This document shows, in pieces, positions 1-64,000 of a stretch of 64,000 bases of DNA. This stretch comes from Escherichia coli. Its GTDB lineage: Bacteria; Pseudomonadota; Gammaproteobacteria; Enterobacterales; Enterobacteriaceae. The stretch lies in assembly GCF_041248615.1 (NCBI RefSeq), contig NZ_CP158426.1, one strand, 5' to 3'. Below the pieces are notes generated by a model. That model had not been told where the DNA came from, ran no database searches, and saw only the letters and a list, made by a program, of their open reading frames with translations. Within the stretch, counting starts at the first letter, position 1, and every line of letters starts with the position of its first letter. The position numbers were made by a program, and so were the translations under genes.

Positions 1-12481: not shown

Positions 12482-13433
12482 CTTTCCAGTCGAACGTGAC
12501 AGGTTCGCCGTCACGAATAAAACAAAGCCCTTCGATATCGGCGGTCATTTGCCCGATACAGGTAAACGGTACGCCCAGATGACCGAGAGCCACATCCAGC
12601 GCGCCACGGTTCAGTTCCGGCACCGTGAAACACAACTCGTAATCTTCACCGCCAGAGAGCGCCCAGCGCAGCGCCTGTTCCGGCTCAACATGGCGAGAAA
12701 GCGCATCAGAAAACGGCAGCAATCCCAGGTCAATACGTGCGCCGCAGTCGCTGGCTTTCACGATATGCCCGAGATCGGAAATCAGACCGTCAGAGAGATC
12801 GATAGCTGAATTTACCAGATCGCGCAGTGCCTGTCCCTGTAAAATACGCGGAGATGGACGGAGATGACGTTTGATCAAGTAGTCCGCATCTTTTACATCG
12901 GCAACCTGCAAACGGTTTTGCAAAATCGCCAGCCCGGCGGCGCTATCGCCCGGTGTACCGGTCACATAGATCCAGTCACCCGGTTTCGCCCCAGCGCGCG
13001 TTAAGGCTCGTCCCATCGGAACAAAGCCGTGGATACCCAGCGTCATTGATAATGGCCCACGCGTGGTATCGCCGCCAATGAGTTGCATATCGTAATAATT
13101 GAGAAGATCAAACAAACTGTCGCTGAAGGACTCAAGCCACGCTTCGTCGACGTCCGGTAAGGTTAATGCCAGCGTCAGCCAGGCTGGATCGGCCCCCATC
13201 GCTGCCAGATCGCTTAGGTTCACCGCCAGTGCTTTATACGCCAGATCAGCAGGATCGATATCAGGGAGGAAGTGGTTGCCCGCCACCAGCGTATCAGTGC
13301 TGATCGCCAGGGTCTGTTTCTCGGGGATATTGAGAAGTGCGCAATCGTCGCCAATGCCCAGTTCGACATCAAGGCGAGAACTTCTTACACGGTCAAAATA
13401 ACGGGCAATCAGGGAGAACTCGCCACATGCCAT
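12456..13433 (-). CDS. thiL: thiamine-monophosphate kinase
   Basis: 325-aa product [13 protein letters not shown]... Confidence 0.9.
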
Positions 13434-13510
13434 ACGTTATGCCTCAGCAGGTAAAAAAGAAAAGGCCGGCGATCGCGGAACGGTCTTCCGTGAATCTACC
13501 GGCCTGGATA

Positions 13511-13930
13511 TCACTTTTTGTTAGGGCGAATCACAGGTGCTGCTTTATCGAGTACGCCGTTGACGAACTTATGGCTGTCTTCTGCGCCGAACGATTTCGC
13601 AAGTTCGATCGCTTCGTTAATGGCCACTTTGTATGGCACATCGCTACGTTTAGACAGCTCGTACAGCGCAATGCGCAGTACTGCTTTTTCTACCTGGCCC
13701 AGTTCTTCCAGCAGGCGGGACAGGTATGGCTTCATCAGTCCGTCGAGGTATGCGGTGTTAGTCGCCACCCCGGCCAGCAGCTCACGGAAGTACAGGACGT
13801 CAACGTCTTTTACATCCTGTTCAGCCAGGAACTGGTATTCAACATCAGCGATGTCGTTCTGGGACAACTGCCAGGAGTAGAGAGCCTGGACGGCACACTC
13901 ACGAGCGCGGCGACGAGCAGCAGGTTTCAC
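13511..13930 (-). CDS. nusB: transcription antitermination factor NusB
   Basis: 139-aa product [23 protein letters not shown]... Confidence 0.95.
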
Positions 13931-13949
13931 GGATTTCCCCTTACTAATT

Positions 13950-14420
13950 TCAGGCCTTGATGGCTTTCAATACATTAATCATTTCAAGCGCGGTCAGTGC
14001 AGCTTCTGCACCTTTGTTGCCAGCTTTGGTGCCAGCACGTTCGATCGCTTGTTCAATGCTTTCAGTGGTCAGAACACCAAAAGCAACCGGAATTTCGCTG
14101 TCCTGGGCAACATGCGCCAGGCCGTTGCTTGCACCACCAGCGACATATTCAAAGTGGGCAGTGCCACCACGAATAACCGTACCCAGCGCAATCACCGCGT
14201 CGTATTTACCGGTTTTAGCCAGTGCACCCGCCGCCAGCGGCAGCTCATAGGCACCAGGCACCCAAACAACGGTAATGTTTTCATCTTTTACCTGACCGAT
14301 ACGTTTCAGTGCATCAATTGCACCTTCCAGCAGGCTGTCATTGATAAAGTTGTTGAAACGCGCGATGGTGATGGCGACGCGAGCGTCCGGGGTAGCAACG
14401 TTAGCTTCAATAATGTTCAT
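13950..14420 (-). CDS. ribE: 6,7-dimethyl-8-ribityllumazine synthase
   Basis: 156-aa product [23 protein letters not shown]...; ORF-track frame trimmed to this start. Confidence 0.9.
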
Positions 14421-14508
14421 TTTCTTCCTTCGGGTTCGAGTATGGCCCCGCAGGGGGGCGGATTTTAGCATAATATTTCGTGCGCTGCTTCCCTTTCGAG
14501 CCGGGAGA

Positions 14509-15612
14509 TCATGCACCCACTAAATGCAGGCAAACATCCGGGCCTACATGACGTATCTCTTTGAATTTAAATTGGAGGGCGTCAGCTAATTTCTCAAGCC
14601 CTGGTAGTATGCATAATCCACGGGCGTCGCTGCCTAATAGTTTAGGTGCGATATAGACAATCAGCTCATCGACTAAACCCGCCTGCAGCAATGCGCCAGC
14701 GAGCGTTGGCCCCGCTTCCACCCAGATGCTGTTAATTTGCTGTTTACCCAGTTGCATCATTAGTACAACCAGATCCAGATGACCTTTATGCTCTGGAATC
14801 AGCAAGGTACGCACCGTTTCCGGCCACTCACGAGAATCTTCCTGCGTACGCGCGAACCAGGTTTCGCCGGGCTGCTGCACAATGCGATGTTCCGGCGTCA
14901 CGCGATTTTGGCTATCAATCACAATACGTACCGGCTGGCGGAGATTGTGTTGCGGGTAGAGCCCCTGAGTTTGTTCATCCAGTTCAGACCAACGCACCGT
15001 TAAGGCCGGATCATCCGCCAGCACCGTGGCACTGCTGGTTAAAATGGCATGACTTTGTGCGCGCAGTCGTTGTACATCGAGTCGCGCCTGAGGCGAAGTG
15101 ATCCACTGGCTTTCGCCACTCTCCATCGCCGTGCGACCATCAAGCGATGCGCCAAGTTTTAACTGAATATAAGGAAAGCCGGTGCGCATCCGCTTGAGAA
15201 AGCCTTTATTCAATTGCTCGGCTTCACTCATCATCAGGCCGTGGCTGACGTCAATACCAGCCTGTTGCAGGCGATATAGCCCTCGCCCAGCTACCTGCGG
15301 GTTAGGATCTTGCATCGAGGCAACCACGCGCGCCACGCCCGCAGCAATTAATGCATCACAACACGGTGGCGTACGACCATGATGGCTACAGGGTTCGAGT
15401 GTGACATACGCCGTTGCGCCTTTGGCTTTTTCGCCAGCCATGCGCAACGCGTGTACCTCGGCATGCGGTTCACCCGCTCGTTGGTGGTAACCTTCACCGA
15501 CAATTTCGCCATCTTTGACAATGACGCACCCGACATTCGGGTTGGGATGCGTGGTAAAACGTCCTCGTTGCGCCAGCTTTAGCGCCCGCGCCATGTAATA
15601 CTCGTCCTGCAC
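14509..15612 (-). CDS. ribD: bifunctional riboflavin biosynthesis deaminase/reductase
   Basis: 367-aa product; CMP/dCMP deaminase zinc motifs ([18 protein letters not shown]). Confidence 0.9.
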
Positions 15613-15615
15613 GGC

Positions 15616-16101
<486 letters not shown>

Positions 16102-16344
16102 TTACCCTGAACTGACGATACAACAAAGGCGCAACGCTTTTGAGATAAAGGATCGATGCTTTCACTGCTTTTACCCTCTACCATTAGGCTAATTGCGACG
16201 AGAAAGGGACGACCTATGAATACTAACGTTTTTCGACTGCTCCTGCTGGGAAGCCTGTTCAGCCTTAGCGCCTGTGTGCAGCAAAGCGAAGTGCGACAGA
16301 TGAAACACAGCGTCAGCACGCTGAACCAGGAGATGACGCAACTC

Positions 16345-18092
16345 ATTGACATCCTCCACGCCCTGAAGGACGTGGATCCCTGCTACGTTCAGGCTGTCGC
16401 CTGAATCATTTCGGTGGGTTCCTGCTTCAACGGGCGGCCTGACTGCACCATCCCTCCACAGGCAAGAACGGCGTGCCCCGCCGCTAAAATGTTACGAGCG
16501 CCATTTACATCGGCGTTCGCTGTATATCCACATACCTGGCATCTGAATTTACTTTGTGACAGGCGATTTTCTTTCGCTGTATGACCACAGCACGTGCAAC
16601 GCTGGCTTGTGTACGCTGGCGAAACAGCAAGCACCTGACCGCCACGCCAGAGCTGCTTGTACTCAAGCTGGCGGCGCATTTCATACCAGCCCTGATCCAG
16701 TATCGAACGGTTTAAACCTGATTTTGCCCGGACATTGCGCCCCGGCTGGCTGACCGTACCCGCTGCTGACTTTGACATGTTGCTGACCTTCAAATCCTCA
16801 ATGACTATCATTGCGTGGTTTTTGCTGACGGTCGTTGTGACTTTGTGAAGGTAGTCCCTGCGGATATTTGCGATACGGGAATGCAGTCGCTGTATTTTGC
16901 GTTTCTGCTTCTGCCAGTTGTTGCTGAATTTGACCTTGCGGCTTAACTGTCGCTGAAGTCTCGCCAGCGTCTTCTGGTTTTTCTGAAAACTGTTTACAGG
17001 CTCAAAGACTGTGCCATCTGACAGCGTGGCGAGTTTAGCCACGCCAGCATCCAGCCCGACCATTGATGCTGAAGGGTGAACCGGAGTTGATACTTCACTT
17101 TCTGTCTGAATACTGATGTGCCACTTACCGCAGGACTGGCTGACCGTGACATTTTTCACAACACCCGTGACCTGACGGCTATTCCGGTAGCGCATCCAGC
17201 CCAGTTTCGGCAGAAAAATACGGCTGTTTTCCTGATCGAGCTTAACGCCCTGCGGGTAGCGGAATGCATCATTCTGTCCCCGCTTTTTGAATCGGGGAAA
17301 AGCAGCCCGCTTCTGGAAGAAGTTTTTGTAAGCCCGCTCAAGGTCTTTCAGTGACTGTTGCAATGGCTGTGACGGGGCATCTTTAAGCCATTGCGTTTCA
17401 GTGGCATTTTTCCACTCAACCAGCCAGGAAGCCATTTTCCCGTAAGGGATGTATTTATTACCGGCCTCATGATTCTCATTCTGAAGCGCCAGAGCACGAT
17501 TGAAAACGAAACGACATGCGCCTGCGAAGCGCCTCATTTCACACTCCTGTTGACCACCTGGTCTTAACTGGAATTTAAATGCCTGTAATCGTTTCACAGG
17601 TCAAATGATACTTTGGTCTATGAAAAAAGAAACCGATATCCGGCGTGGAAGGCATTGTGTTTTCCTGATGCATGTTCACCTGGTCTTTGTCACCAAATAC
17701 CGACGCCAGATTTTTGACCATGACGCGACAGAAAAACTACGCACTTACTTTTCAAATGTATGTGCTGATTTTGAAGCTGAACTGGTTGAAATGGATGGCG
17801 AACCAGATCACGTCCATTTGTTAATTAACTATCCTCCCAAACTGGCGATATCCAGTCTGGTAAACAGCCTCAAAGGCGTATCGGGTAGGTGACTGCGACG
17901 AGATCGACCAGATATTGCAGTCAGGTATTACTACAAAGGCGTTTTGTGGAGTCCTGGCTATTTTGCCAGTAGCTGCGGAGGTGCGCCAATATCCGTCATC
18001 CGCCAATACATTGAACAACAGCAAACACCTGGTCAGGTGGAAAACCGCGCCTTATATCCCCGCCCTGAAGGACGGGGTTTTACGGCGCACCG
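16345..18092 (-). mobile_element. IS200/IS605-family insertion sequence (divergent tnpA/tnpB), boundaries approximate
   Basis: HuH (Y1) transposase gene plus TnpB gene; similar subterminal hairpins near both ends (16356-16375 CCACG-CCCTGAAGGA-CGTGG; 18058-18077 CCCCG-CCCTGAAGGA-CGGGG); no terminal inverted repeats. Confidence 0.75.
16389..17597 (-). CDS. tnpB: TnpB (IS200/IS605 OrfB; RuvC-like RNA-guided nuclease family)
   Basis: 402-aa ORF; N-terminus ...AFKFQLRPG...RFVFNRAL typical of TnpB; C-terminal CxxC...CxxC zinc finger (CTCCGH...CQVCGY) and RuvC-III-like NGARNI. Confidence 0.85.
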
Positions 18093-18132
18093 GATAAAGA
18101 AACAGTCAAAATCACTCAGCAAAACAGGCTGA
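17605..18132 (+). pseudogene. tnpA: IS200-type HuH transposase TnpA with in-frame TGA at 17890-17892
   Basis: N-terminal part has HuH motif (DHVHLLI); same frame continues after the TGA with the C-terminal tyrosine region LWSPGYFASSCGGAPISVIRQYIEQQ; frame reads past the element end into yajI. Confidence 0.7.
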
Positions 18133-18800
18133 ATGCAAAATCCAGCAGTGGGGTTTACCTTCTGCCTGGAGCGAAAACACCAGCAAGACTGGAAAGCCAG
18201 ATCGGTACTTTACGTATGTCGCTGGTGAATATTACGCCTGATACAGATGGCACCACCCTGACGCTACGTATTCAGGGCGAGTCGAATGATCCCTTGCCCG
18301 CATTCAGCGGAACTGTTGAATATGGGCAAATTCAGGGAACAATAGACAACTTTCAGGAAATCAATGTGCAGAATCAATTGATTAACGCCCCTGCCAGCGT
18401 CCTCGCCCCCAGCGATGTTGATATTCCGTTACAGTTAAAGGGTATTTCTGTGGATCAGTTAGGCTTTGTACGTATCCACGACATTCAACCTGTTATGCAG
18501 TAAACGTTTCGCGGGGCGTTTTGTGCGTCCCGCAACATCTTTCCCCGTCATTTTGTTACTCTGCTTACATCACCCAGATTGATAGTAAAAGTTTGCAACA
18601 AGGGTGAAAGTCAGTACAATCCCCGCCCGAATGTGTGTAAACGTGAACGCAATCGATTACGTAAATGATAGAACTGTGAAACGAAACATATTTTTGTGAG
18701 CAATGATTTTTATAATAGGCTCCTCTGTATACGAAATATTTAGAAACGCAATTTGCGCCTTTTTCACTCCCGCAAGGGATTTTCAAACAGTGGCATACAT

Positions 18801-19685
18801 ATGAAAAAAACATTACTGGCAGCCGGTGCGGTACTGGCGCTCTCTTCGTCTTTTACTGTCAACGCAGCTGAAAACGACAAACCGCAGTATCTTTCCGACT
18901 GGTGGCACCAGAGCGTTAACGTTGTCGGAAGCTATCACACCCGTTTCGGACCGCAGATCCGCAACGATACCTACCTTGAGTACGAAGCATTCGCTAAAAA
19001 AGACTGGTTCGACTTCTATGGTTATGCGGATGCGCCGGTATTCTTCGGCGGTAACTCCGATGCAAAAGGTATCTGGAACCACGGTTCTCCGCTGTTTATG
19101 GAAATCGAACCACGTTTCTCCATCGACAAGCTGACCAATACTGACCTTAGCTTTGGTCCGTTCAAAGAGTGGTACTTCGCGAACAACTACATTTACGACA
19201 TGGGTCGTAATAAAGATGGTCGCCAGAGCACCTGGTACATGGGTCTGGGTACCGATATCGATACTGGCCTGCCGATGAGCCTGTCCATGAACGTCTATGC
19301 GAAATACCAGTGGCAGAACTATGGCGCAGCGAATGAAAACGAGTGGGACGGTTACCGTTTCAAAATTAAATACTTTGTGCCGATTACCGATCTGTGGGGC
19401 GGTCAGCTGAGCTACATCGGCTTCACCAACTTCGACTGGGGTTCCGATTTAGGGGATGACAGCGGTAATGCAATCAACGGTATTAAGACCCGTACCAATA
19501 ACTCCATCGCTTCCAGCCATATTCTGGCTCTGAACTACGATCACTGGCACTACTCTGTCGTAGCTCGTTACTGGCACGACGGTGGTCAGTGGAACGACGA
19601 TGCAGAACTGAACTTCGGCAACGGCAACTTCAACGTTCGCTCTACCGGCTGGGGTGGTTACCTGGTAGTAGGTTACAACTTCTGA
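18801..19685 (+). CDS. tsx: nucleoside-specific outer membrane channel Tsx
   Basis: 294-aa product from ATG 18801; signal peptide [23 protein letters not shown]-terminal aromatic beta-barrel end. Confidence 0.9.
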
Positions 19686-19692
19686 TGAATGA

Positions 19693-19724
19693 AATGCCGG
19701 ATCTTGTATCCGGCATTTCAGTTT
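19693..19724 (+). terminator. rho-independent terminator after tsx
   Basis: stem GCCGGAT/ATCCGGC then TTTCAGTTT. Confidence 0.65.
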
Positions 19725-19729
19725 GTTAA

Positions 19730-19850
<121 letters not shown>

Positions 19851-19861
19851 TTGCGTTTTAA

Positions 19862-20209
19862 TCACTTCTTCTTATTCATCATCGCTTTTAAATCAGCGAA
19901 TGGGTTGTACTTCGCTTCACCGACATCTTTCTGCGCATCTTCCCCTGCGATAACGGTCGTACCATACTGATCTGCTTCGGTATATTTTGAATGCTCGTGA
20001 TCGTGGCAATAAAGACACAATAACTCCCAGTTACTGCCGTCTTCCGGGTTATTGGTATGGTCGTGATCAATGTGGTGAACGGTAAGTTCACGCAGGTTGG
20101 AATAAACAAACTCGCGAGAACAGCGACCGCAGACCCACGGATAGATTTTTAATGCTTTTTCGCGATAACCGCTTTCTAACCGCGCATAGTTTTTTGGGAT
20201 GATAGCCAT
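19862..20209 (-). CDS. yajD: HNH nuclease family protein YajD
   Basis: 115-aa product; HNH motif (VHHIDHDHTNN...HDHEH). Confidence 0.85.
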   Translation of the reverse strand: MAIIPKNYARLESGYREKALKIYPWVCGRCSREFVYSNLRELTVHHIDHDHTNNPEDGSNWELLCLYCHDHEHSKYTEADQYGTTVIAGEDAQKDVGEAKYNPFADLKAMMNKKK

Positions 20210-20337
20210 GAAAAGTTACCTGGATGAAATGTAGGGTTACGCGCAGTTTCCCAAGATGCGGGGATTTTCGCAATCTCCATACATCAAAAAAAATCCCGAT
20301 CTTCTGACCGGGATTTTCAACATCAACGGGAACTTGA

Positions 20338-21309
20338 TTACGGCAGAATTGACGGCTGATCCGCCCCTTCTTTTTCCACTTTCTGCTGCAGCATGTGTTC
20401 GCGCTTCATACCCAGTTTCAGAGCCAGCGCCGATGCTACGTAGATGGAAGATGCAGTACCGATGGAAACACCAATCAGCATGGTCAGCGAGAAGCCTTCC
20501 AGTACCGGACCACCGAAGAGGTACAGCATCAGGATAACCATCAAGGTAGTACCGGATGTGATCAAGGTACGGTGCAGCGTCTGGGTCAAGGACACGTTAA
20601 AGATTTCGTAAGGCGTACCGCGACGGATCTTGCGGAAGTTTTCACGAATTCGGTCCGATACCACGATACTGTCGTTAAGCGAGTAACCGATAACCGACAT
20701 CAACGATGCCACAATGGTCAGGTCAATCTCGATATGGAATAACGACAAAATACCCAGCGTAATGATAACGTCGTGCGCCAGCGCAATAACAACCCCTGCC
20801 GCCAGTCGCCACTCAAAGCGGAAACCTACGTACACGAGGATAGACAGCAGCGCCGCCATCAACGCCATCGCACCGGTTTGCGCAAGGTCTGCCCCCACGC
20901 TCGGACCGACGAACTCAATACGCTTCACTGCCGCATTCTGATTGGTGGATTCGTTAATCACCTTCAGAACCTGGCTGCCCAGCACCTGACCGCCGGTTTC
21001 GCCTTCAGCAGGCGGCATACGGACCATGATGTCGTGGCTGCTACCAAAGTTTTGCAGCATCGGCTCTTCAAAACCGGCTTTTTGCAATGCATCACGCATT
21101 ACGTCAATTTCAGCCGGTTTTTCGAGCGTAATTTCGATAACCGTACCACCGGTGAAATCCAGCCCCCAGTTAAAGCCGCGCACGCCCATAATAACGATAG
21201 CGGCGATTAACAGCAGACCAGAGATGCCAAAAGCCCAGTAGTCCCAGCGCATAAAGTCATAGACTTTACGGCCGTGGTTTAGTTGTTCAACAGTATATTC
21301 CTGTGCCAC
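20338..21309 (-). CDS. secF: protein translocase subunit SecF
   Basis: 323-aa product beginning (GTG) [21 protein letters not shown]... Confidence 0.9.
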
Positions 21310-21319
21310 ATCGCACTCC

Positions 21320-23167
21320 TCAGATTGACAGCTTCTTGACGCGCTTGCCGCCATATAGCAGGTTTACGATGGCACGCGTACCGACAATTGCGGTAAACAT
21401 CGACGTCGCCACACCGATACCGGTAGTAATCGCGAACCCTTTAATTGCCCCGGTACCCACTGCGTACAGGATGATGACTTTAATCAGCGTGGTGATGTTC
21501 GCATCGAAGATAGAACTGAATGCGCCACGATAACCTTCATCAATTGCCTGTTGAACAGTACGTCCGTTGCTCAACTCTTCTTTAATACGTTCGTTGATAA
21601 GTACGTTCGCATCGACCGCTACCGCAAGGGTTAAGACGATACCCGCGATACCTGGCATACTCAGCGTTGCGCCTGGCAACAGCGACATAATGCCGACAAT
21701 CAAGATCAAGTTGGCAATCAGAGCACTGGTCGCAATCAGACCAAACTTCTTATAGAAGATGATCATGAACAGAATAGAAACCAGCAGACCGGCAAGGCAA
21801 GCCTCCAGCCCCTGCTCAATGTTCTGCATACCCAGGGTCGGGCCAATTGTACGTTCTTCAACAATCTGAATCGGCGCGATCAACGCACCGGCACGCAGCA
21901 GCAGTGACAGCTGACGGGCTTCGTTCGGGTTGTTGATGCCGGTGATACGGAAGCTGTTACCCAGACGAGACTGGATGTTGGCGATGTTAATCACTTCTTC
22001 CTGTTTCACCAGAACCGCACGACCGTTTGCATCTTTCTTACCGCTGTCTTTGTACTCCACAAACAGGGTCGCCATCGGTTTGCCGATGTTGTCCTTGGTG
22101 AAGTTAGACATGATGTTGCCACCAGCGCTGTCGAGCGAGATGTTAACCTGCGGCTGGTTGTATTCGTCCTGGCTGGAAGTGGAGTCGGTGATATGGTCAC
22201 CGGTCAGAATTACGCGTTTGTACAGCACAACCGGCTGACCTTCGCGGGTCTGTTTCACTTCAGAGTCGCCAGGTACGCGACCGGATGCCGCTGCGGCCTG
22301 ATCAACGTTAGTGTTTACCAGACGGAATTCCAGCGTTGCCGTCGCACCCAGAATCTCTTTCGCACGCGCGGTGTCCTGAATACCTGGCAGTTCAACAACG
22401 ATACGGTCAGCACCCTGACGCTGAACCACCGGCTCCGCCACACCAAGTTGGTTTACACGGTTACGCAGGATATTAATGTTCTGCTGCACCGCATATTCAC
22501 GCGCTTCACTCAGGCGAGCATCGCTCATTACCGCACGCAGCTGGTTGCTGCCCTGGCTACTAATCACCAGGTCCGGATGACGCTTGCTCAGATACGCAAT
22601 GGCTTCATCACGAGCTTTAGCATCGCGGAAAGTGATGCTCAGGCCGTAGTTGTTTTCTTTACGAACGGTGGTATACGGGATGCCCTTTTCGCGCAGGTCG
22701 CTGCGCAGGCTATCGATATTTTGTTCCTGGAGTTTGCCAAGCGCGGTGTCCATATCCACTTCCATCAGGAAGTGAACGCCGCCACGCAGGTCAAGTCCGA
22801 GCTTCATCGGCTCAGCGTGAATAGCTGCCAGCCAGCGCGGCGTTGCCGGGGCAAGGTTAAGCGCCACGACGTATTTGTCACCCATAACGCCCATTAATGC
22901 TTCACGAGCGCGCAGTTGGGTGTCAGTGGAGTCGAAGCGCGCAAGAATAGCGCCCTCTTCCAGTGCCACAGACTTAGCAGTTATTTTTTCTTCTTGTAAC
23001 GTTTTCTGGACCTGGATCAGCGTTTGCTCACTGGCGGCGACTCCGCGCGCACCAGTGATCTGAACAGCCGGATCCTCACCAAACAGGTTGGGAAGCGCAT
23101 ACAGCAGACCGATGACAATCACCACGATCAGCATGACGTACTTCCACAAAGGATAACGGTTTAACAC
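21320..23167 (-). CDS. secD: protein translocase subunit SecD
   Basis: 615-aa product [31 protein letters not shown]... Confidence 0.95.
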
Positions 23168-23194
23168 GGCAATTCCCTTAGGGAAAAATTTTAA

Positions 23195-23527
23195 TTACAG
23201 CGCCTTCATGGTGCCTTTCGGCAGGACGGCAGCTACGAAGTCACGTTTAATAACTACTTCAGTGGTGTCATTCAGCGCGATAGCAATGTAGCCGTTTTCC
23301 GCTACTTTGGTTACGCGACCAACCAGGCCACCGTTCGTCAGAACTTCATCACCTTTGGCAATGGAGTCCATCAGCTTTTTGTGTTCTTTGGTGCGCTTCT
23401 GCTGTGGACGCAGGATCATGAAATAGAAAATCAGACCGAATACCACCAGCATCAAAATCAAAGACATCGGGCTACCTTGCGCCGGTGCACCCGTTGCCGC
23501 TACCGCATCAGAAATAAAAAAGCTCAT
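23195..23527 (-). CDS. yajC: Sec translocon accessory subunit YajC
   Basis: 110-aa product MSFFISDAVAATGAPAQGSPMS... Confidence 0.9.
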   Translation of the reverse strand: MSFFISDAVAATGAPAQGSPMSLILMLVVFGLIFYFMILRPQQKRTKEHKKLMDSIAKGDEVLTNGGLVGRVTKVAENGYIAIALNDTTEVVIKRDFVAAVLPKGTMKAL

Positions 23528-23549
23528 TAAATTTCCCTCATTATTAATA

Positions 23550-24692
<1,143 letters not shown>

Positions 24693-24732
24693 TCAGAAAA
24701 ACAGTCCAACGTTTTAAACCAGCGCCGCGGAA

Positions 24733-25803
24733 TTACTCCCCGACGCGCTCATTAATTGCCTGCGGATTGTACGTGATAAACATCGCATCACCGTAACTAA
24801 AAAAGCGATATTTCTCTTCTACCGCTGCTTTATAGGCATTCATGGTGTGTTGGTAACCGGCAAAGGCCGAAACCAGCATAATCAACGTCGATTCCGGCAG
24901 GTGGAAGTTAGTCACCAGCGCATCGACCACTTTGTACTGGAAGCCCGGATAGATAAAGATTTGGGTATCGTCAAAGAACGGTTCGATGAGATCGTTTTTC
25001 GCCGCCTGAGCCGCGCTTTCCAGCGAACGTACTGAGGTGGTGCCAACCGCAATCACCCGGTTACCGCGCGCTTTCGCCGCCAGTACCGCGTCTACCACAT
25101 CCTGCGGCACTTCAGCGTATTCCGAGTGCATGATGTGATCTTCAATGGTGTCGACGCGCACCGGCTGGAAGGTGCCCGCACCAACGTGCAACGTCACAAA
25201 CGCCATCTCCACGCCTTTGGCGCGTAATTTTTCCAGCAAAGGCTCGTCAAAATGCAGACCAGCGGTCGGGGCTGCAACCGCGCCCGGTTTTTCGCTATAA
25301 ACTGTTTGATAAAGTTCGCGGTCAGCGTCTTCGTCCGGACGGTCGATATACGGCGGCAGCGGCATATGGCCGATGCTGTTAAGAATATCCAGCACCGAAC
25401 GATCATCATTAAATTCGACTTCAAACAGTGCGCCATGGCGCGCGGTCATTGTTGCGTTGATACTTTCGTCATCGCCCAGCAACAGTTCTGCGCCAGGTTT
25501 TGGCGCTTTCGAGGCACGAATATGCGCAAGAATGCGTTTGTCGTCGAGCATCCGCTCAACCAGCACTTCAATCTTGCCGCCACTGGCTTTACGCCCAAAC
25601 AGGCGCGCCGGGATCACGCGAGTATTATTAAAAACCAGAAGATCGCCGGGGTTGAGCTTATCGAGTAAATCGGTGAAAGTACCGTGCGTCAGCGCGCCCG
25701 TCGGCCCGTCCAGCGACAGTAAACGACAGCTACTGCGTTCAGGCATGGGATAGTGGGCAATCAGGGATTCGGGCAATTCAAAGGAGAAATCGGTAACGCG
25801 CAT
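24733..25803 (-). CDS. queA: S-adenosylmethionine:tRNA ribosyltransferase-isomerase
   Basis: 356-aa product [24 protein letters not shown]... Confidence 0.95.
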
Positions 25804-25895
25804 GACACTGACTCAGACTAAAATAAGAGGCGGGTAGTCTAGTGCCGGGGCGCTCTCCCTGCAACCTTTACCCCCCTTTGGATAGAATATAATCG

Positions 25896-26477
25896 ATGAA
25901 TTTTTTAGCTCACCTGCATCTAGCTCACCTGGCGGAAAGCTCGCTTTCCGGCAATTTGCTGGCTGATTTCGTACGCGGAAATCCTGAAGAAAGTTTTCCG
26001 CCCGACGTCGTGGCTGGCATTCATATGCATCGGCGCATTGATGTACTAACCGACAATCTGCCGGAAGTCCGCGAAGCACGGGAATGGTTTCGTAGTGAAA
26101 CGCGCCGCGTTGCGCCTATTACCCTGGATGTCATGTGGGATCACTTTCTTTCCCGCCACTGGTCGCAGCTGTCGCCGGACTTTCCGCTACAGGAATTTGT
26201 CTGTTATGCCCGCGAGCAAGTGATGACGATTTTGCCGGACTCACCGCCACGTTTTATCAATCTGAACAATTACTTGTGGTCAGAGCAGTGGCTGGTGCGC
26301 TATCGAGATATGGATTTCATCCAGAACGTGTTAAACGGCATGGCAAGCCGTCGGCCACGTCTGGATGCCCTGCGTGACTCCTGGTACGATTTAGACGCCC
26401 ATTACGATGCCCTGGAAACCCGCTTCTGGCAGTTTTATCCGCGGATGATGGCACAGGCGTCACACAAGGCGCTCTGA
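25896..26477 (+). CDS. acpH: acyl carrier protein phosphodiesterase
   Basis: 193-aa product [25 protein letters not shown]... Confidence 0.9.
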
Positions 26478-36725: not shown

Positions 36726-39700
36726 AAATTCTCAGCCTGCGCCTGAAAAACCTGAACTCATTAAAAGGCGAATGGAAGATTGATTTCACCCGCGAGCCGT
36801 TCGCCAGCAACGGGCTGTTTGCCATTACCGGCCCAACCGGTGCGGGGAAAACCACCCTGCTGGACGCCATTTGTCTGGCGCTGTATCACGAAACTCCGCG
36901 CCTTTCTAACGTTTCACAATCGCAAAATGATCTCATGACCCGCGATACCGCCGAATGTCTGGCGGAGGTGGAGTTTGAAGTGAAAGGTGAAGCGTATCGC
37001 GCGTTCTGGAGCCAGAATCGGGCGCGTAACCAGCCGGACGGTAATTTGCAGGTGCCACGCGTAGAGCTGGCGCGCTGCGCCGATGGCAAAATTCTCGCCG
37101 ACAAAGTGAAAGATAAGCTGGAACTGACGGCGACGTTAACCGGACTGGATTACGGGCGCTTCACCCGTTCGATGCTGCTTTCGCAGGGGCAATTTGCTGC
37201 CTTCCTGAATGCCAAACCCAAAGAACGCGCGGAATTGCTCGAGGAGTTAACCGGCACTGAAATCTACGGACAAATCTCGTCGATGGTGTTTGAGCAGCAC
37301 AAATCGGCCCGCACAGAGCTGGAGAAGCTGCAAGCGCAGGCCAGCGGCGTCGCGTTGCTCATGCCAGAACAAGTGCAATCGCTGACAGAAAGTTTGCAGG
37401 TACTCACTGACGAAGAAAAACAGTTACTTACCGCGCAGCAGCAAGAACAACAATCGCTAAACTGGTTAACGCGTCTGGACGAATTGCAGCAAGAAGCCAG
37501 CCGCCGTCAACAGGCCTTGCAACAGGCGTTAGCCGAAGAAGAAAAAGCGCAACCTCAACTGGCGGCGCTCAGTCTGGCCCAACCGGCACGAAATCTTCGT
37601 CCGCACTGGGAACGCATCGCAGAACACAGCGCGGCGCTGGCGCATACTCGCCAGCAGATTAAAGAAGTAAATACTCGCTTACAGAGCACAATGGCGCTTC
37701 GCGCGAGCATTCGCCACCACGCGGCGAAGCAGTCAGCAGAATTACAGCAGCAGCAACAAAGCCTGAATGCCTGGCTACAGGAACACGACCGCTTCCGTCA
37801 GTGGAACAACGAACTGGCGGGTTGGCGTGCGAAGTTCTCCCAACAAACCAGCGATCGCGAGCATCTGCGGCAATGGCAGCAACAGTTAACCCATGCTGAG
37901 CAAAAACTTAATGCGCTTGCGGCGATCACATTGACGTTATCCGCCGATGAAGTTGCTAGCGCCCTGGCGCAACATGCTGAGCAACGCACGCTGCGTCAGC
38001 GCCTGGTCGCGCTGCATGGACAGATTGTTCCCCAACAAAAACGCCTGGCGCAATTACAGGTCGCTATCCAGAATGTCACGCAAGAACAGACGCAACGTAA
38101 CGCCGCACTTAACGAAATGCGCCAGCGTTATAAAGAAAAGACGCAGCAACTTGCCGATGTCAAAACCATTTGCGAGCAGGAAGCGCGTATTAAAACGCTG
38201 GAAGCCCAGCGCGCGCAGTTACAGGCGGGTCAGCCTTGTCCACTTTGTGGTTCCACCAGCCACCCGGCGGTCGAGGCGTATCAGGCGCTGGAACCGGGCG
38301 TTAATCAGGCCCGGCTATTAACGCTGGAAAAAGAAGTGAAAAAGCTCGGCGAAGAAGGTGCGGCGCTACGTGGGCAACTGGATGCATTAACGAAGCAGCT
38401 TCAGCGCGATGAAAACGAAGCGCAAAGCCTCCGACAAGATGAGCAAGCACTTACTCAACAATGGCAAGCCGTCACGGCCAGCCTCAATATCACCCTGCAG
38501 CCACAGGACGATATTCAACCGTGGCTAGATGAACAAGATGAGCACGAACGCCAGCTGCGGTTACTCAACCAACGGCATGAATTACAAGGGCAGATTGCCG
38601 CGCATAATCAGCAAATTATCCAGTATCAACAGCAAATTGAACAACGCCAGCAGCAACTCTTAACGGCATTGGCGGGTTATGCACTGACATTGCCACAGGA
38701 AGGTGAAGAAGAGAGCTGGTTGGCGACGCGTCAGCAAGAAGCGCAGAGCTGGCAGCAACGCCAGAACGAATTAACCGCGCTGCAAAACCGTATGCAGCAG
38801 CTGACGCCGATTCTGGAAACGTTGCCGCAAAGTGATGAACTCCCACACAGCGAAGAAACTGTGGCGCTGGAAAACTGGCGGCAGGTTCATGAACAATGTC
38901 TCGCATTACACAGCCAGCAGCAGACGTTACAGCAACAGGATGTTCTGGCGGCGCAAAGTCTGCAAAAAGCCCAGGCGCAGTTTGACACCGCGCTACAGGC
39001 CAGCGTCTTTGACGATCAGCAGGCGTTCCTTGCGGCGCTAATGAATGAACAAACACTAACCCAACTGGAACAGCTCAAGCAGAATCTGGAAAACCAGCGC
39101 CGTCAGGCGCAAACGCTGGTCACTCAGACAGCTGAAACGCTGGCACAGCATCAGCAACACCGACCTGACGGGTTGGCTCTCACTGTAACGGTGGAGCAGA
39201 TTCAGCAAGAGTTAGCGCAAACTCACCAAAAGTTGCGTGAAAACACCACCAGTCAGGGCGAGATTCGCCAGCAGCTGAAGCAGGATGCAGATAACCGTCA
39301 GCAACAACAGACCTTAATGCAGCAAATTGCTCAAATGACGCAGCAGGTTGAGGACTGGGGATATCTGAATTCGCTAATAGGTTCCAAAGAGGGCGATAAA
39401 TTCCGCAAGTTTGCCCAAGGACTGACGCTGGATAATTTAGTCCATCTCGCTAATCAGCAACTTACCCGGCTGCACGGGCGCTATCTGTTACAGCGCAAAG
39501 CCAGCGAGGCGCTGGAAGTCGAGGTTGTTGATACCTGGCAGGCAGATGCGGTACGCGATACCCGTACCCTTTCCGGTGGCGAGAGTTTCCTCGTCAGTCT
39601 GGCGCTGGCACTGGCGCTTTCAGATCTGGTCAGCCATAAAACGCGTATTGACTCGCTGTTCCTTGATGAAGGTTTTGGCACGCTGGATAGCGAAACGCTG

Positions 39701-39865
39701 GATACCGCCCTTGATGCGCTGGATGCCCTGAACGCCAGTGGCAAAACCATTGGTGTGATTAGCCACGTAGAAGCGATGAAAGAGCGTATTCCGGTGCAGA
39801 TCAAAGTGAAAAAGATCAACGGCCTGGGCTACAGCAAACTGGAAAGTACGTTTGCAGTGAAATAA
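36722..39865 (+). CDS. sbcC: nuclease SbcCD subunit C
   Basis: 1047-aa product; Walker [10 protein letters not shown]; long Q-rich coiled coil; zinc hook CPLCGS; C-terminal signature/Walker B region ([17 protein letters not shown]...[11 protein letters not shown]); ATGA overlap with sbcD. Confidence 0.95.
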
Positions 39866-39990
39866 CTATTCAGCAGGATAATGAATACAGAGGGGCGAAT
39901 TATCTCTTGGCCTTGCTGGTCGTTATCCTGCAAGCTATCACTTTATTGGCTACGGTGATTGGTAGCCGTTCTGGTGGTTGTGATGGTGGT

Positions 39991-41175
39991 ATGAAAAAAG
40001 TCATTTTATCTTTGGCTCTGGGCACGTTTGGTTTGGGGATGGCCGAATTTGGCATTATGGGCGTGCTCACGGAGCTGGCGCATAACGTAGGAATTTCGAT
40101 TCCTGCTGCCGGGCATATGATCTCGTATTATGCGCTGGGGGTGGTGGTCGGTGCGCCAATCATCGCCCTCTTTTCCAGTCGCTACTCGCTCAAACATATC
40201 TTGTTGTTTCTGGTGGCGTTGTGCGTCATTGGCAACGCCATGTTCACGCTCTCTTCGTCTTACCTGATGCTCGCCATTAGTCGGCTGGTTTCCGGCTTTC
40301 CGCATGGCGCATTTTTTGGCGTCGGCGCGATCGTGTTATCAAAAATTATCAAACCCGGCAAAGTCACCGCCGCCGTGGCGGGGATGGTTTCCGGGATGAC
40401 AGTCGCCAATTTGCTGGGCATTCCGCTGGGAACGTATTTAAGTCAGGAATTTAGCTGGCGTTACACCTTTTTATTGATCGCTGTTTTTAATATTGCGGTG
40501 ATGGCATCGGTCTATTTTTGGGTGCCGGATATTCGCGACGAAGCGAAAGGAAAGCTACGCGAACAATTTCACTTTTTACACAGCCCGGCCCCGTGGTTAA
40601 TTTTCGCCGCCACCATGTTTGGCAACGCAGGTGTATTTGCCTGGTTCAGCTACGTAAAGCCATACATGATGTTTATTTCCGGTTTTTCGGAAACGGCGAT
40701 GACCTTTATTATGATGTTAGTGGGGCTAGGGATGGTGCTGGGGAATGTGCTAAGTGGCCGGATTTCAGGACGTTATTCACCACTGCGCATTGCAGCAGTG
40801 ACTGACTTTATCATTGTACTGGCACTGCTGATGCTCTTTTTCTGCGGCGGCATGAAAATAACGTCGCTTATTTTTGCTTTTATTTGTTGCGCGGGATTAT
40901 TTGCCCTTTCAGCACCTCTGCAAATATTGTTACTGCAAAACGCCAAAGGCGGAGAGTTATTAGGTGCCGCAGGTGGGCAAATAGCGTTTAACCTCGGTAG
41001 CGCCGTCGGCGCATATTGCGGTGGTATGATGCTGACGCTGGGGCTGGCATATAATTACGTGGCGCTGCCTGCCGCCCTGCTTTCGTTTGCTGCGATGTCG
41101 TCGTTGCTGCTGTATGGTCGCTATAAGCGCCAGCAAGCGGCGGATGGTCCGGTGCTGGCGAAACCACTGGGGTAG
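39991..41175 (+). CDS. araJ: MFS transporter AraJ
   Basis: 394-aa product from ATG 39991 (MKKVILSLALGTFGLGMAEFGIMG...). Confidence 0.85.
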   Translation: MKKVILSLALGTFGLGMAEFGIMGVLTELAHNVGISIPAAGHMISYYALGVVVGAPIIALFSSRYSLKHILLFLVALCVIGNAMFTLSSSYLMLAISRLVSGFPHGAFFGVGAIVLSKIIKPGKVTAAVAGMVSGMTVANLLGIPLGTYLSQEFSWRYTFLLIAVFNIAVMASVYFWVPDIRDEAKGKLREQFHFLHSPAPWLIFAATMFGNAGVFAWFSYVKPYMMFISGFSETAMTFIMMLVGLGMVLGNVLSGRISGRYSPLRIAAVTDFIIVLALLMLFFCGGMKITSLIFAFICCAGLFALSAPLQILLLQNAKGGELLGAAGGQIAFNLGSAVGAYCGGMMLTLGLAYNYVALPAALLSFAAMSSLLLYGRYKRQQAADGPVLAKPLG

Positions 41176-41179
41176 ATTG

Positions 41180-41310
41180 CGGTCACGTTGCGCGTTGCTT
41201 ATTGCTGGATACGGCATGAACGCCTTATCCGCCCTACGCGGTTCTGGCACATTTTGTAGGCCTGATAAAACGCGGCAAGCGTCGCATCAGGCATGATGCG
41301 CCAATTGCCT
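41180..41310. repeat. REP/BIME cluster between araJ and mak
   Basis: ACGCCTTATCCGCCCTAC..., TGTAGGCCTGATAAAACGCGGCAAGCGTCGCATCAGGCA REP-like palindromes. Confidence 0.65.
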
Positions 41311-41317
41311 ACGTTTT

Positions 41318-42226
41318 TTACTCTTGTGGCCATAACCACGCAGCGCCGCGTACGCCGCTGGAATCACCGTGCTTCGCCTTACGCACCGGCGTTTCACATT
41401 CGCCGCCGAAGACAAATTGTTTAATCAACTGCGGAACCGTTTGATATAAACGGTCTACATTGCTCATCCCGCCCCCCAGGACAATCACATCCGGATCGAG
41501 AATATTCACGACATGTGCCAGCGATTTCGCCAGCCGCAGCTCGTAGCGACGCAATGCCAGTTCCGCTACCGGATCGCTTTCTTCAACCAGGCGGATAATT
41601 TCACTGCCTTTCAGCGCATGTCCGCTCAAACGACGATAATCCGTCGCGAATCCCGTGCCCGAAATAAAGGTTTCAATACAACCTTGTTTACCGCAATAAC
41701 AAGGGACTTCCTCGCGATAACGCAGTTCGTCTTCGTCCATCCACGGTAGCGGATTGTGTCCCCACTCACCTGCCGTGCCATTGCCGCCGATATGCGCCCG
41801 CCCATTGAATGCCACGCCCGCGCCGCATCCCGTGCCGATAATCACGGCAAATACCGTCTGCGCTCCCGCTGCCGCGCCATCTACCGCTTCTGAAACCGCC
41901 AGACAGTTGGCGTCATTTGCCAACCGTACTTCCCGCTGCAACCGCGCGCTTAAGTCTTTATCGAATGGCTGACCGTTGAGCCAGGTTGAATTGGCATTCT
42001 TCACCACACCGGTGTAGGGCGAAATCGAACCTGGAATGCCCATACCTACCGTTCCGCGCTGCCCTGTCGCCTGCTCCGCCATATCAACCAACGTGGCGAT
42101 CGTTTCAATAGTCTGCTGGTAATCATCACGCGGCGTGGGCAGACGATGGCGGTACAACTGCTCCCCTGCATCGCCCAGTGCAATCACTTCAGTTTTGGTG
42201 CCGCCTAAATCGATACCTATACGCAC
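41318..42226 (-). CDS. mak: fructokinase (manno/fructokinase) Mak
   Basis: 302-aa ROK-family product beginning (GTG) [13 protein letters not shown]... Confidence 0.85.
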
Positions 42227-42350
42227 GGTACTCTCCTTATTTTTTTCAATATCAATAGCGTAGAGACGGACAACCGGATTGGCAATGCAAGGCCGCCGAC
42301 AATTCGTTATCATGCCCGCTAAATTTAACGACAAGGCCGTGGAAATTATC

Positions 42351-43262
42351 ATGCTGTGGTTCAAAAATTTAATGGTTTACCGTCTTAGCCGCGAGATTTC
42401 GCTGCGTGCAGAAGAGATGGAAAAACAGCTAGCCTCGATGGCATTTACCCCATGCGGCAGCCAGGACATGGCGAAGATGGGCTGGGTTCCTCCGATGGGA
42501 TCGCACAGCGATGCGTTAACGCACGTTGCCAATGGTCAAATTGTTATCTGCGCGCGCAAAGAAGAAAAAATCCTCCCGTCTCCGGTGATTAAACAGGCGC
42601 TGGAAGCGAAAATCTCCAAACTGGAAGCGGAACAGGCGCGTAAGCTGAAGAAAACCGAAAAAGATTCGCTGAAAGACGAAGTGCTGCATTCTCTGCTGCC
42701 GCGTGCTTTCAGCCGTTTTAGCCAGACAATGATGTGGATCGACACGGTTAACGGTTTGATTATGGTGGACTGCGCCAGTGCCAAAAAAGCGGAAGATACG
42801 CTGGCACTGCTGCGTAAAAGCCTGGGGTCGTTACCGGTTGTACCATTGAGCATGGAAAACCCGATTGAACTGACGCTGACCGAATGGGTACGTTCCGGCA
42901 GCGCGGCACAGGGCTTCCAGCTGCTTGATGAAGCCGAGCTGAAATCGTTGCTGGAAGATGGCGGCGTGATCCGCGCGAAGAAACAAGATCTGACCAGCGA
43001 AGAGATCACCAACCACATTGAAGCCGGAAAAGTGGTGACTAAACTGGCGCTCGACTGGCAGCAGCGCATTCAGTTTGTGATGTGCGACGATGGTTCGCTC
43101 AAGCGTCTGAAGTTCTGCGACGAGCTGCGCGATCAAAACGAAGATATCGACCGTGAAGATTTCGCCCAGCGTTTTGATGCCGATTTCATCCTGATGACTG
43201 GTGAACTGGCAGCGTTAATTCAAAACCTGATTGAAGGATTAGGTGGCGAAGCACAACGTTAA
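42351..43262 (+). CDS. rdgC: recombination-associated protein RdgC
   Basis: 303-aa product from ATG 42351 ([18 protein letters not shown]...). Confidence 0.9.
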
Positions 43263-43419
43263 TTGCTGATTTACCTTTAATGCCGGATGCGACGCCTGCC
43301 GCGTCTTATCCGGCGTGCGAAGCTACACCAGGCATATAATTATTCGCTACGGCGGGCAATAATTTTTAGCGCAGCAATATTATGCGTTTTATGCTGTAAC
43401 TTGCTCCAGGGGCGTTGTG

Positions 43420-43701
43420 TCATTGTTTTTCCTCAAGCCGGTGACGCGCTTCACTGCGAATTTTTCGCGTTGCCCCGGTTTTCACTAAATCACGTAACAG
43501 CGAAAGATCGGGTTGTTCGACAAATAAGAGTAATGATGGATCCTCTTTTAACCACGCCGTTTTCACATCGGCAGCCAGCTGTGAATTATTAATAGCCAGC
43601 GACCGCTCCTGAGGCTCAGTCAATGTCGTTAACAACAACACCGGGGTATGTGCGTTGTGCAATGCCGTTTGGCGCAAATGATCATTGCGACTTTGCAGCA
43701 A
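43420..43701 (-). CDS. small hypothetical protein (possibly YkiA)
   Basis: 93-aa ORF in the position where K-12 has a small gene between rdgC and ppnP; no independent support. Confidence 0.3.
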   Translation of the reverse strand: MLQSRNDHLRQTALHNAHTPVLLLTTLTEPQERSLAINNSQLAADVKTAWLKEDPSLLLFVEQPDLSLLRDLVKTGATRKIRSEARHRLEEKQ

Positions 43702-43908
43702 TGCACGCCACCATTCATCATCTGATTTATCTTTTATCGTCGCCAGTTCCGCAACAATATCTGGAGATCTTCGCTGATATTTATATCAACCTTGATGAAT
43801 TATGAATATATCGGAAATCGAAAAAATCCCAGCAAAGGAAATATTATTATGGGTTAAAGAGAGGACATTTCAGATAAATGCCCTCCCGTTCAAGGGGAAG
43901 GCGAGGAA

Positions 43909-44193
43909 TTACAGATAGCGGCACAGATAAGAGGTGGGTTCGGCAACTTGCAGATGAAACTCGCTGTGACCGGGAACATTAAACACCGAACCGGCTTCAT
44001 ACACTTGCCAGTCGGTCGCGTCAGGCAGTAACACATTCAGCGCGCCACTGATTACCGTCATCTCTTCAGGCTCAGCGGTGCTGAAGGTGTATTCACCTTC
44101 AACCATAACACCCACGCTGGCGCGACCAGTGCTGCTGCTGGAAAAGCCGATCGATTTCACTTTGCCGGAAAAGTACTCATTACTTTGAAGCAT
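43909..44193 (-). CDS. ppnP: pyrimidine/purine nucleoside phosphorylase PpnP (YaiE)
   Basis: 94-aa product [17 protein letters not shown]... Confidence 0.85.
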
Positions 44194-44264
44194 AAACTGG
44201 CCCTGTCTGGTAGTTGAACATCTACTTCACTATAGGGGCCAGAGGCGCTGGCTGTCACGCAAAA

Positions 44265-44942
44265 TTACATCAGTAATTCCGCAGCCAGCCGTGCAATCAA
44301 TACGTTAGAGAGCAAAACAGGAACATCGAGCTGTTTTTGCAGTAAATCGCGATGACGCTGGTTAAATCCCAAACAATCCAGCATGATGACATCTGCACCT
44401 TTTTCCAGTAATTCTTTTCCGGCATCAATGATTTTTTGTTCCGAATCATGAATGGGGTTACCCAATGAAAATACTGGCGGTTTCTGCAAAATTTGCCATT
44501 TTTGCGCCTGAACGGTCAGCAACTCCTCAACCGGAACGATAACCCCCACCTGATGATCTTCAACAATAGAAGAAACCAGCGGAGGCAATATTCGCGACGG
44601 CTCAAGAAAGATCGTATTACGCGCAGTCATACTACTAATGTTTGCTGTACTCATTAATAAAATGACGTCATAACCCTGATTATCGAGCACTTCAACCACA
44701 CCTTGCAGGTCACGCTCCACTTTGCGACGCGAAACATGGGCCAGCTGGTTGTCATTTAATAATGTGAGAATTGTGTCTTCGCCTGCTTCTGGCGCGTACT
44801 CCGCCATCACTTCTTCGCGGCTTAACTTCCCCAGCAGGCTATGATGGGAAATATTATCTTCGTCAATGTATTCTGTCAGGAGCGGCAAAACTTCCTGCAT
44901 AGGTACAATGCCGATGGTCAGGATCGCCAACGACGCACTCAT
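44265..44942 (-). CDS. aroM: protein AroM
   Basis: 225-aa product [22 protein letters not shown]...; downstream of aroL-yaiA. Confidence 0.85.
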
Positions 44943-45199
44943 TGTTCTTCCACCTTACTTTTATTTCGTCGTTAATTACCGGGCAAGCGCTAAGCACCAC
45001 TGCTGACACTTACCTGTGCTACAAATGACAAAAAGCGTAGCAGCAGACCTGCACGGCATAATGTAAAGATTCCAAATGATTCCAGTAATGGATTGTTATT
45101 GTTTAATATTCTAATTATTTGAAAAACATGAATTGTGAAAAATGTGACGCAGATCCCTTGTGGCGGCACTCAGAATCCCTTCCGAGCAGTCTGATGCGG

Positions 45200-45400
<201 letters not shown>

Positions 45401-45440
45401 TTATTTCACGGGATGAACGTTAAGTATAGGCGCTCGAAAA

Positions 45441-45965
45441 TCAACAATTGATCGTCTGTGCCAGGGCACTGCGAATTTCAGAAATCACCTGGCTGGGTTC
45501 GTTTGTTGCGTCGATGATAATATGCGCAACTTCGCGATATAGCGCATCGCGTTCTTCCAGCACTTCCTGAACTTCTTCGCTCAGCGGTTTCCCCGTTAAG
45601 GTTGGCCGTAAATCTTCTTCCGGTGCAGCTTGCAGTCGGTTAACCAGGACTGATACTGGCGCACACAAATAAACCACGATCCCGTTATTTTGCATAAAGT
45701 GACGATTAAATTCCGTCAGAATAATGCCGCCGCCCGTAGCGATAACGGTGGATGGCGCAGTTACCGCTTCCAGCGCCGCCGTTTCTCTGGCGCGGAATCC
45801 CGCCCACTCTTCCCTTTCGACGATCTCCGCGACCGTCATATTGAGCTGTGATTGCAACCACTGGTCGGTATCGACAAATCGACGGTTAAGCGAATCGGCA
45901 AGGGCCATTCCGACCGTTGTTTTACCACAGCCCCGAGGCCCGATCAGAAAAAGAGGTTGTGTCAT
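45441..45965 (-). CDS. aroL: shikimate kinase II
   Basis: 174-aa product; Walker [10 protein letters not shown]. Confidence 0.9.
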
Positions 45966-46128
45966 CGTGGGTTTTCCCCAATAGGTCGCAATGCGGCGAA
46001 AGCCGGTGTCATGAGAATAGCGATCATACCATCAAACTAGTACAATTTCGATTGTAAAGAAAAAATTCCACTTAAAGTGAAAATCTCGATACACCCCTTA
46101 CTATACCAATAAATATTCAAGAATGAAG

Positions 46129-46146
46129 TGTAAATAATAAATTACA
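46129..46146. promoter_or_regulatory. candidate TyrR box upstream of aroL
   Basis: TGTAAA-TAATAA-ATTACA, an 11/12 match to TGTAAA-N6-TTTACA; location relative to the aroL promoter not confirmed. Confidence 0.35.
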
Positions 46147-46147
46147 T

Positions 46148-46606
46148 TTAGCCACGACTACGTTGCACTTCCAGCCACCACTTCTCCAGCTCCGCGGCAA
46201 AGGCCTGGCGGTCACGTTGTGAAAGGCTATCTGGTCCCCCGGTCTGGATCCCACTGGCGCGTAAGGTATCCATAAAATCGCGCATCGTCAGGCGCTCACG
46301 AATGGTCGCTGGCGTGTAACGTTCGCCGCGTGGATTAAGCGCCGCCGCGCCTTTCTCGATGGCTTCAGCAGCCAAAGGAATATCTGCGGTGATCACCAAA
46401 TCGCCCGCTTCACACTGCCGGACAATTTCGTTATCGGCAACGTCGAAACCTGCCGCGACGCGCAGCGTACGAATAAATCGCGATGGCGGCACGCGTAAAC
46501 TCTGGTTTGCTACCAGTACCAGCGGCATCTGCATACGTTCCGCCGCGCGATACAAAATCTCTTTAATTACATTGGGACACGCGTCGGCATCCACCCAAAT
46601 TGTCAT
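46148..46606 (-). CDS. yaiI: UPF0178 protein YaiI
   Basis: 152-aa product [20 protein letters not shown]... Confidence 0.8.
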
Positions 46607-46725
46607 AAAGTCATCCTTTGTTGGGTAATCCTCTATTGTGTCGCGCTTTTGCCTTCCGGCATAGTTCTGTTTATGCTTCTGCCAGCGATTATCAAAACAA
46701 TGAATTTCACGGCAGGAGTGAGGCA

Positions 46726-47535
46726 ATGGAAAAGAAAATCGGTTTTATTGGCTGCGGCAATATGGGAAAAGCCATTCTCGGCGGTCTGATTGCCAGCGGT
46801 CAGGTGCTTCCAGGGCAAATCTGGGTATATACTCCCTCCCCGGATAAAGTCTCCGCCCTGCATGACCAGTTCGGCATCAACGCCGCAGAATCGGCGCAAG
46901 AAGTGGCGCAAATCGCCGACATCATTTTTGCCGCCGTTAAACCTGGCATCATGATTAAAGTGCTTAGCGAAATCACCTCCAGCCTGAATAAAGACTCTCT
47001 GGTCGTTTCTATTGCTGCAGGTATCACACTCGACCAGCTTGCCCGCGCGCTGGGCCATGACCGGAAAATTATCCGCGCCATGCCGAACACTCCCGCGCTG
47101 GTTAATGCCGGGATGACCTCCGTAACACCAAACGCGCTGGTAACCCCAGAAGATACCGCTGATGTGCTGAATATTTTCCGCTGCTTTGGCGAAGCGGAAG
47201 TAATTGCCGAGCCGATGATCCACCCGGTGGTCGGTGTGAGCGGTTCTTCGCCAGCCTACGTCTTTATGTTTATCGAAGCGATGGCCGACGCTGCCGTGCT
47301 GGGCGGGATGCCACGCGCCCAGGCGTATAAATTTGCCGCTCAGGCGGTAATGGGTTCCGCAAAAATGGTGCTGGAAACGGGAGAACATCCGGGGGCACTG
47401 AAAGATATGGTCTGCTCACCGGGAGGCACCACCATTGAGGCGGTACGCGTACTGGAAGAGAAAGGCTTCCGTGCCGCAGTGATCGAAGCGATGACGAAGT
47501 GTATGGAAAAATCAGAAAAACTCAGTAAATCCTGA
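46726..47535 (+). CDS. proC: pyrroline-5-carboxylate reductase
   Basis: 269-aa product from ATG 46726 ([20 protein letters not shown]...). Confidence 0.9.
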
Positions 47536-47551
47536 TGACTTTTGCCGGACG

Positions 47552-48667
47552 TCAGGCCGCCACTTCGGTGCGGTTACGTCCGGCTTTCTTTGCTTTGTAG
47601 AGCGCCAAATCTGCCGATTTCAACCACTCGCGATAGTGACTCATTTGTGGGTTCAGCGGCGCAACCCCCACACTAATCCGTAACATCACCTGCGGCGTAT
47701 TCGGCAGGCGTAACGTATTTAATCCTTCATGCACTCGTAACATGGCGGTAATGGCGCTCTCAGCTGGCGTACCGGACATGATTACCGCAAACTCATCGCC
47801 GCCAAACCGACCAATCACATCGCTACCGCGCAGGGTTATTTGTAATTGTCGGGTAAGCGCCACAATCGCTTCATCGCCCACATCATGGCCCCAGGTATCG
47901 TTGATGCTCTTGAAATGGTCGATATCGATAATCAGTAATGTCGCATCGCGGTTATGCCGCCGACAGTTATCAAATTCATTGCGTAACATAGTTTCCCAAT
48001 GACGTCGGTTATACACGCCCGTCATACCGTCGCGGGTACTCATGACCTGCAACCTGCGTTTATGTTCCGCCAGTTTAGTCGCCGTCTGGTAGCTGACCCA
48101 GCCAAACAGCAGAGGATAAATGACGATAATGGGAAGGGAGAGCCACCATTCCAGCGGCGCACTATTGAACGACACGGTGATGCCCGTCAGTTCAAGGGTG
48201 ACAAGACAGGAAACCACCATCAATACCAGACCCGCGACAAACAGACGGGGGCCGCCTGCCCCCATCAAATTCAGACACATAATCATCAACATCGCGGTGG
48301 AAGGCAGCACGTTTACGCCCATTACGCCTACCCACATTCCCGCTAATACTGCATCGGTTTTTAAGTTGTAAATTTCCCGGCTAAGCGGATCGACGGCCCT
48401 GCTCGCTATCTGCCAGGCTAAATGCGGCCAGACGAACGCCCAGCCGACCAACACCAGCCACCACCAGCCCGGCGGCGGGTGCGAAACCAGCGTTGAAGCA
48501 ATCGGTAAGAACATGCCAGCCAGGCCAACCGCGCGGGGTAGTCTGACGCGACGGGCGAAGCGCAGCCCGGATCGCTGATGTTCGTTTTGAGGAGTTAAAG
48601 GAGGTTCCTCCCCATGCGCCGCCGCTTTTTTGAAAAAGTTTTCATCATTCATTATTTTTGGGAACAT
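47552..48667 (-). CDS. dgcC: GGDEF diguanylate cyclase DgcC (AdrA/YaiC)
   Basis: 371-aa product; MASE-type membrane region and GGDEF motif (RFGGDEFAV). Confidence 0.85.
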   Translation of the reverse strand: MFPKIMNDENFFKKAAAHGEEPPLTPQNEHQRSGLRFARRVRLPRAVGLAGMFLPIASTLVSHPPPGWWWLVLVGWAFVWPHLAWQIASRAVDPLSREIYNLKTDAVLAGMWVGVMGVNVLPSTAMLMIMCLNLMGAGGPRLFVAGLVLMVVSCLVTLELTGITVSFNSAPLEWWLSLPIIVIYPLLFGWVSYQTATKLAEHKRRLQVMSTRDGMTGVYNRRHWETMLRNEFDNCRRHNRDATLLIIDIDHFKSINDTWGHDVGDEAIVALTRQLQITLRGSDVIGRFGGDEFAVIMSGTPAESAITAMLRVHEGLNTLRLPNTPQVMLRISVGVAPLNPQMSHYREWLKSADLALYKAKKAGRNRTEVAA

Positions 48668-48725
48668 TCAGAAACAATTTTCCCAAATTATAGAGACGGG
48701 GCTAAAGGCAGAAGTATGAAATTTC

Positions 48726-48753
48726 GGGTGAGCCATTTTCGTAGCTCACCCGT
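48726..48753 (-). terminator. hairpin after psiF
   Basis: stem CGGGTGAGC/GCTCACCCG with loop CATTTTCGTA, followed on the minus strand by AAATTTC. Confidence 0.5.
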
Positions 48754-48768
48754 TAGCACTATCAGGTA

Positions 48769-49089
48769 TCAGGCGGCTTTCTTGAGGCAGGCGCTCATAA
48801 ACTTATTACGATCATCACCTTTCAGAGATTGTTGCGTTGCTTGATTATTACATTCGCGCATCTTTTGCTGCTGTGGCGTCAAACTTTTTTCACCAGGCGC
48901 AGACTTGCTGTTCTTCAGGCAATCACTCATGTAGGTCTTACGAGCATCCCCTTTCAACGCCTGCGCCGTCGCCTGCTGATTACAGGAGGTCATACGCTGT
49001 TGTTGCGGGGTTAAGGTTCTCTCGGCAGCGCCGACGGTGGTTAAAAAAACCAGACCGAAAAGCAAGGTAACCAGTAATGTTATTTTCAT
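48769..49089 (-). CDS. psiF: phosphate starvation-inducible protein PsiF
   Basis: 106-aa product MKITLLVTLLFGLVFLTTVGA...; internal duplicated TPQQQ...C...QATQQ halves; immediately downstream of phoA. Confidence 0.85.
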   Translation of the reverse strand: MKITLLVTLLFGLVFLTTVGAAERTLTPQQQRMTSCNQQATAQALKGDARKTYMSDCLKNSKSAPGEKSLTPQQQKMRECNNQATQQSLKGDDRNKFMSACLKKAA

Positions 49090-49207
49090 AGCACCATCCC
49101 TCTTCATGTTTTAACCATGAGCGTATGCGCCCGTGATCTGCCATTAAGTCTGGTTGCTAACAGCAAAAAAACCACCCGGCAGCGAAAATTCACTGCCGGG
49201 CGCGGTT

Positions 49208-64000: not shown

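Follow-up and report, generated by a model that had tools for sequence, protein, structure and literature searches.

An intact TnpB with a predicted omega-RNA guide in a transposase-defective IS609 copy within yajI of Escherichia coli

Our analysis indicates that the IS609 copy inserted in yajI, in which the transposase gene tnpA is dead, retains an intact tnpB together with a predicted omega-RNA scaffold, and that this pair is probably aimed at the uninterrupted yajI gene. The window, which is the whole stretch of DNA analysed here (64,000 nucleotides of contig NZ_CP158426.1, to which all positions refer), carries at 16346-18093 on the minus strand a full-length IS609 of the IS200/IS605 family, 1748 bp in length, with its left end at 18093 and its right end at 16346. 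The gene yajI encodes a lipoprotein.

The element is 98.3% identical (1719 of 1748 positions) to the annotated IS609 of K-12 (NC_000913.3 1503161-1504908), with equal length and equal termini. Alignment with the empty yajI site of K-12 places the insertion point between 16345 and 18094, where the BLAST matches across the junctions also break. Deletion of 16346-18093 restores the empty site exactly and leaves no target duplication. The 5' fragment of yajI occupies 16218-16345 on the plus strand, and the 3' fragment (18094-18503) resumes directly past the element. Hairpins are present at both ends, the left-end subterminal one being CCCCGUCC-UUCA-GGGCGGGG (18058-18077, minus strand), along with a fixed 5' target motif, the remnant of a Y1 HUH tnpA and a divergent arrangement of tnpA and tnpB. 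Judged by these features, the element is an ordinary, already catalogued IS609; an earlier note on this DNA had not named it as such.

The tnpB gene (insQ) extends over 16389-17597 on the minus strand as an uninterrupted open reading frame of 402 codons with a GTG start. Pfam models assign residues 1-48 of its product to HTH_OrfB_IS605 (E=4e-13), residues 162-277 to the RuvC domain OrfB_IS605 (E=1.6e-34) and residues 304-370 to the Cas12f1-like TNB or Zn ribbon domain (E=9.4e-24). The protein belongs to the NCBIfam family guided_TnpB (NF040570), against which it scores 386 bits (cut-off 100), and with 307 bits it stays under the cut-off of 425 of the narrower 'exception' model NF038281 (IS200_TnpB). 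When aligned to the solved structure of ISDra2 TnpB (8exa/8bf8; E=2.7e-56), the protein keeps the RuvC triad (D183/E267/D363 opposite D191/E278/D361 of ISDra2) and likewise the four cysteines of the zinc finger (C334/C337/C353/C356 opposite C331/C334/C351/C354). The earlier note had reported an uninterrupted 402-aa tnpB, the zinc finger motifs CTCCGH and CQVCGY and RuvC-like residues; the frame is confirmed with the full TnpB domain set, both motifs are present with their four cysteines aligned to the zinc cysteines of ISDra2, and no catalytic substitution was found on comparison with ISDra2. RefSeq labels the identical gene 'RNA-guided endonuclease InsQ/TnpB family protein', and the tnpB of IS609 in K-12 is annotated as 'putative RNA-guided DNA endonuclease InsQ'. 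By its domains and conserved residues, the TnpB encoded by IS609 in yajI may be an active RNA-guided nuclease. No functional study of the IS609 element came up when the literature was searched for IS609 or insQ in combination with TnpB.

A conserved, covarying RNA scaffold is present on the correct strand at the tnpB 3' end. Its predicted core (16346-16470, minus strand) is 125 nt long (positions -125 to -1) and overlaps the last 27 tnpB codons, the stop codon and the 43-nt right end, and an extension to 16511 is weakly supported. A search for protein homologues gave only near-identical E. coli sequences, which are of no use for covariation, and the necessary diversity was supplied by a scan of genome contigs. 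From 25 homologues outside Escherichia, and without any Escherichia sequence, a covariance model was built that gave a full-length match at 16346-16470 of the minus strand (143.1 bits, E=8e-36), which is the outcome of a check that the earlier note had proposed. All related loci, 19 of which were outside the training set, are matched by the same model at the 3' end of tnpB and on its strand. Its sole other match in the window is weak (13.6 bits) and corresponds to the left-end hairpin.

The 38 proposed base pairs are paired in 95% of cells, compared with 41-53% when the partners are slid, and double changes occur in 15 pairs as against 4-7 in the slid controls. None of 500 shuffles attained the observed pairing values. 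G-U pairs account for 15% of the paired cells, so that pairing would drop to 80% on the antisense strand and only the tnpB-sense strand fits. Synonymous divergence is 0.115-0.21 over the codons that overlap the RNA and about 0.45 elsewhere in tnpB; over the last ~30 codons it falls 3-4 fold while non-synonymous divergence rises, and dS in codons 361-402 is lower by 3-5 fold. A compensatory change within E. coli is seen in strain 7/2, where the stem 1 pair G16453:C16433 has become A:U; a further C to U change in this strain keeps a G-U pair, and the only remaining change within its RNA region is in a loop, where it makes a stop at tnpB codon 386. The single-sequence fold is only modestly better than shuffles (z=-2.2).

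The region thus lies on the tnpB strand, overlaps both the tnpB 3' end and the right end, stops at the element boundary with non-conserved sequence next to it, and has a secondary structure supported by covariation, all as expected of an omega-RNA. We infer that this RNA is made and bound by TnpB. The proposal in the earlier note of a minus-strand omega-RNA region at the tnpB 3' end is borne out by the covariance model, the covariation and the synonymous constraint. Of the transcript that it had drawn from about 16550 to 16345, the strand holds, but strong constraint covers only 16470 to 16346 and the start at 16550 does not stand. The IS609 omega-RNA is annotated neither in Rfam nor in genome records.

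The structure model comprises seven helices, all given here on the minus strand. Nearest to the element end is the right-end hairpin UCCACGUCC-UUCA-GGGCGUGGA (helix 7; 16355-16376, positions -31 to -10), the equivalent of ISDra2 stem 4, which is seen in every aligned locus, has changes on both sides in 5 pairs and is paired in 94% of cells. The hairpin UCAGGC-GACA-GCCUGA (helix 6; 16389-16404) contains the tnpB stop codon (16391-16389) and is the weakest helix, with changes on both sides in 2 pairs, 89% of cells paired and a different fold in the Photorhabdus/Klebsiella subgroup. A small helix predicted by RNAalifold (A2 columns 215-217 with 227-229) competes with this hairpin and was not kept; the hairpin was preferred for its likeness to stem 3 of ISDra2 and to the HgcC model. 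Stem 1, a RAGATH-18-like module (helices 3-5; 16421-16462), consists of the outer helix CCUGU:GCAGG and the inner helices GGG:CCC and GGU:GCC. The upstream hairpin GCGGCG-GGGCA-CGCCGU (helix 2; 16468-16484) is located within the coding sequence and paired in 98% of cells, and two synonymous third-codon positions covary in it (GCG for Ala goes with CAC for His in 12 sequences, and GCA with CAT in 19).

RNAalifold also predicts that AUGUC close to the element end (16352-16348, -7 to -3) has a candidate long-range partner in GAUGU (helix 1; 16507-16511, -166 to -162), which would form a pseudoknot-like closing helix. We regard this helix as uncertain, as it is invariant, without covariation, and GAU is the codon of the catalytic Asp363, so that protein constraint could account for the invariance of GAUGU. 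Two other pseudoknot partners were considered: GAUG in the stem 1 loop (-106 to -103), an ISDra2-like partner which overlaps covarying pairs and in which column 146 varies to G, was rejected, and UGA (-83 to -81) was judged unproven.

The right-end hairpin would also be the DNA hairpin that TnpA recognizes, and because it is needed as DNA too, its covariation is not specific to RNA. Y1 transposases of the IS200/IS605 family, such as those of IS608 and ISDra2, use the right-end hairpin and the TCAA cleavage site as single-stranded DNA. Conservation of the tnpB 3' end could on this ground reflect the DNA needs of the transposase (right-end hairpin, cleavage site and internal guide) and not an RNA, and the near-identical hairpin at the left end is in line with such a reading. 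However, the constraint and covariation reach ~125-140 nt inward, whereas the right end would need ~45 nt, and the inner helices have no counterpart at the left end. Moreover, conserved G-U pairs are frequent, the module matches the consensus of RAGATH-18, a proven TnpB guide-RNA core (PMC11061315), and the constraint continues in lineages with a dead tnpA. We therefore consider an explanation at the DNA level highly improbable and take the conserved structure to be that of an RNA.

Because the scaffold stops exactly at the transposon end, the guide would be read from 16345 to 16330. Unrelated sequence directly follows the conserved terminus GGAGGATGTCAA in each of 35 related loci. The predicted guide, 5'-UGAGUUGCGUCAUCUC-3' (16330-16345, minus strand), derives from the yajI 5' fragment, and its length of 16 nt is borrowed from ISDra2 (PMC10097598). 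An earlier placement of the guide at about 16328-16344 had the source in yajI right and the coordinates one base off. The predicted TAM, 5'-TTTAT-3' (18094-18098, minus strand), abuts the left end, and the K-12 IS609 copy has TTTAT at its left flank likewise. Among about 20 related loci, the sequence flanking the left end is TTTAT, TTTAC, CTTAT, CTTAC or ATTAT (consensus TTAY), and the TAM of IS609 is predicted from the flanks to be TTTAY. When the guide was searched across the window, its own template was the sole match and a second target was not found.

These features make the following mechanism likely. IS609 is inserted in yajI just 3' of a TTTAT motif. By analogy with ISDra2, the tnpB transcript would read past the right end and enter yajI, with its 3' portion (16470 to 16346) folding as the omega-RNA scaffold and the next ~16 nt (16345 to 16330) acting as the guide. 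The complex of TnpB and omega-RNA would then recognize and cut 5'-TTTAT-TGAGTTGCGTCATCTC-3', the sequence found where yajI is uninterrupted, whether as an empty site or as an excision product. The occupied locus would be spared because the element end GTCAA, and not the TAM, precedes the DNA that matches the guide. In this scheme, the making and processing of the RNA, the length of the guide, the specificity for the TAM and the cutting of DNA are putative. The reconstructed empty site is found with 100% identity in NZ_CP018957.1, and an empty yajI site with the exact TAM and target is present in 28 of 5426 complete E. coli genomes; the commonest empty allele (K-12 type) has TTGAT at the TAM.

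The transposase gene is a pseudogene. The Y1/HUH tnpA (17605-18093, plus strand) is interrupted by an in-frame TGA at 17890-17892, a Leu codon in relatives, and comparison with 11 relatives shows that its normal stop is lost (CAG at 18034-18036) and that the frame runs beyond the element. The remnant keeps the HVHLL and RQYIEQQ motifs, its N-terminal part scores 104 bits against the NCBIfam model transpos_IS200 (NF033573), and RefSeq describes it as 'internal stop; incomplete'; that the transposase is defective had been rightly noted before. With tnpA inactivated, this IS609 copy cannot move alone. In genomes identical to the window, the yajI copy is the only IS609 copy, which leaves the nuclease no transposition to assist. 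Among four yajI::IS609 alleles, three different lesions disable tnpA, and the tnpB core is intact in all four. At another site, yedF-ybcM, strain 7/2 has an intact IS609 tnpA of 174 aa. The pN/pS of tnpB is ~0.26 between two yajI-resident alleles (binomial P=0.004), a signal within E. coli that comprises ~20 substitutions and that gene conversion among IS609 copies could blur; family-wide, the dN/dS of tnpB is 0.04-0.28. On these substitution patterns, tnpB appears to have evolved under purifying selection.

It is conceivable, if rather unlikely, that the system is a silent relic, unexpressed or inactive, with reading frame and scaffold still intact only owing to a young insertion or to gene conversion from other IS609 copies. 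Relatives have TATAAT-N7-ATG before tnpB, while the window copy has a -10 box degraded to TATCAT and a GTG start, which could mean weak tnpB expression. A simple promoter scan upstream of tnpB found no sigma-70 site on the minus strand, and scans for promoters and terminators yielded no convincing candidate, either for tnpB or for the omega-RNA. A relic would also fit the dead tnpA, the lack of another IS609 copy in the closest genomes and a pN/pS within E. coli (0.26-0.33) above that between genera (0.04-0.11), as well as a study in which an 'IS609' TnpB was purified and not singled out as active, only SfaTnpB being highlighted (PMC12781874). However, the flanks differ by ~2% between lineages, so the insertion is old, and over that span tnpA gained its three separate lesions while the tnpB core was kept in four alleles. 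The deficit of non-synonymous changes is significant, and in strain 7/2 the RNA region has changed without loss of pairing. These observations speak against a relic.

The yajI::IS609 site is occupied in 340 genomes, which is about 6% of complete E. coli genomes, and IS609 tnpB is found in almost all E. coli genomes. A fixed IS609 could act as a self-preserving allele after the death of tnpA, in that the complex of TnpB and omega-RNA would destroy or convert an incoming empty yajI allele with TTTAT, which would enter by recombination or horizontal transfer. If true, this would explain the 340 occupied genomes as against the 28 with the exact empty target, but we offer it tentatively and think it doubtful. 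Alternatively, the host might have recruited TnpB as an RNA-guided regulator or defence factor, like TldR, that no longer serves the element. TldR-type regulators are nuclease-dead derivatives of TnpB. Purifying selection on tnpB at an immobile locus and the presence of IS609 tnpB in almost all E. coli genomes would agree with such an exaptation. However, the RuvC triad is intact, unlike in TldR-type regulators, the guide is plain flanking yajI sequence as for an unmodified transposon, the ends and the TAM are canonical, and only 6% of genomes have the locus. Recruitment by the host is thus extremely improbable, and a nuclease-dead derivative of the TldR type is ruled out by the intact triad and the intact transposon ends.

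While IS609 and InsQ are already catalogued and the mechanism of TnpB and omega-RNA is established for relatives, the IS609 omega-RNA now has precise positions, a model of its structure and, with TTTAY, a predicted TAM. A native, apparently functional TnpB directed against a defined chromosomal sequence would be present in about 6% of complete E. coli genomes. As the target of the guide is also found in other E. coli, the locus offers a natural system in a model organism with which TnpB-mediated element retention could be tested. The repeated breakage of tnpA at one orthologous locus, against the conservation of tnpB and the RNA, illustrates that TnpB can outlive its transposase.

The IS609 copy of K-12 (insQ/ydcM b1432 and yncK) resembles the window copy in its length of 1748 bp, its TTTAT left flank and its GTG-start, 402-aa TnpB, and both the TGA and the stop loss in tnpA are common to the two. 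It differs in its insertion site (ydcL-ydcO instead of yajI) and therefore in its guide, which is TATCGGTTTCTGTCAG in K-12 and TGAGTTGCGTCATCTC in the window. The two TnpB proteins have 12 amino-acid differences, and an A.C mismatch in stem 1 of the K-12 RNA is absent from the window copy.

ISDra2 TnpB of Deinococcus radiodurans (8EXA/8H1J), with 408 aa as against 402 aa here, shares the family, the triad and the zinc finger, and in both proteins the C-terminal tail is poorly conserved and overlapped by the RNA. The ISDra2 omega-RNA has a 116-nt scaffold with stems 1-4, a stem 4 tetraloop near -20 and a pseudoknot that engages -5 to -3 (PMC10097598). The IS609 RNA is similar in having a scaffold of ~116-125 nt that extends to the right end, a terminal tetraloop hairpin near -20 and ...CAA before the guide. 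Unlike ISDra2, IS609 has divergent tnpA and tnpB genes (the IS605-type organization), a predicted TAM of TTTAY instead of TTGAT and a RAGATH-18-like module as stem 1.

At permissive thresholds, no Rfam family reached its gathering score, and three sub-threshold matches fell at the same place and on the same strand: RAGATH-18 (RF03064; 28.1 bits against a gathering score of 44.9, over 16419-16462), HgcC (RF00062; 23.8 against 50, the right-end hairpin and the GGAGGAxGUCA tail aligning well) and sot0042 (RF02656; 17 against 88). These matches are resemblances only and do not amount to family membership. HgcC and sot0042 are archaeal RNAs, and HgcC and the sot RNAs reportedly overlap tnpB 3' ends, according to the TnpB literature of 2021. 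[quoted passage not shown] Its outer helix and flanks agree with IS609 nearly letter for letter (CCUGUGGAGGG...CCCGUUGAAGCAGGAA in IS609, cCUguGGAGuG...CaCGaUGAAgcAGgAA in RAGATH-18), and the score is sub-threshold because the inner stem of IS609 has 17 nt as against about 44. IS609 has a Y1 transposase of the IS200/IS605 type whereas IS607 has a serine recombinase, and the IS609 RNA overlaps coding sequence, whereas the reRNAs of IS607 lie outside it.

The inserted 1748 bp within yajI (16346-18093) match the annotated K-12 IS609 at 1719 of 1748 positions, with identical length and termini. Alignment with the uninterrupted yajI of K-12 places the insertion point between 16345 and 18094, and the neighbours are the E. 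coli genes ribD, nrdR, the yajI fragments and tsx. In the orientation of the element, which is the minus strand of the window, the left end begins after TTTAT and the right end closes with ...GGAGGATGTCAA; the next bases, TGAGTTGCGTCATCTC, belong to yajI. The element is IS609, a catalogued element, and existing annotation names its tnpB product an RNA-guided endonuclease. RefSeq records with the same sequence as the window list 'insQ: RNA-guided endonuclease InsQ/TnpB family protein', with tnpA marked as a pseudogene and yajI (DUF3251) split into two fragments; the K-12 IS609 gene is described as 'putative RNA-guided DNA endonuclease InsQ'. Among 5426 complete E. coli genomes nearly all carry IS609; the yajI::IS609 junction is present in 340 and the empty yajI site in 5084.

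The tnpB frame (16389..17597, minus strand) is listed as an uninterrupted ORF of 402 aa with a GTG start. Pfam domains HTH_OrfB_IS605, OrfB_IS605 and the Cas12f1-like TNB zinc ribbon are present, and the score under the NCBIfam model guided_TnpB is 386 bits (cut-off 100). The best natural relative with a solved structure is ISDra2 TnpB (8exa/8bf8/8h1j; E=2.7e-56). In this alignment the RuvC residues D183, E267 and D363 correspond to D191, E278 and D361 of ISDra2, so the catalytic positions are unsubstituted, and C334, C337, C353 and C356 fall on its four zinc cysteines. The earlier note had read an uninterrupted 402-aa tnpB with zinc finger and RuvC residues from the sequence, and this reading holds in the ORF list, the domains and the alignment.

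No Rfam family reaches its threshold in the window, and matches with E<0.5 are limited to the tnpB 3' end, all on the minus strand: HgcC (16333-16456), RAGATH-18 (16419-16462, 28.1 bits) and sot0042 (16355-16516). HgcC and sot RNAs likewise overlap tnpB 3' ends, as described in the TnpB literature of 2021. For IS607 TnpB, experiments have established RAGATH-18 as the guide-RNA core (PMC11061315).

We compared 63 related loci from one-genome-per-species contigs (TnpB identity 30 to 95%). In 35 of the 63 the 3' end reads ...GGAGGATGTCAA and passes at once into unrelated sequence, as a junction between scaffold and guide should. For the last 230 nt, a 32-sequence alignment (A2) yielded a consensus structure curated to 38 pairs in 7 helices. 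Paired cells amount to 95%; in controls with the 3' partners shifted by 1-3 columns they amount to 41-53%. Both sides change in 15 pairs (56 cells), compared with 4-7 pairs (4-12 cells) in these controls, and 0 of 500 column shuffles reach any observed measure. Covariation within coding sequence includes two synonymous third positions, Ala GCG occurring with His CAC (n=12) and GCA with CAT (n=19). G-U accounts for 15% of paired cells, so that on the opposite strand pairing would drop to 80% of cells; the structure therefore belongs to the strand that is sense for tnpB. A covariance model (R1), built from an alignment of 25 homologues (A3) that excluded all Escherichia and Citrobacter sequences, matches 16346-16470 (minus strand) at full length with 143 bits (E=8e-36); elsewhere in the 64 kb its sole other match is weak and lies at the left-end hairpin. 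All related loci, 19 of them outside the training set, also give an R1 match at the 3' end of tnpB, in the orientation of that gene.

Coding constraint was followed in 18 co-linear homologues. Synonymous codon differences are ~0.4-0.5 over most of tnpB, then fall to 0.21 and to 0.115 over codons 371-400, where amino-acid divergence climbs to 0.24-0.29; compared with codons 2-360, codons 361-402 show a 3-5 fold reduction in pairwise dS. Such a pattern marks an overlapping RNA that dominates a dispensable protein tail. The R1 match, pairing counts, G-U strand test and low synonymous divergence together reveal a conserved structure on the minus strand where the earlier note had expected an omega-RNA; location and strand stand, but its start at ~16550 is too far upstream and the core is corrected to 16470->16346. 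At the level of sequence, the interpretation as a TnpB with an omega-RNA is supported, guide RNA and nuclease activity being predictions.

A second dip in synonymous divergence (0.20-0.24 versus ~0.45) covers tnpB codons 241-270 (window 16788-16877). Its invariant stretches, GACTACCTTCACAAAGTCA and AGCAAAAACCACGC..ATGAT.GTCATTGA, lie around the E267 codon, and a promoter inside the gene, some RNA element or biased codon use could explain the dip. Five 5'-truncated elements with only the last 35-100 tnpB codons (L055, L059, L063, L065 and L066, from Citrobacter, Escherichia whittamii, Photorhabdus, a gammaproteobacterial MAG and Arsenophonus) keep the right end and a full-scoring scaffold (R1, 99-139 bits); L055 adjoins a second, inverted and weaker R1 match.

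The guide had been placed at ~16328-16344 in the yajI 5' fragment; the source is retained, and the predicted guide is corrected to 16345->16330. Left-end flanks in ~20 related loci read TTTAT, TTTAC, CTTAT, CTTAC or ATTAT, giving a predicted target motif (TAM) of TTAY, mostly TTTAY. This position is TTTAT in the window (18098-18094, minus strand) and TTGAT in the empty yajI of K-12. The reconstructed empty site with TTTAT has a match in NZ_CP018957.1 that is 100% identical across 160 nt, and its exact 44-nt core is present in 28 complete genomes, so the predicted guide does have a target in nature. Within the window the guide sequence occurs once, as its own template, preceded by GTCAA, without a TAM. 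yajI is polymorphic at the predicted TAM, TTTAT (YajI Asn-Lys) being present in the insertion-bearing allele and the 28 empty genomes and TTGAT (Asn-Gln) in the K-12 allele; 1861 more genomes are one base off the core. A terminator-like hairpin, CAGCGTGCTGACGCTG then TGTTTCATCT (16308-16323, minus strand), lies 22 nt past the right end in antisense yajI. It arises by chance in the flank and may determine where a read-through transcript ends.

Comparison with 11 relatives (TnpA ...LKGVSSRLLRRD...RQYIEQQQTPG*) bears out the claim of a defective transposase: TGA replaces a Leu codon (17890-17892) and the normal stop is lost (CAG at 18034-18036). Both lesions are common to the K-12 copy; 1759 records of IS609 tnpA have Leu in place of TGA. 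Three other E. coli strains carry the same yajI insertion (L068-L070). In Nord58 the Leu codon is restored (TTA) but tnpA has Y76* (17832 T>A), and P19_598 and 7/2 (L070) share a 1-nt deletion at 17692. tnpB is complete in Nord58 and P19_598, and in 7/2 a loop substitution (UCA>UGA) at codon 386, in the C-terminal tail, ends the protein at residue 385. The tnpB core is open in all four alleles, and the tnpA lesions differ by lineage. In P19_598, with flanks ~2% different from those of the window, tnpB departs from the window copy by 10 synonymous and 9 non-synonymous changes (pN/pS 0.26), a result that rejects neutrality (binomial P 0.004). The four changes in the RNA region of 7/2 comprise a compensatory G:C->A:U pair (two), a C->U keeping G-U and one in a loop. 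These counts and pairing-preserving changes indicate that tnpB and the RNA were conserved at a locus that cannot move, during repeated decay of tnpA, although gene conversion between IS609 copies may be part of the cause. Strain 7/2 also has a partial IS609 in the yedF-ybcM region (L067, NZ_CP023820.1 2203411-2204248) in the opposite state, with a tnpA annotated intact (174 aa) adjoining a truncated tnpB of which an N-terminal piece is left. The yajI copy in this genome has a dead tnpA and a live tnpB, so trans-complementation is conceivable.

A simple promoter scan found no minus-strand site upstream of tnpB. In relatives (L006-L049) a TATAAT is conserved upstream of the tnpB ATG, at a distance of exactly 7 nt, which points to an mRNA with little or no leader. 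The window and K-12 copies have TATCAT (window 17610-17605, minus strand) and a GTG start (17597-17595), and may express tnpB at a low level. Only ~7-22 nt separate the tnpA and tnpB starts, so the promoter of either gene has to be within the other. Our literature search found no functional study of IS609 TnpB; an 'IS609' TnpB was purified among nine candidates, of which only SfaTnpB was reported to be notably active (PMC12781874). The residual value of the locus lies in an explicit omega-RNA model and TAM prediction for IS609, and in the natural occupied-versus-empty yajI polymorphism, which makes E. coli a suitable host for studying retention mediated by TnpB.

Numbered from the right end (16346 = -1), the predicted RNA has a terminal hairpin with a UUCA tetraloop at -31 to -10 (16376-16355), a hairpin enclosing the stop codon at -59 to -44 (16404-16389), a RAGATH-18-like stem 1 at -117 to -76 (16462-16421) and a further hairpin at -139 to -123 (16484-16468). 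In stem 1 of the K-12 copy (L003, 6785-6909) GAG stands opposite CCC, an A.C mismatch; strain 7/2 has a compensated GAG/CUC. As a candidate counterpart of the ISDra2 pseudoknot, RNAalifold proposes a long-range pairing of AUGUC (-7 to -3) with GAUGU (-166 to -162), which shows no covariation because the stretch is invariant and spans the Asp363 codon. The ISDra2 scaffold is 116 nt long and folds into stems 1-4, with a tetraloop on stem 4 at -20 to -17 and positions -5 to -3 engaged in a pseudoknot; it overlaps a disordered C-terminal domain much as the predicted RNA overlaps the IS609 tnpB tail (PMC10097598). The ends of the RAGATH-18 consensus are matched almost exactly by stem 1, but the inner stem is shorter here and the score is below threshold. 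[quoted passage not shown]

Follow-up and report, generated by a model that had tools for sequence, protein, structure and literature searches.

An IS609 copy with an interrupted transposase gene and an intact tnpB gene splits the lipoprotein gene yajI of Escherichia coli

What separates the two parts of the lipoprotein gene yajI, and what can the inserted DNA still do? The question is raised by a 64-kb stretch of Escherichia coli DNA (hereafter the window) with the gene order nrdR-yajI-tsx. The initial annotation had described yajI as split by an insert of about 1.75 kb, and this is borne out: 1748 bp lie between the two parts of a gene that starts with the ATG at 16216 and ends with the stop codon at 18501-18503. 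The 5' fragment carries the signal peptide and the lipobox LSAC, and its reading frame runs on into the insert up to a stop at 16402-16404.

The junctions were fixed by comparison with an intact yajI allele. Uninterrupted YajI has 179 aa, in agreement with the proposed join of 43 and 136 codons, and the native sequence at the junction is CAACTCAATAAAGAA (..Q L N K E..), in which codon 44 is AAT (Asn). Because a join around 16345-18092, the interval given at first, produces GAT (Asp) at this codon, both junctions had to be shifted by one base, and the ends of the insert are 16346-18093 (Table 1). Excision of this interval gives back native yajI exactly, with no base gained or lost. Of 5426 complete E. 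coli genomes, 340 have the identical junction and 5080 an intact yajI. The insertion inactivates the gene, which represents a null allele in the source strain and, among complete E. coli genomes, in about 6%. RefSeq records of other strains show yajI split in the same way, together with insQ and, in an identical copy of the element, tnpA flagged “internal stop”.

The insert shares 98.3% nucleotide identity over 1748 bp with the IS609 of strain K-12 (mobile element 1503161-1504908 of NC_000913.3, comprising insQ and the pseudogene yncK), which the K-12 record labels “insertion sequence:IS609” and which has the same 1748-bp length, the same divergent layout of genes and the same TGA codon in tnpA. 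The boundaries are equal in both copies: the curated K-12 feature starts with CCGG directly after TTAT and ends in GTCAA, and its two termini, CCGGTGCGCC next to TTAT and GGATGTCAA at the other end, are those of the yajI copy. The two copies differ by 29 nucleotides and by their location, which is the ydcL-ydcO intergenic site in K-12. When seven independent sites of IS609 insertion are aligned, a conserved block is delimited, TTGACATCC...GCGCACCGG. IS609 is present in 5015 of the 5426 complete genomes, and its places number ~11,000 in all. The insert in yajI is the remnant of a mobile element, ordinary and annotated before, and is already known as a copy of IS609, with nothing new in its identity.

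Table 1. Coordinates of the features of the interrupted yajI locus in the 64-kb window (LE, left end; RE, right end)
Feature	Position	Strand	Remarks
yajI 5' fragment	16216..16345	+	43 codons and base 1 of codon 44; matches intact yajI up to ...CAACTCA
IS609 (IS200/IS605 family), 1748 bp	16346..18093	-	LE at 18093, RE at 16346
yajI 3' fragment	18094..18503	+	Last two bases of codon 44 to stop codon
tnpA pseudogene (HUH/Y1 transposase)	17605..18034	+	Equivalent K-12 remnant is yncK
In-frame TGA in tnpA	17890..17892	+	TTA (Leu) in other IS609 copies; RefSeq “internal stop”
tnpB (insQ), 402 aa, intact	16389..17597	-	RuvC D183, E267, D363; CxxC...CxxC zinc finger
Predicted ωRNA (reRNA) scaffold	16346..16510	-	Covers last ~40 codons of tnpB and entire RE
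Predicted 16-nt ωRNA guide TGAGTTGCGTCATCTC	16330..16345	-	DNA flanking RE
RE subterminal imperfect palindrome	16355..16376	-	DNA fold: 9-bp stem TCCACGTCC/GGGCGTGGA, loop TTCA
LE subterminal imperfect palindrome	18058..18077	-	DNA fold: 8-bp stem CCCCGTCC/GGGCGGGG, loop TTCA
RE terminal tetranucleotide TCAA, predicted right cleavage site	16346..16349	-	Conserved RE end
Target tetranucleotide TTAT (ATAA on plus), predicted TnpB TAM	18094..18097	-	Part of yajI, immediately 5' of LE
Predicted left guide tetranucleotide AAAA	18078..18081	-	4 nt just 5' of LE hairpin foot

The ends of the insert were then compared with each other. As first noted, terminal inverted repeats are absent: when the left end is set against the reverse-complemented right end, 7 of 40 ungapped positions agree, which is the level expected by chance. 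Comparison with intact yajI showed no target-site duplication at the junctions either, and a classical IS family was rejected on these two grounds. Subterminal hairpins had also been described, and their 20-nt sequences are located exactly at the positions first given, 16356-16375 and 18058-18077; their fold had to be revised from a 5-bp stem with a 10-nt loop to a DNA stem of 8-9 bp, with one non-Watson-Crick pair, closed by a 4-nt loop. The two imperfect palindromes have the same orientation and an irregular sixth pair, which is T·G in each (position 6 of an 8-bp core at RE). The foot of the RE palindrome lies 10 nt from the RE tip, and the LE palindrome is enclosed by an outer GCGCC/GGCGC stem (18045-18089). 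The minus strand gives the more stable fold of both hairpins (-14.1 versus -12.3 and -10.7 versus -9.3 kcal/mol), and their pairing is maintained in relatives by compensatory changes.

Hairpin-forming repeats are also a property of REP/RAYT (REPtron) units, and the transposase gives a weak match to the model of REP-associated tyrosine transposases. This match is of 24 bits on NF047646 (cutoff 80), to be compared with 147 bits for the stop-repaired TnpA translation on the IS200/IS605 TnpA model NF033573 (cutoff 55), and the REP/RAYT assignment was rejected on these scores and on the presence of only two hairpin copies in the window. The 12-mer CCCTGAAGGACG common to both hairpins occurs at only those two places in the 64-kb window, where no further IS609 end or solo hairpin was found, and discrete 1748-bp boundaries of IS609 are kept at many loci, which argues against a REP-type repeat as well as against a classical IS that has inverted repeats and duplicates its target. 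The probability that the insert is another repeat or element of either kind is considered negligible. The IS200/IS605 reading is in turn supported by the HUH/Y1 homologue, TnpB, the TTAT target, the same-orientation hairpins, the lack of terminal inverted repeats and of a target duplication, and the match to IS609.

The target tetranucleotide had been expected at the left end of the insert; it is TTAT (18097-18094), which in the window lies on the right, beside LE, the active strand being the minus strand. LE is directly preceded by TTAT in K-12, at seven chromosomal sites, in two plasmid copies and at additional viral-contig sites. The lone exception is one relative (L019) with a TTAC flank, which has AAAG in the guide position. 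At the other end, RE terminates in GGAGGATGTCAA at six E. coli insertion sites and in two plasmid copies; among viral-contig copies the RE mostly ends in TCAA, with four insertions ending in GGAGGGTGTCAA and one group in TCAC.

These ends were compared with those of IS608 from Helicobacter pylori, the mechanistic model of the IS200/IS605 family, whose Y1/HUH TnpA (PDB 2A6M/2VJV) is homologous to IS609 TnpA (E 4e-20). Both elements have subterminal imperfect palindromes on one strand and a right end that stops at TCAA, its tip being 10 nt away from the foot of the hairpin. IS608 ends in TCAA, and its guide AAAG pairs with TTAC (PMC3201880). The rule of a 4-nt guide located 5' of the left hairpin, which in IS608 is AAAG for TTAC, would likewise hold in IS609 with AAAA for TTAT, and by this analogy the AAAA of the yajI copy is predicted to pair with the TTAT cleavage and target site. 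Differences concern the target itself (TTAC in IS608, TTAT in IS609), the distance from the left cleavage site to the hairpin foot (19 nt in IS608, 16 nt in the yajI copy) and the transposase, which is truncated in the yajI copy, unlike that of IS608. The tnpA and tnpB genes of the yajI copy are divergent; in the figure legend for IS608, the gene arrows are placed between LE and RE with no relative direction given (PMC3201880).

Across the window the plus strand has a negative GC skew (cumulative -0.51), indicating that the minus strand is G-rich and that the IS609 top strand corresponds in sequence to the template of the lagging strand. Members of the IS200/IS605 family are biased towards placement of the top strand on the lagging-strand template (PMC5027513), and the yajI copy is consistent with this bias, although as a single insertion it carries no statistical weight.

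The divergent tnpA and tnpB genes reported at first were both confirmed as homologues by profile searches, with tnpB on the minus and tnpA on the plus strand; tnpA, however, is broken by an in-frame TGA at a position where homologues carry a conserved Leu. The HUH motif, HVH, is retained, and the catalytic Tyr (RQYIEQQ) is encoded downstream of the stop, so that the TGA deletes the C-terminal third of TnpA with this residue. RefSeq classes the gene as a pseudogene, and its pN/pS of 0.92 corresponds to near-neutral evolution. Because of the TGA, autonomous transposition of the yajI copy is unlikely.

Could the element nevertheless be fully autonomous and currently active, able to excise and re-insert unaided? 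In favour of this, the two ends are intact, as are TTAT and tnpB, and the TGA allele was found at five or more different insertion sites. Counted over IS609 places in complete E. coli genomes, this allele occurs 3376 times versus 6359 for the Leu codon (about one third). In E. coli, termination at a UGA that precedes C is leaky, and traces of full-length, read-through TnpA are conceivable. The presence of TGA at several loci means either that TGA copies moved or that gene conversion spreads the allele; IS609 copies show strong mosaicism, the four-gamete test being failed by 260 of 465 pairs of informative sites, so gene conversion can spread it, and its distribution was rejected as proof that TGA copies move. 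“Immobile” is used here for autonomous movement only. Besides the loss of the catalytic Tyr and the near-neutral evolution of tnpA, two observations speak against present autonomous activity: the K-12 copy, which has the same TGA, gave zero new insertions in mutation-accumulation lines (PMC5009759), and in the two genomes that contain a 100% identical copy, this copy occupies the sole IS609 place in the chromosome record, with no helper seen. An autonomous, currently active element is thus regarded as quite improbable.

The tnpB gene presents a different picture. Its product scores 386 bits on the TnpB profile NF040570 (cutoff 100) and is a full-length homologue of the TnpB of ISDra2 from Deinococcus radiodurans (E 2.7e-56), with a common RuvC triad in which D183, E267 and D363 align with D191, E278 and D361 of ISDra2 TnpB. 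Among E. coli copies, the pN/pS of tnpB is 0.31, indicating purifying selection. Derivatives with tnpB only occur on E. coli plasmids bearing phage-type genes. No functional study of E. coli InsQ was found in a literature search, in which IS609 was mentioned mostly in genome surveys.

A predicted, covarying RNA structure extends across the 3' end of tnpB and RE in IS609, in the manner of an ωRNA such as that of ISDra2. Searches against Rfam gave no match at or above the gathering threshold; they gave weak, mutually consistent matches below it to HgcC, RAGATH-18 and sot0042, RNAs of tnpB 3' ends that have been linked to tnpB (PMC4615843). The consensus structure of the region has 37 pairs, with 97% of cells paired, and compensatory changes were observed at 7 pairs, as against 1-3 in slid controls, with 1 of 500 shuffles reaching 7, in a sample of related sequences and for a region that is in part also protein-coding. 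Conservation of the region remains high even in relatives at 63-68% protein identity. In ISDra2 the last ~16 nt of the reRNA derive from the flank (PMC8612924), and the TAM equals the transposase target (PMC8612924); by analogy, the guide of the yajI copy is predicted to be TGAGTTGCGTCATCTC and its TAM to be TTAT, where that of ISDra2 is TTGAT. In intact yajI, TGAGTTGCGTCATCTC lies directly 3' of TTAT, so that the predicted guide, with TTAT adjoining, would match the uninterrupted yajI allele.

Such a combination of a decayed transposase gene and a preserved nuclease gene could also be expected if the TnpB/ωRNA module had been domesticated, the transposase being lost while the host retains the nuclease or the RNA for regulation, defence or another use. 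Purifying selection on tnpB and not on tnpA, the high conservation of the ωRNA-like region and the tnpB-only plasmid derivatives would be in keeping with this. The same purifying selection is, however, predicted equally by selection at the level of the element (retention or homing); the catalytic triad is undamaged, and plain flanking sequence makes up the guide, as is usual for selfish copies; and the yajI insertion is confined to just 340 of the 5426 genomes. Domestication is accordingly judged very improbable.

The overall explanation which is very probably correct is that of an IS609 copy inserted into yajI by peel-and-paste, leaving yajI inactivated and a copy in which tnpA is dead and tnpB intact. 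“Peel-and-paste” insertion of a single strand would have occurred 3' of TTAT on the yajI antisense strand, between codons 43 and 44. The active top strand, corresponding to the window minus strand, reads from TTAT through the LE hairpin (18077-18058), tnpA (leftward) and tnpB (rightward) to the RE hairpin (16376-16355), TCAA and the flank. With its intact ends, the yajI copy could still be mobilised by a TnpA supplied in trans. The ωRNA would most likely be made from the tnpB 3' end and RE, with adjacent yajI sequence as its 3' guide, and this guide, together with the TTAT TAM, would steer TnpB cleavage to uninterrupted yajI, that is, to the donor joint left after excision. Transposition chemistry, guide-target pairing, ωRNA production and TnpB activity are those that we infer by analogy with IS608 and ISDra2.

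At the scale of the locus, yajI::IS609 is usable as a lineage marker and has little importance beyond correct annotation. The yajI copy also illustrates, as a natural case, how an RNA-guided nuclease persists once its transposase has decayed. It is possible, if rather unlikely, that the UGA allele is widespread because it is maintained in the population, in which case the yajI copy would be a live element and not a fossil. UGA copies would then be non-autonomous passengers that are still moved in trans and owe their retention to an intact TnpB/ωRNA; alternatively, the leaky UGA-C context would give a trickle of transposase and act as a built-in attenuator. The IS609 copies of E. coli form a convenient natural dataset, with many sites, TTAT as the target and one TTAC variant whose guide has changed to match, which is suited to the study of the guide-target rules of TnpA or of the TAM specificity of E. 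coli TnpB.

The insertion interrupting yajI lies in the E. coli neighbourhood nrdR-yajI-tsx. Its assignment to the IS200/IS605 family in the initial annotation was right, and the element is a copy of IS609, 98.3% identical to the K-12-type copy adjoining ydcO, whose transposase is labelled 'IS200/IS605-like element IS609 family' in some RefSeq records. Of the 5426 complete E. coli genomes, 5015 contain IS609-like DNA, at a median of two places each; among the same genomes, the window's yajI junction was present in 340 and a contiguous yajI in 5080. On a 100% identical copy (NZ_OW967178.1), RefSeq annotates two yajI (DUF3251) pseudogene fragments, insQ, and a tnpA with 'internal stop'. Because of the K-12 match, the wide distribution and this annotation of an identical copy, IS609 at yajI is considered as already known, being curated in K-12 and RefSeq-annotated at the yajI site. 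Nothing in this copy departs from known family behaviour. The truncated yajI frame (16216-16404) reads on for 19 codons within the IS, and a 62-aa yajI product retaining the signal peptide and lipobox could be made.

Features of the interrupted yajI locus and sub-gathering Rfam matches, in window coordinates
Feature	Position	Strand	Remark
ribD, nrdR		minus	first in gene order
yajI	16216-18503	plus	start to end of stop codon; interrupted
402-codon ORF (tnpB)	16389-17597	minus	between the yajI parts
Short ORF (tnpA)	from 17605 to TGA 17890-17892	plus	divergent from the 402-codon ORF
HgcC	16333-16456	minus	tnpB 3' end/RE
RAGATH-18	16419-16462	minus	tnpB 3' end/RE
sot0042	16355-16516	minus	tnpB 3' end/RE
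tsx		plus	follows yajI

Junctions were fixed by comparison with an intact yajI locus (L002, 179 aa), which reads ...GACGCAACTCAATAAAGAAACA..., coding for Q-L-N-K-E-T. Since the left flank equals intact yajI through A16345 and the right flank from A18094, the insert occupies 16346-18093 (1748 bp), and this comparison revealed neither duplication nor loss at the insertion site. The insertion first placed at 16345-18092 is thus real, and its length and the frame of the rejoined gene hold, but its position was one base off on both sides, and the join then taken as native yajI yields GAT (Asp) where the native codon is AAT (Asn). Two independent checks agree with the junctions 16346/18093: an alignment of copies at seven chromosomal sites (yajI, yfeD, yedK, a tetR-family gene, yeaQ, yfaV and ydcO), in which the block conserved across copies starts with TTGACATCC (16346) and ends with ...GCGCACCGG (18093), and the curated K-12 MG1655 feature 'insertion sequence:IS609', of 1748 bp, which runs from CCGGTGCGCC, directly preceded by TTAT, to GGATGTCAA.

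At all seven chromosomal sites, ATAA (TTAT on the minus strand) stands directly beyond the window-right end of the element, and the TTAT flank is also found at two plasmid copies, at further viral-contig sites and in K-12. As TTAT belongs to native yajI, it is the target and lies outside the element; its place beside the window-right end therefore gives a minus-strand layout in which TTAT is followed by the left end (LE), the right end (RE) terminates in TCAA, and tnpB is directed toward RE. Terminal inverted repeats are absent, as had been claimed, the element ends matching at 7/40. The plus strand has a negative GC skew across nearly the whole window, so that the top strand has the sequence of the lagging-strand template. 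The lagging-strand-template orientation is preferred by the IS200/IS605 family (PMC5027513), and the orientation of the yajI copy is consistent with this preference, a single insertion being no test of bias.

The two 20-nt hairpin sequences quoted in the initial annotation are exactly at 16356-16375 and 18058-18077, and the 12-mer common to both, CCCTGAAGGACG, occurs at these two places only within the 64-kb window. Their shape was refined to stems of 8-9 bp (CCCCGTCC/GGGCGGGG and TCCACGTCC/GGGCGTGGA) that are irregular at the sixth pair and closed by the loop TTCA. Folded as single-stranded DNA, the LE hairpin gave -14.1 kcal/mol on the minus strand vs -12.3 on the plus strand, and the RE hairpin -10.7 vs -9.3; in both, the minus strand has a T·G pair where the plus strand has a C·A mismatch. 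An outer stem GCGCC...GGCGC (18045-18089) encloses the LE hairpin, RE being without one. Pair-breaking substitutions in the RE hairpin (equivalent to 16368-16373; e.g. CGAGG for CGTGG, or GAATGA for GAAGGA) occur in chromosomal copies L003, L004, L006 and L007, and the RE hairpin of the window's copy has the consensus form, fully paired. Within the last ~60 nt of the element in the more distant relatives L050-L053 and L019 (63-75% TnpB identity), a longer RE hairpin, CCCCCTCC...GGTGGGGG, carries an inner stem, with the irregular sixth pair and the identical terminus GGAGGATGTCAA retained. The E. coli plasmid copies L011 (2150-2235) and L012 (2150-2245), on plasmids carrying phage-type genes (head processing protein and lysozyme beside L012), are tnpB-only derivatives with tnpA deleted, LE some 20-80 nt away from the start of tnpB, and the TTAT flank and conserved RE retained.

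In IS608 of Helicobacter pylori, the left cleavage/target site TTAC lies on the 5' side of the left hairpin at a distance of 19 nt, and the right site TCAA on the 3' side of the right hairpin at 10 nt; a 4-nt guide immediately 5' of each hairpin foot (left guide AAAG) recognises the corresponding site (PMC3201880). The right end of the yajI copy likewise terminates in TCAA, at a distance of 10 nt from the foot of its hairpin; unlike IS608, this copy has TTAT as left site, with 16 nt between site and hairpin foot, and the 4 nt preceding the left hairpin are AAAA instead of AAAG. We infer that AAAA/TTAT would obey the same position-by-position rule as AAAG/TTAC. This rule is supported by apparent natural guide-target covariation in L019 (1102-1160), where AAAG at the guide position accompanies a TTAC flank as in IS608; the other copies compared have the AAAA guide in all but L020 and the TTAT flank in all, L020 included. 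In L020 (1116-1160), TTATAT replaces GTAAAA before the left hairpin, yet the flank is TTAT; this misfits the simple rule and may reflect a defective end.

Both tnpA and tnpB are present and divergent, as originally described, with tnpB intact, but tnpA is broken by the TGA, past which its frame reopens. Translated with Leu at this stop, tnpA yields a product that scored 147 bits on the IS200/IS605 transposase model (cutoff 55) and aligned with solved TnpA structures including that of IS608; the HUH motif (HVH) lies upstream of the TGA and the catalytic-tyrosine helix (RQYIEQQ) downstream. Because homologues have Leu at this position and other IS609 copies TTA, the TGA is a derived nonsense mutation by which the catalytic residue is lost. 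The K-12 copy has the same TGA, and no new IS609 insertions were found in mutation-accumulation lines (PMC5009759). The 100% identical copy occurs in two genomes, and in the chromosome record of both it is the only IS609 place, so that no helper copy was seen there. The tnpA frame past the TGA (17944-18132) has no stop inside the element, traverses the LE hairpin and exits into yajI, which means that a full-length TnpA would have a C-terminal tail differing between insertion sites; L006 has a TAG immediately after ...QQQTPG in this frame.

Alleles were counted in the complete E. coli genomes using 55-nt probes with the polymorphic base at their centre, so that a match can be seeded by the corresponding allele alone: TGA was found at 3376 places in 2728 genomes, and TTA at 6359 places in 3896 genomes. 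TGA occurs at at least five insertion sites (yajI, yfeD, yedK, the tetR-family site and ydcO, K-12's copy included), and the tetR-family site is represented by two copies, one with TGA and the other with TTA. In an alignment of the window's copy (16346-18093) with chromosomal copies L003-L010, the four-gamete test failed for 260 of the 465 informative-site pairs, and two yajI copies differ at 24/1747 positions, whereas their flanks differ at 3/799. These patterns suggest gene conversion between IS609 copies; given the strong mosaicism and the copy/flank contrast, such conversion would thus be enough to explain the spread of the TGA allele, trans-mobilisation and read-through being possible alternatives.

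Against the RNA-guided TnpB model (cutoff 100), the 402-aa TnpB scored 386 bits, and it aligned over its full length with TnpB of ISDra2 from Deinococcus radiodurans (E 2.7e-56), with D183, E267 and D363 opposite the catalytic D191, E278 and D361, and a CxxC...CxxC zinc finger present. Among eight E. coli chromosomal copies, pN/pS was 0.31 for tnpB and 0.92 for tnpA, rough values as pairwise sums are not independent and tnpA changes are few; the ratios suggest that tnpB is under selection and that tnpA is drifting.

At the tnpB 3' end and RE, where an ωRNA is predicted, Rfam searched with permissive settings yielded three mutually overlapping matches, all below gathering scores (HgcC, RAGATH-18, sot0042); a published study associates HgcC and the sot RNAs with tnpB 3' ends (PMC4615843). 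From 51 related viral-contig loci (63-98% protein identity), the final 165 nt of the element, in 24 distinct versions, were aligned, giving a consensus structure of 37 pairs with 97% of cells paired. Compensatory double changes were found in seven pairs (in the RE hairpin, a short stem past the tnpB stop, and stems within the coding region), compared with 1-3 compensatory pairs and 40-50% pairing in slid controls, and of 500 column shuffles a single one attained seven; these figures come from related sequences, in a region that is partly protein-coding. In ISDra2, flanking DNA supplies the last 16 nt or so of the RNA, and the target-adjacent motif (TAM) of its TnpB is the transposase target (PMC8612924). 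By analogy, the guide in the predicted ωRNA of the yajI copy would be TGAGTTGCGTCATCTC (16345-16330, minus strand), with TTAT as TAM, a combination that corresponds exactly to the uninterrupted yajI allele, TTAT followed directly by TGAGTTG....

What the first reader, a model, noticed from the sequence alone, without database searches (positions are those of the whole stretch)
17605..18132. tnpA is inactivated by a single in-frame TGA, not a frameshift
Seen in sequence: the two ORF-track pieces 17605-17892 and 17944-18132 are in the same reading frame. The HuH-motif N-terminal half (…DHVHLLI…SLKGVSGR) is followed by TGA at 17890-17892, and the frame then continues with the conserved tyrosine-bearing C-terminal region (LWSPGYFASSCGGAPISVIRQYIEQQ). 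A one-base change (for example TGG or CGA to TGA) would explain it. The element is therefore probably immobile unless TnpA is supplied in trans.
Basis: seen in the sequence. Interest (0 to 1): 0.4.

Follow-up and report, generated by a model that had tools for sequence, protein, structure and literature searches.

The report
Nonsense-inactivated IS609 transposase gene in yajI
The transposase gene (tnpA) of an IS609 insertion sequence inside the E. coli yajI gene is cut short by a real one-base nonsense mutation (Leu TTA to TGA), the same allele already reported in E. coli K-12 and present in about half of complete E. coli genomes, so the finding is correct but ordinary.

Summary
Window 17605-18132 is one reading frame broken only by TGA at 17890-17892. 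The HUH motif lies before the stop and the catalytic-tyrosine helix after it.

The gene is tnpA of a 1748-bp IS609 copy (IS200/IS605 family, window 16346-18093) inserted in yajI. It sits beside an intact divergent tnpB/insQ.

The ancestral codon is TTA (Leu96), not TGG or CGA. Leu is present in 13 of 13 intact homologues, and TTA is found in about 65% of E. coli copies.

The gene's own stop (TAG, codon 144) is CAG here, so the ORF runs over the left-end hairpin and 39 nt into yajI DNA.

The TGA is not a sequencing error. It occurs at 3376 places in 2728 of 5426 complete E. coli genomes, including K-12. There the stop codon and the lack of transposition are published.

At the yajI site itself, 201 genomes carry TGA and 149 carry TTA. 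Sister yajI copies carry other lesions: TAA76, H71N in the HUH motif, and a 1-bp deletion.

The two chromosomes identical to the window hold no other IS609 copy. The element is therefore most likely immobile on its own, persisting as a tnpB unit. This is already known and of low interest.

The parts
16346..18093 (-). Complete IS609 copy (IS200/IS605 family), 1748 bp, inserted in yajI. There is no target-site duplication. The tnpB-sense strand is the window minus strand.
   Evidence: Comparison with the empty yajI site of Nissle 1917 (L010) gives the junctions CTCA|TTGACATCC... and ...GCGCACCGG|ATAAAG. The copy is 97.9-99.9% identical over its full length to IS609 copies at 8 other chromosomal sites. 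PGAP names such copies 'IS200/IS605-like element IS609 family transposase'.
16346..16388 (-). Right end (RE) with a subterminal hairpin at 16355-16375. On the tnpB-sense strand the element ends ...GTCAA.
   Evidence: DNA fold of -10.7 kcal/mol, z = -2.15. The 21-nt hairpin sequence is repeated at the other end with 90% identity (family D2). A sub-threshold Rfam HgcC hit at 16333-16456(-) overlaps it.
16389..17597 (-). tnpB / insQ, an intact 402-aa RNA-guided endonuclease gene.
   Evidence: Open reading frame. Pfam OrfB_IS605, Cas12f1-like_TNB and HTH_OrfB_IS605 all match. It aligns with the solved ISDra2 TnpB structures 8EXA/8H1J at E = 2.7e-56 over residues 3-376. PGAP annotates it as intact. 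pN/pS is 0.34 among 20 sampled copies.
17605..17889 (+). tnpA pseudogene, codons 1-95: the N-terminal half, with the HUH motif (H69-V-H71) at 17809-17817.
   Evidence: H69, V70 and H71 are invariant. Matches solved IS200/IS605 TnpA structures 2F4F, 2VJV and 2XM3 at E = 1e-17 to 1e-20.
17890..17892 (+). The premature stop TGA at codon 96. The ancestral codon is TTA (Leu), and the T-to-G change is at 17891. The next base is C (UGA-C).
   Evidence: TTA is found at this position in copies L005, L006, L007, L009 and L015-L019. Leu is present in 13/13 intact homologues.
17893..18033 (+). tnpA codons 97-143, no longer translated. This part holds the catalytic Tyr135 (RQYIEQQ; TAC at 18007-18009).
   Evidence: Y135 is invariant in alignment A1. 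It aligns to the C-terminal Tyr helix of solved TnpA proteins.
18034..18036 (+). Lost natural stop codon: CAG here, TAG in canonical IS609 copies.
   Evidence: L011, L015, L016, L020 and L023 have TAG. Homologues from Salmonella, Photorhabdus, Proteus and others end at ...QQQTPG/S, at 138-146 aa. 1175 genomes carry a TTA+TAG copy and 427 a TGA+TAG copy.
18037..18093 (-). Left end (LE) with a subterminal hairpin at 18057-18077. In this copy it is also the read-through tail of the tnpA frame.
   Evidence: DNA fold of -14.6 kcal/mol, z = -2.37. Direct repeat of the RE hairpin.
18094..18097 (-). Target tetranucleotide TTAT (ATAA on the + strand) that abuts the LE.
   Evidence: The empty-site comparison. 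The same ATAA follows the IS end in all 21 full-length sampled copies, at 9 sites. BLAST matches at other sites run 4-9 bases past the IS end.
16216..16345 (+). yajI 5' fragment (codons 1-43), cut off by the insertion.
   Evidence: PGAP describes it as 'DUF3251 domain-containing protein, missing C-terminus'.
18094..18503 (+). yajI 3' fragment. Its first 39 nt are read in the tnpA frame up to TGA at 18130-18132.

Best explanation
Window 17605-18132 is the tnpA gene of an IS609 insertion sequence (window 16346-18093) that sits inside the lipoprotein gene yajI of an E. coli chromosome. tnpA encodes the HUH/Y1 single-strand DNA transposase of the IS200/IS605 family.

Shown: a single T-to-G transversion at 17891 changed the conserved Leu96 codon TTA to TGA. 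Translation therefore ends after 95 residues. The product keeps the HUH metal-binding motif but lacks the last 48 residues, including the C-terminal helix with the catalytic Tyr135.

Inferred: that product cannot cleave or join the element's ends. This rests on established knowledge of IS608 and ISDra2 TnpA, in which the tyrosine forms the covalent 5'-phosphotyrosine intermediate.

Shown: the cis-acting ends (LE and RE hairpins, TTAT target) and the neighbouring tnpB/insQ gene are intact.

Inferred: the element can no longer move by itself. It could still be mobilised by IS609 TnpA supplied in trans, and it persists as a tnpB (plus presumed guide RNA) unit.

Shown: the allele is old and common. 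It is the same one as in the single K-12 IS609 copy and occurs in half of complete E. coli genomes. At the yajI site it arose after insertion, because the closest yajI copies still have TTA96 and carry a different nonsense codon.

Inferred: its presence at six or more insertion sites, together with haplotype blocks shared between sites, is best explained by sequence exchange (ectopic gene conversion or recombination) among IS609 copies.
For: - In-frame TGA, with the HUH motif upstream and the Tyr helix downstream.
- Full-length Y1_Tnp match when the stop is masked.
- Homology to solved IS200/IS605 TnpA structures.
- Leu96 in 13/13 intact homologues, which continue to 138-146 aa; H69, H71 and Y135 invariant.
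- TTA in other E. coli copies.
- Allele-specific 55-mer searches: TGA at 3376 places in 2728 genomes, TTA at 6359 places in 3896 genomes.
- At the yajI site, TGA in 201 genomes and TTA in 149. At the ydcL site, 1693 versus 1558.
- PGAP annotates 'internal stop' for the identical copy and for the K-12 copy.
[quoted passage not shown] There were 0 IS609 insertions among 758 IS insertions in mutation-accumulation lines (PMC5009759).
- Element boundaries, no target duplication, TTAT target. Hairpins at both ends.
- tnpB intact and homologous to ISDra2 TnpB.
- Chromosomes 100% identical to the window's IS (NZ_OW967178.1, NZ_LT599825.1) hold only one IS609 place.
- The nearest yajI copies (L017, L018) differ within tnpA from the window only at 17891 and 17832 (L017 also at 17696). 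They carry TTA96 plus TAA76 instead.
- Haplotype blocks shared between sites.
- tnpA pN/pS of 1.02 against 0.34 for tnpB.
Against: - No experiment on this particular copy. Loss of activity is inferred from the missing Tyr helix and from the published K-12 result, which was reported as 'data not shown'.
- The stop is UGA followed by C. From my own knowledge this is a leaky termination context in E. coli, so a trace of full-length protein (probably Trp96) cannot be excluded.
- Plasmids of the source strain were not examined for an intact IS609 tnpA.
- The allele counts rest on a megablast seeding trick. It was validated only on known cases: K-12 and BL21 appear in the TGA list and O157:H7 in the TTA list, and 17 fetched loci (8 TGA, 9 TTA; one of the TTA loci a truncated remnant) agree.
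- Exchange between copies is inferred from 21 sampled copies, not from a population-wide analysis.
Confidence: 0.9

Rival explanations
1. Attenuated rather than dead. The UGA-C stop is read through at low frequency, probably inserting Trp. This would give a small amount of full-length TnpA(L96W), so the TGA allele would be a low-activity transposase. That could help explain why the allele is found at many insertion sites.
For: - The base after the stop is C. Leakiness of UGA-C in E. coli is from my own knowledge and was not tested here.
- The TGA allele sits at 6 or more different insertion sites.
- All other invariant residues of the protein are intact in this copy.
Against: - The stop is not conserved. 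Homologues have Leu and 65% of E. coli copies have TTA.
- TGA copies go on to collect frameshifts (L003, L012, L023), and tnpA evolves neutrally (pN/pS 1.02). A gene still in use would not be expected to do this.
- K-12, whose only copy has this allele, showed no IS609 transposition.
- Both alleles occur at the same orthologous sites, and haplotype blocks are shared between sites. Exchange between copies accounts for this without any need for transposition of the TGA allele.
Confidence: 0.05
2. The TGA at yajI is an independent, recurrent point mutation at a hotspot rather than an allele imported from another copy. The T-to-G change converts the imperfect inverted repeat TTACTGC...GCAGTCA into a perfect 7-bp one. 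That is the pattern left by quasi-palindrome template-switch mutagenesis.
For: - The derived allele makes a perfect 7-bp inverted repeat, 17890-17896 with 17917-17923, around a 20-nt loop. Only 0.7-2.6% of all possible substitutions in the IS would do as much.
- The window differs within tnpA from its closest TTA-bearing yajI relative (L018) only at 17832 and 17891, and no flanking marker was co-transferred.
- The genomes identical to the window have no second IS609 copy that could act as a donor today.
Against: - The stem is short and the test was made after seeing the result.
- At other sites the TGA travels with linked variants. The 1-bp deletion at 17692 plus 17783G is shared by a yajI copy (L003) and a gltX copy (L023). 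The combination 17953G plus 18034T is shared by yeaR and yedK copies. This indicates exchange of tracts, not repeated point mutation.
- All four TGA/TTA x TAG/CAG combinations exist.
Confidence: 0.25
3. Artefact: the TGA is a sequencing or assembly error in this window.
For: None beyond the general possibility.
Against: The identical allele is present in 2728 independently assembled complete genomes, including K-12, BL21 and 201 genomes with the yajI insertion. It was also reported from K-12 in 2010.
Confidence: 0.005
4. TnpA of this element normally ends at codon 95, and the downstream frame is unrelated.
For: None.
Against: The downstream frame matches positions up to 121/121 of Pfam Y1_Tnp. 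It is conserved residue by residue in 13 intact homologues of 138-224 aa and in solved TnpA structures.
Confidence: 0.005

Closest known systems
IS609 of E. coli K-12 (tnpA pseudogene 'yncK' plus insQ/ydcM, between ydcO and ydcL)
   Same: Same element (98.3% identity over 1748 bp) and the same TGA at codon 96. It also has the same lost natural stop (CAG), an intact tnpB, and the same TTAT target. It is published as carrying a stop codon in the transposase gene and as not transposing (PMC2891674, PMC5009759).
   Different: The insertion site differs: yajI here, against the ydcO-ydcL intergenic region in K-12. About 1.7% of bases differ. The read-through tail differs (…HRIKKQSKSLSKTG here, …HRIKSAI in K-12) because it is encoded by flanking DNA.
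IS608 (Helicobacter pylori) and ISDra2 (Deinococcus radiodurans), the mechanistic models of the IS200/IS605 family
   Same: All have a Y1 HUH transposase with a C-terminal catalytic tyrosine helix, a TnpB partner, and subterminal hairpins instead of terminal inverted repeats. All insert 3' of a tetranucleotide without target duplication.
   Different: tnpA and tnpB are divergent here, with start codons 7 bp apart. From my own knowledge this is the IS605 layout, and IS608 has the two genes in tandem. The target is TTAT here, against TTAC for IS608 (my own knowledge). The transposase here is a pseudogene.
Canonical intact IS609-type TnpA (143 aa; e.g. P0013 from E. coli, P0017/P0019 from Salmonella)
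   Same: 87-95% identical protein. The same start (MILWS...) and the same HUH and Tyr positions.
   Different: These have Leu96 and end at ...QQQTPG with a stop codon. The window copy has TGA96 and CAG in place of that stop.
tnpB-only or tnpA-decayed IS200/IS605 elements (TnpB retained without a working TnpA)
   Same: tnpB is intact and under purifying selection (pN/pS 0.34), while tnpA evolves neutrally (1.02) and collects diverse lesions across copies.
   Different: Here tnpA is still full length and recognisable, disabled by one base. TnpB or guide-RNA activity was not tested for this element.

Membership tests
IS200/IS605 family insertion sequence (IS609) | Encodes a Y1 HUH transposase (TnpA, Pfam PF01797) | tested here: met
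   PF01797 at E = 3.3e-42, covering 1-121 of 121 with the stop masked. Solved TnpA homologues match at E = 1e-17 to 1e-20. The gene is a pseudogene in this copy.
IS200/IS605 family insertion sequence (IS609) | Accessory tnpB (OrfB_IS605 / RuvC-type RNA-guided nuclease) next to tnpA | tested here: met
   PF01385, PF07282 and PF12323 match. ISDra2 TnpB structures match at E = 2.7e-56.
IS200/IS605 family insertion sequence (IS609) | Subterminal hairpins at both ends, no terminal inverted repeats | tested here: met
   The hairpins at 16355-16375 and 18057-18077 are direct repeats of each other. Both fold on the tnpB-sense strand, with z = -2.2 and -2.4.
IS200/IS605 family insertion sequence (IS609) | Insertion next to a specific tetranucleotide without target-site duplication | tested here: met
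   Comparing empty and filled sites shows a clean 1748-bp insertion with no duplication. ATAA (TTAT on the tnpB-sense strand) abuts the left end at all 9 sites sampled.
IS200/IS605 family insertion sequence (IS609) | Near-identity to elements named IS609 | tested here: met
   98-99.9% identical to copies that PGAP labels 'IS200/IS605-like element IS609 family transposase' and to the K-12 copy that the literature calls IS609.
Pseudogene by nonsense mutation | Intact homologues carry a sense codon at the position and continue with conserved, functionally required sequence | tested here: met
   Leu in 13/13 intact homologues. Y135 and 40-odd downstream residues are conserved. TTA is the majority allele in E. 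coli.
Pseudogene by nonsense mutation | Loss of activity shown experimentally | not testable with these tools
   Only indirect evidence: the K-12 copy with the same allele does not transpose (PMC2891674, data not shown; PMC5009759, 0 events).
Programmed stop-codon recoding (read-through or selenocysteine) | The in-frame stop is conserved among homologues | tested here: not met
   No homologue outside E. coli has a stop here. Within E. coli the site is dimorphic, and TGA copies decay further.
Programmed stop-codon recoding (read-through or selenocysteine) | A recoding signal (SECIS or a read-through-promoting structure) downstream of the stop | tested here: inconclusive
   The Rfam scan of 15500-19000 gave no hit in tnpA. 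A 7-bp stem with a 20-nt loop begins at the stop, but it is weak and there is no evidence that it functions.

The most novel reading that the evidence does not exclude
The TGA96 allele might not be simple decay. It could be a selectively or mechanistically favoured state of IS609. One version is an attenuated, leaky UGA-C transposase that keeps transposition very rare. Another is a mutation that recurs at a quasi-palindrome hotspot. Either could explain why one particular nonsense allele accounts for about a third of all IS609 copies and coexists with TTA at each of several orthologous insertion sites.
Probability: 0.07. Interest if true: 0.45.

Novelty: already known. Interest (0 to 1): 0.12.

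Why it matters
For this finding alone it matters little. It documents one more copy of a well-known defective insertion sequence and corrects its annotation details: the ancestral codon is TTA, the natural stop codon is lost, and the true element boundaries are 16346-18093.

It is useful to annotators. The 175-codon reading frame is not a gene product, its last 13 codons are yajI DNA, and yajI itself is split by the insertion.

In a wider view, the survey gives a compact example of three things: transposase decay while tnpB is kept, one nonsense allele shared between paralogous IS copies at several sites, and independent knock-outs of tnpA within a single orthologous insertion. These bear on how TnpB-carrying elements persist after losing their transposase, but they fit current views rather than challenge them.

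Tried and rejected
- Sequencing error: rejected by the allele counts.
- TnpA ending naturally at codon 95: rejected by Pfam coverage and homologue alignment.
- Ancestral TGG or CGA: rejected, because every sense copy has TTA.
- The PGAP note 'missing C-terminus' as evidence of a truncated element: rejected.
- A yajI insertion made by an already dead copy: unlikely. The closest yajI copies have TTA96 and differ from the window's tnpA essentially only at 17832 and 17891.
- Rfam scan for a described RNA in or near the stop: only two sub-threshold hits, both at the tnpB 3' end/RE and none in tnpA.
- Paper search for 'yncK': unusable, because the term matches unrelated words. The search 'insQ' + 'TnpB' listed four papers; none was opened, and none looked from its title or abstract to be about IS609 activity in E. 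coli.
- The first dN/dS script failed on a 6-nt insertion in L013 and was rerun.
- Not attempted: structure prediction, metagenome or GTDB scans, and the large protein-representative search. The question was settled by close relatives.
Full report
**1. The observation**

Reading window 17545-18192 in one frame gives MILWSMKKETDIRRGRHCVFLMHVHLVFVTKYRR...EPDHVHLLINYPPKLAISSLVNSLKGVSGR*LRRDRPDIAVRYYYKGVLWSPGYFASSCGGAPISVIRQYIEQQQTPGQVENRALYPRPEGRGFTAHRIKKQSKSLSKTG*. The only interruption is TGA at 17890-17892. With the stop masked, the protein matches Pfam Y1_Tnp (PF01797) over the whole model, 1-121 of 121, at E = 3.3e-42. It also matches solved IS200/IS605 transposases (Sulfolobus 2F4F, IS608 2VJV/2A6M, ISDra2 2XM3) at E = 1e-17 to 1e-20.

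**2. What the thing is**

The gene belongs to a complete IS609 element.
- **Boundaries.** Comparison with an uninterrupted yajI gene (Nissle 1917, L010) places the element at window 16346-18093, 1748 bp. The junctions are ...GCAACTCA|TTGACATCC... and ...GCGCACCGG|ATAAAGAAAC...
- **Insertion signature.** There is no target duplication. On the tnpB-sense strand the left end abuts TTAT.
- **Ends.** Both ends carry the same 21-nt hairpin-forming sequence as a direct repeat, at 16355-16375 and 18057-18077 (90% identical). Each folds on the tnpB-sense strand.
- **tnpB.** Divergent from tnpA, with start codons only 7 bp apart, lies an intact 402-aa tnpB/insQ at 16389-17597 on the minus strand. It has all three TnpB Pfam domains and is homologous to the ISDra2 TnpB structures at E = 2.7e-56.
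- **Host gene.** The insertion splits yajI into fragments at 16216-16345 and 18094-18503. RefSeq annotates an essentially identical locus in just this way, with tnpA flagged 'internal stop'.

All tested defining features of the IS200/IS605 family are met.

**3. The ancestral codon**

Other E. coli copies of the same element have TTA at this position. These include copies at the yeaR, gltX, yfaY, ytfB-yjfZ, yidH and ybcM sites, and also at yajI. In an alignment with 13 intact homologues from E. coli, Salmonella, Photorhabdus, Morganella, Proteus, Klebsiella, Yersinia, Xenorhabdus and Hamiltonella, the residue is Leu in every one. H69, H71 (the HUH motif) and Y135 are invariant. The lesion is therefore TTA to TGA, a T-to-G transversion at 17891.

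**4.

Intact homologues are 138-146 aa long and end at ...QQQTPG/S. Some E. coli IS609 copies have TAG at codon 144 (L011, L015, L016, L020, L023). In the window this codon, 18034-18036, is CAG. The frame therefore stays open over the left-end hairpin, which encodes the ALYPRPEGRGFTAHR tail. It then crosses the element boundary at 18093 and stops in yajI DNA at 18130-18132. The tail differs at every insertion site, and this is why PGAP writes 'missing C-terminus'. Whether the extension harms a TTA-bearing TnpA is unknown. It is common: 1175 genomes have a TTA+TAG copy, against 3896 genomes with any TTA copy.

**5. Is the stop real, and how common is it?**

I used 55-base queries with the variable base at position 28. 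Every 28-base megablast seed must then include that base, so only copies with the queried allele are found.
- TGA: 3376 places in 2728 of 5426 complete E. coli genomes.
- TTA: 6359 places in 3896 genomes.

The method behaves correctly on known cases. K-12 and BL21 appear in the TGA list and O157:H7 in the TTA list, and all fetched loci agree.

I also used chimeric queries, joining an allele-specific 55-mer to a site-specific flank. These count only copies that carry a given allele at a given site.

| Insertion site | Genomes with TGA | Genomes with TTA |
|---|---|---|
| yajI | 201 | 149 |
| ydcO-ydcL (K-12 site) | 1693 | 1558 |

A sequencing error is excluded.

**6. What is already published**

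The single IS609 of K-12 carries the same TGA. Umenhoffer et al. [quoted passage not shown] Lee et al. 2016 (PMC5009759) saw 0 IS609 insertions among 758 new IS insertions in mutation-accumulation lines. The finding is therefore already known in substance. The window holds the same allele in a copy at another site.

**7. Consequence**

From established knowledge of IS608 and ISDra2 TnpA, the C-terminal helix tyrosine makes the covalent link to DNA. A 95-residue product lacking Y135 and the last 48 residues cannot catalyse cleavage or strand transfer.

The ends and the target-abutting sequence are unchanged relative to other copies, so mobilisation in trans remains possible in principle. The two chromosomes that are 100% identical to the window over the IS and over 5.5 kb around it (NZ_OW967178.1, NZ_LT599825.1) contain only this one IS609 place. 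Plasmids were not checked.

**8. Origin of the allele at yajI, and the wider pattern**

The closest yajI copies (strains 144 and TUM1886; L017, L018) have TTA96 but carry a different nonsense codon, TAT76 to TAA at 17832. Within tnpA, L018 differs from the window only at 17832 and 17891. Their common ancestor at yajI was intact at both positions, so the TGA arose at yajI after insertion.

Other yajI copies show further independent lesions:
- H71N in the HUH motif (L019).
- A 1-bp deletion at 17692 on top of the TGA (L003, L012).

The TGA occurs at six or more insertion sites: yajI, ydcL, yedK, ytfB-yjfZ, yeaR and gltX. Linked variants travel with it between sites:
- The 17692 deletion plus 17783G is shared by a yajI copy (L003) and a gltX copy (L023).
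- 17953G plus 18034T is shared by yeaR and yedK copies.
- All four TGA/TTA x TAG/CAG combinations exist.

I read this as sequence exchange between paralogous copies, by ectopic gene conversion or recombination, with the ancient and frequent ydcL allele as a likely reservoir.

A weaker alternative is a mutational hotspot. The T-to-G change perfects a 7-bp inverted repeat, 17890-17896 with 17917-17923, and only 0.7-2.6% of possible substitutions would do as much. The stem is short, however, and the test was made after the fact.

**9. Selection**

In 20 sampled copies, tnpB has pN/pS = 0.34. For tnpA, in the 13 copies without indels, pN/pS is 1.02. The sample is small, non-independent and enriched for TGA copies. 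Even so, it agrees with tnpA decaying neutrally while tnpB is kept. A sub-threshold Rfam HgcC hit covers the tnpB 3' end and the right end (16333-16456 minus strand, E = 0.013), where a TnpB guide RNA would be expected. This is a lead, not a result.

**10. Rivals**

- **Leaky read-through.** UGA is followed by C, so a trace of full-length protein cannot be excluded. It is disfavoured by the lack of conservation of the stop, the further decay of TGA copies, neutral evolution of tnpA, and the K-12 data.
- **Programmed recoding.** This fails the conservation test.
- **Artefact, or natural termination at codon 95.** Both are refuted.

**11. Verdict**

It is an ordinary, already described pseudogene allele of IS609. 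Interest is low. The modestly interesting by-product is that one nonsense allele is shared among paralogous IS copies while tnpA has been knocked out independently several times at a single orthologous insertion.

Noticed in passing
window 18034-18036 (and 18037-18132): The natural tnpA stop codon (TAG in canonical IS609; homologues end ...QQQTPG) is CAG here. The frame therefore runs over the left-end hairpin, across the IS boundary at 18093 and 39 nt into yajI. The C-terminal tail differs at every insertion site. This explains PGAP's 'missing C-terminus' flag.
   Followed up: yes
window 17891; loci L004, L011, L013, L020, L023 and others: The TGA96/TTA96 dimorphism is present at each of several orthologous insertion sites: yajI 201/149 genomes, ydcL 1693/1558, and also the yeaR, gltX and ytfB-yjfZ sites. 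Linked variants are shared between sites, which points to sequence exchange (gene conversion) among IS609 copies.
   Followed up: partly
window 17832, 17815, 17692 (seen in L017/L018, L019, L003/L012): Other strains with the same yajI insertion have different tnpA lesions: TAT76 to TAA, H71N in the HUH motif, and a 1-bp deletion. These are several independent knock-outs of tnpA within one orthologous insertion.
   Followed up: partly
window 17890-17896 and 17917-17923: The T-to-G change converts TTACTGC...GCAGTCA into a perfect 7-bp inverted repeat with a 20-nt loop. Only 0.7-2.6% of all possible substitutions in the IS would do as much. This is a weak, after-the-fact hint of a template-switch hotspot.
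   Followed up: partly
window 16333-16456, minus strand: A sub-threshold Rfam hit to HgcC family RNA (23.8 bits, E = 0.013; gathering score 50) covers the 3' end of tnpB and the right end, where a TnpB guide (omega) RNA would be expected. A weaker RAGATH-18 hit lies at 16419-16462.
   Followed up: no
window 16389-17597 versus 17605-18033: Among sampled IS609 copies, tnpB shows pN/pS 0.34 (20 copies) and tnpA 1.02 (13 copies without indels). Synonymous diversity is about three times lower in tnpA (0.012 against 0.035). This is unexplained and might reflect homogenisation or overlapping signals.
   Followed up: partly
window 17597-17605: The tnpB start (GTG, minus strand, 17597) and the tnpA start (ATG, plus strand, 17605) are only 7 bp apart. 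Each gene's promoter must therefore lie inside the other gene's coding sequence.
   Followed up: no
window 16216-16345 and 18094-18503: The lipoprotein gene yajI is split by the insertion. About 350 of 5426 complete E. coli genomes carry this insertion (201 + 149).
   Followed up: partly
window 19717-19855: A 139-bp block downstream of tsx is absent in strain TUM14771 (L019), so this is a variable intergenic repeat cluster. Its sequence ('gccggatgcggcgtaaacgccttatccggcctac') recalls REP elements, but this was not tested. Other strains have an IS200C copy or a ParDE toxin-antitoxin pair between yajD and secF (L002, L003).
   Followed up: no
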